A stretch of 64,000 nt of DNA, taken from positions 1 to 64,000 of the IMG/VR virus record IMGVR_UViG_3300014208_000023. One strand, written 5' to 3'. Below, in pieces: positions 1 to 64,000 of this stretch (positions within the stretch are counted from its first letter, which is position 1; each line of letters begins with the position of its first letter). Source of the DNA: a virus (lineage: Duplodnaviria > Caudoviricetes). The notes below the pieces were generated by a model. That model was not told where the DNA came from, did not search any database, and saw only the letters and a list, made by a program, of their open reading frames with translations. Position numbers and translations under genes: made by a program.

Positions 1-176
1 AAGCGCCTTTTCGGCGGCCGGCTCTATGGCTTCTAACCTAGGAAAGATGGCTATGGTCTTCAGTAAGGCCCATAGCCCTTCCGGTAGTGAGTTATACTTT
101 TCAGCATGGCATTTCATATCAAGCCAACCCATTGAAGTAAGATACAAATTACCACAACGTATAACCCACCGTTTTT

Positions 177-593
177 TCATTGAAGACTAGTTTCTCTTTT
201 CAAAGCCAGGGCTGCTGCTTCACGCAATTTATTAATTACGTCTTCTTTGGTCTTCGCCTGATTATCATTAAAATAATAATCAAGACCGACATCGAATGCA
301 CAATTATGTGCAATCTGTAGTTGGCTTTTTACCGATCTTTGCCCCACCATAATGGCTGCCTTCTTCACATCTCTATTACCAAGGACCTCCTTGATTGCAG
401 AGTTACCACAAAATGCAATTGCGCCATGGGCACACATAGCACAAGCTCCGCTACTTTCTTCTGGCGGGGCAAGTCTGAAGAAGGCATTCTTTCCCCACTT
501 ACCTTCATTCTCAAGGTATCTTGCTGATTCAAAAAGTATCTCTGATGCTGTCTTTTCCATTTTACTGTCCATTAAGTTAAGAGTTATCGTCAC
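177..593 (-). CDS. hypothetical phage protein (W-x-K...C-x-x-GAI motif type)
   Basis: 138-aa ORF in minus-strand gene run. Confidence 0.7.
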   Translation of the reverse strand: MTITLNLMDSKMEKTASEILFESARYLENEGKWGKNAFFRLAPPEESSGACAMCAHGAIAFCGNSAIKEVLGNRDVKKAAIMVGQRSVKSQLQIAHNCAFDVGLDYYFNDNQAKTKEDVINKLREAAALALKRETSLQ

Positions 594-602
594 AACACGT
601 AT

Positions 603-923
603 CTAATATTTTCGAGACCTAACATTGTCTCCACGACGTTCAGACTTAAACTCTGCAACTTCCAGATCATATCTTTCATTGCGAGTTCTGTACGAACAGC
701 TAATGGTGTTGCCATCAACCGTAAAATTGTTGCTAGGACAATTTGGATGCCTATCTTTAAGCTCCTTAAGGCGAATAAGCAAACTATCTACTCTTCCGGC
801 TCTAAACTGTACCTGATCCATAACAAGATATGTTTTTTGTGGGGTGGCTGAAATAATATTTTCAACCTTGAAATCGGTAGTCAAATGTTCCGAGCTGTTT
901 TTCATTTTACCTACACATCCCAA
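603..923 (-). CDS. hypothetical protein
   Basis: ORF in co-directional run; no motif. Confidence 0.6.
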   Translation of the reverse strand: MGCVGKMKNSSEHLTTDFKVENIISATPQKTYLVMDQVQFRAGRVDSLLIRLKELKDRHPNCPSNNFTVDGNTISCSYRTRNERYDLEVAEFKSERRGDNVRSRKY

Positions 924-1440
924 GATTGATACAAGCTTTATGATCTAGGTCAGTAAAGTCGGGCGCCCCAAATGGGGCCATTAATGCTGCTCCGGTCTTA
1001 ATGTGACCATAACCAATAGCGTGACCCATCTCATGCATTACTACTGACTCGAAATGCGAGCGGTCTAGAATTTTTTCAGAACGCAAGTCATCTTCATCAA
1101 CAATAATATTGATGTTGCCACGATACTCCGAGGTCTGTCCAATAGCAGAATCTCTCGATGTCTTGCCAACATCAATTGCGCAATAGTCGCTATGGCCTGG
1201 CTGGACCGATGTTACTCTATATCCAACCCAGGCATTCCATCGATCAGAACTTTCCTGAATCCAAGATTGTTCTTCTGGAGAGAATGCGTCTGGGTTGTAT
1301 TTGAAAGACCCTTCACAATCAATTTTGCCAGTAGCAGAACAAGCCATTACGCTAACTGCAAAACAAAAACATGTCACAACGATACGTAATGACCTAACCA
1401 TAACGAGCCTACTTATCGGTGGCAGAGGTAATAAGAACAA
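907..1440 (-). CDS. matrixin-like zinc metalloprotease, probable lipoprotein
   Basis: HEMGHAIGYGH zincin motif, Met-turn ALMAP, hydrophobic N-terminus ending VMAC. Confidence 0.85.
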   Translation of the reverse strand: MFLLPLPPISRLVMVRSLRIVVTCFCFAVSVMACSATGKIDCEGSFKYNPDAFSPEEQSWIQESSDRWNAWVGYRVTSVQPGHSDYCAIDVGKTSRDSAIGQTSEYRGNINIIVDEDDLRSEKILDRSHFESVVMHEMGHAIGYGHIKTGAALMAPFGAPDFTDLDHKACINLGMCR

Positions 1441-1879
1441 GCTCGGCAGGAGTATATCGAGACTTGTAGTGAATGCCCTTATGAGGACCGGTCTTTAGGA
1501 CGAGAAACTTATCTGGCTGACCGGCAAGCACTGCCTGAATGCGAACTGCGGCATCCTTGCAGGTCTTATCATCGGGACAAATGCCTAGAGCATTGATTGC
1601 CATTCTAGCGAGGGTTGGGGTAGAGATATGAAGAAGGTTAGAATACTTCTTCTCGCTCCATACCTTGATAGCAGCTTCGCCTAGCTTTGCCGTAATAGGA
1701 TCGTCCTTGGCAGCAAACTCTTCTGCCGCCTTCTTTGCAGCAAGAGCAGTAGCATCAACATCAACCTTGCCATTATCACCACGAACTGGGAAATAGCAGA
1801 ACATACCATTATTGAGATTCATAGTTTTATCCTTTGGCTGGGGACGACACTGCCCCGTCACACCTAGTAACATAATCAT
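1409..1879 (-). CDS. hypothetical protein, paralog of 45571..46110 (possible winged helix)
   Basis: manual alignment, e.g. LARMAINALG vs VAKMAIGILG and GIHYKSR vs GYHYKKR. Confidence 0.7.
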   Translation of the reverse strand: MIMLLGVTGQCRPQPKDKTMNLNNGMFCYFPVRGDNGKVDVDATALAAKKAAEEFAAKDDPITAKLGEAAIKVWSEKKYSNLLHISTPTLARMAINALGICPDDKTCKDAAVRIQAVLAGQPDKFLVLKTGPHKGIHYKSRYTPAELVLITSATDK

Positions 1880-1946
1880 CGTAGCGGTATAGTCAAGGGG
1901 TGCCGAGGGCGAATCGGTGGCACGGAACGTGCAAGCTCTGCCGTGG

Positions 1947-2330
1947 CTACTTCAATCCCAGCTTCTTAAAGAGATCGATGTTATATTCGCCAAATCTGCC
2001 AGCAATCAATTCATCGAATGAGCACCAACGGCACTCAGCTTCGTTGGGTTGAGTTGCTGGCTCTCCGGTAGTATCTCCCATATAGGTAATGACAATTCCC
2101 TTGTCATACTCTCTACGATAGACTTCCACTGGCCTAGATAGGATCAGGCCTGATTCTTCTTTGCATTCTCTGATGGCGGCGGCTTCTGGGGTAGAATCAG
2201 AAATATCGATTTTCCCACCTAAAAGGCCAAATGATTTTGGATCGTTTTTTCTAGCAATTCCTACTGCTTTACCGTCTGGTAATTTATCATCTAAAATTAG
2301 AATGCAAACAGCATATATTAAATGCGTCAT
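1947..2330 (-). CDS. Nudix hydrolase
   Basis: Nudix box GGKIDISDSTPEAAAIRECKEESGL. Confidence 0.92.
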   Translation of the reverse strand: MTHLIYAVCILILDDKLPDGKAVGIARKNDPKSFGLLGGKIDISDSTPEAAAIRECKEESGLILSRPVEVYRREYDKGIVITYMGDTTGEPATQPNEAECRWCSFDELIAGRFGEYNIDLFKKLGLK

Positions 2331-2382
2331 AAAATCTTACTTATCCACCTTACAATATGAGAGTCCGTGATATATAAATGGT

Positions 2383-3195
2383 ATGACCAAACATACTTAT
2401 AATTTGCAAACGTTTTATAATGAAGACGCAATTAGCTATTATCTACTTGGCGCTTTTATAACTGATGGTTGCATTTATGTTAGAAAAACAAGACCAAACA
2501 CAAAAATCGTTTCTATTAGCAGTGCCGATCGTGATTGGATGGAAATCATTAATCGATATATTAGTCCGAATAAACCAATTCTGATTACAAAAGAAAATTG
2601 CTTCACATTACAGCTATCATCAACGGAGCTGGCTAATTGGCTAGAATTAAATGGATGTTACCCTAGAAAATCACTAACTGTGAAATTTCCAATTATACCG
2701 GAACAATATTTAATAGATTTTATTCGTGGATGTTGGGATGGAGACGGATCCCTATCTTTTACCAAAAGTGGTAATGGTGGTAAAAACTACCAATCACAGG
2801 GAAACTTAACTTCAGGAAGCCTGGCATTTTGCCAGGCCATGCGCGATCATTTAATTAAATTAAATATTGCATGCAAAATATATAAACACGGCCGATCGGA
2901 AAGACTCATAGATGGCAGGAGTCTTAAACCAAGTAATGCTTGGAGGGTCGTAATTTCTAGCGGACTAGATGTATATAAGCTTGTAAAGTTGATTTATGAA
3001 CGCCCAATAATTGTAATGCCGAGAAAAGCCAACGTTGCCAATCTAATAATTAGTCATCACGAAAAAAAATTTTTCTGTATTAAATGCGGTGGTGAGTTAC
3101 TGATTTTGGCTAATGGTTATAAAAAACAATATTGTAATCAATGTTTGCGGCTTCATCGCAACGAACGACAAAGAGAATTATACAATGCAAAATAG
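2383..3195 (+). CDS. LAGLIDADG homing endonuclease
   Basis: two motifs YLLGAFITDG and FIRGCWDGDG; AT-rich; opposite strand to neighbours; C-terminal CxxC pairs. Confidence 0.9.
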   Translation: MTKHTYNLQTFYNEDAISYYLLGAFITDGCIYVRKTRPNTKIVSISSADRDWMEIINRYISPNKPILITKENCFTLQLSSTELANWLELNGCYPRKSLTVKFPIIPEQYLIDFIRGCWDGDGSLSFTKSGNGGKNYQSQGNLTSGSLAFCQAMRDHLIKLNIACKIYKHGRSERLIDGRSLKPSNAWRVVISSGLDVYKLVKLIYERPIIVMPRKANVANLIISHHEKKFFCIKCGGELLILANGYKKQYCNQCLRLHRNERQRELYNAK

Positions 3196-3215
3196 AGCAT
3201 ATACCGCATAAATAT

Positions 3216-3572
3216 TCATTTCATCTTACCTAGAGCTCTAACGGAGCTTTCCTCAACAATTATTCCGTTTAGATAGAATATGCTGCCTTGATTATCAACA
3301 TAGGCAGGGCCATCTTCCCTATGATAGTGATTATTTTTGAGCCAGCCTTTACAATCTGGGCGATCAATTGCCGGACCATCTAATCTATGAATCTGACCGT
3401 GGTTGAACCAATGCTTGGTGGATCCATCAGACGATGTATATGCTGGGCCATCCTCCCTATGGGCTCTGCCGTCTTGGTCTGTCCAATGTTCGGAGCCGTC
3501 AATGCTGCGGCGGCATATTGAAAAATCCTCTAACTCTTCAGTTGAAAGAAACTTATCAGTTACGAACTTCAT
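3216..3572 (-). CDS. HRxDGPA-repeat protein (copy 1 of 3)
   Basis: HREDGPA/HRLDGPA repeats; ends VRALGKMK. Confidence 0.85.
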   Translation of the reverse strand: MKFVTDKFLSTEELEDFSICRRSIDGSEHWTDQDGRAHREDGPAYTSSDGSTKHWFNHGQIHRLDGPAIDRPDCKGWLKNNHYHREDGPAYVDNQGSIFYLNGIIVEESSVRALGKMK

Positions 3573-3940
3573 TTCATTTTGCCTAGCGCTCTAACGGCTT
3601 CTTCCGTTACTTCGGCGCCATTAAGAAAATACTGCTTATTGCCATTCATTTTGTTGGTGTATGCTGGACCACCTTCTCTGTGATAGAGGGCGTCGATGAA
3701 CCAACCTTCCCAACTTGGCATTGATACTGCTGGGCCATCTACCCTGTGAAATGCGCCATGCTTATACCAACTATAAGACCCGTTATTATAAATAATAGCT
3801 GGACCATCTTCTCTATGAAGGCCACCTTTCTTATCTACCCAGCGTTCTTTGTAAGAGCCAGGCGTAATCGTATCTCGTTTTGAGAAGTCTTCTAACTCTT
3901 CTTTGCAGAGGAAGATTTTATTTCCGACAACAAGGATCAT
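3569..3940 (-). CDS. HRxDGPA-repeat protein (copy 2 of 3)
   Basis: HREDGPA/HRVDGPA repeats; ends VRALGKMK; ATGA overlaps. Confidence 0.85.
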   Translation of the reverse strand: MILVVGNKIFLCKEELEDFSKRDTITPGSYKERWVDKKGGLHREDGPAIIYNNGSYSWYKHGAFHRVDGPAVSMPSWEGWFIDALYHREGGPAYTNKMNGNKQYFLNGAEVTEEAVRALGKMK

Positions 3941-4302
3941 TTCATTTTTCCTAAAGCCCTAACATCGGACTCTGAAGCTGGTTTGCCGTGTAGAAAATAC
4001 AATGACGGAAGACCATCCCTGATAAGGGCCGGGCCATCTTCTCTATGGGTAATGCCGTTGATTAGCCATTGCGTTACTCCTGGCGTTTCAATAGCTGGAC
4101 CGTCTGTCCTATGTAGTTGGCCATGACAATACCAGTATTTGACTTGGCCGCCATTGCCTATGTAAGCTGGGCCATCCTCTCGATGGCAGTTGCCTTGCTT
4201 ATCAATCCATTTAGTAGAATCGCCAGCAATGAATGTGGTATCGATGATAGAGAAATCCTCTAGCTGTTCTGTAGAAAGAAACTTTTCTGTTACGAATTTC
4301 AT
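3937..4302 (-). CDS. HRxDGPA-repeat protein (copy 3 of 3)
   Basis: HREDGPA/HRTDGPA repeats; ends VRALGKMK. Confidence 0.85.
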   Translation of the reverse strand: MKFVTEKFLSTEQLEDFSIIDTTFIAGDSTKWIDKQGNCHREDGPAYIGNGGQVKYWYCHGQLHRTDGPAIETPGVTQWLINGITHREDGPALIRDGLPSLYFLHGKPASESDVRALGKMK

Positions 4303-4320
4303 TTGTGTCTTTCCAATTAG

Positions 4321-4393
4321 CGTCCCCGGCAGGACTTGAACCTGCGACCGATCGGTTAGAAACCGATTGCTCTATCCACTGAGCTACAGGGAC
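4321..4393 (-). tRNA. trnR: tRNA-Arg(UCU)
   Basis: cloverleaf GTCCCTG..CGGGGAC, AC arm ATCGG TT-TCT-AA CCGAT, T loop TTCAAGT; CCA not encoded. Confidence 0.95.
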
Positions 4394-4399
4394 ATAGTA

Positions 4400-4855
4400 T
4401 CACTTAACGATAGTTGAAACTAACCAATAGATGATTGCGTAGTGAGTCATGTGATGAACGAACTGATCAAAACCAATGCTCCACCAAAAGAAAGTATTGC
4501 CTCTAACTTGTTTCGGCGTTGCTGCTAGATATGTCTCGGCCGTGAGGGGCTTAAACCTCCCAAGAAACTTTCTTGATGCCTTTATCCTATCCATAGCAAA
4601 ATGGCAGGCCCCATCCCATATCGGAAGCAAGAAGCAATTCATTCTCCAATGAGTATTGTTGGGATCCACAATTGCATAGAATCCAAGCAATATAACAAAA
4701 GTTATAACGGCATGAACTGCGGCATGAGCAAGTAACGGCTTTTCCCATCCACTATCCTTAAACTTACCAAGCATATACTTGGTTTGTAGAGGATAGTCCG
4801 CAACGAAATGCTTGACCTGAAATGCCACGAGCAATATGATTATTGTAGTTATCAT
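4400..4855 (-). CDS. DUF3307-like membrane protein
   Basis: HFVADYPLQ, HAAVH, HFAMD, DQFVH His motifs with TM segments. Confidence 0.8.
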   Translation of the reverse strand: MITTIIILLVAFQVKHFVADYPLQTKYMLGKFKDSGWEKPLLAHAAVHAVITFVILLGFYAIVDPNNTHWRMNCFLLPIWDGACHFAMDRIKASRKFLGRFKPLTAETYLAATPKQVRGNTFFWWSIGFDQFVHHMTHYAIIYWLVSTIVK

Positions 4856-5100
4856 CTGATATTTTTTCTAGGAAATCCTACGATAAAAAGATTAATCATC
4901 GCATAAAAGAATGCGCCGAAGAAAGAATTAAACACTCTTGTATTCTCATCGTAGAGCCAAGTGTGGCCTTCATTATCGCAGAATAAATCTCCCCACCCCA
5001 GAATCCATCCACCTGATCTAGGAAAACGATCCCTAAGTAAATAGGGCAATAGCATTGGTGGTTCGGCAGGAGGGCGTTTCATTTTTGATCTGGAATCCAA
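4852..5100 (-). CDS. hypothetical protein
   Basis: ORF overlapping neighbour by ATGA. Confidence 0.55.
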   Translation of the reverse strand: MDSRSKMKRPPAEPPMLLPYLLRDRFPRSGGWILGWGDLFCDNEGHTWLYDENTRVFNSFFGAFFYAMINLFIVGFPRKNIR

Positions 5101-5624
5101 GTTGTTAATGGCCGCCCAAGAAGCTCTGTTGCTTCAAAATATCCAAAGCCACTACGCTCTGCGATCCGTTCTGCGCTTTGACTGCGGCCATATTGGATCG
5201 CATATTTTTCCCACACTTCAAGATGCTCTCTCCAAGAGATTGAACCAGGCTCTTTAGTGGGATACTTTTTACGCATCCAATTATCTGGTGGAGTCCAGTA
5301 GGGACCAGTGCCTTGAACTGGCGCGCGTCGGATTCTGATTGAGCAATCTTTACACCACGGACCAGGCTTCGGCCAATTATGATACTCTGCCCATTTTCCG
5401 CAAACGCAACGATCGTGCGCTTCACATGGAGAATCTGATTCGGAGCAGATACAATTTGGTTTATCTGCCGACCAATCAGAAGGATGCTCCGTGGGCAGAT
5501 TGGACGAATCCATCTTACTTGGCAGCCTTGTATGCCTTGCCAAGCTCCGTAAGGCAGAGCCCACCCTTGTATCGGCCCTTATTGCTTTCAACTCGCTCAT
5601 CGCGGTTAATGAAAAGGCTGACAA
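5079..5624 (-). CDS. Cys-rich hypothetical protein (true start probably at MDSSNL, ~5510)
   Basis: ORF; 5' part overlaps 5515..5802. Confidence 0.55.
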   Translation of the reverse strand: MSAFSLTAMSELKAIRADTRVGSALRSLARHTRLPSKMDSSNLPTEHPSDWSADKPNCICSESDSPCEAHDRCVCGKWAEYHNWPKPGPWCKDCSIRIRRAPVQGTGPYWTPPDNWMRKKYPTKEPGSISWREHLEVWEKYAIQYGRSQSAERIAERSGFGYFEATELLGRPLTTWIPDQK

Positions 5625-5802
5625 GAGGAGCGACGAGAGAAAGGCTCAGTCCGGTCTCTGCTGCAAGATCCTTGGCAAGGATGGTTGTGCCATACTTCTC
5701 AGGCATCTTACCATCAATGAAGTCCTCAATCATCTCGGCGGTGCGAGCGATGATGCGGTTGCAGTCTTGCGTGGTCTCTTCGGTAGCTTTTTCTTTAGAC
5801 AT
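5515..5802 (-). CDS. putative winged-helix protein
   Basis: AKDLAAETGLSLSLV helix pattern plus wing-like VESNKGRYKGG. Confidence 0.55.
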   Translation of the reverse strand: MSKEKATEETTQDCNRIIARTAEMIEDFIDGKMPEKYGTTILAKDLAAETGLSLSLVAPLVSLFINRDERVESNKGRYKGGLCLTELGKAYKAAK

Positions 5803-6058
5803 TTTGTTTTCCTGTATCTTGCTTTTTAAACCAAGGACTATTAGGGTTCCTTGGTGTAGGAGTTTGTTTTTCTAGATAGTCTGCCTGAGCAATAGCCTCA
5901 CCGTCACTCAATGCTTTATCGTAATCTTTATAGCCTGACTGTTCGTGAATATGTTCGTTGCCACATTTTACGAAAAGCCATCCTCCATGGCTTCCAGTCA
6001 GGACTGAGACCTTATATGTAAGAGAACCTATTACGATCTCTTTTTCTTTCTCATCCAT
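5795..6058 (-). CDS. hypothetical protein
   Basis: ORF in run. Confidence 0.6.
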   Translation of the reverse strand: MDEKEKEIVIGSLTYKVSVLTGSHGGWLFVKCGNEHIHEQSGYKDYDKALSDGEAIAQADYLEKQTPTPRNPNSPWFKKQDTGKQNV

Positions 6059-6199
6059 TGTTCTAAAATCCGTAAATGGGGGAAGGTAGGTTGCCGCTTG
6101 AATTAATTTTCAATGACTTGATAACTCGCTTAGAACGAATGTGATGCATCATCGGCTTAACAATGCTATTGAGCTTTAGAAGAATGCGATTGAAGAATC

Positions 6200-6424
6200 T
6201 CATTTCTCATCTCTAAAACAAAATAGGCCATTGCCACTAGAAGTCCATGACATATAACATGTCACTTGTCCAACGTCATCATGAATTTTTACTACTGAAA
6301 GAGTGCCTGGCCCATCAAACTCTTCGGTGATGCGTAGATTTGATTTCGCTTTGGTTTCTGAACTTACATCACAAGCAACTAGAGTAACGATGGCTGCTGC
6401 AATTACAAAAAGAAAACTCTTCAT
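6200..6424 (-). CDS. small lipoprotein
   Basis: signal peptide with LVAC lipobox. Confidence 0.7.
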   Translation of the reverse strand: MKSFLFVIAAAIVTLVACDVSSETKAKSNLRITEEFDGPGTLSVVKIHDDVGQVTCYMSWTSSGNGLFCFRDEK

Positions 6425-6569
6425 TGTTACCTGCCTATAGCTTTAAAACAACTTACGATGGCGACGTTGCAGCCATACATAAAAAATATAATTGAAATGA
6501 TTACTGCCCCACTAACCAGGAGTAGCTTGCACCATTCAAAAAATGGCATATTAATTCTGTTCTTCATTT

Positions 6570-6848
6570 TTAAGTTTCTTCAAATCTAAAATTGAAGTTT
6601 TTCATTGCTCCACTGAATGTTGAGCGATAGGCCGGCTCTGTAAAAGATCCGTGTTCCCACCGCCAATTATGCTTGTCCCACTTGAGGCGTTCTCTATATA
6701 CGGAGTATGGGATCTTACTAATTGGTAATACCGTAACTACAAAACGTTCTGCCGAAGTAACACTACTAAAAACAATTGGTGATGCCGTAATTATATTTGC
6801 CTGATTATAAATCTGGCTAATTACCGCGTTTTTACTTGGCTCTATCAT
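6570..6848 (-). CDS. hypothetical protein
   Basis: ORF in run. Confidence 0.55.
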   Translation of the reverse strand: MIEPSKNAVISQIYNQANIITASPIVFSSVTSAERFVVTVLPISKIPYSVYRERLKWDKHNWRWEHGSFTEPAYRSTFSGAMKNFNFRFEET

Positions 6849-6869
6849 TAGATACGTTTTGTCTTTCTT

Positions 6870-7118
6870 TTATAGTTGCGACTGTTCTTCTTCTACTGGC
6901 GGGTAGTTCTGAACAATAAATTTCTTGAGGTCGGAAGGAGTAACCATACCATCGGCGGTCTTATTTTCCTTGCCGAAACGGATGGCTTCGGCCGACCTAC
7001 CAGTCACCTTTTCAAGGGTTAGGATTGTTTTCTTTTCATCCCTTGGGTTTTTTAGAACAACGTTGTTCTTGCCAATCATGTATTCCCAAGTTTCGTTATC
7101 GACCACAATCTTACGCAT
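6870..7118 (-). CDS. hypothetical protein
   Basis: ORF in run. Confidence 0.65.
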   Translation of the reverse strand: MRKIVVDNETWEYMIGKNNVVLKNPRDEKKTILTLEKVTGRSAEAIRFGKENKTADGMVTPSDLKKFIVQNYPPVEEEQSQL

Positions 7119-7132
7119 TACTTTTTAATTAC

Positions 7133-7348
7133 CTAATAGAGGTGAGGGTTGTTTCTTTTATCGCAAATTGAGTAACGGTATTTTTTACTATCTACAAATA
7201 GTTTTAATTTGTCCATAGTATGAGGGCCAGTTGGGCAATAGGCCACTTGCTGTTCTCGTGCTCCATATACGAAATGTATTCCATATCTTGAACCACAAGC
7301 AGAGCATAGCCTATCATAATTTCGATCTATGATATTCGGTCTTCCCAT
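7133..7348 (-). CDS. hypothetical protein
   Basis: ORF with GAGGG RBS downstream of a sigma70 promoter. Confidence 0.65.
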   Translation of the reverse strand: MGRPNIIDRNYDRLCSACGSRYGIHFVYGAREQQVAYCPTGPHTMDKLKLFVDSKKYRYSICDKRNNPHLY

Positions 7349-7363
7349 CGCCCTCTACCTTTC

Positions 7364-7392
7364 ATAATACGCACGATCAGCACGCCTGTCAA
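7364..7392 (-). promoter_or_regulatory. sigma70-type promoter
   Basis: TTGACA-17 nt-TATTAT. Confidence 0.75.
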
Positions 7393-7601
7393 GAGGGTGG
7401 TCGTCGGGAAAATAGCGTGCCAGCGTCATCCCCATCCCGGCCGAGATTTGGTTCCCACTATGAGCTGACATTGGAGATAATAGATTATCTCTTCTTTATT
7501 TTTTTTATCGGGTTCTTCAATGCCAACATAGGCTGCCAGCCGTCGCAGGTATTCTTCGCTAGAATCTCTGGCGGCTTTCTCTGATATCTGACGGGCCACG
7601 A

Positions 7602-7838
7602 TTATTCATCATGTTTCTTGTAGGACATTTCTAGCGTCACTTTTACTTGCCATTCACCGATAGGCTTAATACTGCCACGACTTTCTCCTACTTTAAGATC
7701 GTGGCTCTTATACATTGTGAAGTGCGATTTGTTATCCGATTCTATAATCGGATCCTTATCAGCCCCATCAGCACTACCAAACGTTTTTGACTTCATTAAA
7801 GAAGACATAACATCTTCGGTTACTTCTTTTATATTCAT
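7602..7838 (-). CDS. hypothetical protein
   Basis: ORF in run. Confidence 0.6.
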   Translation of the reverse strand: MNIKEVTEDVMSSLMKSKTFGSADGADKDPIIESDNKSHFTMYKSHDLKVGESRGSIKPIGEWQVKVTLEMSYKKHDE

Positions 7839-7943
7839 TTGGTGTGTGCCTTATGTTTTACCTTGGTATGATACCAGGCATGGAGTTTATGGAAGAATGC
7901 TCCTATGAAAGGAAATGTAGATATTAAAAGCAATGTCTCGTCA

Positions 7944-8720
7944 TTACACCAATGCATTGATATAATCCTTCCATCTAATGGATTTTCTACTCATTTGTTT
8001 GGGCATATAATCTTTTATATATTCAATATATTTAAGGACTTCCGATTTTTTACTTATATAAAGATAAAATCCTTTATCTAAATCCTTCATTGAATTTTTT
8101 CTAGCAATTTTGAATTGTATATCTATTGCTTGGTGTAGCAAGCTTTGTAAGAATTCCACTTCTTTTTTTAAGAAGGAATCAGTATATAAAGAAATCCTTA
8201 ATCCTTTTTTGGATGAGCCGCAACGAACAACGCTTCCGTCGTCACAAAACCAAATTGCACATATTAAAGGTGTTAGTCTTAACTCTAAAGGAATTATTTT
8301 GGTTGCGTTGATATACCACTTATTTTTAATCGACGAAATGACCGGGGACACCTGCGTCCTAAACGAACAGCTTTTGTATATCTTATTGGTTCTGGCGTCT
8401 AAAGTATTAGTTACTTTAATGCCAGACATACAAAAATCTTTATATAAATAGAATTGGTATTCTAAATATTCCAAATCAATTATTGATCTCTTAATTGAGA
8501 TGCCAGAATTGATTTGGTTTTTGTATTGATACAACGAAGTGTCGCCAAGGAGTCCTCCAATCAAAACTTGAAGTTGAGTTTCGGTTAAAGAAGTAGGTGG
8601 TTTAGAATTAAACTTCCAAGCACCATTACTTATTTTATAGTATCTGGCCTTATCATAACAAGGCTTACATTTTTTCTGACCAGTGGAGGGCGCGTCATTT
8701 TGACATGTTATACACTTCAT
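7944..8720 (-). CDS. LAGLIDADG homing endonuclease (two-motif type)
   Basis: VLIGGLLGDTSL and AIWFCDDGS motifs; AT-rich; N-terminal CxxC. Confidence 0.9.
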   Translation of the reverse strand: MKCITCQNDAPSTGQKKCKPCYDKARYYKISNGAWKFNSKPPTSLTETQLQVLIGGLLGDTSLYQYKNQINSGISIKRSIIDLEYLEYQFYLYKDFCMSGIKVTNTLDARTNKIYKSCSFRTQVSPVISSIKNKWYINATKIIPLELRLTPLICAIWFCDDGSVVRCGSSKKGLRISLYTDSFLKKEVEFLQSLLHQAIDIQFKIARKNSMKDLDKGFYLYISKKSEVLKYIEYIKDYMPKQMSRKSIRWKDYINALV

Positions 8721-8770
8721 AAAAAGTATATATCATATCATTCACTTTTGTGAAGTAGAAACTACGCTAA

Positions 8771-9322
8771 TCAGTTTTTGAACTGCGAGAAACAATTGTT
8801 TGAGCAAGAATTCAGCGCCTTGCCATCGTCCGAACTAAAGATGGTAATCCAAAGATTGCAGCACGTTGGAGTCTTGGCTAGACAATCAGAACAATCCTGT
8901 GATGGAGTGCTAATCGGATAACTATTAGCCCTTACTGTATCACAAGTCGGGCCGGCGTCAGGATCAACTGACGGCTGATAGTTCTTACCAACAACAAGAC
9001 CGTTGCAGACTGGTTCGCAACTTCCAGCCAGAAAGCAACTGTTATCTAGCTGCTTATTCTGCGCGGCCTGCTTTGGATATTTTGACTCACAAACCGCGAC
9101 ACACTCTGCCTGGTTGGTTGGAGTCTTCGGCCCGGCGTCAGTAACCGCTGTGGCGTCCTCTACGGAGAGGCCAGCATCGCTAGCGGCTTCATTGCCGGCA
9201 TCGTCATAGGATGGCTGCGTAGAATCGCTGTGATTACTCGTTGGGCTCGGTGACTTGTCAGCCGAGCTGGAACCACACGCCACGACCGCTAGCATCAGAC
9301 CAATAGACATAAACGTTTTCAT
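8771..9322 (-). CDS. Cys-rich lipoprotein, myxobacterial style
   Basis: VVAC lipobox, DAG-rich low-complexity linker, about 12 Cys. Confidence 0.8.
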   Translation of the reverse strand: MKTFMSIGLMLAVVACGSSSADKSPSPTSNHSDSTQPSYDDAGNEAASDAGLSVEDATAVTDAGPKTPTNQAECVAVCESKYPKQAAQNKQLDNSCFLAGSCEPVCNGLVVGKNYQPSVDPDAGPTCDTVRANSYPISTPSQDCSDCLAKTPTCCNLWITIFSSDDGKALNSCSNNCFSQFKN

Positions 9323-9624
9323 TTTACTTCCTCATAACTCGTAGTTTTACTTACGATTAGTAACTAGTGATTAGGTATCCGAATTAAACTTCTTTAAATA
9401 AATTCCGCCCTAAACAATCCTTGGCAGCGATCGGTTGTAGAGCGGAAACTCCTATGTATTATGGACCATATCCTGTAGTGGATCCATTTCAAATAGACGA
9501 CGAGCTTCATTGATCGAAGCGGTAGATACCGTTCCAACATCAACATCGCATCCTGTTTGATCGAAATCATTAATGATGTTCTTGAGGGCCTGCTCAAGAT
9601 CGGTTCTGGTTACGTCCGCAATAC

Positions 9625-9942
9625 TCATTCGTTTCCTTTACATCGGCAAATCCACCAAACCGGCGTGGTATCGGATCGCGTAAGAAACTGATCTGGCCTA
9701 CATTCTACTTTTGCATAAGCTCCAGTAGAATACACTGTATCTTGACAATCACTAGTAATTTTGCTAACTACTTTTGTCTTCACAAAAGTATTTACAACTA
9801 GTGCTCCAACTAGAAAGCCTACAAAAGCAGACCCTAGATATTTAACTGGCCTAGAATAGTTCTTTGGAATTTTTATGTCGTCTAGTTTCATTGATCTGTA
9901 TGGAGAGTCATATGAAGATTGAATTTCACGAGATGGAGTCAT
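9625..9942 (-). CDS. membrane-anchored hypothetical protein
   Basis: single hydrophobic segment. Confidence 0.6.
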   Translation of the reverse strand: MTPSREIQSSYDSPYRSMKLDDIKIPKNYSRPVKYLGSAFVGFLVGALVVNTFVKTKVVSKITSDCQDTVYSTGAYAKVECRPDQFLTRSDTTPVWWICRCKGNE

Positions 9943-10111
9943 TAGTTAGACTTCAGGCCAGAGGTTTTAGTTTGAGTGATAACCATACCAACTTCTTTTG
10001 CCCAAAGATTTTGATAATGTTCAAACATAGATTTGTTATGAAACGAGGATTCGATAAGCTTTTTTAGCTTTGCTTTTCGCGTTGGCTTATTCTTCTTAAC
10101 GAATATAGTCA

Positions 10112-10522
10112 TCAGTAAAGCTCCAATCCAGAAGTGACGCCTTCAAACTTATCATAGGAATGAGGACCAATCGCACAACAAGTATTAGTTGCGACTCCAT
10201 TAAACTCTGTCTTACCGGAGTCAGTTACGAGATGGACCGTAAGACCAGCAGCTTTTGCTTTCTCAACTACCTCAAGTAGCTCCGCCTCATTTTTTACTTG
10301 GCAGGTAACTTTCTTGTAGGAATTGCCAATCCAATTCACTTCATCTCTAGTTAGCATTACTTCGTGAAGTAGGTGGTTATCATCGGCACCACCTTTACCT
10401 TCATAAGCAGGCTGAAGTTTTCTGGTTAGAAAAGCTAGGACGGAATGACCACCTTGAGCAATCTCTTTGCCACGTCTCATCTTTAGATCGCGACGCATAA
10501 CAATAACTTGTTTTGTGCTCAT
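10112..10522 (-). CDS. pth2: peptidyl-tRNA hydrolase type 2 (Pth2)
   Basis: KQVIVMRRDLKMRRGKEIAQGGH, DSGKTEF and TCCAIGP match Pth2 family motifs. Confidence 0.92.
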   Translation of the reverse strand: MSTKQVIVMRRDLKMRRGKEIAQGGHSVLAFLTRKLQPAYEGKGGADDNHLLHEVMLTRDEVNWIGNSYKKVTCQVKNEAELLEVVEKAKAAGLTVHLVTDSGKTEFNGVATNTCCAIGPHSYDKFEGVTSGLELY

Positions 10523-10524
10523 AG

Positions 10525-10716
10525 TTAATCCTTTGGTGGCTTTAGAATTTCTAAGTCACCAACACTAATTGCGATACTTGGCACTCCTAGAATAGCTGCC
10601 TTAATAGAATTGAAGGCTAGACGAAGAAGATCATACCTTGACATAGTAAAAGCAATTCTGCCAGGGCGAGCATCATCTGCATTAAAAATGGCGGCCTTCA
10701 TTTCTAAAACCTTCAC
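10525..10716 (-). CDS. hypothetical protein
   Basis: ORF in run. Confidence 0.55.
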   Translation of the reverse strand: MKVLEMKAAIFNADDARPGRIAFTMSRYDLLRLAFNSIKAAILGVPSIAISVGDLEILKPPKD

Positions 10717-10982
10717 TTCTTTAGCTCGGTAGAAAAGATACTCTTATACTCTTGACGCTTACTGCACCTAGAGCAAGTCCTATGTTTTCTAACCGCACTA
10801 CCAGACCATTCTACTTTTGGTAGAGGCCACATATGACTAGTAGCTTCACAATAGAAGCCAAGGATATGCGACCTATAAAACTCAACCAATCGTTTGATAA
10901 CTAGCGCTGGAGTTAGTCGCCTTGTCCAAAAGAAGATGAACAACTTTGTCTTTAGTAGAAGGAATTTATTCTTTAGGCTCAT
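10713..10982 (-). CDS. hypothetical protein
   Basis: ORF in run; C-terminal HRTCSRC. Confidence 0.55.
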   Translation of the reverse strand: MSLKNKFLLLKTKLFIFFWTRRLTPALVIKRLVEFYRSHILGFYCEATSHMWPLPKVEWSGSAVRKHRTCSRCSKRQEYKSIFSTELKK

Positions 10983-11229
10983 CGGATGCTTTCAGTAGTT
11001 TGATGAAATGATCATAAACAGGAATCCTCATTGCTGGGTGAGGGGCTCCCGTTCCATTGGTCCAACGAGTTATTGATGGTCTACTAATTCCAAATCTACG
11101 GGCGAGATTATGATCTGACAAAGATAACGCCTCCATACACTGGACTACCATCTGTTGGAATAGCAGATTATTTTCTTTGTCAATCTTGGCCTGTTCAAGC
11201 TCGGCAATTAACTCAATATTAGTTTTCAT
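10966..11229 (-). CDS. XRE-type helix-turn-helix protein
   Basis: LSDHNLARRFGISRPSITRWTNG. Confidence 0.8.
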   Translation of the reverse strand: MKTNIELIAELEQAKIDKENNLLFQQMVVQCMEALSLSDHNLARRFGISRPSITRWTNGTGAPHPAMRIPVYDHFIKLLKASDEPKE

Positions 11230-11232
11230 AAC

Positions 11233-11421
11233 TTATACTTCTAATGAACACTTGCTGTAACATTTATTGCAGCAATTACATTTTGTAGATGGTAAATCAA
11301 ATGGAGGTATCACGTCATTCAGTGGGCAAACCCTATCTTTAGAGGAGCCGCTTGCGCCACACTTGCAAACGTTTTCTGGGTCTAGAACTTTTGGTCCTTT
11401 TTTATTCATAACGAATATCAA
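11233..11421 (-). CDS. small Cys-rich protein
   Basis: 7 Cys in 62 aa. Confidence 0.55.
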   Translation of the reverse strand: MIFVMNKKGPKVLDPENVCKCGASGSSKDRVCPLNDVIPPFDLPSTKCNCCNKCYSKCSLEV

Positions 11422-11694
11422 TTCTCAAGCAAGTCTTCAATTACCTGAAGATAGAGTAGCCAGGCTTCTCGTTTGTTTGTTACGTTGGCAGAGCACCTAC
11501 GTGCTAAGTGCAGAGCATAGTCAAGAACGTTTAGCTCTCGATAGTTATACATCAAGTGTCCCGTAGCTGGTTTGCTTTTTCAATCACAACGGCTCTAGTT
11601 CGAGCTACTTCGACGCGGTTGTCATACTCATTATTTTTAGAGCACGCCGCGCCGTAGTTATCCAGAGCTTCCTCAAATTCTTTCATTGCATCTT

Positions 11695-13191
11695 TCACTT
11701 AAACCTCATACAGCGACCACCTGACAATGCGCTCTTTACTTCTGGGCGTTGAAGTCGAAGAATAGTTTCGCCAGGCATTTGTGTTGCGTTTAGATCGGAC
11801 CTAGAGCTTCCATAGCCGATACCTCGGAACATCAGTCCGAAGAGACCTGTTTTAGAATCTAGCACGGCTTCGTTAAGGTTGCCAGCAAGATCCATCCAGC
11901 CGCCAACATTGTCTGCCGTTACTCGGCCAGGAGCAGCGATAGTCCATGTCTTATCGCTCGTGCTATTACCTAGATCGGGATAATGGTAAACGTGGTTGTT
12001 GAGAAAGCTGCCAGGAACCGGAAGGTTATCTCCAGCATCGAACGTTGCGTTGATTGTATTCACCGCAGGACACTTGCCGCCAGACTGAACCGTATTGGTT
12101 AGAATGTTGCCAAGTAGTTCTCCGTGGTTATCATATTGAATACCACAACCAGAAATGTCCTGGCTTCTAGCCGGGGATTCCGTTACTGCATTCATTACTT
12201 CAGCGGTAGCAAGCTGGCCTCCATCCCATACGCAGAATGCGGCAAGCATAGCGTTAGTAATGCAGTTCATCGACTTGGTGTCGAGATACTCTTGGGCCGG
12301 AATAGTTTCGCTGTTATACCCAATAGCATTCTCGCGAGGAACTTCATTGTTCTTTGTTAGAACGCTTGGCGGATAGTAGTAGGTCGGAAATCCAAATGAT
12401 CCAGCAAACACTCCGCAGTTATTACCGTGAAGGTCAGTATAAACCTGGGCTCCGAACTGATGATTCATTCCTAGGTTAGCTGCCTGATCGGTAGGAGGTG
12501 GAAGAATTACTCCGGGCCCAGCCTGCTCTTGGGTCTGACCATCATGTCGAGGATCACCAAGAAGCAATCGATTGATTGTAATCTGTCCGCCTTCAACATC
12601 AGAAGGAAGGAATGTGCTCCAGCTATTGTTCCAATAGGCTGGCTGATTAGAAACAAGCCAGCCCTTTACGTCCGGCTTACCACCCATCTGATTTGTGATG
12701 GCAGTAACGAATGCTCTAATGCGGCCAGCAGTAATCTCATACTTATCGAGATAGACTTGCTTACCAGGATGAGCGGCATCTGTAAAGCCAGCAACCGGAA
12801 GTGACTGGCAACAACTCTCGTGGGTTACGCCAGCAGAACCAACTTCACCAGAGCCACAAGTATCGCCACCGAAATGAACCTTACAACTAGGAGCCATAAC
12901 GCAAACGTGATCGTAATTACAACTTACGGTGCAGTCACTATCAACTAGGCAATTTCTGCCGCCGCCACATTTGGGAGCGTTGGGTCCGCCGCAACCAACA
13001 TCGGTCTCTCCACTATCGGGGACTGGCGGAGTAGATCCATCAACACCATTACTCGCATCAATCCCAGCATCAACAAAGGAAGGTGGTGACGGATCTGTTG
13101 TTGATGGGGTTTGATTACTCGCAGAATTAGTGATATCATGCTGCATACATCCCACAAGAACAAGGAGGGCGACACCAAACTTTGTCTTCAT
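11695..13191 (-). CDS. lipoprotein with FGE-sulfatase (SUMF1-like) domain
   Basis: LVGC lipobox, DAG linker, Cys-rich segment, YLDKYEITAGRIRAF and MDLAGNLNE motifs. Confidence 0.75.
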   Translation of the reverse strand: MKTKFGVALLVLVGCMQHDITNSASNQTPSTTDPSPPSFVDAGIDASNGVDGSTPPVPDSGETDVGCGGPNAPKCGGGRNCLVDSDCTVSCNYDHVCVMAPSCKVHFGGDTCGSGEVGSAGVTHESCCQSLPVAGFTDAAHPGKQVYLDKYEITAGRIRAFVTAITNQMGGKPDVKGWLVSNQPAYWNNSWSTFLPSDVEGGQITINRLLLGDPRHDGQTQEQAGPGVILPPPTDQAANLGMNHQFGAQVYTDLHGNNCGVFAGSFGFPTYYYPPSVLTKNNEVPRENAIGYNSETIPAQEYLDTKSMNCITNAMLAAFCVWDGGQLATAEVMNAVTESPARSQDISGCGIQYDNHGELLGNILTNTVQSGGKCPAVNTINATFDAGDNLPVPGSFLNNHVYHYPDLGNSTSDKTWTIAAPGRVTADNVGGWMDLAGNLNEAVLDSKTGLFGLMFRGIGYGSSRSDLNATQMPGETILRLQRPEVKSALSGGRCMRFK

Positions 13192-13199
13192 TGTAGTAA

Positions 13200-13484
13200 T
13201 TACTCGGTGTGAGTTTCTTTTAGCTTCAAGGCTATTTTCATTACTCTATTCCATTCTTGGAGCAAAGCAACATCTTCTCTTAAGTCTTTTGAGCGCTGGT
13301 ATTTTGGGCGAAGCGTATTATGTTCTATTGCCCATAGAACATCGAAACACATAATAGAATTAGCTGATGTAAAACCATTACCGTTGTATGCCGCTTTCTT
13401 TAAGTCGAGCAGCTTACGATTAGCTTCATATTCTAATTTCATTTTTTCTTTTTTAAACGCAAATGCTTTCTGCACAAAATACAT
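13200..13484 (-). CDS. hypothetical protein
   Basis: ORF in run. Confidence 0.55.
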   Translation of the reverse strand: MYFVQKAFAFKKEKMKLEYEANRKLLDLKKAAYNGNGFTSANSIMCFDVLWAIEHNTLRPKYQRSKDLREDVALLQEWNRVMKIALKLKETHTE

Positions 13485-13624
13485 GTTACGTTAGAAAGAA
13501 ATATCGTGGCTCTACACCAAGGCCCATTGGGGTGGGTTTTGTTGTAGGCCATCTTCTTTTTTTGTCCCCAACATAAAGGGTAATGATTGCCAGGGAAAAC
13601 TATATGAGTCTTTAGCTTGCTCAC
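13439..13624 (-). CDS. hypothetical protein
   Basis: ORF in run. Confidence 0.5.
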   Translation of the reverse strand: MSKLKTHIVFPGNHYPLCWGQKKKMAYNKTHPNGPWCRATIFLSNVTCILCRKHLRLKKKK

Positions 13625-13848
13625 TGTAGTCGGCGGCCGTCTAGCGTTGTAACCACCACTCGCGGATCAAGAGGCTTTCTATAATCCATAGTGATACATC
13701 GCTCTCCACCAGAGAAGCCATCGGCTGTTCCGAATAGCGCGGTGCCTTCAATTTTAGTAACCGTATATGTTACGTGGGCAGCCTTGGTGCCCATCTTTAC
13801 TTTATCACCCAGCTTCAGGCTGTGGCGCAACTGAATTACGTTCGACAT
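13621..13848 (-). CDS. hypothetical protein
   Basis: ORF in run. Confidence 0.55.
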   Translation of the reverse strand: MSNVIQLRHSLKLGDKVKMGTKAAHVTYTVTKIEGTALFGTADGFSGGERCITMDYRKPLDPRVVVTTLDGRRLQ

Positions 13849-14245
13849 TAATTTTCTCGATTAGTTTCTTGGGATCCCAAATTGGTTTCATTACGTGAGA
13901 ATCAGCACCAGGAACTTCCTTCTTTAGATTCTCTATTTGCCTTCCGCTGAGCAGCACTACATTTTTAGGCTTGCGATCACCGAGAGCATTTAAAAGATCG
14001 GTAGCGGTCTCATTGCCGATATGATAATCGGTAACTAGGGAATGAATATTGTCGTGAGTATTGGCTAGCTCTACCGCTTCTTTAACTGAAGAGGCTGATA
14101 GTATTGAGTATCCCTTACTAGATAACATCATCTCTATCATCTGCAAAGTATCTTCATCATCCTCAACGCAAAGAACTACTGGCTTATGTCCCGCTATTTT
14201 AATAGACATTGCCAGAAACTCGCTAGCCAGGACTTCTAATCTCAT
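13805..14245 (-). CDS. stand-alone response-regulator receiver domain (CheY-like)
   Basis: VLCVEDDE acidic pocket, phospho-Asp in VTDYHIG, LLSG, MKP; start may be 14209. Confidence 0.9.
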   Translation of the reverse strand: MRLEVLASEFLAMSIKIAGHKPVVLCVEDDEDTLQMIEMMLSSKGYSILSASSVKEAVELANTHDNIHSLVTDYHIGNETATDLLNALGDRKPKNVVLLSGRQIENLKKEVPGADSHVMKPIWDPKKLIEKINVERNSVAPQPEAG

Positions 14246-14406
14246 AGCTATATGAGATATTATGCGCCGTCAGTGTCAGCCCTATCGTCAGTCTCATCTT
14301 CCAACTCCTCGATAAGCTTGGACAAATCGCCCTCGGCTTCTTCTGGGTCTTCCCCAATTAATTCAAGGACCGAGCGCAGTTTATTCAGAAGTGTTTCGTT
14401 ATCCAT

Positions 14407-14604
14407 TTATTCCTTTGGGCCACAGATTTCAGAACCATTACTGGCAAACTCAACGATAGCGTTAAGCTGCTCTTTGGAGGAGGGCGACATGAACCCTGCC
14501 TGCCTGCTTTTAGACAGTATGGTTCTAGCTATAAGCTTGTCAAAAGCTTCTACGACTTTTCGCTGCTCTGGGGTGTGGTCATTACAATCTACTTTATCAC
14601 ACAT
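14407..14604 (-). CDS. hypothetical protein
   Basis: ORF in run. Confidence 0.55.
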   Translation of the reverse strand: MCDKVDCNDHTPEQRKVVEAFDKLIARTILSKSRQAGFMSPSSKEQLNAIVEFASNGSEICGPKE

Positions 14605-14616
14605 AGCGCTTTCCTT

Positions 14617-14847
14617 TCAGTCTTCACTGAGCTTGTTTAGCTGGCCCATATGAATGACAAAAATGGTTCCATCATCCTGCTTAACTCCAACTTCAGGAGT
14701 TGAGAGGGCGTTATGATGACCTGGAAGATCCGGCACTCCGTTATCCTTCATTGGAATGGCGGTCTTTTTAATAAGATATCCTTCCTTGCCGGAATGATTC
14801 TCGTGACTAGACTTAACCTGAACTCGATTGCCAACGCGAAGACGCAT
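14617..14847 (-). CDS. KOW/SH3-like small protein
   Basis: LRVGNRVQV..GKEGYL pattern. Confidence 0.55.
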   Translation of the reverse strand: MRLRVGNRVQVKSSHENHSGKEGYLIKKTAIPMKDNGVPDLPGHHNALSTPEVGVKQDDGTIFVIHMGQLNKLSED

Positions 14848-14901
14848 TATGTTTATTCCTTATGACAGTTGTTTAGCAATCAAAACCGAAATGTATTATC
14901 G

Positions 14902-15150
14902 TTAATGAGGTGGTGGATTTTTTTCGCTGTGTTTGGCAGCGCATTTCTTGCCACACACAATTGATGTGTTATCAGAGAAGGTGCGGCCCCAAGTGCCCGA
15001 GAAGCTTCCGTTATTACTGATGACGCCACCCTTGCGGCGAAACTCCACTAGAAGCTCGTCGTCTTTCTTTTTTCCGCAAACATCACATACCAGCTTCACT
15101 TTAATAAAAACAGACATTTTATTTTTCTTTCTTTGGAAGCCAACCCTCAA
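14902..15150 (-). CDS. putative zinc-ribbon protein
   Basis: CDVCG...CGKKC. Confidence 0.55.
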   Translation of the reverse strand: MRVGFQRKKNKMSVFIKVKLVCDVCGKKKDDELLVEFRRKGGVISNNGSFSGTWGRTFSDNTSIVCGKKCAAKHSEKNPPPH

Positions 15151-15586
15151 TTAGCCTATCCAGCTTTAGGTCTCCGGCCATCTCTGGTGAGTTTGCTACG
15201 ATTGCGCCAAGCATAATATCAACGGCGGCAGTATTCATTTCTGCCTTGATGGCAGAGATTGTTTTCACAGAATGCCCCTGCAATGCAAGAGTATCAACTA
15301 GGCCATCAACAAAGCCGGCCTTAATTTGACTGCGGGCCTCACGATACTTTTCTTCAATGAGATCGGAAACGATCTTATCTGCAAGAAGCAGGAAATATTC
15401 TGCTTGAGAAATTTCTTTCCCTTCGTGGATAGTTCGACACCCTTCGCCATCACCAAGAGTTTCTTTGGTATTTGTAGATTCAATTCCTTGATGGAATTTG
15501 AAAATGCATCTATCGGTTCCTGCGTCGCCGGCTCCAGTCCAATAAAGATTGAGAAGGTGAGCCGCTAGACGTTCTTTTGAAATCAT
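15119..15586 (-). CDS. hypothetical protein
   Basis: ORF in run. Confidence 0.65.
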   Translation of the reverse strand: MISKERLAAHLLNLYWTGAGDAGTDRCIFKFHQGIESTNTKETLGDGEGCRTIHEGKEISQAEYFLLLADKIVSDLIEEKYREARSQIKAGFVDGLVDTLALQGHSVKTISAIKAEMNTAAVDIMLGAIVANSPEMAGDLKLDRLIEGWLPKKEK

Positions 15587-16239
15587 TTCTTTTTACTTTC
15601 ATAAACAGCTTTTTTGCCAGCCCTAACAACTCTATCAAGTTCTTCTCTAAAATCGCCATTGCGCTTTATTTTACTTGGATCATCAAGCTCAACAAGCTTG
15701 GCAATAAGCAACGATACTTTGGTAGGATAAAAATTATCCTTTTTGTCCGAATTAATTGCCTTGAGCAATTCTTCTGCCGCTAATCGCAGCGCATCTTTTT
15801 CCAGTAGATAGCAGCAGGCCATACAAACCCTACCAAATTGGGCAGTATAGATATTAAATCCGCCACAATGGTTACAGCGATTATGTTCATCAATTGCTTC
15901 GCACTTTTCAAGTGGGGCCTTATCTAGAAAGTAATCGCATGACCAACACCAACTACTTGAAAGTGGAGCTTGAACAATGCGGCCTCTTTTCAGAAGAGTA
16001 TTTGCTTCTTCAATAGTTTTCGGGCAAACGGTTTTATTGTTTGCATCAATAAAGTGTCTGGTCTTTCCAGAGAACCCATCGTCTATCTTGATAGGTTTCT
16101 GACCTTCAACGCTCCATACAATTTGTCCTGGGTAATACATCGCTATTTTCCTTTGCGCTTTCCATGTTCCCAGAGAACAACATCCTTTAGTCGGAAGGAT
16201 TGAGATAGACAATTTCCAGTATTGACATCTTGAACCCAA
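15583..16239 (-). CDS. Cys-rich hypothetical protein (true start probably MYYPGQ, ~16140)
   Basis: CxxC motifs; 5' part overlaps upstream gene. Confidence 0.6.
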   Translation of the reverse strand: MGSRCQYWKLSISILPTKGCCSLGTWKAQRKIAMYYPGQIVWSVEGQKPIKIDDGFSGKTRHFIDANNKTVCPKTIEEANTLLKRGRIVQAPLSSSWCWSCDYFLDKAPLEKCEAIDEHNRCNHCGGFNIYTAQFGRVCMACCYLLEKDALRLAAEELLKAINSDKKDNFYPTKVSLLIAKLVELDDPSKIKRNGDFREELDRVVRAGKKAVYESKKK

Positions 16240-16385
16240 CCATCATCGGTAACGCCAATGACGGAGCAAGTATGCTTAATACCATTGTTGTCTGCTCTCC
16301 AACCATACACCACATAGTCGCCCTTCTTGAATGTCTTCTTAAGATATTCAACTTCGGGAAAAGGATCTGATACTAGTTCGTGCAT
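16143..16385 (-). CDS. hypothetical protein
   Basis: ORF with AGAGGA RBS. Confidence 0.65.
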   Translation of the reverse strand: MHELVSDPFPEVEYLKKTFKKGDYVVYGWRADNNGIKHTCSVIGVTDDGWVQDVNTGNCLSQSFRLKDVVLWEHGKRKGK

Positions 16386-16399
16386 TGTATTTCCTCTTT

Positions 16400-16740
16400 A
16401 AATAATAGGGAAGGTTTCAATATGCCCCAACAGCATATTTCTTGTAGCCGATAGTTATTACCATAGGGTTGGCAAGCTTATATGCTCCCTCTATCGGATT
16501 TCCCAATATCTCGGGCGGCCTTATAATGCCTACCGTTGATACCTGCAAGTCTCGCCATTCTCTGCTTAATGCTACGCCTTGGCTGAAGGGTAGCCCTTAT
16601 AGACAACAGAGTAATCTACCGTTTTACTTTCTCATTCGCAGATACTTCAAAACGGCACTTGGCATTGTCGATGACTTTGCCACGGAGATTTCTCTCCAGT
16701 ATCTACTACTCTTCTTTTCTTTGGGGAAAGAAGCAAAACT
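16400..16740 (-). ncRNA. candidate structured ncRNA/leader
   Basis: ~340-nt intergenic region with several 5-7 bp helices and a possible pseudoknot. Confidence 0.35.
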
Positions 16741-16742
16741 TA

Positions 16743-17675
16743 TTACTTGAAGAAGTCAATCAACTGATTGAATCTATTTTCAGTTTCACGCTGGCGACGA
16801 TTGTTTGAGAAGTCCTCATCTGCCTTTCGCTTTTCACGCGAAATCCTAAACTCATCATCAAGAATTTCTTTCAGACTAGAAGAGTCTAGCTCTGAAAGTT
16901 TCCTATAGAAGAAAAGGGCGGCTTCAGAAAGATAGAGGGGCTTACAGTTAAAATCAGTAGGTGTTTCCTTATCTACCTCAACAAGATGAATACCTTTAGA
17001 ATGGTGACCGAAATTAGCAGTGGCGCACCAAAGCAGTTCATCATCGCTAGCCTGCTCTGCTTTGCTTGGCAATCTCTTATCTCTGGCGGCGTTATAGTTG
17101 CGAGCCTTTACTGACCGAGCATCAGCCTCATGCCAACGTTCTCCGTGCTTGTCATAGAAAGCCTCCTTTGACATTCCAAGAATGAATTTTGAGTTACAGT
17201 TCTTACAGTTAGCGTGAATCTCTTCTTTCCATTCGCGGACAGAGTTTGAATCAACGCCATATGTTTCCGGGTCTTCAGTGGATTCGTATCGATCACAAAT
17301 CTTGAATTGTGATGGAAGCTCTTTGTTAGCCGCAACAAGCTCCTTAAGTCGCCAAGTAATTTCATTTTCAAAAGAATTAACTTTATCCTGATAATCAAAC
17401 TTCGTGTAAAGCTCACAAAGCTTTTTGGAAGGGGCAACGATATCAATTTCGAGATAGGTATAAATCTCTGCGCCAGGGTGCTTCTTGAAGACGCTACGAG
17501 CAGTTTCATGCATTACTCGTTCTGATTGAGCAAGAACTACGTGACCTCTTTCATTGTTAGTCCACCACTGCATAAGTAGCATCTTGCCACCAAGCGGATA
17601 ATGAACCGGAAATGTATTTGATGTATTCATTTGACTAACAATCGTTATGATGTTACTGGCATATTGTGCAGCCAT
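16743..17675 (-). CDS. hypothetical protein
   Basis: 310-aa ORF; no motif recognised. Confidence 0.7.
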   Translation of the reverse strand: MAAQYASNIITIVSQMNTSNTFPVHYPLGGKMLLMQWWTNNERGHVVLAQSERVMHETARSVFKKHPGAEIYTYLEIDIVAPSKKLCELYTKFDYQDKVNSFENEITWRLKELVAANKELPSQFKICDRYESTEDPETYGVDSNSVREWKEEIHANCKNCNSKFILGMSKEAFYDKHGERWHEADARSVKARNYNAARDKRLPSKAEQASDDELLWCATANFGHHSKGIHLVEVDKETPTDFNCKPLYLSEAALFFYRKLSELDSSSLKEILDDEFRISREKRKADEDFSNNRRQRETENRFNQLIDFFK

Positions 17676-18262
17676 TTAGTGGCTACCCACTTATGGCCCT
17701 TAATTACCGGAGTGCCGGCATGAAGCGTATCTCGCTCAGTAGATTTTTCATCTAGCTTCGTATTGAAGAATAGAAGTGCCGAGCCCTTTTTTGGCTTCAC
17801 TGAAAGCTTGAGAACTGGAAACTCCGTTGTGCCGCCTTCTTCTGGCTCGTTTAGATACATTAGGAATGTAGCAATACGCTGGCCTCCCACGATGCTTGGC
17901 GATACATAGTTATAGAAATCGTGATGAGGACGAAACTCCTGGCCAACCTCATATCGAATGACATGCATCATCTCTGCATGAGAAGCCGGAAAGAATGTAA
18001 GGCGAGCGATTCTTTCTTCGATCGCCTTAACAATCTTATCCTTACTGCCGGATAGGTTAGAAGCGAAACACGTTCTAGCATCACTAATATGCCTTGCGCT
18101 ATCGCCATAACCTACCGAGCACCTTGCAAGTCCTGGTGTCGCCTGCTCAATGAGGTGGTCGCACTCATTGACAGAAAGAAAATTACTGAACGAGAAAATC
18201 CTCGGAGACCAATTCAAAACTTTGGCTAGAGGTTCCGCTCGATAATCATTCCTTCTTGACAT
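17645..18262 (-). CDS. prolyl 4-hydroxylase (2OG-Fe(II) oxygenase)
   Basis: RYEVGQEFRPHHD (HxD), RIATFLMYLN, TLHAGTPVIKGHKWVATKW. Confidence 0.92.
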   Translation of the reverse strand: MSRRNDYRAEPLAKVLNWSPRIFSFSNFLSVNECDHLIEQATPGLARCSVGYGDSARHISDARTCFASNLSGSKDKIVKAIEERIARLTFFPASHAEMMHVIRYEVGQEFRPHHDFYNYVSPSIVGGQRIATFLMYLNEPEEGGTTEFPVLKLSVKPKKGSALLFFNTKLDEKSTERDTLHAGTPVIKGHKWVATKWLHNMPVTS

Positions 18263-18565
18263 TTACTTTCCTCGTTTTTTCAGAAATTCTTCTGCTGCAT
18301 CGGCAAGGATTCTATCTTCAATATTAAAGATGTCATCCATCTTTTTAGAATCGGAAATACTAGAATTGTATGGAATAACATTCTCAATGAGCTGACCCAA
18401 TCGAAGCTCAGGAACCTTCTCCCAAACTTTGAGAAGGCGATTCATAACGGCACGCTTCTCGCTGGAGGAGATTGCTCTGCCAATAGAGCGGAGACGATCT
18501 TCATTGGACTTACGAAGCCATTCTTTATGAGCGGCCTTATCTTCGGTAGCGGGAGACTTTGCCAT
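18263..18565 (-). CDS. hypothetical protein
   Basis: ORF in run; PELRLGQLI motif. Confidence 0.7.
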   Translation of the reverse strand: MAKSPATEDKAAHKEWLRKSNEDRLRSIGRAISSSEKRAVMNRLLKVWEKVPELRLGQLIENVIPYNSSISDSKKMDDIFNIEDRILADAAEEFLKKRGK

Positions 18566-18576
18566 GACAGTTAGAC

Positions 18577-18939
18577 TCAGGGTTTGTTTTCTAGAACTTC
18601 TACTTCAGTAACAACGTGGTCATTCCAACACCAAGTGAATCGGGCAACGTTGTAATGAAGCTTAACCAATTTGTTTTCATTGATGGCCTTGGTAAGCAGA
18701 TCCGAATTCTTCTTATCAGGAACCGTAAGCTGCATATCTTGCGTTGATACGGACCCAACGCCATCCTTCATAAAGCCCATGCTAACATCGAGATCAACAC
18801 GATCTTTGCATAGGAGCGGTGTTACATTATGAAGCCTCTTTGGCTGACCAACCAACTCATTATTGGCAGAAGAGTTTCCGCAAGCATCACAGCCAGTAAC
18901 AAGAAGCGGAAGAAGCAGAGCAATGATTCGCATTTTCAT
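18577..18939 (-). CDS. lipoprotein
   Basis: LVTGC lipobox. Confidence 0.75.
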   Translation of the reverse strand: MKMRIIALLLPLLVTGCDACGNSSANNELVGQPKRLHNVTPLLCKDRVDLDVSMGFMKDGVGSVSTQDMQLTVPDKKNSDLLTKAINENKLVKLHYNVARFTWCWNDHVVTEVEVLENKP

Positions 18940-18964
18940 ATTGAAATCCTTTATGATTTAAAAG

Positions 18965-19160
18965 TAAATGGTTGAGAATACCAGCCCCCGTGTCAGCATG
19001 CCGAGGCATTAACATTTCTGACATCCATTTTGTAAGTCGCATCTTACTGATGGTAAGCCAGAAAACTGCCGACACTTTGCTATCTAGGTCCCATGCGTAG
19101 GACCCAGGTAAAGCTACATTGCTAGTATCCTCATTGCTAAACAATTTTAATTGTTTAGGG
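18965..19160 (-). ncRNA. candidate structured RNA in tRNA-Thr 3' trailer
   Basis: nested 9-, 8- and 5-bp helices with minus-strand G-U pairs. Confidence 0.45.
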
Positions 19161-19189
19161 GTGAAGGCACAAGCTTTGTTTTAAAGTAG

Positions 19190-19260
19190 AGCCCATAGAA
19201 GGAGTCGAACCCTCAAGACCTAGGTACAAACTAGGGATTTTACCGTTAAATTACATGGGC
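19190..19260 (-). tRNA. trnT: tRNA-Thr(UGU)
   Basis: GCCCATG..TATGGGC, AC arm CCTAG TT-TGT-AC CTAGG, T loop TTCGACT. Confidence 0.9.
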
Positions 19261-19279
19261 CTGTGATATATGTTATGAT

Positions 19280-27485: not shown

Positions 27486-27674
27486 TTAAGCAGTAAGCTT
27501 TTTAGAATTAAGAAATCTTCCAGGCCCACATACCTGCGCACAATCGCTTTGTGACTTCTCATCTTCTCCCTGACAGAAGCCGATGCATTTCCATCCGGTG
27601 ATAATGTTTAGAGAGATGCGCAGCGAATCGCTCATCTTTTCTTTAGAAGCACATATGAGTTGTTTGGCATCCAT
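27486..27674 (-). CDS. hypothetical protein
   Basis: ORF in run. Confidence 0.5.
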   Translation of the reverse strand: MDAKQLICASKEKMSDSLRISLNIITGWKCIGFCQGEDEKSQSDCAQVCGPGRFLNSKKLTA

Positions 27675-27675
27675 A

Positions 27676-28200
27676 CTACTTCTTGAGTGATTTGATTTTG
27701 ACGATCAAACCAAGAAAGAATAGTTGAGCAAACATCCAGAGATGAATGATGAATTTGTACGGTGGAGTAATGATGTTTGCATTGACCCAATCTGCAAGCC
27801 TAACAATTGGTCGGGCACGTACGGCTCCCAAACAATTTGCCCAGATGCGATTCGTTTCGATATTCACTTCTCGAAGACGCTGAATCTCAAGGTGCAACGG
27901 AGCGGCGACTCCATCGTTATAGCATGGAAGACACTTATCTCCAAGCCAATCATTGACAAGCTTGCCACATACAGAACACTTACATTTGGGATTGGGCATT
28001 TTCTTTTTCTTACTAACTTGATATTTGGTGAGGGGTGAAAGCTTGGTTGCCCTAACTTTCAGTTCTGCGGGAACCCATCCTTTAGATTGGATGGGCAATG
28101 TGATTTTAGATGAGGGCTTAATCCTCACTGACCTACCACCGCTTAGGTAGGTGATGCTTTCAATACGAACCATTGTATAGTTCCTTTGTGGTGATCCCAA
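27676..28200 (-). CDS. hypothetical membrane protein (start uncertain)
   Basis: CSVCG..CLPC and C-terminal TM; 5' end overlaps tRNA-Glu 3' end. Confidence 0.5.
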   Translation of the reverse strand: MGSPQRNYTMVRIESITYLSGGRSVRIKPSSKITLPIQSKGWVPAELKVRATKLSPLTKYQVSKKKKMPNPKCKCSVCGKLVNDWLGDKCLPCYNDGVAAPLHLEIQRLREVNIETNRIWANCLGAVRARPIVRLADWVNANIITPPYKFIIHLWMFAQLFFLGLIVKIKSLKK

Positions 28201-28264
28201 CGAGATTTGAACTCGTGTGCTCGGAGTGAAAATCCGATATCCTAAACCGCTAGATGATGGGACC
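28189..28264 (-). tRNA. trnE: tRNA-Glu(UUC), CCA encoded
   Basis: GGTCCCA..TGGGATC-A-CCA, AC arm TCGGA TT-TTC-AC TCCGA, T loop TTCAAAT. Confidence 0.95.
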
Positions 28265-28678
28265 TAAACGTAACCAGTTATTTTCTTTGGCAGTCTTACG
28301 ACGGTGACAGTTAGAGCATCTAACTACACACTTTTCTATCTCCAGATCAATTTTAGTTTTACTCATTCCGTAGCGCAACAGTGTTGATATGCCTGCAACC
28401 TTTTCGCCAGTAACGTGGTCGAAATCTAAAACGACAGGATCCTTTTCGCCGCAATCAACACATCCATCTTTCATTCTGCCAATGACGTAGTACGCAAGTA
28501 GTTTCTTGCGCTCTTTATTTCTAGCAAAATGCTTATCTTTATTTGCTAGATAAAAATCGCGGCTGATTGCTTTTGAGCAATCTCTACAGTTAGGTTGTAA
28601 TCCAGACCTCTTTTTGTTGAAATCAGATACGGGTTTAGATGAGCGACACGAGCTACATACTTTGAAAGACAAAGACAT
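28250..28678 (-). CDS. HNH homing endonuclease
   Basis: CVDCG...LDFDHV...CVVRCSNCHRRKT; N-terminal CSSC..CRDC. Confidence 0.92.
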   Translation of the reverse strand: MSLSFKVCSSCRSSKPVSDFNKKRSGLQPNCRDCSKAISRDFYLANKDKHFARNKERKKLLAYYVIGRMKDGCVDCGEKDPVVLDFDHVTGEKVAGISTLLRYGMSKTKIDLEIEKCVVRCSNCHRRKTAKENNWLRLGPII

Positions 28679-28687
28679 ACTTTGATA

Positions 28688-28966
28688 TCAAAGTATGCAT
28701 ACTTTCCATGAAATTAACTGCGTCCAAGAAAAAATATATGATGACCTCACTAGTACGCGATCATATATTTCCCTTGGGCGACTTGCAATCAACAATTTGA
28801 TGTGGAATCGAACCACAGTGTTAGTGATATTCACCCACCCATTACCAGTAGCCAATTGTTGACTGCCATTATCTAAATAATTGCGCCCTACTATTAGCTC
28901 CAACCAATAGCGGGACGACTTGCAATATAATACATGGAGGCGCATAGATGGATTTGAACCATACAT
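28688..28966 (-). CDS. hypothetical protein
   Basis: ORF; start overlaps a T-arm-like hairpin. Confidence 0.4.
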   Translation of the reverse strand: MYGSNPSMRLHVLYCKSSRYWLELIVGRNYLDNGSQQLATGNGWVNITNTVVRFHIKLLIASRPREIYDRVLVRSSYIFSWTQLISWKVCIL

Positions 28967-28988
28967 TATCCTGCCTGGTATGCTAGTA

Positions 28989-29255
28989 TTATGTTGCCAT
29001 AACTTTACATTTCGACGCTGTTCCTTTAGGAAGTTTAATTCCTATTTGATCTAGGAGATGAGCAGGCTTGCTTCCACAAAAGCCATGCCAGTTTTCTCTA
29101 TTAAGCCTATATATAGCTTTATAGTTAACCAGGCAAACTTCTTTGTTTAAGTTAAACCATTCCCATGTTGATCTAAACCAACCATTAAAGGATGGAATGC
29201 AACCGTCCTTACGTCTGGCAGGACAACATTTGTTTTCAGAAATCATTGTTACCAA
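28989..29255 (-). CDS. hypothetical protein
   Basis: ORF in run. Confidence 0.55.
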   Translation of the reverse strand: MVTMISENKCCPARRKDGCIPSFNGWFRSTWEWFNLNKEVCLVNYKAIYRLNRENWHGFCGSKPAHLLDQIGIKLPKGTASKCKVMAT

Positions 29256-29418
29256 AAACCATTTATCGACTTGAAACGAAGAGTCTCAAGGTAACCAGTA
29301 GGGTTCTTTAAGGTAGGAGGCTCTACGTCTTCCTCTTCCTTATGTTCTAATTCAGATTCAACTTGCTCGTCATCCTCTTCCACTTCTTCGGTGGAGAGAT
29401 TAATTGCAGGAATATTCA

Positions 29419-29970
29419 TTATAGGTCTCCCACAGACTTACTTCCATGGGCAGTTGCGCCAACACAGAACGACACCTTTGTATCGGTTGGCTTGGTTGGA
29501 ATAGTGCCGGTTCCAATGAAGTCCATTGTTGCGGAACCCTTCTTCAAGAGGGTAAGAAGCTTGTCTTGATCAACTGATACCGGAAGATCCAATCCAGAAA
29601 ACGGAGCATCAGACAACACAAGCTCATTAGAGGCGTCGTTGGTTGGATGAATCGTAACCTTGACGTGATGAAGGAATTTCAAATCCGAATCTGATTCCAT
29701 CACAAGCTTTACAGTCGTGAGCTTAACGGTTGCGAAGTCAGAAACCTTATCTAGCGTAGCGGACATATCGGACGGACTAGAAGATACCTTGGCCGTTCGC
29801 TCTCCGTAATGAGCGCTTACGCTTTCCGGCACTCCAGGGAAACTGATCTCTTTGGAGGAGCAAACGCTTTCGATATCAATGGTTGCAGACACGCAACTGG
29901 CAGAAAGAAGTGCAGTGATGAAGAGAGGGATGATGCGTTTCATTTTAGTTCGCTGCTTTCTTGGCAACAC
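29419..29970 (-). CDS. lipoprotein/secreted beta-rich protein
   Basis: MKRIIPLFITALLSASC lipobox. Confidence 0.75.
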   Translation of the reverse strand: MLPRKQRTKMKRIIPLFITALLSASCVSATIDIESVCSSKEISFPGVPESVSAHYGERTAKVSSSPSDMSATLDKVSDFATVKLTTVKLVMESDSDLKFLHHVKVTIHPTNDASNELVLSDAPFSGLDLPVSVDQDKLLTLLKKGSATMDFIGTGTIPTKPTDTKVSFCVGATAHGSKSVGDL

Positions 29971-30229
29971 GAAATCCGTAAATCACTTTTCCAATGTTGA
30001 AATGGAATGGGTAAAATACTTTTTGATTGCCAACTCCCCACACCCTGCCAAGGTTGTCGAGAAAAAGAAATCCTGATTCAAATCCCATCTTCATCCACTT
30101 CTTTGTGAGATAGTAATCAGGGTCCTTATCCTTACACTCCTCAGAGTCAATGTCAAGCCACTTATCAACCTTAACGGTTGATTGCTTGTCAAGCTCTGCG
30201 GGGGGAAGAGGTAGAACATTCATTTTCAA
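29945..30229 (-). CDS. hypothetical protein
   Basis: ORF in run. Confidence 0.6.
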   Translation of the reverse strand: MKMNVLPLPPAELDKQSTVKVDKWLDIDSEECKDKDPDYYLTKKWMKMGFESGFLFLDNLGRVWGVGNQKVFYPFHFNIGKVIYGFRVAKKAAN

Positions 30230-30435
30230 ATCTTTCTTGGGAAGGTTACTGTTCCCCTATAAATATTAGACATAGATGGAGCATCTACCATATCGTATTC
30301 GTATTCTCCATACACAATACAATTGGGATCGATCATTCTACCTTGAAGAGATTCAAAGTCGGCCCACGCTTTATCAAGGTTTGATTTAATTTCTTCTACG
30401 GAATTTCCATGAATTAGCAAATGGAGAGATTTCAT
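30226..30435 (-). CDS. hypothetical protein
   Basis: ORF in run. Confidence 0.6.
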   Translation of the reverse strand: MKSLHLLIHGNSVEEIKSNLDKAWADFESLQGRMIDPNCIVYGEYEYDMVDAPSMSNIYRGTVTFPRKI

Positions 30436-30444
30436 CTTTAACCT

Positions 30445-31005
30445 TTACCAAACAATTTCAAACCCCGTAACAAAAGTAGGAACGATCCACGCACTAACCT
30501 TTGGGTTACTCACCTTCACGTTGGTGGTTCCATTGTTATCGACGTAGTGCTGGAAGTTACTAGTATTAGCTACCAGCATAGTAGGCCCAACTTCAAGAAG
30601 CCAATGAAAGTTCCTTGCCCTTCCAAAACGCAATCCTCCATAGAAATTCAGATAATCATATCCGAGCGGAGGAAGATTAGTTGTGCCAGGAATACTTCCC
30701 TGGCCAGCAATGCCTCCCTGTAGATCGAAAAACAATCCAACCGGATTCCTAGGAAACAATGCCAATGGGTCAAGTTTGATTGACGCTCTGCCACCAAGAT
30801 TCATTGCGTTGTAAGTCATTGAAACTTGCGCTCTGAATGCGCAATAGTTATCACATGCAACAATGCCAATAGAGGCGCCGGAAGGCACTCCAACATCGGC
30901 GCCAAGGCCAAGGCGAATTACTCTCGCCTCCTCATCGGCAGATGCTACCGAACTAACCAGTAGCGCAGTCACGAGAGCAGCGCCAAACAAAAATGACTTA
31001 CGCAT
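30445..31005 (-). CDS. putative small outer-membrane beta-barrel protein
   Basis: signal peptide ending ASA; amphipathic Gly/aromatic strands; C-terminal GFEIVW beta-signal-like end. Confidence 0.65.
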   Translation of the reverse strand: MRKSFLFGAALVTALLVSSVASADEEARVIRLGLGADVGVPSGASIGIVACDNYCAFRAQVSMTYNAMNLGGRASIKLDPLALFPRNPVGLFFDLQGGIAGQGSIPGTTNLPPLGYDYLNFYGGLRFGRARNFHWLLEVGPTMLVANTSNFQHYVDNNGTTNVKVSNPKVSAWIVPTFVTGFEIVW

Positions 31006-31009
31006 TTGA

Positions 31010-31258
31010 TTACACCTTGATTATTTCTAGACGAATTGCCGGCTTACCATGACGAGCAAGCATGAAGGCATAAAACCCTCTGGCATCTTTTTCAACATGA
31101 GTGCAGAGCTTTAGCTGGTTATCTTTATAGATGTTGTAAAACACGTACTCCTTGTCTTGACCGAGACAATCGATCACATACATTGCAATCAGCATCTTGG
31201 ATGCCATCATTATACCGACTACTGGAAGACATAGCATCAGGAGAAGATAGTCATGCAC
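31010..31258 (-). CDS. membrane hypothetical protein
   Basis: N-terminal TM. Confidence 0.55.
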   Translation of the reverse strand: MHDYLLLMLCLPVVGIMMASKMLIAMYVIDCLGQDKEYVFYNIYKDNQLKLCTHVEKDARGFYAFMLARHGKPAIRLEIIKV

Positions 31259-31270
31259 CTATTCACCTTT

Positions 31271-31453
31271 TCAGATAAATCTTTGATCTACAATTTTATT
31301 ATCTTGTAGAAATACAACTTCATCACCATCATCGGGAATTGGATAGCCCTGATCTTTACAAGCCTTAAGTAGCGTTTCGGTATCGCTATCGATTACATCG
31401 ATAACATAAAGTGCGTACTGACTTCCCTGTTCCCAATGGTATACTGCTATCAT
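31271..31453 (-). CDS. hypothetical protein
   Basis: ORF with GGAG RBS. Confidence 0.6.
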   Translation of the reverse strand: MIAVYHWEQGSQYALYVIDVIDSDTETLLKACKDQGYPIPDDGDEVVFLQDNKIVDQRFI

Positions 31454-31469
31454 TTAATCTCCTGCCAAA

Positions 31470-31760
31470 TTAGGCCTGAGCGAATTCTTTCGCATTATCT
31501 TCTTCGTCATCAATATCGAAATTGAGATGGCCGACAACTTTTGGTGCCGCTTGCGGGGCCAACCGGCTATCAGCATCTCCATTCACAATGAAATAGACTT
31601 CGGAAAGATTGTTGCGCCCAACCGTTCCTTCGCAGACAAGCTCAATCATCTGCTCACGAACTTCAGGCAACCTGATTGAGAATGTTCCTGAATCGAATTC
31701 CTTCGTAGCAGTGGTAACGCTTGTTCCATCATTGAAGATGCCAAGAATGAGATACTTCAT
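31470..31760 (-). CDS. hypothetical protein
   Basis: ORF in run. Confidence 0.65.
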   Translation of the reverse strand: MKYLILGIFNDGTSVTTATKEFDSGTFSIRLPEVREQMIELVCEGTVGRNNLSEVYFIVNGDADSRLAPQAAPKVVGHLNFDIDDEEDNAKEFAQA

Positions 31761-32122
31761 GTTACTCCAGCGCAGAACATAAAGCCCGGCGCGAACTGCC
31801 TTTCAGTATTGATGTTGAGCGGAACAATTCCACCAACACCATAGACAACACCGCTTTCATACGGAAAGTAGTTTTCCTCGTGAAAGATATGAGAAGCCTT
31901 CCACTCATTGCCTTCTAGCTTATACCACTCGAAGCAAGCTCCACGAGAACCTTTGCTCTCAACGAAGCCAGTTGTATCAGAGACAACCTTCATTCGGGCC
32001 GGCATCTTAAGCTCGGCCATTGTAGGCGTACGAACGGTGCAGTCAGTAGGTCGAGGCAAAGCATCTAGATTCATTTTCTTATCTCTTATATCTTGCCATC
32101 TGTAGAACGTCATTTCCTTCAT
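31757..32122 (-). CDS. hypothetical protein
   Basis: ORF in run. Confidence 0.65.
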   Translation of the reverse strand: MKEMTFYRWQDIRDKKMNLDALPRPTDCTVRTPTMAELKMPARMKVVSDTTGFVESKGSRGACFEWYKLEGNEWKASHIFHEENYFPYESGVVYGVGGIVPLNINTERQFAPGFMFCAGVT

Positions 32123-32351
32123 AGGTCAGCCATACTTTCTCATGCTGAGAAGCAAGAACCGAATAGTCTTTCGATTCCTTCTCGGTAACATTCAGAACCT
32201 TCATTGCGGCAGAGAATAGAAGCTTCTCATTCGTCATACGATCATGTGCCATCTTAACCGGGCCGATTCCTTTAAGGTTCGGCATATCAGCGAAGTCAAT
32301 CCTAATGCGATTAACTCTTCCGTCTTTGTAGTAAAGAATCATTTTTGTCAA
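32079..32351 (-). CDS. hypothetical protein
   Basis: ORF in run. Confidence 0.6.
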   Translation of the reverse strand: MTKMILYYKDGRVNRIRIDFADMPNLKGIGPVKMAHDRMTNEKLLFSAAMKVLNVTEKESKDYSVLASQHEKVWLTYEGNDVLQMARYKR

Positions 32352-32632
32352 TCTACGATGATTAGCTCATCGTCAAAAAAATGCATTGAGAATTTCCAAG
32401 GAACTTTTACGAACCAACCACATGGTTCGCCAGCATGAGTCCAACCTTCAGGATAGTAGCCTCGACTAACTATTTTTCCTACATCATTAGTTTTAGGAAG
32501 GGCAAATAATTTTTCCTGAACTGAAATGATTCGCACCTTACACCCAAGATGTAAAGTATAGTTTGGTAACGATACTGCTGTCCTATAAGCCATTACTATT
32601 TGGCCGATCCATCTGGATTGTAAATCAAACAA
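32348..32632 (-). CDS. hypothetical protein
   Basis: ORF in run. Confidence 0.55.
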   Translation of the reverse strand: MFDLQSRWIGQIVMAYRTAVSLPNYTLHLGCKVRIISVQEKLFALPKTNDVGKIVSRGYYPEGWTHAGEPCGWFVKVPWKFSMHFFDDELIIVD

Positions 32633-32964
32633 TCTGCTTTGTGCAGATCGTCATCAGTATGTGATCCGCATCCGAGACAATAGGGTCGCTCCAAAGATTC
32701 CCTGTCAGCATCACGAAGTGCATTGCGAAGGTTGGCAATAAGCTTCTCCGCAGAATGCGCTCTCCTATACGTATGAGTAAAGAAGTCTCCTGGGAAAGCT
32801 TCGTCCTGTCCGGCAACCAATCTAGGCCTATTGGTTATGAGGCGCAACTTTAGTGGCGACAATGCTCTGCTGTTAGGATTCATTAGATTCCCATCCCGTA
32901 ATGATGAAGTCAGGATACCAACCACCACCAATGTTATAAACTCTAATGGTGGCCTTATACCCAA
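32596..32964 (-). CDS. hypothetical protein (start uncertain)
   Basis: C-terminal YCLGCG..HKADC. Confidence 0.5.
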   Translation of the reverse strand: MGIRPPLEFITLVVVGILTSSLRDGNLMNPNSRALSPLKLRLITNRPRLVAGQDEAFPGDFFTHTYRRAHSAEKLIANLRNALRDADRESLERPYCLGCGSHTDDDLHKADCLIYNPDGSAK

Positions 32965-33145
32965 TCTTCGGGGGGCGCGGTGTCCATCCTTTGATGGTGC
33001 CGTGCTCTGTTAGAACCGCAACACATACTTCTTCGTCAGGGTCGCTAGGATCGTCTTTATCCTCAAGCTTCATAACGGTACCAACTAGATCAACAAAAGG
33101 ACCGGTGGAGTCCGATGGATAACTCACGCCGGGCTTGAAAATCAT
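32873..33145 (-). CDS. hypothetical protein
   Basis: ORF in run. Confidence 0.6.
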   Translation of the reverse strand: MIFKPGVSYPSDSTGPFVDLVGTVMKLEDKDDPSDPDEEVCVAVLTEHGTIKGWTPRPPKIGYKATIRVYNIGGGWYPDFIITGWESNES

Positions 33146-33354
33146 TTGGAACCTCTGAATCTCCCACGAATGTCAATCAGCTTACACGCATACGGGGTCG
33201 GGTGAGTTTCTCCGTAGTGAAAACACTGACCAACCTTCTTCGTCTCACACCTAGAAGCGAACGGACAAGACTCTCCTCGCGGAATGAATCCACCATTAAG
33301 CTTCATAGCTGGCTCGGCGTCTTTATGATCGAGACTCCATTTGGTAGTCAGCAT
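33142..33354 (-). CDS. hypothetical Cys-containing protein
   Basis: ORF in run. Confidence 0.55.
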   Translation of the reverse strand: MLTTKWSLDHKDAEPAMKLNGGFIPRGESCPFASRCETKKVGQCFHYGETHPTPYACKLIDIRGRFRGSK

Positions 33355-33365
33355 TTGATTTACTT

Positions 33366-33536
33366 TCAGTCAGAGGTGAAGAGATGATACTCCCATCCAG
33401 TTTCTCCCTGAGCCCTACCATTCTTCGTCCACCTAACCATGGCCTTCTGCGCCCCTTCATATGAATATGAAGAGAACGTTCCAAGACTTTTATTACCAGT
33501 CTGGATATGAATCGTTAGATAGACGAAGAGTAACAC
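33366..33536 (-). CDS. 56-aa ORF absent from track, preceded by TGATATATC-N6-GTG
   Basis: hand translation VLLFVYLTIHIQTGNKSLGTFSSYSYEGAQKAMVRWTKNGRAQGETGWEYHLFTSD; fills the gap exactly. Confidence 0.55.
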   Translation of the reverse strand: MLLFVYLTIHIQTGNKSLGTFSSYSYEGAQKAMVRWTKNGRAQGETGWEYHLFTSD

Positions 33537-33548
33537 ATCAGAGATATA

Positions 33549-33761
33549 TCAGGCGAGGGTCGGCTTCCAAGTTTTGAGGAAGGATTCGGCAAACTTACGG
33601 GGAAGACGTTCATCGCCGTCACCATCAATTTGCAGATGATAATCCTTATCCTCACTGCCATGAATAGAAAACTTCTCGTGTGGAAATTTCTTGATAAGCT
33701 CCGGCATCATATCAATGAGAGGCGGAAGCTTCTTTCTATTAACTAGAACTACAAACATCAT
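33549..33761 (-). CDS. hypothetical protein
   Basis: ORF in run. Confidence 0.65.
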   Translation of the reverse strand: MMFVVLVNRKKLPPLIDMMPELIKKFPHEKFSIHGSEDKDYHLQIDGDGDERLPRKFAESFLKTWKPTLA

Positions 33762-33952
33762 TCTTTCTTATCTCGATCTACGTCGGCAAGAGTTACGCGA
33801 ATCTGATATGCCGCCGTCCTATATCGACTCAGCTCCTCAAGGGAGTTAGCTAATCTTTTTCTTGATTGTTCGGTTAGAAACACACACGGCGCATCACGAA
33901 GCAATGCCGCAATCTCTTCCAGAGTATGGTTTTGCGAGTCGATGTATTTCAT
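33758..33952 (-). CDS. hypothetical protein
   Basis: ORF in run. Confidence 0.6.
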   Translation of the reverse strand: MKYIDSQNHTLEEIAALLRDAPCVFLTEQSRKRLANSLEELSRYRTAAYQIRVTLADVDRDKKE

Positions 33953-34167
33953 GATCTTACCGCCGGAGTATATCCGTACGAATGTAAAATGTTAGTTGCC
34001 GGAATATACATTGCCTCGGTAACTTCCCATCGATAGAACCGATCCTCATCACATGCGGTAGAATGAGAAACCTTATTCATTGCCTCTACTAGACGAGGAG
34101 AAAGGTTCTCAACACAATCATGAATAGTAATATGCCCCGTATGCGGACTGCCAATATAATTCTTCAT
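33949..34167 (-). CDS. hypothetical protein
   Basis: ORF in run. Confidence 0.55.
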   Translation of the reverse strand: MKNYIGSPHTGHITIHDCVENLSPRLVEAMNKVSHSTACDEDRFYRWEVTEAMYIPATNILHSYGYTPAVRS

Positions 34168-34727
34168 GAATGATTACCTTCTAGGCTCTTTTTTACGCCT
34201 GCCGATATCTTCGCCTTATGCTCTGCGCTTTTTGGCCTACCCTTTTGGGTATTTGATATTTTCTGTTTTGTCTCGGCAGACATATGTAAACCAGTTCGCC
34301 CAGAACTTATTTTCTTTCTTGTCTGTTCTGAAACAATCCGTTGGGATAAAACCTTTTTGGTTTCATCCGAATGATGTTTACCGAAAAAAGAATTGCGGTC
34401 TCCCATTTTACTGCGAGAAATTTTCTCTTTAGTCTCCTCAGAAAGAGGAGGGTTAGCTCCGCCAGACTGCAAATTGAAACCGTTATTAACGGAATTATAT
34501 TCGATAATGTAATTTGTTTCTAAAACGTTAGCTTGCTGCAACGTGGCGCATTCATCAATGACTGATATGTCAAACTCATTTGCGCCGTATTTTTGGATAG
34601 CATTGCGTATCCGCGTGCAGCCACTAGTTTTAAGTTTATGATTTCTCCACCTGCTTAATGGATTGGTAGTTAGTCCAATGTAGGATCTGTTGGATTTACG
34701 ATGAAGAATCCGGTAGATATAATACAT
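34164..34727 (-). CDS. GIY-YIG homing endonuclease with NUMOD3-type repeats
   Basis: YYIYRI..SYIGLT..RWRNH..E..YI..GFN; repeats SEETKEKIS, HHSDETKK, SAETKQKIS. Confidence 0.93.
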   Translation of the reverse strand: MYYIYRILHRKSNRSYIGLTTNPLSRWRNHKLKTSGCTRIRNAIQKYGANEFDISVIDECATLQQANVLETNYIIEYNSVNNGFNLQSGGANPPLSEETKEKISRSKMGDRNSFFGKHHSDETKKVLSQRIVSEQTRKKISSGRTGLHMSAETKQKISNTQKGRPKSAEHKAKISAGVKKSLEGNHS

Positions 34728-34815
34728 AACTGTTATATACCACCCTGCTTACGACTTTTACTGGGATAAGCGAGTATACAGATGGAACACTAACGTTCCT
34801 AACAAAAGGAATCTT

Positions 34816-35013
34816 ATGTCTCTACTTACAATCGTAATCGTTCTCATTCTCGCTGGCGTTGGGCTCTACGTCATAAACTCTATTATCCCAATGGACGCAA
34901 CCATAAAGAAGGTAATCAATATCGTTGTTATCGTGGTTGTTTGTCTGTGGTTAGTAATGAGTCTATTTGGCGGAGCTGGAGCTGTGGGTATTCACATGCC
35001 CCGCATTAACTGA
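34816..35013 (+). CDS. small two-TM membrane protein (Thivi_2564-like)
   Basis: GVGLYVINSIIPMDATIKKVINIVV pattern; AAGGA RBS; own terminator. Confidence 0.8.
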   Translation: MSLLTIVIVLILAGVGLYVINSIIPMDATIKKVINIVVIVVVCLWLVMSLFGGAGAVGIHMPRIN

Positions 35014-35034
35014 TTAGTAATTAGTTTTTACCCT

Positions 35035-35068
35035 AAACCCGCTTGGTATAACCAAGCGGGGTTTTTTA
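35035..35068. terminator. bidirectional intrinsic terminator
   Basis: CCCGCTTGGT/ACCAAGCGGG flanked by AAA and TTTTTT between convergent genes. Confidence 0.85.
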
Positions 35069-35266
35069 TTCAAGCTCAATCATTACGACACGAAGCTGTT
35101 CGTATTGTTCTTTTTCGCGAATATATTTACCATCAACAATGGTTTCACGAACTTCATCAAGACTGTCTAGAGAGCCAGGGCCGAACGGCCCCATAGTTGA
35201 TCCGACCCATACAGGCAAGCTTTGATCCATTGTCTGGAGTTTAGCAATCAATTCTGCAACGGTCAT
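35066..35266 (-). CDS. hypothetical phage protein (MTVAELIAKL type)
   Basis: common phage N-terminal motif. Confidence 0.7.
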   Translation of the reverse strand: MTVAELIAKLQTMDQSLPVWVGSTMGPFGPGSLDSLDEVRETIVDGKYIREKEQYEQLRVVMIELE

Positions 35267-35277
35267 TTCATTTTCCT

Positions 35278-35805
35278 TTAGAACTTACAGAAGGCTGAGG
35301 TCATGGAAACGTTCGCCTTTTCCCAAAGAACCAATTGTTCTTTGGCCTTAATGATCTTTTCCTCGAAAGGAGGAGGGCCATCTTCTCCTCTGAAAGAGAA
35401 GGTTGGACGACCAGCAATCGTCACTCTTGCCATTGCCTGCTTGCCATCAATCCAATCGCGAAGCATCTGCTTGCGATCAGTTGGAAACTCCACGCCAGGA
35501 AATGACTCGAAGAAATCCGAGAAGACCTTTGCTTCACTATACTCGTTGAGACCGATCCATTGAACATGACCGTTCTCATCGAGAAACATACACGCAGCCA
35601 GGCGAGCGTATGTGCTTTCAACCGCCTTGTTCCAGATATTGCCCTTCTTTGGGTTGGTGGTCTGGTAACAGAATCGGAAACCCTTATTGGGTTTCAACTC
35701 CAACCAGCATCGCTTCTTACAGCGAAGACTGAAGCCATAAGGGTAATCACCAATCAGATACGCGGTATCTTGCGACGTATGACCGTAAAGCGGCGTGACA
35801 ACCAT
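35278..35805 (-). CDS. hypothetical phage protein
   Basis: DYPYGFSLRC..TTNPK..WNK..STY; GAGG RBS. Confidence 0.75.
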   Translation of the reverse strand: MVVTPLYGHTSQDTAYLIGDYPYGFSLRCKKRCWLELKPNKGFRFCYQTTNPKKGNIWNKAVESTYARLAACMFLDENGHVQWIGLNEYSEAKVFSDFFESFPGVEFPTDRKQMLRDWIDGKQAMARVTIAGRPTFSFRGEDGPPPFEEKIIKAKEQLVLWEKANVSMTSAFCKF

Positions 35806-35819
35806 TGTGGCCTCGTTGT

Positions 35820-35848
35820 AGTGTAAGGCCGGCGTGAGGTCACGTCAA
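35820..35848 (-). promoter_or_regulatory. sigma70-type promoter
   Basis: TTGACG-17 nt-TACACT. Confidence 0.7.
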
Positions 35849-35861
35849 GGCCGTTGTATTG

Positions 35862-36209
35862 CTAGGGAATAGAATTGCCTGGGTGTGCGGGAACTGTCTT
35901 CCAAGCCTCGGGAATGGTGAAAAAAGAAACCAATGGCCCCTTAAGGATGTACGATTTAATAATCGTATCATCATTAAGTACTCCAACATACTCTCTGCAT
36001 TCACTAGCCTCAAGAAGTCTTGTTGGAAGAACCTCATTATTACCATAGGTATCCCAATCTCCAATTGGGCACTCCTCAATGATAACTCCATCGCGAGCAT
36101 ACCACTTTTCCGCACACTTAAGTGCTTCTTGAGTATTCAAGAAGAACCCATGAACTACGTGGCCATCATCCATGCCAAGATCCGTATAGACTCGAAGAAT
36201 TGATTTCAT
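35862..36209 (-). CDS. hypothetical protein
   Basis: ORF in run. Confidence 0.6.
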   Translation of the reverse strand: MKSILRVYTDLGMDDGHVVHGFFLNTQEALKCAEKWYARDGVIIEECPIGDWDTYGNNEVLPTRLLEASECREYVGVLNDDTIIKSYILKGPLVSFFTIPEAWKTVPAHPGNSIP

Positions 36210-36532
36210 TCTAGTGCCGTCTCAATCTCTTTTCCTACAACGATGGAGACTCCCACGACTACTGGAATTGCAAGCAATGTAAAAATCCCAACGAGCCAAT
36301 ACGCTACTGAACTGCCATTTCCAGTAATATGGTGGAGCCCATACAGATTATCACTAATGAATTGGCCGAACATAGCTACGCCTGGAAACACAAACAAGCC
36401 AACCACTACCGTGGTAACTGCACCAAGAATGGCTCGGCCAATCTTGTATGCAATAGGATATGAGCGCTTGAATGGAACTACTTCCTTGGGCTCGGGAGGC
36501 TCGGTAGGCGGAGGGCAATTAGTTCGATACAT
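36206..36532 (-). CDS. two-TM membrane protein
   Basis: two hydrophobic segments. Confidence 0.65.
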   Translation of the reverse strand: MYRTNCPPPTEPPEPKEVVPFKRSYPIAYKIGRAILGAVTTVVVGLFVFPGVAMFGQFISDNLYGLHHITGNGSSVAYWLVGIFTLLAIPVVVGVSIVVGKEIETALE

Positions 36533-36779
36533 TAGTAAATCCTTTGGACGAGAGTGTCCGCTTTATGTGAGCGAAGCGAGCGATACCGAACTGGATCTAG
36601 TTATCCAGATGATCAAACTACTTTATTATTATTCAGTATAACTATTCCCAGACCGAGAGCTTTGTGGGCCGCGCTACCGCTTGGCCTGCTATACTCGATC
36701 GTCGAAGACTGCTGACCTCACCAAGTGAGGTATATCACAGGATCTTAAAGTTTAAAGAATAGTAATAAAATACTTTATG

Positions 36780-37115
36780 TCAGTTGAGTATCATCCACCT
36801 ACGCCCACTATCAGGGTCAATATTGTACCGATGATACTCAGGCATCGTGAAGCCATTCTTCTTGTATAGATGAATAGCTCTAGCGTTACCGCTAAGAACG
36901 TCAAGGGTAATCGTCGTCATACCACGGTTACGAGCTTCTTGAATAAGCTCAAGCATCATCATGTGACCGTGACCCTTATCACGATTCGCCTCGGAGATAA
37001 CGTAGTTACAAATGAAACCAACCTCATCTCCATGAAGATCAAACCTGCCAGTTACTTTGGGATCCGAATCACATACCCACGCATAGTGATTGTGTGTTTT
37101 GATAAGCATGGGCAT
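36780..37115 (-). CDS. GNAT acetyltransferase
   Basis: motif A ISEANRDKGHG, ITLDVLSGNARAIHLYKKNGF. Confidence 0.9.
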   Translation of the reverse strand: MPMLIKTHNHYAWVCDSDPKVTGRFDLHGDEVGFICNYVISEANRDKGHGHMMMLELIQEARNRGMTTITLDVLSGNARAIHLYKKNGFTMPEYHRYNIDPDSGRRWMILN

Positions 37116-37121
37116 GTCCTT

Positions 37122-37376
37122 TCATTTTTTAGTTTCGAGATATGGAATGGGGGATGGAACGACTTCGCAATATGTAAAGGCTTTTCGATAACCTTCCCAC
37201 CAAGCTTTACCAGTAGCAAGACGCTGCTTTAGCCAAGCATCTTTCCAAGAATCTCTTTCGGCCATAAGGCTTTTCAATTTTGAATTCAAGCCATTGATTT
37301 CTTGATTAGCTTTAGCTAAAAGCTTTCGGTCATATTCAACTTGAGGAAATGGATCTGATTCAAACTCATATTGCAT
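37122..37376 (-). CDS. coiled-coil hypothetical protein (start MQYEFESD)
   Basis: GGAG RBS before internal Met of track ORF 37122..37541. Confidence 0.65.
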   Translation of the reverse strand: MQYEFESDPFPQVEYDRKLLAKANQEINGLNSKLKSLMAERDSWKDAWLKQRLATGKAWWEGYRKAFTYCEVVPSPIPYLETKK

Positions 37377-37632
37377 ATGTGCTCCATTGAAAAAGCTTGA
37401 GAGACACGGTGCTTGGTAGTGGTAGGCTGATGCCAAACTTATAACCACTTTAGCCGTTAGCCTGACTTGCTGATTACTACTAGGGGAGCTACCCGGTTCG
37501 CAAGGTAGAGCGATACCCCAAAAAGGGGAACCAATACGCAATCAACAAAAATAAATTCCATTTTAGGGAATATATTCCAGACCTTGGTAATACTCTGCTA
37601 AAAAATATTACCTTTACCATCCAATCTCTCAG

Positions 37633-37701
37633 TGGTTCGCATAGGACTTGCACCTACATGCCAGGGTGGGAGCCCTGTATACTGCTTTGTATGAACGAAC
37701 C
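37633..37701 (-). tRNA. trnG: atypical tRNA-Gly(CCC)
   Basis: GGTTCGT..GCGAACC-A; AC CAGGG CT-CCC-A CCCTG (6-nt loop if fully paired); T loop TGCAAGT. Confidence 0.6.
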
Positions 37702-38090
37702 TAATTCACATTCTTACGTGGAATGCGACATGTAACGGCCATGATAGTCATGTTATCATTATTCAATACTGAATGGGTCGTGTCCTTGATTGACACCTTA
37801 ACGTTTGGGAAATTCAACTTTAGTAATCGAACGGCCTTCTTTAGGAGAAGGTCAAACTTCTCTGGAGTTAAACTTGAGACATCTTTGGCCAAGTAGTATG
37901 GCTCAGTCATTAGCTCTATAGTAACTTCAAAATGAGAGGGATGCTCTTCCAAATTATTATCTGCAACGAATGGGTATAGGTCTTTCATAACCGCATCCAT
38001 TCTATCTCTTACAGAATCCTTCTCTGTATCTCCCGATACTTCATCTAGAAATTCATCGGCTAACTTAATGAGTTCTGAATTGGCTGCCAT
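37701..38090 (-). CDS. hypothetical protein
   Basis: ORF; stop abuts tRNA. Confidence 0.7.
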   Translation of the reverse strand: MAANSELIKLADEFLDEVSGDTEKDSVRDRMDAVMKDLYPFVADNNLEEHPSHFEVTIELMTEPYYLAKDVSSLTPEKFDLLLKKAVRLLKLNFPNVKVSIKDTTHSVLNNDNMTIMAVTCRIPRKNVN

Positions 38091-38099
38091 TATGTAATG

Positions 38100-38700
38100 A
38101 TAGAATATTCACAGAAGTGTATTAGATTACTCGGAGAGTACGAACCGATAGTTGGAGTCATCGATGGAAGGTTAAAGGCCATCACCAATGTTCCGAGGCA
38201 TCCCTCTAACTGGTTGCTGAACAACCCGCACATAGAACATAATCTAACACACTTCAGTCGGTCCTTGATTATAGGCCTTTGGGGGAGGAGAATCCATAAT
38301 CAAGGACTGACTGAAAAGCGTTAGAGATTAATGATTTTAAACCAGCCCCTAACTTTTGGGCGCCTTCTAACTATGAGAGACTACCTCTACGGTCGAGGGT
38401 GAGATCAAGCACCCAGCGGCAAAGGGATCGTTTTACATCATAGAGTTAGCGGGCTGATTGAAAAGCGTTAGTGATACGGTAGAGCCAGCTACCGAACCTT
38501 TATTCAATTACCATTACTGGATGGTTGCCGCTATTACATTGCGGCTTCGCCTACTGATAACCAGGAATCAATTCTGCGGGGATAAGGAGGTTTTAGTCAG
38601 TTCCCTAACCTTGCGTCGGATTTAACCGCGAGTGTTTATCTTTGAGCTGCATCATGGACTTATGCTCGATTCAAATGCTGTTACGCACACACAAGCTCAT
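38100..38700 (-). ncRNA. candidate large (~600 nt) structured ncRNA
   Basis: 20-bp near-perfect helix, 22-nt direct repeat, pseudoknot potential, no credible ORF. Confidence 0.55.
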
Positions 38701-38865
38701 TGTCAATAGGTATGTATCATTTCAACCTAAAGACTCAGCATTCTACTTACATCCCTGTATCCTACCTGATGTAATCAAATAGGCCGGGGATAAAGACTAG
38801 AAACTACTATCTGACTTATAGTTTCCATTACCGGCAAATTGTATTTCAATTCAGACCGGATTGAT

Positions 38866-39141
38866 TTATTCCGCTGCCTCTTCCGGGATCGGAAGGCGCA
38901 GGCTATTGAGCAGAGCGTTGCGATCCTCCTTGCCTTCCGGCATAGGCCTTCCAGCGAGAATCCAAGCCTTGCGCTTGACGTGATAGTTGCGATGCCCGGT
39001 GAATCGGGCTTCGTTGCAGTTCTCGGCATTGATAGCCTTCTCTGCACGCACACGAGTGAAGCCCTTTTTGGCAGCACTCAAGTTCTGACGCTTGATGCCC
39101 AACTGGATCTTACTCTTCGTTCCGCTTCGTCCCCTAGACAT
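38866..39141 (-). CDS. basic hypothetical protein
   Basis: Arg/Lys-rich ORF with AAGGAG RBS. Confidence 0.7.
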   Translation of the reverse strand: MSRGRSGTKSKIQLGIKRQNLSAAKKGFTRVRAEKAINAENCNEARFTGHRNYHVKRKAWILAGRPMPEGKEDRNALLNSLRLPIPEEAAE

Positions 39142-39180
39142 GTTCGTTCTCCTTATTTTGTTGTGATATATCTAATCATA

Positions 39181-39597
39181 ATGCATAAAAAATCTAGAGA
39201 CAGACTCCATCCCATGATGGTTAGCGCCAGACAAACTTATAATCACTCCTATAAGAAGAAAGATAAAAATTGCTGTGATTTTGAAACCTTCTATCGGTTA
39301 TCACAACTACCTTGCCATTACTGTGGGAGAAACCCATTTAGAATTTACAATATAGGAAATTGTAGGGAAGGTAGCTATTATACGACCGATGAGCAGAAGG
39401 AGAATGGTAATTTTGTTTATAACGGAATTGACCGAATAGACAGTACGAAAAGTCATACTTCAGATAATTTAGTTCCGTGTTGTTGGGTATGCAACCGAGC
39501 GAAGGCAAATAAGCCTGTAGAAGAATTTCTTGAATGGATTGAGTTAGTATATAATTATACTAAACTAACTCATCGAACATCCGACACAACCGTTTAA
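39181..39597 (+). CDS. HNH-like homing endonuclease
   Basis: PCHYCG..NGIDRIDSTKSHTSDNLVPCCWVCNRAK; start reassigned to 39181 after TGATATATC motif. Confidence 0.85.
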   Translation: MHKKSRDRLHPMMVSARQTYNHSYKKKDKNCCDFETFYRLSQLPCHYCGRNPFRIYNIGNCREGSYYTTDEQKENGNFVYNGIDRIDSTKSHTSDNLVPCCWVCNRAKANKPVEEFLEWIELVYNYTKLTHRTSDTTV

Positions 39598-39829
39598 TGA
39601 TATAGATGTTATGCATCCTACAACGGAAGCCAATATATACCCATGGTTGCACTAATTCATATTGCCCTTTATACTCGGGAACCTTTTTGAAGGCCTCACA
39701 ATATTTTGCCGAAAAGAATTTCGACTGTGTATTGTATGCCAAGTATGACATAATTTTATGTGTGCCGCTTTCTGCTAACTTTAGTGCCAGACGGAAAATT
39801 TGATATAAGATCGCAGATGTCACAATCAT
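39560..39829 (-). CDS. hypothetical protein
   Basis: ORF in run. Confidence 0.45.
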   Translation of the reverse strand: MIVTSAILYQIFRLALKLAESGTHKIMSYLAYNTQSKFFSAKYCEAFKKVPEYKGQYELVQPWVYIGFRCRMHNIYIIKRLCRMFDELV

Positions 39830-40061
39830 TTGAATTGTGACTGCTCATCGAGTTAATGGTATCTCGAAGCTCTCTCATTGGCTTGCCAGGCGGACCCTCA
39901 AACCAACAGAAGTCTCCACGCCCATCATCGTATTGAGATATGACTCCATCGGATACCGCCTTCTTAAGCAGCGGTTCGGGGTCTTCTTTCCACGGACCAT
40001 GTATTTCGTATTTTACAATACGACTCTTCGATGGTCCGAATTGTTTATTACGCTTACTCAT
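39756..40061 (-). CDS. hypothetical protein
   Basis: ORF in run. Confidence 0.55.
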   Translation of the reverse strand: MSKRNKQFGPSKSRIVKYEIHGPWKEDPEPLLKKAVSDGVISQYDDGRGDFCWFEGPPGKPMRELRDTINSMSSHNSNDCDICDLISNFPSGTKVSRKRHT

Positions 40062-40570
40062 TTTATTAATCTATGAATACATGAATAGGTTGCGCATATA
40101 CATGGCTGAACAGTTAGGCCATCGCCGCCATCAGGGTCGGGCACATGAGGAACTGAAACAACCTTGCCATCTAGTCTAACGCATTCATCTAACTCATGCA
40201 ACAAGGCAAAGGCAATTAGATTGCGGACAGCACACACAACGTCTAGCTCTAGCATATCTTCTGGGTTGATATACTTCGCCGTGCTTAGCCTTACCCAATT
40301 GTAAGGAGGACAATTAGACTTGACGCTGAAGTAAATCTTCAGCATCACACCAGAGTTATGCTTGTTACATTCAATGAGGATGTCCATTAGCGATGGATAC
40401 TTTTTAATATCCACACGTCCAATCACGGAGATTGCTTCGTCCTGCGTCATCCGTTTTACCTTCAATGTTTTATGTCTATCGCCGGAACGGATAAAGGTGC
40501 GATCGACACGATTAAGAGAGTAAAGAATAATTGAGGAATCGAACCTCTGATCCGTCGATCTTGTTGCCAA
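40058..40570 (-). CDS. hypothetical protein (start uncertain)
   Basis: ORF; LLHELDE motif. Confidence 0.6.
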   Translation of the reverse strand: MATRSTDQRFDSSIILYSLNRVDRTFIRSGDRHKTLKVKRMTQDEAISVIGRVDIKKYPSLMDILIECNKHNSGVMLKIYFSVKSNCPPYNWVRLSTAKYINPEDMLELDVVCAVRNLIAFALLHELDECVRLDGKVVSVPHVPDPDGGDGLTVQPCICATYSCIHRLIK

Positions 40571-40620
40571 ACTAAAAGGGAATCGAACCCTATCCTAGCC
40601 AGGTATCCTTTACTCTCAGC
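40571..40620 (-). pseudogene. truncated tRNA-like RNA (T-arm plus weak acceptor)
   Basis: AGGG TTCGATT CCCT; no D-arm. Confidence 0.4.
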
Positions 40621-40719
40621 GCCCATGGTAGGAGTCGAACCTACAACGACCCGGAAAGACTACGCACCTTCTACGGTGGATAATCCGGCCAGTATGTCTG
40701 CCAATTGCATCACACGGGC
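40620..40719 (-). ncRNA. tRNA-Leu-like RNA with elongated anticodon arm
   Basis: GCCCGTG..CATGGGC acceptor, Leu-type D-loop AATTGGCAGAC, T-arm GTAGG TTCGACT CCTAC; ~38-nt AC arm ending CACC GTAGAA GGTG. Confidence 0.7.
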
Positions 40720-40726
40720 GGAAGGA

Positions 40727-41071
40727 TCAACCTTCGTGAATCGTATCGCCGGCCTTCACGTCAGAAGCAACAATGTTCTTTCCATTGCGCATGACCGTGA
40801 ATGCTCCACTGATAGGAAACTGATTCTCCTCCAGCGGCGTGCCTTCCTTACCAGGAGTAAAGCCCGCCGCCTTACATGCACGTCGAAGCTCTCGCGTCTT
40901 GCCCTTGAGTGACTTTTCAAATGCCATTTTCTTTTTATTCCTTTCCGCTATCTCAGCGGCCAGATATTCCCTAGCGGCACAATCGCCACAATAAGGATCG
41001 CCACATCCATCACACGCACTCACGGCTCGCCTCCGTTTGCTTCCCATACTGATAGCGTAGACTTGACCCAA
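40727..41071 (-). CDS. hypothetical zinc-binding protein
   Basis: CDGCGDPYCGDC. Confidence 0.6.
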   Translation of the reverse strand: MGQVYAISMGSKRRRAVSACDGCGDPYCGDCAAREYLAAEIAERNKKKMAFEKSLKGKTRELRRACKAAGFTPGKEGTPLEENQFPISGAFTVMRNGKNIVASDVKAGDTIHEG

Positions 41072-41424
41072 TAGTCACAATATGCAATACATTCGTGTAT
41101 GCATCCATGAACGGTGGGCCCATAAATATCTCCCAAGTTAAGTCTACACATATAAACTTGATGACACTCTTCGCACCGCCACAAATCTCCGGTCTTCAAA
41201 ACTACAGGTGGCTTTTCAATTACATTGGAAAAGTATTGCCACCAATGTTTCTTGGATCCAAGATCAGGCTTAGGAAGCTTGCAGGTGTGAGTGACTAGTG
41301 GTGGAGAGATGGATTTCTTGACGGGCTTAGGAGGTGATGCCGGAACCACAATTAATCCAAACCTTTTTATGGGGACCTCTACATACACCACCATCTCTGC
41401 CGGTTGTCTATATGGCATTACCAA
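41020..41424 (-). CDS. hypothetical protein
   Basis: HTC..WRCEECH. Confidence 0.6.
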   Translation of the reverse strand: MVMPYRQPAEMVVYVEVPIKRFGLIVVPASPPKPVKKSISPPLVTHTCKLPKPDLGSKKHWWQYFSNVIEKPPVVLKTGDLWRCEECHQVYMCRLNLGDIYGPTVHGCIHECIAYCDYWVKSTLSVWEANGGEP

Positions 41425-41801
41425 AGATCCTCGGAGTAAAGATCAGGGCCATCGTATCCGCCCTTACGGCGATTAATCTGACCAGACTCGGTTGCGATTA
41501 CAAACGCTTCCTTACGTGTAAGAAACTTGCCGGCATCATCAACGAAGCCTTGAGTATCGCGCTCTTTACCAACCTTGCCAGCCATCATGCCCGAATGCAG
41601 AATATGATGGTGGCGGTTTGGTTTAGGTAGAGAGTAGGTAACTCCATCCCTAACGATTGCTACATGAGTAATCATTATCTTTTTCCCACACCAAGCAAGG
41701 ATGCCTAACGGCCCACGATGCGCTATACGGCGATTGAGTGCGATGAAAGAAGCATTTCCTCTATCACACCAAAAGCAGTTCGCCTCTACACGAGTAGTCA
41801 T
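41418..41801 (-). CDS. conserved hypothetical phage protein
   Basis: RHHHILH..QGFVDDAGKFLTRKEAF..LYSEDLW. Confidence 0.7.
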   Translation of the reverse strand: MTTRVEANCFWCDRGNASFIALNRRIAHRGPLGILAWCGKKIMITHVAIVRDGVTYSLPKPNRHHHILHSGMMAGKVGKERDTQGFVDDAGKFLTRKEAFVIATESGQINRRKGGYDGPDLYSEDLW

Positions 41802-42347
41802 TCACATATGCTCGGAAGCAACCTTACTAAACATCCAAGGCTTCGTCTCGAATGTCTCTACGGCCTTGCCATTACTGAATGGTTCTAGGAAGACGGAACG
41901 ATCAGTAACTTCCGGCCCCTCGAAGAACAGAACGCTTGCTCCCCTAGAGAATCGAATGCTATGAATTTCATCTGCCTTCATGGAGTACGTATCACCAGAC
42001 TGGTATCTATTCTGAAACTCCTCATAGACTTCAGGAACACCAGTTCTGGTAATATCATACTCCCCATGAGTAGTGCTTGACCGACGCATGAATCCAATCG
42101 CATAGCTATCGCCATGTTCGGAAGGCTTAAAGATGATATTATCCACAATACCATTCAGAACCAGGCAGGAGAAGTCAAACCGATGACTATGCGGAGTAAT
42201 CCACTCGCGTGAATTTCTATCGGTAGTAAAGAGTCGGACCATTCCGTGACCCTCACCACCAACAAGCTCTGACGTAAGGCCAGGAACCACATACTGATGT
42301 ATGGGATTGTTGGCCATAGACTTCACAATCTCAAGAAGATTTTTCAT
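41802..42347 (-). CDS. cupin-like protein
   Basis: PHSHRFDFSCLVLNG and IHSIRF cupin-type His motifs. Confidence 0.65.
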   Translation of the reverse strand: MKNLLEIVKSMANNPIHQYVVPGLTSELVGGEGHGMVRLFTTDRNSREWITPHSHRFDFSCLVLNGIVDNIIFKPSEHGDSYAIGFMRRSSTTHGEYDITRTGVPEVYEEFQNRYQSGDTYSMKADEIHSIRFSRGASVLFFEGPEVTDRSVFLEPFSNGKAVETFETKPWMFSKVASEHM

Positions 42348-42618
42348 TATCGATATGGCCCTTCAATACCTTGAGGGTGCGATTGTTATCGTCTTCCCAT
42401 GCCTTGATTGTTTTCTTATTGCTTTTTTCCCAAGCAATATAGATTCGCTCATTACTTTCTCTCCACGCATCAATGACTCTATTGGCGGCATTGTATCCAC
42501 CAATAGCAAAGCCAACGGTAAAGGAAAGTGCAGCAACACACGCGATTGCAATTATGATTAGCATTTGTCCCCGCTCCACCGTCTCTTTTTTAATTAGAAG
42601 ACGGAAACTAATCGTCAC
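42331..42618 (-). CDS. single-TM protein
   Basis: hydrophobic segment. Confidence 0.6.
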   Translation of the reverse strand: MTISFRLLIKKETVERGQMLIIIAIACVAALSFTVGFAIGGYNAANRVIDAWRESNERIYIAWEKSNKKTIKAWEDDNNRTLKVLKGHIDNEKSS

Positions 42619-43448
42619 TAGCTCTTTAGACTAGGACTGACGGAAATTGTTTGTCCCTTTGCATATCCGCGACTCATTGCGATATGGTCTCTCTGCGCCT
42701 TACTGGCCGCAGCCTTACCAATCTTCGCTTCAGGATTCTTATTGAGATAAGCCTCCTCCGCATTCTTTGCCTTATTGCTAACGAGAACCATTGCCCCGGA
42801 AGAACCAGCACGAAGAACGGCATTACGTTCGGCATTCATCTTGTCAACGAATCCACGGACACAACCAAGTGCCCAAGATTCCTTTTCAGGATTGACGCCG
42901 CGTTTGTTACGAAGTCTTCCTTCATCATCCACAAAGATGTTACCTGCCGGATGAGCGGCATCAACAAGCTCTTGAATGAGACCGACAAGATACTCGAACA
43001 TATAAAGAGCAACTTCAATGTCACTCTTACATCCGAAGACGCGGTAACGACTACCGCGTCCAGTAGAAGACTTGTGATACTTCAGACAGTAAAGTCCGTT
43101 AAGCTCGGCAATCTTCCATGCCAGCTCTGCCTTCCAAGGAGTAGAGCGTCCGGTGTCATAGATGATATGCTCACCTTCAACATCGATATCTTCGGCAGTA
43201 GCTTCTCCGCGAGAAACTAATTCTGCTTCCGAGATTTGAAACTCAGCCATGTACTTGGATGCAGCTTTCGCGGCAGCTTCGGCTTCATGGATAGAATGAG
43301 TCCCATTCGCAAGACGGCGCAGATTGAGAATGCGTGCCTTGATCTTTTCGAGATTGGTAGTCTCACTCATAGTGATATTCCTTTGCGTAGGAGGACGTTG
43401 GTTTTTACAATCTCCTCTGAACCAACAAAACAGGCTCGTCGTTCTCAT
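42618..43448 (-). CDS. DUF2786-domain protein
   Basis: KIKARILNLRRLA..HEAEAAAKAASKYMAEFQI N-terminal domain; start probably MSETT. Confidence 0.8.
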   Translation of the reverse strand: MRTTSLFCWFRGDCKNQRPPTQRNITMSETTNLEKIKARILNLRRLANGTHSIHEAEAAAKAASKYMAEFQISEAELVSRGEATAEDIDVEGEHIIYDTGRSTPWKAELAWKIAELNGLYCLKYHKSSTGRGSRYRVFGCKSDIEVALYMFEYLVGLIQELVDAAHPAGNIFVDDEGRLRNKRGVNPEKESWALGCVRGFVDKMNAERNAVLRAGSSGAMVLVSNKAKNAEEAYLNKNPEAKIGKAAASKAQRDHIAMSRGYAKGQTISVSPSLKS

Positions 43449-43479
43449 GCCGAGGAATGAGAATCAACAATCTCCTTAT

Positions 43480-43635
43480 AGTTCTGAGGTTGAGAATCAG
43501 ACAGCAGTATGGATTGACGTGGGATGATATCGAGGAATGTGCGCGTGGTTAATTACTCCAATTGCAATCAGACCTACTATCTCCTCGTCGCCTTATGTAG
43601 CCATGGTCCGCTATCTGATTCTCAATCCCAGAACT
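43480..43635 (-). repeat. long intergenic inverted repeat related to the CCTTCT-stem family
   Basis: AGTTCTG/CAGAACT plus TTGAGAATCAGA/TCTGATTCTCAA; followed by AAGGAG. Confidence 0.65.
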
Positions 43636-43642
43636 GGTTATT

Positions 43643-43870
43643 TCACTGACTCATATCAGGACATGTGCAGTCTTCTTGCTCACAATCCACACAATGGAAA
43701 GCTTCCTTGGGAACGCCTCGAAGACAGGCCTCAATCATTTTGGTTTGCAGGTATGAAGTATTGAATACTCTATACAAAGTAACCCAAAACAATACTACTA
43801 TCTTGCACCAAAAAGACTTGGCAGGAATCACTTTTACAGTGACAACTGGTTTTGCGTTATTTCTATACAT
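43643..43870 (-). CDS. hypothetical protein
   Basis: C-terminal HCVDC..CTC. Confidence 0.5.
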   Translation of the reverse strand: MYRNNAKPVVTVKVIPAKSFWCKIVVLFWVTLYRVFNTSYLQTKMIEACLRGVPKEAFHCVDCEQEDCTCPDMSQ

Positions 43871-43873
43871 AAC

Positions 43874-44173
43874 CTATTGTCCGAACGGTGGAGGGTCAGG
43901 AAGGTCTTTCCAAGGAGGAGTCCATCCGGGGTAACACTTACCATCCAGCTTCACCGTACCATCGTCACACTCATAAACATCGATGCGGCAATTACCACCG
44001 CTAACCGACCTAGTAATGTAACAGACCGACCCAGGAGTCTTTGAATGATCTTCAACTGGAGCCGGTCTTTGCGGCGGTTCGTTTGCAACCGGAACCGGAT
44101 AAGGATCCGGGTCTCCATCTGCCGCACAACCACACATAGAGATTGAAACAAGAATCACAATTGAACGTAACAT
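43874..44173 (-). CDS. Cys/Pro-rich lipoprotein
   Basis: ISMCGC lipobox; DGDPDP linker. Confidence 0.7.
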   Translation of the reverse strand: MLRSIVILVSISMCGCAADGDPDPYPVPVANEPPQRPAPVEDHSKTPGSVCYITRSVSGGNCRIDVYECDDGTVKLDGKCYPGWTPPWKDLPDPPPFGQ

Positions 44174-44181
44174 TATGACTC

Positions 44182-44430
44182 CTAGTTCCAGTTTTTGTCT
44201 ATCTCATTCAGAAGATCAGACTCGCTCCATCCAATAGACTTTAGGACAGAATCAAAACCATCGACGTACTCAGAGAGTAGATCAATATCTACTGTAAAGA
44301 TACATGTGATTACGTTTCCATTTTTGATGGAAAAAATATTGCTATCTGAGGAATTCCTAGATACTTTTCTAGTAAGAGGGCGCATCCTTTTTGCGATAGA
44401 AGTAAGTGTAATCATTGTGTGCATTTCCAA
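44182..44430 (-). CDS. hypothetical protein
   Basis: ORF in run. Confidence 0.55.
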   Translation of the reverse strand: MEMHTMITLTSIAKRMRPLTRKVSRNSSDSNIFSIKNGNVITCIFTVDIDLLSEYVDGFDSVLKSIGWSESDLLNEIDKNWN

Positions 44431-44636
44431 GTAGTCATAGCCATGCAGGTATTATGCCAGCGACGATTTAAGTATGCATTCCAATTCGACTTGCACCAGT
44501 TAGTCGTATAAGCCCAGCTTTTGTAACGACGAATATCGTTCTCGCATCTACGAAAGAAAGAGACGCAACTACAGGAGTAGCAATTGGACATGCTATTGGG
44601 GCACTGATTACTTCTGGGTCCGACAATTGCGTTCAT
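44412..44636 (-). CDS. hypothetical protein
   Basis: ORF; weak. Confidence 0.4.
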   Translation of the reverse strand: MNAIVGPRSNQCPNSMSNCYSCSCVSFFRRCENDIRRYKSWAYTTNWCKSNWNAYLNRRWHNTCMAMTTWKCTQ

Positions 44637-44922
44637 TCGCGTACTCCTAGTATTAGGAGCCTTGTCTCATCTTTCAACTTTCATCTTGCGAATTTACGCA
44701 CGGTTATTTTGAACGAAGACAGCGGCTCGGACATGCAGCACTCGCACCCGTAGATGCTCCTCTTTCCTCTGCGCCTCCCGTATAGGAAGGGGCATTTGCT
44801 TTTCTGGAATCTTCTAAACTCGTCTTTGCACAATCATTCACCCACCGCGCTCTCATAAGACTTCCGACGCTTCTTCTTAGCCATTGTTATTGCCTCTAAC
44901 TCGTCTTGGTATTCAGAGAACT

Positions 44923-45225
44923 TCATTCTCTTTTACCCATCGGGTTGTCTTTGGTTGATTGCAAGCCAGTTACCAAGCCATTCTCCGTCATAAAGCACGG
45001 AAGCTCGCATGCATCGCAATAACAGTCCTCGTCAGAGTAACAAGTTTTTGCGCGAAGGTTGCAAGCGCACTGACAGTAAGGGCACTTGTCTTGCCCAATA
45101 CAATCAGTACATGGAGGGTCAAGTTCATTTGAGGGTGACACATTTGATTGTGTGAGCCCATATCCATCAGGTGATGCATCACAATAGATGCAGCCGCCGC
45201 ATCCAGCATACGCGGGACATGACAT
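44923..45225 (-). CDS. Cys-rich protein
   Basis: 14 Cys in 100 aa. Confidence 0.6.
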   Translation of the reverse strand: MSCPAYAGCGGCIYCDASPDGYGLTQSNVSPSNELDPPCTDCIGQDKCPYCQCACNLRAKTCYSDEDCYCDACELPCFMTENGLVTGLQSTKDNPMGKRE

Positions 45226-45570
45226 GTAGTCTCCTACTTGGAAAGGTAGAGCAACGCAACCACAACCACAACCACGGTAATGAAAGCTACCATGTCACGT
45301 CACCGGGCCGTAGATGGTATCAAGATGACTCAACCTTTTGGCAACCATCCTGCGCGTCCAACGTCCGCTGAAACGCTCCAGCCGATCCTCGATCGGCTGG
45401 AAGACATTCTGATAGACAACCGTTGCCAGCCTGGACAGCACCGAGTTATTGAGAAACGGATTCAGATCCACGGGCGTATCGTTGTAGTTCATTGACTTTC
45501 CTTTTAGGGTTAGAAACTTCCCGCCACCCCCAAGCTTACACTTGGGAGTGGAACGGAAGGGCCTTACTCC

Positions 45571-46110
45571 TTACTTCGCGTTGGCGTTTGCAGCGGGCTT
45601 GGCAGCCTCGGCAGCCTTCGCCGCCTCGACAAGCTTCGCAGCAGCCGCAAGCTCGGCAGCCGCATCTGCCTCACGCTTCGCATCTGCCGTTGCCTTCTCC
45701 TTCGTGAGCTTCTCCACAAGCTCAGCAGAGAGGCGCTTCTTGTAGTGGTAGCCGGCGTTGCGACCGCGCTCGATGTGGATAAACTCGCCCGGCTTGGAAT
45801 CGAGGAACGCACGGACGCGAACCTCGTACTCCGAACAAAGCTTCTCCGTGGGAACTTCCCCAAGGATACCGATCGCCATCTTCGCGACGATGCCAGGAGA
45901 CATGTTGCTCATCTTGGCGTACTTCTCGTCCGTCATGATCTTGGTCGTGGTGGTGACGACGGCACTCGTGATGCCCTTGTCCTCCTCCGCGTACTTGGTA
46001 GCAACCTCGCGAGCGTTCTTGACGCACGCCTCGATATCCACACCCGTGCCATTGCGGGCAACGGGAACCTCGAACGACGGGACCTTGGATTCGGTAGCGA
46101 TCTTAGCCAT
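45571..46110 (-). CDS. putative DNA-binding protein with Ala/Lys-rich tail; paralog of 1409..1879
   Basis: wing-like IERGRNAGYHY; AAKAAEAAK tail; strong GC3 bias; own sigma70 promoter. Confidence 0.75.
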   Translation of the reverse strand: MAKIATESKVPSFEVPVARNGTGVDIEACVKNAREVATKYAEEDKGITSAVVTTTTKIMTDEKYAKMSNMSPGIVAKMAIGILGEVPTEKLCSEYEVRVRAFLDSKPGEFIHIERGRNAGYHYKKRLSAELVEKLTKEKATADAKREADAAAELAAAAKLVEAAKAAEAAKPAANANAK

Positions 46111-46200
46111 GATGATAGTCTCTTTTCTTTTGAATGTTGAGTGTTTGTTTAAGAGCAGGAGCGACCCTCAACCCGTCGCGGTGCTCTGTGCTTGAAGTGT

Positions 46201-46229
46201 AAGATAGTTACTGCGACCGGCCTTGTCAA
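46201..46229 (-). promoter_or_regulatory. sigma70-type promoter
   Basis: TTGACA-17 nt-TATCTT. Confidence 0.75.
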
Positions 46230-46253
46230 GTACCGGCTTGTCGTTTTACGTTC

Positions 46254-46862
46254 TCATCCACGTGAGAACTTGGCGACGAAGTTCTTGGCCGTGCATCGAT
46301 GACCCAACCCCGCGGAAGTCTTTGCGGTTTTCTTGGTTGCCGTCTTACCACCGGGCCCGTGCCCGAGGATGCGACGCATTGCATCAACGCGGTGGATACG
46401 GGTAGTGACCCCATCTGCCATAGCGTCGATATAGACCGAGCTCTCATTCTGAAAGAGCTTGCGGTCGGCAATCTTCATTACCTCCGTATAGAGGTCTGCG
46501 TCATACACGGCAGTGCAGACTTCGCTCTCTCCGTCCTTCTCGAAAAGGAACATCTGGTACCTCTTCGGAAGGCCACGCTTCTTCGGCTCCGTAACCTTCT
46601 CGATCACCTTCGTGATCTCGCCGGTCTCCCTATTGATCTTCTCCGTAACCTTCTGAGGTTTCTCGGTGAGAGGATCCTTTTCCAGAGCCATCAGCGTAAC
46701 GATCTGCTGGAGAGCGCCGGTAGGGAAGATTGTCTTCTCTTCCAACATAGCGAGAACCGGCATGACAGTCGGAAAGGTGCAGAGAAAGTTTCGATGCTCA
46801 GCGAGAAACGTTGCAGCATCCACATGTCCAACTGCACGCTTCATAAAAGTATCGATCTTCAT
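46254..46862 (-). CDS. hypothetical protein
   Basis: 202-aa ORF with strong codon bias. Confidence 0.75.
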   Translation of the reverse strand: MKIDTFMKRAVGHVDAATFLAEHRNFLCTFPTVMPVLAMLEEKTIFPTGALQQIVTLMALEKDPLTEKPQKVTEKINRETGEITKVIEKVTEPKKRGLPKRYQMFLFEKDGESEVCTAVYDADLYTEVMKIADRKLFQNESSVYIDAMADGVTTRIHRVDAMRRILGHGPGGKTATKKTAKTSAGLGHRCTAKNFVAKFSRG

Positions 46863-47149
46863 TATTGATTCCTTTTCGGTATCATTGAGAACCCTACTTT
46901 ATCAGCAAGGCTCGTAGCCAGGTTTAGAACGCGCCCAGCCGGAAACTTATTGTTGGCGGGCAAAAGCACTTTCATGTAATAGTATCCGCCGTTACGACTA
47001 ACGGTACCAACTACTAACCAAGCATCCGTTGCGGTATGCGTCTTAATGATTGTAACACGCATATCGCGAAAGTCATCCGTAATAGAAACATCGTGAGAGT
47101 GGAACTTATTGTCAATCCCTTTCGTCACGAACTTAACTGACGGTCTCAT
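46862..47149 (-). CDS. hypothetical protein
   Basis: ORF in run. Confidence 0.65.
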   Translation of the reverse strand: MRPSVKFVTKGIDNKFHSHDVSITDDFRDMRVTIIKTHTATDAWLVVGTVSRNGGYYYMKVLLPANNKFPAGRVLNLATSLADKVGFSMIPKRNQ

Positions 47150-47169
47150 TCAGAATCCTTTCTTTAATA

Positions 47170-47203
47170 CCGGCCACTAACTTACATATAAACTAGTGGC
47201 CGG
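47170..47203. terminator. 10-bp perfect hairpin after basic peptide gene
   Basis: CCGGCCACTA/TAGTGGCCGG. Confidence 0.5.
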
Positions 47204-47225
47204 GGTTTAAAGAAGTGAGCCTTAC

Positions 47226-47375
47226 TTACTTCTTCGTGGCGGCCTTCTTCGTGGTGGTCTTCTTGGCATTCGCTCGACGAGTCGCCCATGCCTTGTTCGC
47301 AGCGACGGTACCGGGGCTGACCTTCGGCGTGGACTTGCGGGCGGTCTTCTTCGTGGACTTGGTATTGGTAGCCAT
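47226..47375 (-). CDS. 49-aa histone-H1-like basic peptide, absent from track
   Basis: hand translation MATNTKSTKKTARKSTPKVSPGTVAANKAWATRRANAKKTTTKKAATKK. Confidence 0.8.
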   Translation of the reverse strand: MATNTKSTKKTARKSTPKVSPGTVAANKAWATRRANAKKTTTKKAATKK

Positions 47376-47386
47376 ATTCTTCTTTC

Positions 47387-48070
47387 TTACGTTGTCGGTT
47401 TGTTAATGCAAACAATGTTTCCATTGCTCACACGCATTACTACAAGTCCCATCGGGCTACCGTCACATACGGCAGTATTGGATTGGTACCTGTAAAGGTT
47501 ACTCTTCCTAAAAGGAAGATGCTGGTTGGTTTCACACCTCGCTTTCTTATTCGTACGATACACGTTATCGTTCAGATAGTCAAGCCTTTTTGTATCGCAA
47601 GGTCCGTTCTTGCATTCACTACACAACACGCCGTTACATGCAAGATCATCCTTGTATCCAACTGCGAACGTAAGCATCACAATCCCATCCCAATGGGCCT
47701 TGTGTAGCAAGCGAAGACATTCATTCAGAACTTCTACGCTAGTAGGCAGAATGTTGCAGAGATCAATATTGACAGACGAGAGCGTTGCCGGAACACGATC
47801 CAGCAATGTATCTCTCACTCGTTGCTGAATACTACAGTAAACCGCATCGACTCCTCGCGCATATGCTAGGATCACGGCATTGTGATTAAGGTCACAAGCC
47901 AGAATCCTTTCGTTCCTAACTCCTCTGCCTTGAAGCTCGTCAATATCACCTCCATGTTCGGAAGCGATAATGATGTGGTTCTTACTGAAAAGATCCTTTT
48001 CGGGAATCTGATCGTATGCCCAGGACCTAGCAACCACCTTTGCGGGTGAGTCGCCGCGATACTTACTCAT
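47387..48070 (-). CDS. putative class I SAM-methyltransferase-like protein
   Basis: ASEHGGDI, LACDLN, VNIDLC, LTFAVG pattern; paralog of 62399..63037. Confidence 0.45.
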   Translation of the reverse strand: MSKYRGDSPAKVVARSWAYDQIPEKDLFSKNHIIIASEHGGDIDELQGRGVRNERILACDLNHNAVILAYARGVDAVYCSIQQRVRDTLLDRVPATLSSVNIDLCNILPTSVEVLNECLRLLHKAHWDGIVMLTFAVGYKDDLACNGVLCSECKNGPCDTKRLDYLNDNVYRTNKKARCETNQHLPFRKSNLYRYQSNTAVCDGSPMGLVVMRVSNGNIVCINKPTT

Positions 48071-48075
48071 TGATA

Positions 48076-48483
48076 CTAGCTCTGAGTTTTGCTAGTGTCA
48101 AGCTTGAACTTCTCGATCTGCTTGGTCGAGAAATTCTGACTGAGACCGGACTCCTTACACCACTTCAGGTAATTGACTACCAACGTGGTGTTGTCCTTAC
48201 TGAATCCGCACTTAACCCAATTGCTACTGCCGCATCCACGCGGCCACCGAAAGTTCTCCTCTACCAGAGAAAGTTTGGTCTTGATACCAGGAGCCTTCGC
48301 GACCGTAGGAGCCGAGCGAGTAGGCAGAAGGTGAGGAAACTGCTCGGTAGCAATCTTTGCCGGCTTCTTCTCGAATGAGATCGTTGAAGCGAGATCCCTC
48401 AGAATCACCGGCTTGAACGCCGCCGGGACTTCAGCGAAGAGATCGTGAAGCTCATTGAGTGTGTCACGCAGAGTCTTGGACAT
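48076..48483 (-). CDS. hypothetical protein
   Basis: ORF with GGAG RBS. Confidence 0.65.
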   Translation of the reverse strand: MSKTLRDTLNELHDLFAEVPAAFKPVILRDLASTISFEKKPAKIATEQFPHLLPTRSAPTVAKAPGIKTKLSLVEENFRWPRGCGSSNWVKCGFSKDNTTLVVNYLKWCKESGLSQNFSTKQIEKFKLDTSKTQS

Positions 48484-48589
48484 ACGAATACTCCTTTACG
48501 GTCGTAGTTGGAACGGATAGAGCGGGGATATTACCAATCCAGCTACCAGACCGATAACGATACAGATTGATAGAAACCACACCCACCAT

Positions 48590-48913
48590 TCAATTTCTTT
48601 TTGCATCACCCTTACTCTTGGGCTTGCGTTCGTAGTAACCATTCTTGGCATGAATGAACTGGCCGATCCAGTCATCATACTCAGACTTAGCTTCTAGCAG
48701 CATCTTGTTATAGGTGCCGTACTGAGTGAGAGCCGCATACTCAATCACGCTTGCCATCGTGCTAGGACCGGCAAACGCAATTCTCGCGGCAATCAATTCA
48801 GCTTCGCTTGCCGAATGAGCATCCACAATAACAACCTTGTAGGTGGTTACTACGATTTCCTTGCCGGCCTTGCTAGCTGATTCTAGCCTCACGAACCAAG
48901 TAGCTACGCTCAC
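48590..48913 (-). CDS. hypothetical protein
   Basis: ORF in run. Confidence 0.6.
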   Translation of the reverse strand: MSVATWFVRLESASKAGKEIVVTTYKVVIVDAHSASEAELIAARIAFAGPSTMASVIEYAALTQYGTYNKMLLEAKSEYDDWIGQFIHAKNGYYERKPKSKGDAKRN

Positions 48914-49635
48914 GAATGACTACTCCAGTCGTGCCCGCCATCACGAGAGTGATTGATAATCCCTCCGTGATAGAAAGCCTTTCCGTTCGGGTAGCAGGCT
49001 TGCCAGTCAAACTCATTCTCGTTTCTCATGTAGAGACGAAGAGTCGCGGTCTGATGGAAGCCGTTGGTTGCGTTGCGAACCATTGCCATGCGTCCCTCTG
49101 CGCAGTGACGGAAAGTATCTCCACCATTCTTGAGGAGATTATTCCAGTGCGCTTCCGCTTCCTCGGCCTTGTACTCTCCGAAGTCGAGACGAACATTGCC
49201 AAGCCCCTGACCGTAGAGACGGCATGAACGCTTGCGGTGTTCGGCAGAGACTTCAATAACAGTTTTGCCTTCATAGCTAAGACCATTATTGTGGCGAAGC
49301 CACCAAATCTTAGTGGCGAGCCTAAGAACGGCCTTCATAAAGGTTCCGGGCATCCAAGCCTTGTAGTACGGAATCTCCGCAATACCGGCCTTTGTGTTCG
49401 GCATACCATCCATGTTGTAGAACGTCCACTGGTCCCCATACACGGTAACTTTGTGGTAGCCATCTTCGGCAGAATGCGCTTTGCCGTGGATGAGATCCGC
49501 GAAGACTTTCTTGGTCATCATAAACCATACCCATCGAAGTCCAGGGGCATCCTTCTCTCGGTCGCCGTGAATGGCGATCAAGTCACTGGTACCATCGTTC
49601 CACACTTCGATACGCAGCTTGGTAAAGTTTTCCAT
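48910..49635 (-). CDS. hypothetical protein
   Basis: 241-aa ORF; ends GGIINHSRDGGHDWSSHS. Confidence 0.75.
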   Translation of the reverse strand: MENFTKLRIEVWNDGTSDLIAIHGDREKDAPGLRWVWFMMTKKVFADLIHGKAHSAEDGYHKVTVYGDQWTFYNMDGMPNTKAGIAEIPYYKAWMPGTFMKAVLRLATKIWWLRHNNGLSYEGKTVIEVSAEHRKRSCRLYGQGLGNVRLDFGEYKAEEAEAHWNNLLKNGGDTFRHCAEGRMAMVRNATNGFHQTATLRLYMRNENEFDWQACYPNGKAFYHGGIINHSRDGGHDWSSHS

Positions 49636-49829
49636 GAACCTTCTCCCTTGTAATTCGTTTAGTGGACGGCCATGCTTTGTAGCATGAGCCTACGACACCT
49701 TGCAAGCTTGTGCATAGTAGAATAACGAAGGGCGAGACCGAGATAGACTTGTTTGACTTGCGGGGTCTCAGCAAGAATCGCTAGTGATTCTGCGATACCC
49801 ATCTTCACGAGCAATTCTGTTTCCAGCAT

Positions 49830-50021
49830 TCAATCCTCGTGAATGGTTACGGTCATAACCTGGAGAGTTTTATTATCCTGAAACTTACGCTCCAGAATGT
49901 CCTTCAGGATGCCAGCAATCGGAATTGATTCCAGAGCCTCATTGAGAGCCTCCATCTCACAATCCTCGACTACGGTACCGGGACAATGAATATTGACCGT
50001 GTATGTTTTGAATAGAGACAT
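49830..50021 (-). CDS. hypothetical protein
   Basis: ORF in run. Confidence 0.6.
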   Translation of the reverse strand: MSLFKTYTVNIHCPGTVVEDCEMEALNEALESIPIAGILKDILERKFQDNKTLQVMTVTIHED

Positions 50022-50170
50022 TACTTGCCTTTGCGCTTGGACTTGTACTTGTCCGTCTTTGGCTTTTTATTTGCGTTCTCTCCGCCGTGTGGAGGACAGA
50101 AAGGACACTTCTTAGTGGCCTTAGTAATCTTCTTCCACCTACGTCGCTTGCTCTTTGGCGTAGCCCCCAT
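50021..50170 (-). CDS. 49-aa basic peptide with CPFCPPH motif, absent from track
   Basis: hand translation MGATPKSKRRRWKKITKATKKCPFCPPHGGENANKKPKTDKYKSKRKGK; GGAG RBS; TAATG coupling. Confidence 0.75.
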   Translation of the reverse strand: MGATPKSKRRRWKKITKATKKCPFCPPHGGENANKKPKTDKYKSKRKGK

Positions 50171-50172
50171 TG

Positions 50173-50406
50173 TCACTCCACCTTTACGAATGCAATTGCT
50201 CGACGATGCTCATCGATGGTTTCATTGCACTCATTGAGAAACTGTAGAAAGTTTCTTGCGGCCCCAAGCTTTTCGTTTGCTCCTACATGATCGCCAAGTG
50301 CCATTCGATAGACAGCTTCCAATTGAGCCTGGGTAGCTCGTAACTTGTAAAGCTCAAACTGCCGCTCCGCGAATGCTAGCCGATGCGCATGTTCTTGCTT
50401 ATCCAT
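50173..50406 (-). CDS. hypothetical protein
   Basis: ORF with AAGGA RBS. Confidence 0.65.
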   Translation of the reverse strand: MDKQEHAHRLAFAERQFELYKLRATQAQLEAVYRMALGDHVGANEKLGAARNFLQFLNECNETIDEHRRAIAFVKVE

Positions 50407-51216
50407 AGGAATCCTTTATCGGTAGGGAGAAGAGAGTTGCCCTCTAACACGAGAGGCATGATGCTCCATTATCCAGTATCGAGCATTAGCTTGGCGCCTT
50501 TTACGAGCACGCCACTTATCTCTAATAACTAGATGTAGCAGATTGAGCCAAGTACCAGCCAGCATTACTGACCAAACAACATACTCGTTCATCATTTACC
50601 CGTCAGAATGAATGGGCGAGACCACGGGCAGTTTTCGCACGGCCTTTTGTGCGTATGCTTCGGATGCTTACAGGCTTCTTGCCAGCGAGCCCAGGCATCA
50701 GCAGCCTCTTCTTCTTTGGACCTTTTCATTTACGTCTCCGAAGATTTTCCCGTATTACAGATCCGCCATATACAGAATAGAAAGTGTCCAGTCCTTTCGG
50801 GTCAATGGCGTATGGCTGGTAAAGATGACAGATATAACACTGCGCCTTGTATCGTTTGATGTATTGCTTCATACACCCTCCCATAGACACAAGAGCAATC
50901 TTGTAGCTATGGGAAGAGGCCAGGCTTAGGGCCTGGCGTTCCTCGGTAACTATTGGTATTAGCGGTTCAAAGGATTAGTTCACTTCATATCAGTTGTGTT
51001 CTTTACGAAGACAGTCAATCCCAGTGACAGATCCAATGTGTGGCATACTAGCCGTTCGGGACAGGATGCGGACAATATAATCCGCTGGTATCCAGACTAG
51101 TTTAGCCATTACCTTAGCGCAAGGGCAGGTACCCGTTTTCATCTATTGGTTGTTATAATTAGATTCGGCTCAAGTATGGCCGTTACTGACCTAGACCTAT
51201 CGATCTAGGTACGTCT

Positions 51217-51441
51217 TTAGCCGGTCACGTCCGTACGACGTGACGGATATGTTCTACCGGACTCCTGACAGCGCCTAGTGATCGGTGCGTCGTCTTCAAG
51301 AAGATGAGACTGAATCTTATCCCTCAGAGCCGCAACACGCTGATACTTGGAAACGAATGTTGAGGAGCTTGACCGAAGATGCACGGCCTTGTCATGCAGA
51401 GCATCCTGAATCATAGCCAACTCTTCTCGCGAGAACTTCAT
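51217..51441 (-). CDS. hypothetical protein
   Basis: ORF with GGAG RBS. Confidence 0.6.
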   Translation of the reverse strand: MKFSREELAMIQDALHDKAVHLRSSSSTFVSKYQRVAALRDKIQSHLLEDDAPITRRCQESGRTYPSRRTDVTG

Positions 51442-51767
51442 TCGATTGCGCTCCTACCGGAGAGTTAGTCCGACTTGATACGTGTTACCGTGATGCCAGA
51501 CCTTTACAGTCAGACGATCACTTGAGTATGGAATTAGAGCTTCATACGCGCTCCATGCCTTGACAGCCTCCTTATCGGTGCCGGACTTGGCTAGAACCAG
51601 AAGCGTGTATGCAGAAATTCTCATCCATCCATTCCCATAGCAATCAGGATCTTGCTTTTGTTCCTACGCAGCTTTGCATTCCTGCGCTTCACTACTCGCC
51701 GGGAATTGAAGCCCGGCCCAGCAATTACCTTATCTGCGAGAATGTGATCCTTACGAAGCTTTCTCAT

Positions 51768-52223
51768 TCAGAGACCTTTCGGTAGGTGTGACTTGCTACG
51801 ATAGAAACCGGAAGCCTTACCTCGCTTGATATAGGGCACCTTATTCGCGGCAATCTCCTCGTCAAGATGAGTCTTGACTAGAGCAATGTTACAGTCCAGC
51901 AGACTGAAGTTGCCGTACAGTGAATCCAATCGCGCGGCAATAAAGCCTGCCATTGCCTGCTTGGCAATTTGAATGCACGTAGGATACTTGTCCCAAACCC
52001 AATCATAGGCGGCCATGATCTGCTCGCGGGTAGGAGAGAGCATCTCCACCGACGTAACGTTTGAATCCCAAGTTTCAACGACCGCCTCTGAATCTCCACT
52101 AAGGAAACCATTCGCCGCGATGTGGTTGATTGCATGTTGGTGCAATCGATTGGTTGCATCCTGTTCATCTTCGGGAACGTTGTCGAGAACCACCCTAATC
52201 GTGATAGTCGAATACAGGCGCAT
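51768..52223 (-). CDS. hypothetical protein
   Basis: C-terminal IKRGKASGFY wing-like motif. Confidence 0.65.
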   Translation of the reverse strand: MRLYSTITIRVVLDNVPEDEQDATNRLHQHAINHIAANGFLSGDSEAVVETWDSNVTSVEMLSPTREQIMAAYDWVWDKYPTCIQIAKQAMAGFIAARLDSLYGNFSLLDCNIALVKTHLDEEIAANKVPYIKRGKASGFYRSKSHLPKGL

Positions 52224-52478
52224 CTAGTTCTTTCTCAGTTGGGCAACGATTGAGGTTACGGCAACCTTGATTGCTTCCGTAACCATCAGTTGATTCACGT
52301 CCTTCACAAAGGGAGGTTCGAGCTTAGCGAATGCCTCATTAGCAGCTCGCATGCCTTCCGCGCTGATCTTGCTAAGGTCCCAGATATTGATCTGAGCGCC
52401 TTGAATGCACGTCTTGACAATCGCCTCCACCTTAGCTTCGAGAGCCTTCTCTTCTTTCGTTCTTCGCGGCTTACCCAT
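52224..52478 (-). CDS. hypothetical protein
   Basis: ORF with AGGA RBS. Confidence 0.65.
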   Translation of the reverse strand: MGKPRRTKEEKALEAKVEAIVKTCIQGAQINIWDLSKISAEGMRAANEAFAKLEPPFVKDVNQLMVTEAIKVAVTSIVAQLRKN

Positions 52479-52588
52479 GTGGTTGTTCCTATGAAGTGAC
52501 GGAGACCTAAACCGCCGTGCATCAGTCCGATTAGGAGTATGACGGCGAATTGCACACTTATGAATATCCAGTTAGCCATTAGACTTTT

Positions 52589-52792
52589 CTTCCAACCAAG
52601 AGACAGACTGATTAGCGGCCCTTTGTTCGACACGGATAACTAGTAAGGAAATACTAGATTAGCCTTGGCGGCCGAGTATGTATGACGCCCTAAAGCTAGC
52701 CACACATACCCATTGACACCGTGCCTACTTTCTTTGCCTATTCGCGCATAATCAGTCTGACTCTTGGTTAGAAGGCGGAGCCGAAGCTCCGC
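52589..52792 (-). repeat. GC-hairpin + CCTTCT long-stem element
   Basis: GCGGAGC TTCG GCTCCGC then AACCAAGAG/CTCTTGGTT plus CAGACTGATTA/TAATCAGTCTG; ~135-nt loop. Confidence 0.8.
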
Positions 52793-53011
52793 ATCCTAAT
52801 CATCCGATGTAGATGTTTCCCTCTTCGGAGATATCCACGCTGTATCTCCCTTCGTTGTCTTCGGTCTTACGCAGAAGCACAATCAGCGCTTGCTTATCTG
52901 CCTTGACCCAAGTTTTCCCTTCCTTGAAACCATCCTCACTTACCGTGAGAATGACTCCAACATACACATCTGCGCCGACTGATACCGTTGCCAGCGTCTC
53001 TTTGCGAGTCA

Positions 53012-53305
53012 TCAGCATGACATGAGCCTTGCGAGCGGCTTCTTGGTTCCGCTCATCATCAGCCGCTTCTTGTATCCACAACCGATGTTGATACAATTGA
53101 AGTAGAAGACGGCCTTTGCGAGATCGGCCTTGATTGTGTATCGGGACTTGTAGGCACCCTTCACATGCCTACCGACTTCTACGGTAAAGACCGTCTCCGA
53201 CGAGAATGCGATCGGCTTACCGTTGAAGTTGGCGGTAATGATTCTCACCTGCTTATCGTCTTCCGGCATCTTTTTCACTCCTGTATATCCAGCAATGACT
53301 ACCAT
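53012..53305 (-). CDS. hypothetical phage protein
   Basis: ORF in run. Confidence 0.65.
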   Translation of the reverse strand: MVVIAGYTGVKKMPEDDKQVRIITANFNGKPIAFSSETVFTVEVGRHVKGAYKSRYTIKADLAKAVFYFNCINIGCGYKKRLMMSGTKKPLARLMSC

Positions 53306-53718
53306 CAGAAAGGCTTTCCGGGCTCACCCTTCCAGGTGTAGGTGGACTTGATATCCTTGACGGGATTGGCTTCCGAGATTGCCGAATAGATGCTAGTCCA
53401 TCCGTTCTGGCTGAGAAGCTGAACCTCATCACGATTGAGAAGAGAGGCATTCTTCAGAAAGGCCGGATGGGCAGGAACCCAATGGCGCCATTCGAGGTTG
53501 TGCAAGTAAAGAGACTCCATCTTGGCATCCCAATACCCACGCAGATACTCCTTAGCATGCACCGGAAGGTCTGTCCAGCGTGGATCGCTGAAAAGATCCT
53601 TCTCTCTCTGCTGTAGAAGAACTTCGTGTTTCGGCCGAGAGTAGATTGCCAGCAGGAAGATGTTGCAAACTCTCTCCGCAAAAATCTTCTTGCGCTCGAT
53701 AACCTGATTGGTTCTCAT
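53305..53718 (-). CDS. hypothetical protein
   Basis: ORF in run. Confidence 0.65.
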   Translation of the reverse strand: MRTNQVIERKKIFAERVCNIFLLAIYSRPKHEVLLQQREKDLFSDPRWTDLPVHAKEYLRGYWDAKMESLYLHNLEWRHWVPAHPAFLKNASLLNRDEVQLLSQNGWTSIYSAISEANPVKDIKSTYTWKGEPGKPF

Positions 53719-54005
53719 TAGAGCTTCACTCCTAGATACGGATGAACATGACCGGCCGGGAAGTGGCCTACGTCATTGACCGCACCACAATAAGGGCACG
53801 GTGACATTGAAAGGTAAGGCGGCTCGGTCCTCAAGTCAACCACCCCACCGCGAGGAAGTTTCCATGCAACATCGATACCGTTCGGGTCGGTAAAGACCGT
53901 GATGCCGTCTTCTTCCGTACGGCAAGTTACCCGTACGAATGTTTCCGGCTTCGCCTTAGCCTTTCGTTTCTCACTCATCGGAGCTTGAAAACATAGTCGT
54001 CCCAT
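53718..54005 (-). CDS. hypothetical protein
   Basis: CPYCG..H; start probably MSEKRK. Confidence 0.55.
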   Translation of the reverse strand: MGRLCFQAPMSEKRKAKAKPETFVRVTCRTEEDGITVFTDPNGIDVAWKLPRGGVVDLRTEPPYLSMSPCPYCGAVNDVGHFPAGHVHPYLGVKL

Positions 54006-54301
54006 GCCTCTTCTAGATCGTTCCAGGTTTCTGAGCCGAGATAGAAAGACCCGTCCGTTGCGTCGATACTTCTACGGCAGAAAGCAGCGAAGTAATCTTT
54101 GTGACTAGACGAGTGAATGGTTGCGGCGGCTTCTTTGATCAGCTTATCGTAAACACGCTCGCTGATTCCATGACCGATCACCTCGGGGCTTAGACCATCT
54201 TCGATGATCTCCTCTGACTGGACTGCACCAGGATAGAGACCCCACGACTTGAAGAATGCACGAACGCTAGTGAACGGGGCCAGCATGTTCTTACTTGCCA
54301 T
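53975..54301 (-). CDS. hypothetical protein
   Basis: ORF in run. Confidence 0.65.
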   Translation of the reverse strand: MASKNMLAPFTSVRAFFKSWGLYPGAVQSEEIIEDGLSPEVIGHGISERVYDKLIKEAAATIHSSSHKDYFAAFCRRSIDATDGSFYLGSETWNDLEEAWDDYVFKLR

Positions 54302-54772
54302 TCATGCTCCGTGGTAGGTGACGAGGATCCATTCGACAAGATCCATGTTGAACTGAGCGATCCAGATAGGATGATTCAGATGCATCCACTCGGCCGTCTC
54401 TTGCCTGTAAGAATCGTTCAGACGAATCCCAGGCCTATCATCGGCAGCAGCGGCGGCCAAAGAGTAATACTTGCTTACGGCCGCCTTGAGAATTTCCGAG
54501 TTGAAGGCAGGCGCGAGATAGTTACCGCGAGCATACTCCGTCAGCGCGAAAGTATGGCCGGGAATGTTCTCCTTCGCCCACTCGTAAGCCTTAGCCTTAC
54601 TAGCGAAGCATCCTCGGGTAATGATGGAGAACGGGCCGGACTTCTCCGTAGGATGCCACTTCGTTGCTCCAACATGAACATAGGAGAGTAGAATGCTCCA
54701 ATACGTTCGCGGGTCTTCGACGTTGCAGTTACAGACCAGCTCCGTTTGATTGCAGTGAATGCAGAGACTCAT
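54302..54772 (-). CDS. hypothetical protein
   Basis: ORF with GAGGA RBS. Confidence 0.65.
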   Translation of the reverse strand: MSLCIHCNQTELVCNCNVEDPRTYWSILLSYVHVGATKWHPTEKSGPFSIITRGCFASKAKAYEWAKENIPGHTFALTEYARGNYLAPAFNSEILKAAVSKYYSLAAAAADDRPGIRLNDSYRQETAEWMHLNHPIWIAQFNMDLVEWILVTYHGA

Positions 54773-54919
54773 TCCTCATCCTTAGTCCTCTCCGATAGAA
54801 GAGGTGGTAGTGAGACATTCTTCGGAAGCTACGCACCGGACTGTAGTAACAATCCCGGCAAAGCCTGTAGTCGGAAAGAGGGTGTAGGTCTTCTCCTTTA
54901 CACCCGAGAGTGCTGCACT

Positions 54920-55138
54920 TCAATTCTCGCCTGAGTAAGAGTGACGCTTGCACTCCTTAGCTTGAGCGACGGCCGCCACTTGCGAGTCATGCGAGAAGTA
55001 GTATTGCCCAACCGAAGGACAGGTGCAAGGCCGAGATAGCACAATTCTTTTGCAGTCTTCGTGAGTGCAATCGATCATGCCGCATCGGGCAGAAGCCTTG
55101 GAGCAATTACGCATCATCAATACTCCTTTGCGTACCAT
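54920..55138 (-). CDS. small Cys-rich protein
   Basis: ORF in run. Confidence 0.45.
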   Translation of the reverse strand: MVRKGVLMMRNCSKASARCGMIDCTHEDCKRIVLSRPCTCPSVGQYYFSHDSQVAAVAQAKECKRHSYSGEN

Positions 55139-55443
55139 TCGATACAGGTGATACCAGGCTTCACTTCTCCGTCAGAAGTGAGAATCTTGACTACATCGGC
55201 TCGCAGATAGTAGCAAACCAATTGAGTCAACCTCGTGCGCCAATCGTACCCTTCGCGAGTTTCCATGTCAGCAGGGTACTGCGTAATGAAACTAGGACAC
55301 GTGATGTTGGAGACGATGATGTTTCCTTCCACGCTCTTATGGACAGTCCAATCATCCGTATGTGGCTCCCCACCGATACCTTTCGGGTTATGGACCGTCC
55401 ACGTTTCCAGCAGAGAAAGCTTCGCGGTAGGGGTCAGTTTCAT
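55117..55443 (-). CDS. hypothetical protein
   Basis: ORF with GAGGA RBS. Confidence 0.65.
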   Translation of the reverse strand: MKLTPTAKLSLLETWTVHNPKGIGGEPHTDDWTVHKSVEGNIIVSNITCPSFITQYPADMETREGYDWRTRLTQLVCYYLRADVVKILTSDGEVKPGITCIEWYAKEY

Positions 55444-55549
55444 TCGTCCTCGTCCTTATCCGCGTTATGAACCACGAATCCGCCCCTCTCACATAGGGGA
55501 ATGATTTCTGACTCAGGAGGGGATTCCAACTCTCCCTTGTTCGGATCCA

Positions 55550-55882
55550 TCAGTTACTCTCTTGCAGCTTGTGGGCCGCTTCGAGCTTGGCGAACCCTTC
55601 TGCGTGAGAATTGAATACCTTACAGGCATCCGATCCTTCTTCGCCACGATAGGACCTTTCGCTCTCGTGGCTATTGGGTTTGCTCACGTCTACCTCATAG
55701 ACCACGACATCATCGCCCTGCTTGAGCAATGAGATCACGCGGCCACATGCGGTGTTGGATTCGATCAACACCGCACCATCAGGAAGGTCTGCGCGACTCT
55801 GGCTGATAATGGAATAGATCGCCTTGATCTCTCCACCAACCGCGACACCGGCATGATCCCGCTCGACCTTGACTTCACTCAT
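55550..55882 (-). CDS. hypothetical protein
   Basis: ORF in run. Confidence 0.65.
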   Translation of the reverse strand: MSEVKVERDHAGVAVGGEIKAIYSIISQSRADLPDGAVLIESNTACGRVISLLKQGDDVVVYEVDVSKPNSHESERSYRGEEGSDACKVFNSHAEGFAKLEAAHKLQESN

Positions 55883-56093
55883 TGGGAGTTTCCTTTTGCT
55901 TGGGCGGATACAGAAGCCAGGACGAAGTTACCGGTCCAGGCTCTCTACGAATTAGTCCTGCCCGAAGACAGCGACTAACAACATCATAACCAGCCGATTG
56001 TCCAGCGCCAGCCTCTTTTGCAGCTTCGCGAATAATCTTGCCGGGATTCTCAGTAACAAACTGAATGACCTTTTTCATCTTAGGTCCGATCAT
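55875..56093 (-). CDS. putative winged-helix protein
   Basis: NPGKIIREAAKEAG..GYDVVSRCLRAGLI. Confidence 0.6.
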   Translation of the reverse strand: MIGPKMKKVIQFVTENPGKIIREAAKEAGAGQSAGYDVVSRCLRAGLIRREPGPVTSSWLLYPPKQKETPNE

Positions 56094-56094
56094 A

Positions 56095-56728
56095 TTCCCT
56101 CGTGAGCTAACTCTTTATCCCCGGCTAGACTATCAATCTAGCCGGGGATGGTCCGCTCCGTAACAGGCAACCGAATTGGCAGCCTAAAGAGAATGGTTAC
56201 TGACATAGACAGGCTTCTATGGCTGGAGTCCAAAATAGCCTCCGCCTATTCCATATCTGCTAACAAGGATACTACCCGGCCCATATGCTACGGATGAGTC
56301 CGTTAGCGTTACCCGTGGTTCGCGTTACCTGTTAGCATTGTAACCACACTCTTTAGAATGTCAATAGACTATCCCTCCCGATTATCCCATAATCCGTTGC
56401 AACGGCTTGGGGTCGGGAGGGGATCTCCACTACACAATTACTAACTTAGGAATGAGAGTAGCTACTTCTCATAACCATTACAACGAACGGCCCTCATCAG
56501 TAACCGCTTCACGGTTATACGTATTCACCATAGCGCCTGGCCTTTGATACTTGATCAGTTCCTAGTTAGGAAGCCAGTCTGTTGGAATGCCACCTACGTT
56601 CAGTCGTAGGCGTGAATACGTTACGGCCTCTCACGTGTCTTTGAAGCTTCCCCCATACCCAGACGTTCCGGGGGAAGCATTAGCACCCATAGGGAAGCTT
56701 ACGCTTCCGGTAGTCTAGGGCTGTTCTC
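56095..56728. other. 630-bp gene-free hairpin-dense region
   Basis: at least 10 inverted repeats; contains TTGACA-16-TACAAT on minus strand. Confidence 0.6.
56337..56364 (-). promoter_or_regulatory. sigma70-type promoter
   Basis: TTGACA-16 nt-TACAAT. Confidence 0.65.
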
Positions 56729-57025
56729 CTAGGCTTTCCAGCGACTCTCTTTCAGAGGAGAGCCATTGAAGGATCGCCACTCACGAAAGTATCGTCCCTT
56801 GGAATCCCTTTCGTTGTAGTTCGGGCGGACGATTACCGCCTTTCCCTTTGCACGCAGACTCTCTCCGAGAGAGATTGCGTGTTCCAGGTTGGTGAATGTC
56901 GCATCCACGAAACGATCCCCGTATGTGGTAAGATCGCCAACGCACTTACAGGTGATTACAGAGATAGTAGCCTTAGCCATTGAGCCTTGGTCTCCTGGTA
57001 GCTTCTTTTTTTGAACCATCCCCAT
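56729..57025 (-). CDS. hypothetical protein
   Basis: ORF; start probably MAKATIS. Confidence 0.55.
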   Translation of the reverse strand: MGMVQKKKLPGDQGSMAKATISVITCKCVGDLTTYGDRFVDATFTNLEHAISLGESLRAKGKAVIVRPNYNERDSKGRYFREWRSFNGSPLKESRWKA

Positions 57026-57168
57026 AGAGACAGGGGCCTAAGCTCCTGTTTACGTCGCTTGGTTGCCTTGATCCGATTGTGATAGATCGCCATAGCCGTG
57101 TGACCACTAAAGAGCCACTTGATCGGAGAGATCATTCCTTGCGTTTGATACCTACCGTACTGCTTCAT
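56956..57168 (-). CDS. hypothetical protein
   Basis: ORF in run. Confidence 0.5.
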   Translation of the reverse strand: MKQYGRYQTQGMISPIKWLFSGHTAMAIYHNRIKATKRRKQELRPLSLWGWFKKRSYQETKAQWLRLLSL

Positions 57169-57368
57169 TCCTTGCCCGCATTGGCAATGATGTTATGGCA
57201 GATTGCTCGGTAGTGCGCAACCACTTTCGGATCGTTCGTGACCTTTCCGGTGCCGGGAATGAACTTCCACTGGATGAACTTCCATGCCAGCTTGTACCTA
57301 CGATCCTGTTCCGGTGTGAGAAACGAGAATAGCTTTCTCGCTTCAACTTCTCTGTCAGAGAGACTCAT
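57165..57368 (-). CDS. hypothetical protein
   Basis: ORF in run. Confidence 0.6.
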   Translation of the reverse strand: MSLSDREVEARKLFSFLTPEQDRRYKLAWKFIQWKFIPGTGKVTNDPKVVAHYRAICHNIIANAGKE

Positions 57369-57811
57369 GTTACGAGAGCTTTCTTGGTGATAGAGTCGGC
57401 CACTTTCTTGAGAGCGAGCACTTCGGCTTCCGCCTTCTCAGCTCTAGCCGTGAGCCTACGAGTAGCAGAATCCGATCCATCGATGAATGCTTCGTTGATC
57501 ACGCGGAACGTTTCGTTGATCTCGTCCTGATCGCGAAGACTCAGATAGTCCTCGATGGTCATGCACTCGTTGACGCAAGCCACATGGTTGAGCTTGTTCA
57601 GGAAGTACCAGGATGCGTAGGAAGTCGTGTTCTGGCAAACCCAGGAACCGGCACCCTCATTCCACGATCCATCCTCTTCTTCGTAACAACCCTCTCCGAT
57701 GTAGCCGAGCGGAAGCGTGAACTTCCGCATGTAGTAACCATCGAAGTTGGCCTTATTACAGATAGCGACGTAGGTGCGAGAAGGTGAAGAGACGATCTTC
57801 TTTTCAGACAT
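57365..57811 (-). CDS. hypothetical protein
   Basis: ORF with GGAGG RBS. Confidence 0.7.
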   Translation of the reverse strand: MSEKKIVSSPSRTYVAICNKANFDGYYMRKFTLPLGYIGEGCYEEEDGSWNEGAGSWVCQNTTSYASWYFLNKLNHVACVNECMTIEDYLSLRDQDEINETFRVINEAFIDGSDSATRRLTARAEKAEAEVLALKKVADSITKKALVT

Positions 57812-57816
57812 TACTG

Positions 57817-57966
57817 CCTCCTAATTCGGGCCTGTAACAACTTCTGTGTAGCACATGGGTTTAGATTTTACGAGCTATCAGAGGAGACTCGAACCCCTCC
57901 AGCCATGGACTTCACATTATATGCTACAAACCCGAATTAGAAGGGGGAAGGTAGTTAGTCTTCCCC
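57817..57966 (-). repeat. GC-hairpin + CCTTCT long-stem element
   Basis: GGGGAAG..CTTCCCC then CCTTCTAATTCGGG/CCCGAATTAGGAGG; loop holds TATAAT and a T-arm. Confidence 0.8.
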
Positions 57967-58232
57967 GATCCTTTCTTACTGATAGAGCCAGGCATTGACT
58001 GCCCGGCGAACCTCCGTGCATGCAGCCCGAACATCGAAGGCATTGATCGTGTGCTCCATCACAAGAGGAGGAGGAATCTTGCCCTCCTTCTTGAGAGACA
58101 CCACAACCTCACCCACATACGGATTCTTCGGAATCATTCGACTCTCCTACTTGAACCAGCGTCTAGCTCTTGCTCGGAATGCACGAATCGCTCGTTTCAG
58201 GCAAAGAGAACAATGCCTGGCGTCTCCTTCCT

Positions 58233-58487
58233 TCATGCCTTGAACTTCTCCATGAGAGCCTTGGCATCCGGGTAGCCGAAAGGTTTCAGAGCCTCCTCGG
58301 CTTGTTCCAGAGCTTTCGGATCGTTCTCGCGTAGAAACGCATTGATCTTCGGGTCGAGAACCATCATCAGTAGCGTTCGAGCCGCTGACTTGCCCTTGCA
58401 CTCTTTCGGGGGAATAAGCTTCTCAATAGCAGCTTGCCTTTCGGGACCGGGAGGAGGCAACATGATGCCATGTCCAGTGCCAGCCAT
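58233..58487 (-). CDS. hypothetical protein
   Basis: ORF; TGATG coupling. Confidence 0.7.
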   Translation of the reverse strand: MAGTGHGIMLPPPGPERQAAIEKLIPPKECKGKSAARTLLMMVLDPKINAFLRENDPKALEQAEEALKPFGYPDAKALMEKFKA

Positions 58488-58678
58488 CAGTGTTGCCCCA
58501 ACGTCTTACGTAATCCTCGATTACCAGACCCAGCGTAGCCTAGGCTGCGGTAGAAACCTCTTACGTAGGCTTCCCAATGTGAGAAGGTAGGAAACTCCTG
58601 CTTGAACCTCATACAATCTTTGGAGGATTGTTTCTGACGTTGGCCATCACTGCGACCCAATTCGCTCGACTGACGCAT
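58487..58678 (-). CDS. hypothetical protein (start MRQSSE)
   Basis: TAATG coupling; ends KTLGQH. Confidence 0.45.
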   Translation of the reverse strand: MRQSSELGRSDGQRQKQSSKDCMRFKQEFPTFSHWEAYVRGFYRSLGYAGSGNRGLRKTLGQH

Positions 58679-59010
58679 TAGTGCTGCCCCCACGTCTTTC
58701 CGCCATCGTGAGAATGAACACCAGCAGCGATTGCCTTGGGATTGACCTTTCGTCCGCTCATTCCCTCGGCCTTGAGTATCGCCTGACGGAGAACCCACGA
58801 GTTAGTGGCCCGAAGAGAATTGAAGGCACACACGTCAGAGATACCGTCCCGATCCTTCCATCCTTGGAAGACGATCGCGCCGTTCGTTCCGATTCCGATT
58901 CTCACGGTACCGGTCTGAATGTACTGTTCCAGACGCTTGAGAGCTTGTTCCACTTGAGACATTCTCTGAGTGAGAGTCTGACCCTGAGATAGCGCTGTCA
59001 TGCACGCCAT
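58678..59010 (-). CDS. hypothetical protein in AAA-ATPase module
   Basis: GAGG RBS; ends GVHSHDGGKTWGQH. Confidence 0.75.
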   Translation of the reverse strand: MACMTALSQGQTLTQRMSQVEQALKRLEQYIQTGTVRIGIGTNGAIVFQGWKDRDGISDVCAFNSLRATNSWVLRQAILKAEGMSGRKVNPKAIAAGVHSHDGGKTWGQH

Positions 59011-59033
59011 TGTGATTACCTCGTTTGAGTTAT

Positions 59034-59139
59034 CCTTCTAACTCTATTCAATAGACATGCGCCAGATAAGCTCCGGCCTAGTTCCTATCTGAATCTATTG
59101 AATAGAGCTAGAAGGGGGAGACTTGGTTAGAGTCTCCCC
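59034..59139 (-). repeat. GC-hairpin + CCTTCT long-stem element
   Basis: GGGGAGACT/AGTCTCCCC then 22-bp CCTTCTAGCTCTATTCAATAGA/TCTATTGAATAGAGTTAGAAGG (one G-U). Confidence 0.85.
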
Positions 59140-59146
59140 TCATCTA

Positions 59147-59977
59147 TCAGTTAGAAAGATCTAGAGAGTCGTCCGCGGCCATGGGATTCAGGGCCATCGT
59201 TCCGGCGACGGTTCCGACTTCTTCGGAGAAGTCGAGATCCTGCGCCGCCACTTGCGGAGCCTCCTCTTCTTTCGTGAGCGTAGGCGGTTCCTCATAGTCG
59301 AGGAACACTTTCTGAGCCTTCTCCAGTGCGAGAAGACTGACGCGGTAGTCCTGAACCACGTCGATAGCGACCGATCCCTTCTTCTTGATCGTCTTCGCCA
59401 TCTCACGTGCGGCGGTTCGTGCAAGCTCGATTGCAGTCCTCGCCTCGCCCTGTTCCTTCTCTTGCATCATCTCGGCCAGTTGATTGGCCTTAGCGATTGC
59501 TTCCCGAATGGCCTCGGGATCCATCTTGTTGATCGCCCCGCTCATCTCAGCGAGAAGACTGCGCATCTCTCCGGCGATTGCCATTGCAGTCTGCTCGTCG
59601 TTGGCGAGAAGCTTTGCCTTGAGGATGTAGAAGCGCACCTTCGTGTAGACAGACTTCGCATTGAAGTCGTCCATGAGTTGCCGGGCGATCTTGATTCCCT
59701 GGTCCAGCTCCGCCTCCTTATCTTCCGGGCAGAGAAGACAGAACGGAGTTTTGACGCAGAGACGACGGATCTGGTACAGGACATTGCCCCGCACCTTGAC
59801 CGCTTCCTCGTGCTCCTCCACGTCGAAGATTGTCTTCTTCGTGGTCTTCTCTTCGGTGAGCACGCCTTCGGTGCTCTGATCGCTCTCCTCGTGGAGAGTC
59901 TCGTATTCGATACCTCCCTTCATGCGGGAAGTCAGTGCGATCATGAATCCGGGTCGAAGCAGTTGCATCTTTGCCAT
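59147..59977 (-). CDS. coiled-coil-rich hypothetical protein in AAA-ATPase module
   Basis: start MAKMQLL after GAGGA RBS; acidic tail. Confidence 0.8.
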   Translation of the reverse strand: MAKMQLLRPGFMIALTSRMKGGIEYETLHEESDQSTEGVLTEEKTTKKTIFDVEEHEEAVKVRGNVLYQIRRLCVKTPFCLLCPEDKEAELDQGIKIARQLMDDFNAKSVYTKVRFYILKAKLLANDEQTAMAIAGEMRSLLAEMSGAINKMDPEAIREAIAKANQLAEMMQEKEQGEARTAIELARTAAREMAKTIKKKGSVAIDVVQDYRVSLLALEKAQKVFLDYEEPPTLTKEEEAPQVAAQDLDFSEEVGTVAGTMALNPMAADDSLDLSN

Positions 59978-59997
59978 TGTGTCCTCGTTTGGAGTTA

Positions 59998-60117
59998 TCC
60001 CTCTAACTCGGTTCAATTAGACTCGGGCGCTCAACCAAGGGACAACGCCCGGTATATTGCTAAGCCACCACCTAATTGAACCGAGTTAGAAGGGGGAGTC
60101 TGTGTTAGAAACTCCCC
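59998..60117 (-). repeat. GC-hairpin + CCTTCT long-stem element
   Basis: GGGGAG..CTCCCC then perfect 19-bp TCTAACTCGGTTCAATTAG/CTAATTGAACCGAGTTAGA. Confidence 0.85.
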
Positions 60118-60129
60118 TCCTAATTGCCG

Positions 60130-61749
60130 TCAGTCCAGATCCAGCAGATCGTTGGAGCCAGACTTAGCGGCCACCTTCTCAGGCTTGCTTGCGCTCAGGG
60201 CCTTGTCTGCCATGAACGTACGAATCTCTCCGAGCTTGACCGCCATCGTCAGAGACAATGGTACCACATTCTCGGCCGCCGTCAAGAGATCCTTTGTCGT
60301 GATCTGACGTTCTCCGTCGTTGAAGGCCGCGAACATGGCTTCCGGGATGATGGAAGCAATCTCCGCGCCGACCCATCCTTCCGTTTTCTTAGTGAGAGCC
60401 GGAACGTCGATCCCTTCTACCCTACCAGACTGCTTGAGGCAGGTAGAGAGAATCTGTTCCCGATCCGTTGCGGTCGGAAGGTCCACCCAAAACACTTGGT
60501 CGAACCTACCTTTACGCATCAGCTCAGGCGGAAGTGCCCGAACGTCGTTTGCCGTAGCAATGACGAACACCGGGGCCTTGCACTCTTGCATCCAGGTAAG
60601 AATCGTTCCAAGCTGATCCTTGGAAACTCCGCCATCCTCACCACCGGCAGCCCCGAGAGACTTGTCGATCTCATCGAGCCAGAGAACGCAAGGGGCAAGG
60701 GCTTCTGCCATTGCGAGAGCCTTACGAATGCTGGCTTCAGAGTCTCCGACATACTTGGACTTGCGTGCTCCAAGGTCGCACTTGAGTAGCGGCATCTGCC
60801 ATGCGGAAGACACGCACTTCGCCGTGAGACTCTTTCCACCACCGGGAACACCGGCAAGTAGAATGCCCTTCGGAGACTTGAGCCCGTAAGCCCTTGCCGC
60901 CGCTGAAAACCCGTTCTTACGGATACTCAGCCAGTCTTTCAGGACTTCCAGACCGCCGACCGCTTCCATGCCGAGCGGATCGGGGTCGATCCATTCCAGC
61001 ACTTTCTCACGTGCAATGACTTGCTTCTTTTCGGAAGAGATCACTGCCGGGTCGATGCGCTTGAGAGTAACGAGACTCCGATTGAAGCAGCTCTGAATCT
61101 CGGCCGCCGACAACCCAAGAGCCGCATCGATTGCAGACTCACGGGTAGTTGCGTTCGGAATCTCCACCTTGGCCGGATCTAGGCGGAGAGAATCGAAGAT
61201 CCTTTCCACGTCAGAACGGTCAGGCATCGGGTAGTCGATCAGATTGGCCTGACCGATGAGATCCTGGGGAATCTCCGAAGACGGCGTGAGAATGACGATC
61301 GCTCTCTGTTCAGCAGAGGGGGACGTTCCCGCTTCCGTCGCCGTGTTCCGAATTGCCCGGAGAGTGATTGGATCCTTGAAGGCATTGATATCCTTCAAGA
61401 CATACAGACACCGATCTGGGACTTCGCGAATTGCCTGTAGGACCACGAGAGGATCCGTACAGGGCTGACCACCGCTAGAAAGCGGCGTGATGCTTGCAGC
61501 CTTCTTCTCTCCGTAAGAAGACTGCGCCTGAGTGAATCCGAGAGTGACGAGCTTTGTTTCGCCCTTCTCGGTTCCGTATTCCGTCAGACCACTCACGCAA
61601 TCCCAGAAGCGGATTCGCATGTTGGCCGGAAGGGCATTGATAAGCGCCCCTTCCACACGCTTCTCCTCACGAGAGGAGATCCAGAGAAGAGAGACTCTGG
61701 CACGAAGAAGTGCCGTAATCTCCGCATTGACCTTTGCAGATCGAGACAT
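60130..61749 (-). CDS. AAA+ ATPase, Ycf46-like
   Basis: Walker A GVPGGGKS, Walker B LWLDEIDK, ATAN..LPPELMRKGRFD; degenerate N-terminal AAA-like domain. Confidence 0.92.
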   Translation of the reverse strand: MSRSAKVNAEITALLRARVSLLWISSREEKRVEGALINALPANMRIRFWDCVSGLTEYGTEKGETKLVTLGFTQAQSSYGEKKAASITPLSSGGQPCTDPLVVLQAIREVPDRCLYVLKDINAFKDPITLRAIRNTATEAGTSPSAEQRAIVILTPSSEIPQDLIGQANLIDYPMPDRSDVERIFDSLRLDPAKVEIPNATTRESAIDAALGLSAAEIQSCFNRSLVTLKRIDPAVISSEKKQVIAREKVLEWIDPDPLGMEAVGGLEVLKDWLSIRKNGFSAAARAYGLKSPKGILLAGVPGGGKSLTAKCVSSAWQMPLLKCDLGARKSKYVGDSEASIRKALAMAEALAPCVLWLDEIDKSLGAAGGEDGGVSKDQLGTILTWMQECKAPVFVIATANDVRALPPELMRKGRFDQVFWVDLPTATDREQILSTCLKQSGRVEGIDVPALTKKTEGWVGAEIASIIPEAMFAAFNDGERQITTKDLLTAAENVVPLSLTMAVKLGEIRTFMADKALSASKPEKVAAKSGSNDLLDLD

Positions 61750-61797
61750 TCGTTTTCTCCCTAAAAAGAGATTATCTACGATAGAGTCTGTAACGTT

Positions 61798-61867
61798 CCT
61801 CCTACCTTGAGACTGTAACTCATACGAGCTAGAGTGTCAAGGTAGAAGGGGAGGATTGCGCCTCCCC
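61798..61867 (-). repeat. GC-hairpin + CCTTCT long-stem element containing a sigma70 promoter
   Basis: GGGGAGG/CCTCCCC then CTTCTACCTTGA/TCAAGGTAGGAG; TTGACA-17-TACAGT inside. Confidence 0.8.
61812..61840 (-). promoter_or_regulatory. sigma70-type promoter of AAA ATPase
   Basis: TTGACA-17 nt-TACAGT. Confidence 0.75.
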
Positions 61868-61880
61868 AACTACCGATCGG

Positions 61881-62063
61881 CTACTTCGTGTAGACGTTGA
61901 TCCCGATCTTCATGCCCATGTCGGAAACGTCCGGGGGCGAAACCGGGCCTTCCGTGGTAGCGACGATGGTGGTCTTCCCGCTGGCAGAAGGACCGAACTT
62001 TTTGGTCAGGTCGATCTTGATCACGAGGATATCACCCTCGCGGCTCATCTGAATGTTTTTCAT
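61881..62063 (-). CDS. conserved small beta-rich protein (MKNIQMSREG..GPSASGKT)
   Basis: GGGAG RBS; widespread IDLTKxFGPSxSGKT family pattern. Confidence 0.75.
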   Translation of the reverse strand: MKNIQMSREGDILVIKIDLTKKFGPSASGKTTIVATTEGPVSPPDVSDMGMKIGINVYTK

Positions 62064-62091
62064 TGACTTGGACTCCCGATTGTGAGTGAGA

Positions 62092-62349
62092 CTACGAAGA
62101 GAGATCCTGGAAAGGAATCTCCTTCTCCACACGCCTACGGTTCTCCCTGATCTGCCGTTGTAGATCCTTGATTGCGTTGTCTGCCGTGTTACCTGCGCCG
62201 GTAAAACCGATGCAAGCCTTGACCGCTTGCCAGAGAGGTTTCTTACCTCCTCTGACTTTCTGGCAAGTCACATGCCAGTAAAAGGGAACCGGCTTCACTT
62301 GGGATGGCTCGTGATGGTGAATGCCGCACTCCACGCCTTGATCCCCCAC
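62092..62349 (-). CDS. hypothetical protein
   Basis: ORF in run. Confidence 0.55.
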   Translation of the reverse strand: MGDQGVECGIHHHEPSQVKPVPFYWHVTCQKVRGGKKPLWQAVKACIGFTGAGNTADNAIKDLQRQIRENRRRVEKEIPFQDLSS

Positions 62350-62398
62350 CTACCACCATAAAGGTGGTTCATGCGGAATTGCGTGGAAGCGGCAACGA

Positions 62399-63037
62399 TC
62401 ATGCCTTCGATGATTGCTTCCATCTGATATCCACAATACACATTGCGGATCCTTTCTTGCGCTTGGCGTTGCTTTCGAGACCTTGAGACACGTAGGGACG
62501 AACAGAAACGATCTTGGCTCCTACGTCAGAACAGGACTGACGCAGATAGTCAATCCGACCATCCAGATCGGAGAAGCCATCATCCCGGCCGTTCCTAAAG
62601 GTAACAAGAGTCTTACCTTTGTACTTGGCTTCGGTCAAGGCCTGTAGGACCGGAAGTGCAATGTGGGTCGCTTCTACGACATTGCAAGCCAGATCGATAT
62701 CGACGGCCCCGAGATTCTTAGCCCCACGACGAATGAGGTAAGGGCGAATCATGTCCTGAATGGGCCGGTGAATAGGAGGAAGTATGTGTAGGCGCGACTT
62801 CAACTTGCGGAAGTCTGGAATCACATACTCGGTTGCCTTGATCACTCCAATGTCGGTATCGACCACTTGGATCGCACCCTTCCACCGAAGGACATTCAGC
62901 ACCCCCAAGAGACCGTGACTGATTGTTAGAATCTCCTTGGTAGGAAGAATCTTATACAACCACTCACACCTCTCATTGTCTTTGGCGTAGGAGATCGGAG
63001 TGTGCTGCATTGAGCACACATTGTTCCGCTTTCCCAC
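62399..63037 (-). CDS. putative methyltransferase-like protein, paralog of 47387..48070
   Basis: VVDTD, VDIDLAC, VTFRNGRDD, YVSQ..GSAMCIVDIR. Confidence 0.45.
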   Translation of the reverse strand: MGKRNNVCSMQHTPISYAKDNERCEWLYKILPTKEILTISHGLLGVLNVLRWKGAIQVVDTDIGVIKATEYVIPDFRKLKSRLHILPPIHRPIQDMIRPYLIRRGAKNLGAVDIDLACNVVEATHIALPVLQALTEAKYKGKTLVTFRNGRDDGFSDLDGRIDYLRQSCSDVGAKIVSVRPYVSQGLESNAKRKKGSAMCIVDIRWKQSSKA

Positions 63038-63223
63038 TTAGACCTGAGCCGAAGCCCAGACCACGAAGCATGCCAGACCGACGAAGATCAGATTGGCCCC
63101 GGTGATTGCGTAACCACCGACAACCATGGCGACGTGATGGATGCTCGGGAACCAAGTCCCGAGAAGACCGAGAAGCAAGATGCTTCCCAGAGTGAGGAGA
63201 ACGAAGACGATTGCGTTTGCCAT
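63038..63223 (-). CDS. two-TM membrane protein
   Basis: hydrophobic; GAGGGA RBS. Confidence 0.7.
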   Translation of the reverse strand: MANAIVFVLLTLGSILLLGLLGTWFPSIHHVAMVVGGYAITGANLIFVGLACFVVWASAQV

Positions 63224-63230
63224 TGTCCCT

Positions 63231-63431
63231 CTACTTGTGAGAGCCGGAATCGTATCCGGGCGTAGGTGACTCAGCCCAACGGAGAATCCTTTGATCTTCC
63301 GCCTGCTTACGCTCCTCCTCCCTCTGAATCCCGGTTTGCACGCCTTCGACCGTATGAACGACCTTGACGAAGCCTACCACGAACACGAGAGTGACGCCAA
63401 GAACAATCAGACAGAGAATGAGCTTGAGCAT
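63231..63431 (-). CDS. single-TM membrane protein
   Basis: N-terminal TM; GGGAG RBS. Confidence 0.7.
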   Translation of the reverse strand: MLKLILCLIVLGVTLVFVVGFVKVVHTVEGVQTGIQREEERKQAEDQRILRWAESPTPGYDSGSHK

Positions 63432-63606
63432 TGATTCTCCCTTAGAAACAACTAGAGGCAGTCTAACGCGCTACACATTCCTAGACGTTCGGCCTTCAGT
63501 GACCCTTACTAGATCCAGCCGAGGCTAGATGCTTCAGGAGTATGCACGCCCTAGTTATCCGGTAGTGTTTTTCTCACATACGTTTTCATGTATGTGGCGC
63601 ATTAGA

Positions 63607-63730
63607 ATCCCTCTAATCAAGTCCCAAGAACACTTGCCATTGTGATCCTGCTGCTAGTTAGACTAGAGGAGGTTTCCAGACGAGCGGCATGGAACTTGAT
63701 TAGAGGGATGAGAGGGATCGGCCCCTCATC
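63607..63730 (-). repeat. GC-hairpin + long-stem element
   Basis: GATGAGGGG..CCCTCTCATC overlapping perfect 16-bp ATCCCTCTAATCAAGT/ACTTGATTAGAGGGAT. Confidence 0.75.
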
Positions 63731-64000
63731 CGTCTATGTCAGAAGTACGGCTTAGGCTTCTTACCTTTGCCGAGGTTGATGTTCTGGATGAGAAGCTCCT
63801 TAGCCGCCTCATCCAACTGAGAGGTGTCGAGAGGAAACTCCCCCTTGTACGGGGGAGAATGCTCCTCGGTCTCGTGCTCCTCATCGGGATCGAACCTACG
63901 CGACTTGCCCACTTCTACTTCGCCTTTCTACGTAAGAGTACGAACGTTCCCAGGAGTAGCAGACCAACACATCCAAACGGTTGCGGCGGCTTGCTTGACC

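What the first reader, a model, noticed from the sequence alone, without database searches (positions are those of the whole stretch)
52589..63730. Repeated gene-punctuating element: GC hairpin + CCTTCT long stem + variable cargo loop
Seen: six clear copies in the early region (52589, 57817, 59034, 59998, 61798, 63607), three more at 26.6-27.2 kb and a related stem at 43480. Minus-strand grammar: stop codon, short GC hairpin, (C)C(T/C)TCT, 12-22 bp stem, loop of 4-135 nt, closing AG(A/G)(A/G)G, then often RBS and next gene. Stem sequences differ between copies but pairing is kept, and mismatches are mostly G-U on the minus strand. Cores often read TCTAAC...GTTAGA. Copies 59034 and 59998 share a downstream GAGTTAGA(A/G)GGATAACTC that can form an alternative hairpin next to the RBS. 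Hypotheses: (a) RNase III-type processing/stabilising sites as in T7 and SPO1 early RNA, here also releasing cargo RNAs; (b) attC-like single-strand recombination sites (integron cores are RYYYAAC/GTTRRRY) making the early region a shufflable cassette array; (c) binding sites for a phage protein. I recognise no named family.
Basis: partly seen in the sequence, partly recalled or inferred. Interest (0 to 1): 0.85.

Follow-up and report, generated by a model that had tools for sequence, protein, structure and literature searches.

The report
Repeated RNA separators between early phage genes
A 428-kb groundwater jumbo phage and its relatives place the same two-part RNA fold (a GC hairpin next to a ~22-bp stem that hides a ribosome-binding-like sequence) between many early genes, most likely to cut, stabilise and switch on the separate messages, as T7 does with RNase III sites.

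Summary
At least 11 copies lie in the window and 3 more just past its end. All are on the minus (sense) strand, and all lie in the GC-rich early block or at 26.6-27.1 kb.

Each copy has four parts after the upstream stop codon:
- a purine tract (P1);
- a G-rich/C-rich hairpin (H1);
- a pyrimidine tract C(C)YTCT (Y), directly abutting H1;
- a long stem S2 (median 22 bp, loop 3-203 nt) whose 3' base AGRRG(G) (P2) looks like a Shine-Dalgarno sequence.

P2 is the likely ribosome-binding site of the next gene in about 40% of copies.

Such stems are about 800-fold above the shuffle expectation. Eight or more related phage contigs carry the same architecture. Stems covary at orthologous sites (14 of 28 pairs compensatory). 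Mismatches are G·U on the sense strand (124 against 29 A·C), so the selected structure is the RNA.

Y can also pair with P1, which gives a three-part toggle.

The genome has no tyrosine recombinase. The AAC/GTT core is not conserved, and most gene indels do not end in elements, so the attC idea fails. Only one copy holds a promoter, so these are not PeSLs. The loops are not conserved, so there is no evidence for cargo RNAs.

Best reading: intercistronic processing and translation-control elements, probably cut by host RNase III. Cleavage itself is untested.

The parts
63607..63735 (-). Element copy. H1 is GATGAGGGG..CCCTCTCATC. S2 is 20 bp (63607-63709) with a 63-nt loop. The 3' base TAGAGGGAT lies 4 nt before a 15-codon mini-ORF.
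61798..61873 (-). Element copy upstream of the AAA ATPase gene. H1 is GGGGAGG..CCTCCCC. S2 is 24 bp with a 4-nt loop. It is the only copy in this genome with a sigma-70-like promoter inside the stem.
   Evidence: the ortholog in L008/L016 keeps TTGACA-N17-TATAGT
61812..61840 (-). Promoter-like site TTGACA-17-TACAGT inside S2 of the 61798 copy. A transcript started here would begin at about the P2 tract AGGUAGGAGG.
   Evidence: 10 of 12 matches; the start position is inferred
59999..60124 (-). Element copy after the AAA ATPase stop codon (60130-60132). P1 is AGGAGG (60116-60121). H1 is GGGGAGT..ACTCCCC. Y is CCTTCT (from 60093). S2 is 22 bp with a 51-nt loop. P2 is GTTAGAGGG (59999-60007). The real SD, GAGG, lies 21 nt further on.
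   Evidence: covariation across 6 relatives
59034..59144 (-). Paralog of the 59999 copy, sharing its base and its leader GGATAACTC..AAACGAGG. S2 is 22 bp with a 38-nt loop. It is absent at this site in L006, L009, L010, L012 and L013.
   Evidence: CM E = 7e-20
57817..57971 (-). Element copy. S2 is 23 bp with an 82-nt loop. P2 ATTAGGAGG lies 5 nt before the ATG of the 148-aa gene. In L016 H1+Y is conserved, but the upper stem and the downstream gene are replaced.
52589..52799 (-). Element copy. P1 is TTAGGA. H1 is GCGGAGC-UUCG-GCUCCGC. S2 is 26 bp with a 134-nt structured loop. P2 GGTTGGAAG lies 9 nt before the ATG.
50877..50944 (-). H1 is GCCAGGC..GCCTGGC. S2 is about 18-22 bp with a 4-nt loop (CTCTTCCCATAG../..CTATGGGAGG). 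P2 lies 4 nt before the ATG. Orthologs occur in L006, L009 and L010.
47158..47235 (-). Weak or degenerate copy. S2 is 27 bp with a 4-nt loop and base CTTCTTT/AAAGAAAG, 8 nt before the ATG. The upstream hairpin is weak (-8.2 kcal/mol).
26989..27057 (-). Element copy downstream of a promoter-like site (TTGACG-N17-TACAGT near 27107-27135). H1 is GCGGAA..TTCCGC. S2 is 21 bp with a 4-nt loop.
26650..26745 (-). Element copy. H1 is GCGGAGG..CTTTCGC. S2 is 22 bp with a 27-nt loop. P2 GGTGAGGAG lies 5 nt before the ATG.
43480..43635 (-). 28-bp long-range stem (100-nt loop) without H1 and without the CYTCT/AGRRG base. Not counted as a member.
   Evidence: no CM match

Best explanation
The elements act in the sense-strand RNA as separators between cistrons of polycistronic early transcripts.

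Each unit begins 0-25 nt after a stop codon. Its order is: a purine tract P1, a G/C hairpin H1, a pyrimidine 'anti-SD' tract Y (CCUUCU), and a ~22-bp duplex S2. Y forms the 5' base of S2. The 3' base of S2 is an SD-like purine tract P2 (AGGAGG, AGAGGG or AGAAGG).

Inferred mechanism:
- In the full-length transcript, Y pairs with P2, so the downstream ribosome-binding or SD-like tract is shut inside a two-turn duplex.
- Host RNase III cuts that duplex.
- The upstream mRNA is left ending in H1. H1 then extends by pairing P1 with Y, which protects the 3' end and pulls Y away from P2.
- The downstream mRNA starts with a free P2. P2 serves as the SD, or, where the true SD lies 20-50 nt further on, as a 5'-proximal ribosome-binding stabiliser.

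Shown here: the structure, its conservation and covariation, its RNA-strand asymmetry, its positions, and the competing P1:Y pairing.

Inferred: the cleavage, the enzyme, and the effect on stability and translation.
For: - Excess of stems: 8 of score >=18 in 28 kb against 0.01 in shuffles.
- All copies lie in the gene (minus) orientation and in intergenic gaps.
- The MFE fold of every copy gives H1 abutting S2 with no linker.
- The same architecture occurs in 9 related contigs. A covariance model built from one orthologous site finds about 40 sense-strand copies at E < 1e-3; antisense scores are far lower.
- Covariation at the site after the AAA gene: 97% of cells paired, 14 of 28 pairs with compensatory changes, 0 of 500 shuffles as high.
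- Against the ~90%-identical contig L016, none of the 9 substitutions in 5 clean orthologous stems breaks a pair: 3 are double changes, 5 are WC<->G.U changes, and 1 lies in an existing mismatch.
- G.T 124 against A.C 29, p = 3e-15; outside the base, 68 against 16.
- S2 length has median 22 bp and IQR 20.5-24, with loops of 3-203 nt. S2 scores after G-rich hairpins followed by CYTCT are bimodal: background <=10, elements >=13.
- P1:Y pairing extends H1 by a mean of 4.8 contiguous pairs against 2.1 in controls, p = 3e-14.
- A start codon opening an ORF of >=30 codons lies 0-14 nt after S2 in 29 of 67 composites.
- Promoter-like sites on the sense strand are few (about 5-6 for about 13 elements), which implies polycistronic RNA.
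- The element hairpins are not ordinary terminators. Canonical hairpin-plus-T-tract terminators exist elsewhere in this genome, whereas H1 is followed by CTTCT.
- Established knowledge: RNase III cleaves uninterrupted RNA duplexes (PMC3997798). In B. subtilis it cuts both sides of 10-36-bp duplexes with up to 505 nt between the two cuts (PMC11780869). SD-like sequences near a 5' end stabilise mRNA without translation, as in SP82, ermC and ompA (PMC7509114).
Against: - There is no RNA data: no RNA run holds this phage, so neither transcripts nor cleavage are shown.
- The host is unknown, so the presence of RNase III in it is assumed.
- The phage encodes no RNase III or dsRBD protein, so a host enzyme is required.
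- T7-type sites usually carry an internal loop and are cut once. These stems are near-perfect, so both strands would be cut and a ~10-bp duplex would remain in trans unless P1 displaces it.
- SD masking alone could explain the copies in which P2 is the real SD.
Confidence: 0.5

Rival explanations
1. A purely translational gate with no cleavage. Y (anti-SD) masks P2 (SD), and P1 acts as an anti-anti-SD. The three-way toggle sets or couples the translation rate of the downstream gene to events at the upstream stop codon, because a terminating ribosome covers P1.
For: Y is complementary both to P2 and to P1. P2 is the likely SD in about 43% of copies. The stop codon lies 0-25 nt before P1/H1.
Against: In more than half of the copies P2 lies 20-50 nt or more upstream of the start, and a separate SD follows it (59999, 59034, 61798). 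Masking an SD does not need 20-26 bp, yet the length is narrowly kept. Duplexes this long would be RNase III substrates in any host that has the enzyme (PMC3997798, PMC11780869).
Confidence: 0.2
2. DNA-level mobile regulatory cassettes like the PeSLs of T4-type phages. On this view the conserved hairpin and base serve mainly as recombination sites that shuffle early genes.
For: - The region is highly mosaic among relatives.
- The 59034 copy is a paralog of the 59999 copy, including its leader, and is missing in five relatives.
- In L016 the homology break for a gene replacement falls at 57933, the Y/S2 boundary.
- H1 has the polyG/polyC form, like the PeSL stem-loop (PMC2839356).
Against: - Only 1 of about 13 copies has a sigma-70 promoter, which is a defining part of a PeSL.
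- Only 1-2 of 7 indel or replacement events against L016 touch an element. The 212-aa gene (62426-63038) is missing in three relatives with no element at either end.
- The shared sequence between copies is only about 10-20 nt.
- G.U asymmetry and compensatory changes show selection on the RNA fold, not on DNA identity.
Confidence: 0.08
3. Binding sites for a phage or host RNA-binding protein, for example a processive antiterminator, a translational repressor, or a nuclease other than RNase III, which recognises H1 plus the conserved CYUCU/AGRRG base.
For: The junction sequence (CUCCCC-CUUCUAA) is conserved while the rest of S2 is free to vary. A CUAAC motif recurs in some H1 loops (9 of 45).
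Against: The conserved base is fully explained by SD/anti-SD complementarity. The loop motif is not general. No candidate RNA-binding protein was identified: Pfam finds only an AAA ATPase among 10 neighbouring proteins.
Confidence: 0.1
4. attC-like single-strand recombination sites that make the early region an integron-style cassette array.
For: A few copies read YTCTAAC...GTTAGAR, which resembles the RYYYAAC/GTTRRRY cores. The elements follow stop codons and vary in length.
Against: - The complete genome has no tyrosine recombinase.
- AAC/GTT is present in only 2-3 of about 13 copies.
- The stems are continuous, without the unpaired spacer and extrahelical bases of attC.
- The wobble asymmetry points to the mRNA-sense strand.
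- Gene indels mostly do not end in elements.
Confidence: 0.02

Closest known systems
RNase III processing sites of the phage T7 early region (R0.3-R1.3)
   Same: Repeated stem structures lie between cistrons of an early polycistronic transcript made by host RNA polymerase. About two helical turns of dsRNA are present. Processing leaves a 3' hairpin that stabilises the upstream message and can free the downstream ribosome-binding site (own knowledge of the T7 literature).
   Different: T7 sites are single hairpins with an internal loop and are usually cut on one strand. Here a separate GC hairpin abuts a near-perfect 18-28-bp stem with a loop of 3-203 nt. The base of the stem is an anti-SD/SD pair, and a third tract (P1) competes for the anti-SD. 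There is no sequence similarity and no Rfam match. Cleavage is untested.
Bs-RNase III sites and the polypurine 5' stabiliser of Bacillus phage SP82/SPO1 early RNA
   Same: Early intercistronic processing is followed by an SD-like polypurine tract near the new 5' end, which stabilises the downstream RNA through ribosome binding (Hue et al. 1995, as cited in PMC7509114). This matches the copies in which P2 is not the real SD.
   Different: The host and enzyme are unknown here, the architecture is different, and no experimental mapping exists.
PeSLs (promoter-early stem-loops) of T4-type phages (PMC2839356, PMC4122927)
   Same: Small repeated intergenic modules in a hyperplastic early region, carrying a polyG/polyC stem-loop and placed just upstream of small ORFan genes. 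Copies are gained and lost between relatives.
   Different: A PeSL is defined by a strong sigma-70 promoter plus a terminator stem-loop. Only one copy here has a promoter, and there is no ~22-bp second stem in PeSLs. Here selection is on RNA pairing, and most indels avoid the elements.
Integron attC sites
   Same: Imperfect palindromes of variable length placed after gene ends. Some copies contain YCTAAC/GTTAGR.
   Different: No integrase is present, the AAC/GTT triplet is not conserved, there are no extrahelical bases, and there is no cassette behaviour.
Plastid intercistronic expression element (IEE; PMC2230500)
   Same: A short intercistronic RNA element that turns polycistronic transcripts into stable, translatable monocistronic mRNAs.
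   Different: The IEE works through a protein-protected footprint, not a long duplex, and it is unrelated in sequence and lineage. This is an analogy only.

Membership tests
T7-type RNase III processing signal | Lies between cistrons of a polycistronic early transcript, in the sense orientation | tested here: met
   All copies are intergenic and on the minus strand. There are 5-6 promoter-like sites for about 13 elements. Transcription itself is not observed.
T7-type RNase III processing signal | dsRNA of about two helical turns (about 20 bp or more) | tested here: met
   S2 has median 22 bp and IQR 20.5-24, and it covaries.
T7-type RNase III processing signal | Cleaved by RNase III in vivo or in vitro | not testable with these tools
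   No RNA runs hold the phage and the host is unknown.
T7-type RNase III processing signal | Internal loop that directs single-strand cleavage | tested here: not met
   Stems have 0-2 mismatches and no conserved internal loop.
PeSL (T4-type phages) | Strong sigma-70-like early promoter within the motif | tested here: not met
   Only the 61798 copy has one, TTGACA-17-TACAGT.
PeSL (T4-type phages) | PolyG/polyC stem-loop next to ORFans in a hyperplastic region | tested here: met
   H1 is GGGGAG..CTCCCC and gene content is mosaic.
PeSL (T4-type phages) | Indel and replacement breakpoints fall in the motifs | tested here: inconclusive
   1-2 of 7 events against L016 touch an element. The clean 614-bp gene indel does not.
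Integron attC | Integron-type tyrosine recombinase present | tested here: not met
   PF00589 has no match in the complete genome, while the controls ring in 14 of 14.
Integron attC | Conserved RYYYAAC/GTTRRRY cores | tested here: not met
   AAC/GTT is present in 2-3 of about 13 copies. The conserved part is CYTCT/AGRRG.
Integron attC | Unpaired central spacer and extrahelical bases in the folded strand | tested here: not met
   The stems are continuous.
Intrinsic (rho-independent) terminator | GC hairpin followed by a U-tract | tested here: not met
   H1 is followed by CTTCTA (3-4 T in 8). Canonical T-tract terminators occur elsewhere in the same genome.
Any Rfam family | Match to a curated covariance model | tested here: not met
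   Only tRNAs and a tmRNA match at gathering score. Nothing in the elements matches at E <= 1.

The most novel reading that the evidence does not exclude
The elements are a previously undescribed, self-contained RNA 'cistron separator' with three interacting tracts: P1, the anti-SD tract Y, and the SD-like tract P2. Cleavage of a two-turn duplex triggers a strand swap from Y:P2 to P1:Y. In one step this caps the upstream mRNA with a longer 3' hairpin and releases the downstream ribosome-binding tract. The unit also spreads by duplication within the hyperplastic early region of a clade of ~430-kb groundwater phages.
Probability: 0.35. Interest if true: 0.7.

Novelty: new variant of a known kind. 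Interest (0 to 1): 0.6.

Why it matters
This is a well-supported new structured-RNA family: it covaries, it is strand-specific, and it has at least 13 copies per genome and about 40 or more across relatives. It is absent from Rfam.

It suggests how a huge phage with hundreds of small early genes organises the expression of long host-made transcripts using host enzymes alone. If the mechanism holds, the unit would be a compact natural insulator that joins a 3' stabiliser, a processing site and a controlled ribosome-binding site, which would be useful for operon design.

The element also gives a handle for annotating early regions and gene starts in uncultured jumbo phages. The duplication and loss of copies links RNA regulatory modules to gene shuffling in hyperplastic regions.

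Tried and rejected
- A megablast of 5 kb against GenBank phages gave no match.
- IMG/VR relatives of the AAA ATPase at 41-47% identity carry no elements, so they were useless for covariation.
- A pattern scan of IMG/VR (CCCCTTCTAA..TTAGARGG) gave 33 loci. The model matched only L043, which holds a different palindromic repeat. The family appears confined to this clade.
- The genome-contig scan gave only a 31%-identical bacterial homolog and no host clue.
- No RNA runs were found.
- The whole record behind L006 is not held.
- P0018's contig had no DNA available.
- Hue et al. 1995 (PMC177050) is not held.
- A general promoter in the loops was rejected.
- Ordinary terminators were rejected.
- An alternative genetic code as the reason for the short ORFs was rejected: the standard code gives full coverage in the body of the genome.
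- A CUAAC motif in the H1 loops as a general feature was rejected (9 of 45).
- Cargo RNAs were rejected for lack of conservation and of Rfam matches.

Full report
**Context**

The window is the first 64 kb of a complete 428,320-bp virus record with terminal repeats. The genome averages 39.7% GC, but 40-68 kb reaches 48-53%. That block consists of small minus-strand genes read in the standard code. Of ten neighbouring proteins, only a 539-aa AAA+ ATPase (60130-61749, minus strand) has a Pfam match. The DNA comes from groundwater metagenomes, with partial relatives in wastewater, sludge, soil and sediment.

**Observation**

I scanned the whole genome for inverted repeats without using any motif.
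- Strong long-range stems cluster at 23.8-66 kb.
- In 40-68 kb there are 8 stems of score >=18. That compares with 0.01 in 100 dinucleotide shuffles and 0.14 per 28 kb elsewhere in the genome.
- Requiring a stable hairpin immediately 5' of the stem leaves 12 hits. All are on the minus strand between 26.9 and 65.9 kb, apart from coding tandem repeats at 202 kb.

Further copies lie at 50877-50944 and, beyond the window, at 64465, 65000 and 65828. Near 26.6-27.1 kb there are two full copies and one lone hairpin. The 43480 stem lacks the hairpin and the base motif.

**Anatomy (minus strand)**

The unit starts 0-25 nt after a stop codon. Its parts, in order:
- a purine tract P1 (AGGAGG, AGGTG or TTAGGA);
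- a hairpin H1 with a G-rich 5' arm and a C-rich 3' arm (GGGGAG..CTCCCC);
- a pyrimidine tract Y, C(C)YTCT, with no linker after H1;
- the stem S2, of which Y is the first part;
- a closing purine tract P2, AG(A/G)(A/G)G(G).

MFE folds of all twelve copies folded give H1 abutting S2.

I then searched for a GC hairpin abutting a long stem, with no motif required. This gave 67 composites in this genome and nine related contigs. S2 has median 22 bp (IQR 20.5-24, range 13-28) and loops of 3-203 nt. After G-rich hairpins followed by CYTCT, the best S2 score is bimodal: background <=10, elements >=13. The long stem is therefore an obligatory part of the unit, not an occasional one.

P2 is Shine-Dalgarno-like. 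A start codon opening an ORF of >=30 codons follows within 0-14 nt in 29 of 67 composites. Examples are ATTAGGAGGcagtaATG at 57817 and GCGAGGAGGTAacatcATG at 65000. In other copies (59999, 59034, 61798) the start lies 21-50 nt further on and has its own GAGG or GGAG.

Folded alone, H1 extends by pairing P1 with Y. The extension averages 4.8 contiguous pairs against 2.1 for control upstream 9-mers (p = 3e-14), and it is >=5 pairs in 58% of copies against 6% of controls. Y therefore has two mutually exclusive partners, P1 and P2.

**Not ordinary terminators or promoters**

The same genome has canonical hairpin-plus-T-tract terminators, for example at 208418, 342620, 272755 and 251261. H1 is instead followed by CTTCTA, and the terminator scan does not pick up H1 on the sense strand of the window.

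Only the 61798 copy holds a sigma-70-like promoter, TTGACA-17-TACAGT. It is conserved as TATAGT in L008 and L016. Sense-strand promoter-like sites in 46-69 kb number about 5-6 for about 13 elements, which implies long polycistronic transcripts.

**Relatives and covariation**

The AAA ATPase has homologs at 65-92% identity on contigs from NCBI, JGI, ENA and Logan, including a second ~431-kb genome. I fetched nine such contigs. All carry the same architecture at many intergenic sites. More distant IMG/VR relatives (41-47% identity) carry none.

At the orthologous site after the AAA gene:
- The stem sequences differ but still pair. RNAalifold predicts H1 (8 pairs) abutting S2 (20 pairs), and 14 of the 28 pairs show compensatory changes.
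- On that structure 97% of cells pair, and all five measures exceed 500 of 500 shuffles. Sliding the 3' partner by one column drops pairing to 56-59%.

Against L016 (about 88-93% nucleotide identity), five clean orthologous stems carry nine substitutions, and none breaks a pair. Three are double WC-to-WC changes, five are WC<->G.U changes, and one lies in a pre-existing mismatch.

Under scoring that treats G.T and A.C alike, G.T outnumbers A.C 124 to 29 (p = 3e-15). Outside the basal 7 bp the count is 68 to 16. The selected structure is therefore in the sense-strand RNA, not in duplex DNA or the bottom strand.

A covariance model built from six orthologs of one site finds the 59034, 57817 and 65828 copies in the whole genome and nothing outside the early block. 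Across all contigs it finds about 40 sense-strand copies at E < 1e-3. Antisense matches are far weaker and mostly cover S2 without H1.

There is no Rfam match. A pattern scan of IMG/VR found no further members.

**Cassette test**

Gene content around the conserved AAA gene and its two downstream neighbours is highly mosaic. Aligning L016 with this genome gives seven indel or replacement events.
- Only one clearly ends in an element. Homology stops at 57933, the Y/S2 boundary, where the 148-aa gene is replaced by an 88-aa gene. The basal 12 bp on both sides are kept, with one compensatory change.
- The 212-aa gene at 62426-63038 is precisely absent in three relatives, with no element at either end.
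- A 58-codon gene is inserted in L016 upstream of an H1 without bringing an element of its own.

Elements themselves turn over. The 59034 copy is a paralog of 59999, shares its leader, and is absent at that site in five relatives. The element after the AAA gene is absent in L011 and L014.

The genome has no tyrosine recombinase. The attC reading is therefore rejected. The PeSL reading (PMC2839356, PMC4122927) fails on its defining promoter, although duplication of the unit as a regulatory cassette is real.

**Loops**

At one orthologous site the loop ranges from 8 to 82 nt without conservation. Loops mostly extend the helix imperfectly. I found no evidence for cargo RNAs.

**Mechanism**

The following points were shown here:
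- a conserved, covarying, sense-strand RNA fold between early cistrons;
- an SD-like tract shut into a two-turn duplex by an anti-SD tract;
- a competing upstream partner for that anti-SD tract;
- no phage RNase III or dsRBD protein.

From established knowledge, RNase III cleaves uninterrupted duplexes (PMC3997798). In B. subtilis it cuts both sides of 10-36-bp duplexes whose cut sites can be up to 505 nt apart (PMC11780869). SD-like tracts near a 5' end stabilise mRNA (PMC7509114).

The inference is that host RNase III cuts S2. H1 then extends with P1:Y to cap the upstream mRNA and strip Y from P2. The downstream mRNA begins with a free P2, which serves as its SD or as a 5' stabiliser. The promoter inside the 61798 copy would start RNA at about the same P2 tract, which fits this picture.

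A cleavage-free translational toggle is the main rival. It does not explain the constant ~22-bp length, nor the copies in which P2 is not the real SD.

**Verdict**

This is a real, clade-specific, previously uncatalogued RNA element family. Functionally it is closest to the T7 and SP82 early processing sites, but with a distinct three-tract architecture. The mechanism remains inferred.

The same elements were also noted by first readers of overlapping windows of this genome (e1-5374048, e1-5374038). I reached the SD/anti-SD reading before seeing those notes.

Noticed in passing
window 23012-23399 (-): A full-length tmRNA match (Rfam RF00023, 80.7 bits) inside the phage genome. ARAGORN did not report it.
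   Followed up: no
window 40000-64000 and on to about 68 kb: The early block has 48-53% GC against about 37% for most of the 428-kb genome. The change is abrupt near 68-72 kb.
   Followed up: partly
window 57860-57990 (-): The loop of the 57817 element holds a canonical-looking tRNA T-arm (AGGGG-TTCGAGT-CTCCT) followed by CTGATAG. The complement, CTATCAG, ends the upstream gene. This may be a tRNA remnant; ARAGORN and Rfam find nothing.
   Followed up: partly
window 62426-63038 (-): The 212-aa ORF is precisely absent in three related metagenomic contigs (joints 62423/62425 to 63038/63039). It is a clean single-gene indel with no flanking element.
   Followed up: yes
window 56175-56365 (-): The best sigma-70-like promoter of the region (TTGACA-16-TACAAT, 56337-56364) lies in the 5' arm of a 26-bp long-range stem with a 139-nt loop. 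The stem is conserved in L016 (10471-10645). RNA started at this promoter would lack the 5' arm, so the stem is unexplained.
   Followed up: no
window 38243-38325 (-): A 32-bp stem with a TCTAAC/GTTAGA base but no CC/GG and no H1, inside a ~600-nt non-coding stretch. It gives a weak model match (E about 0.03-0.05).
   Followed up: no
L010 8194-8291; L012 8361-8417; L013 8491-8565 and 8988-9063: A variant class in relatives. It has the same H1 plus long stem, but the base reads (C)GGTCTA...TAGAC(TG) instead of CCTTCT...AGGAGG, so the stem does not hide an SD-like tract.
   Followed up: no
window 63549-63596 (-): A 15-codon mini-ORF (ATG..TAA) starts 4 nt after the 63607 element. About 175 nt of apparently non-coding RNA follow before the next gene.
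   Followed up: no
window 59981-60010 and 59012-59045 (-): Downstream of the two paralogous copies, GAGTTA..TAACTC can form a 6-bp hairpin that would display P2 (GAGGGA or GAAGGA) in its loop once S2 is opened.
   Followed up: partly
L043 1-330: An unrelated IMG/VR contig carries tandem palindromes CCCCTTCTAATTT..AAATTAGAAGGGG interleaved with GTACTACAAT..ATTGTAGTAC. This is a different repeat that shares the CCCTTCTAA word.
   Followed up: no
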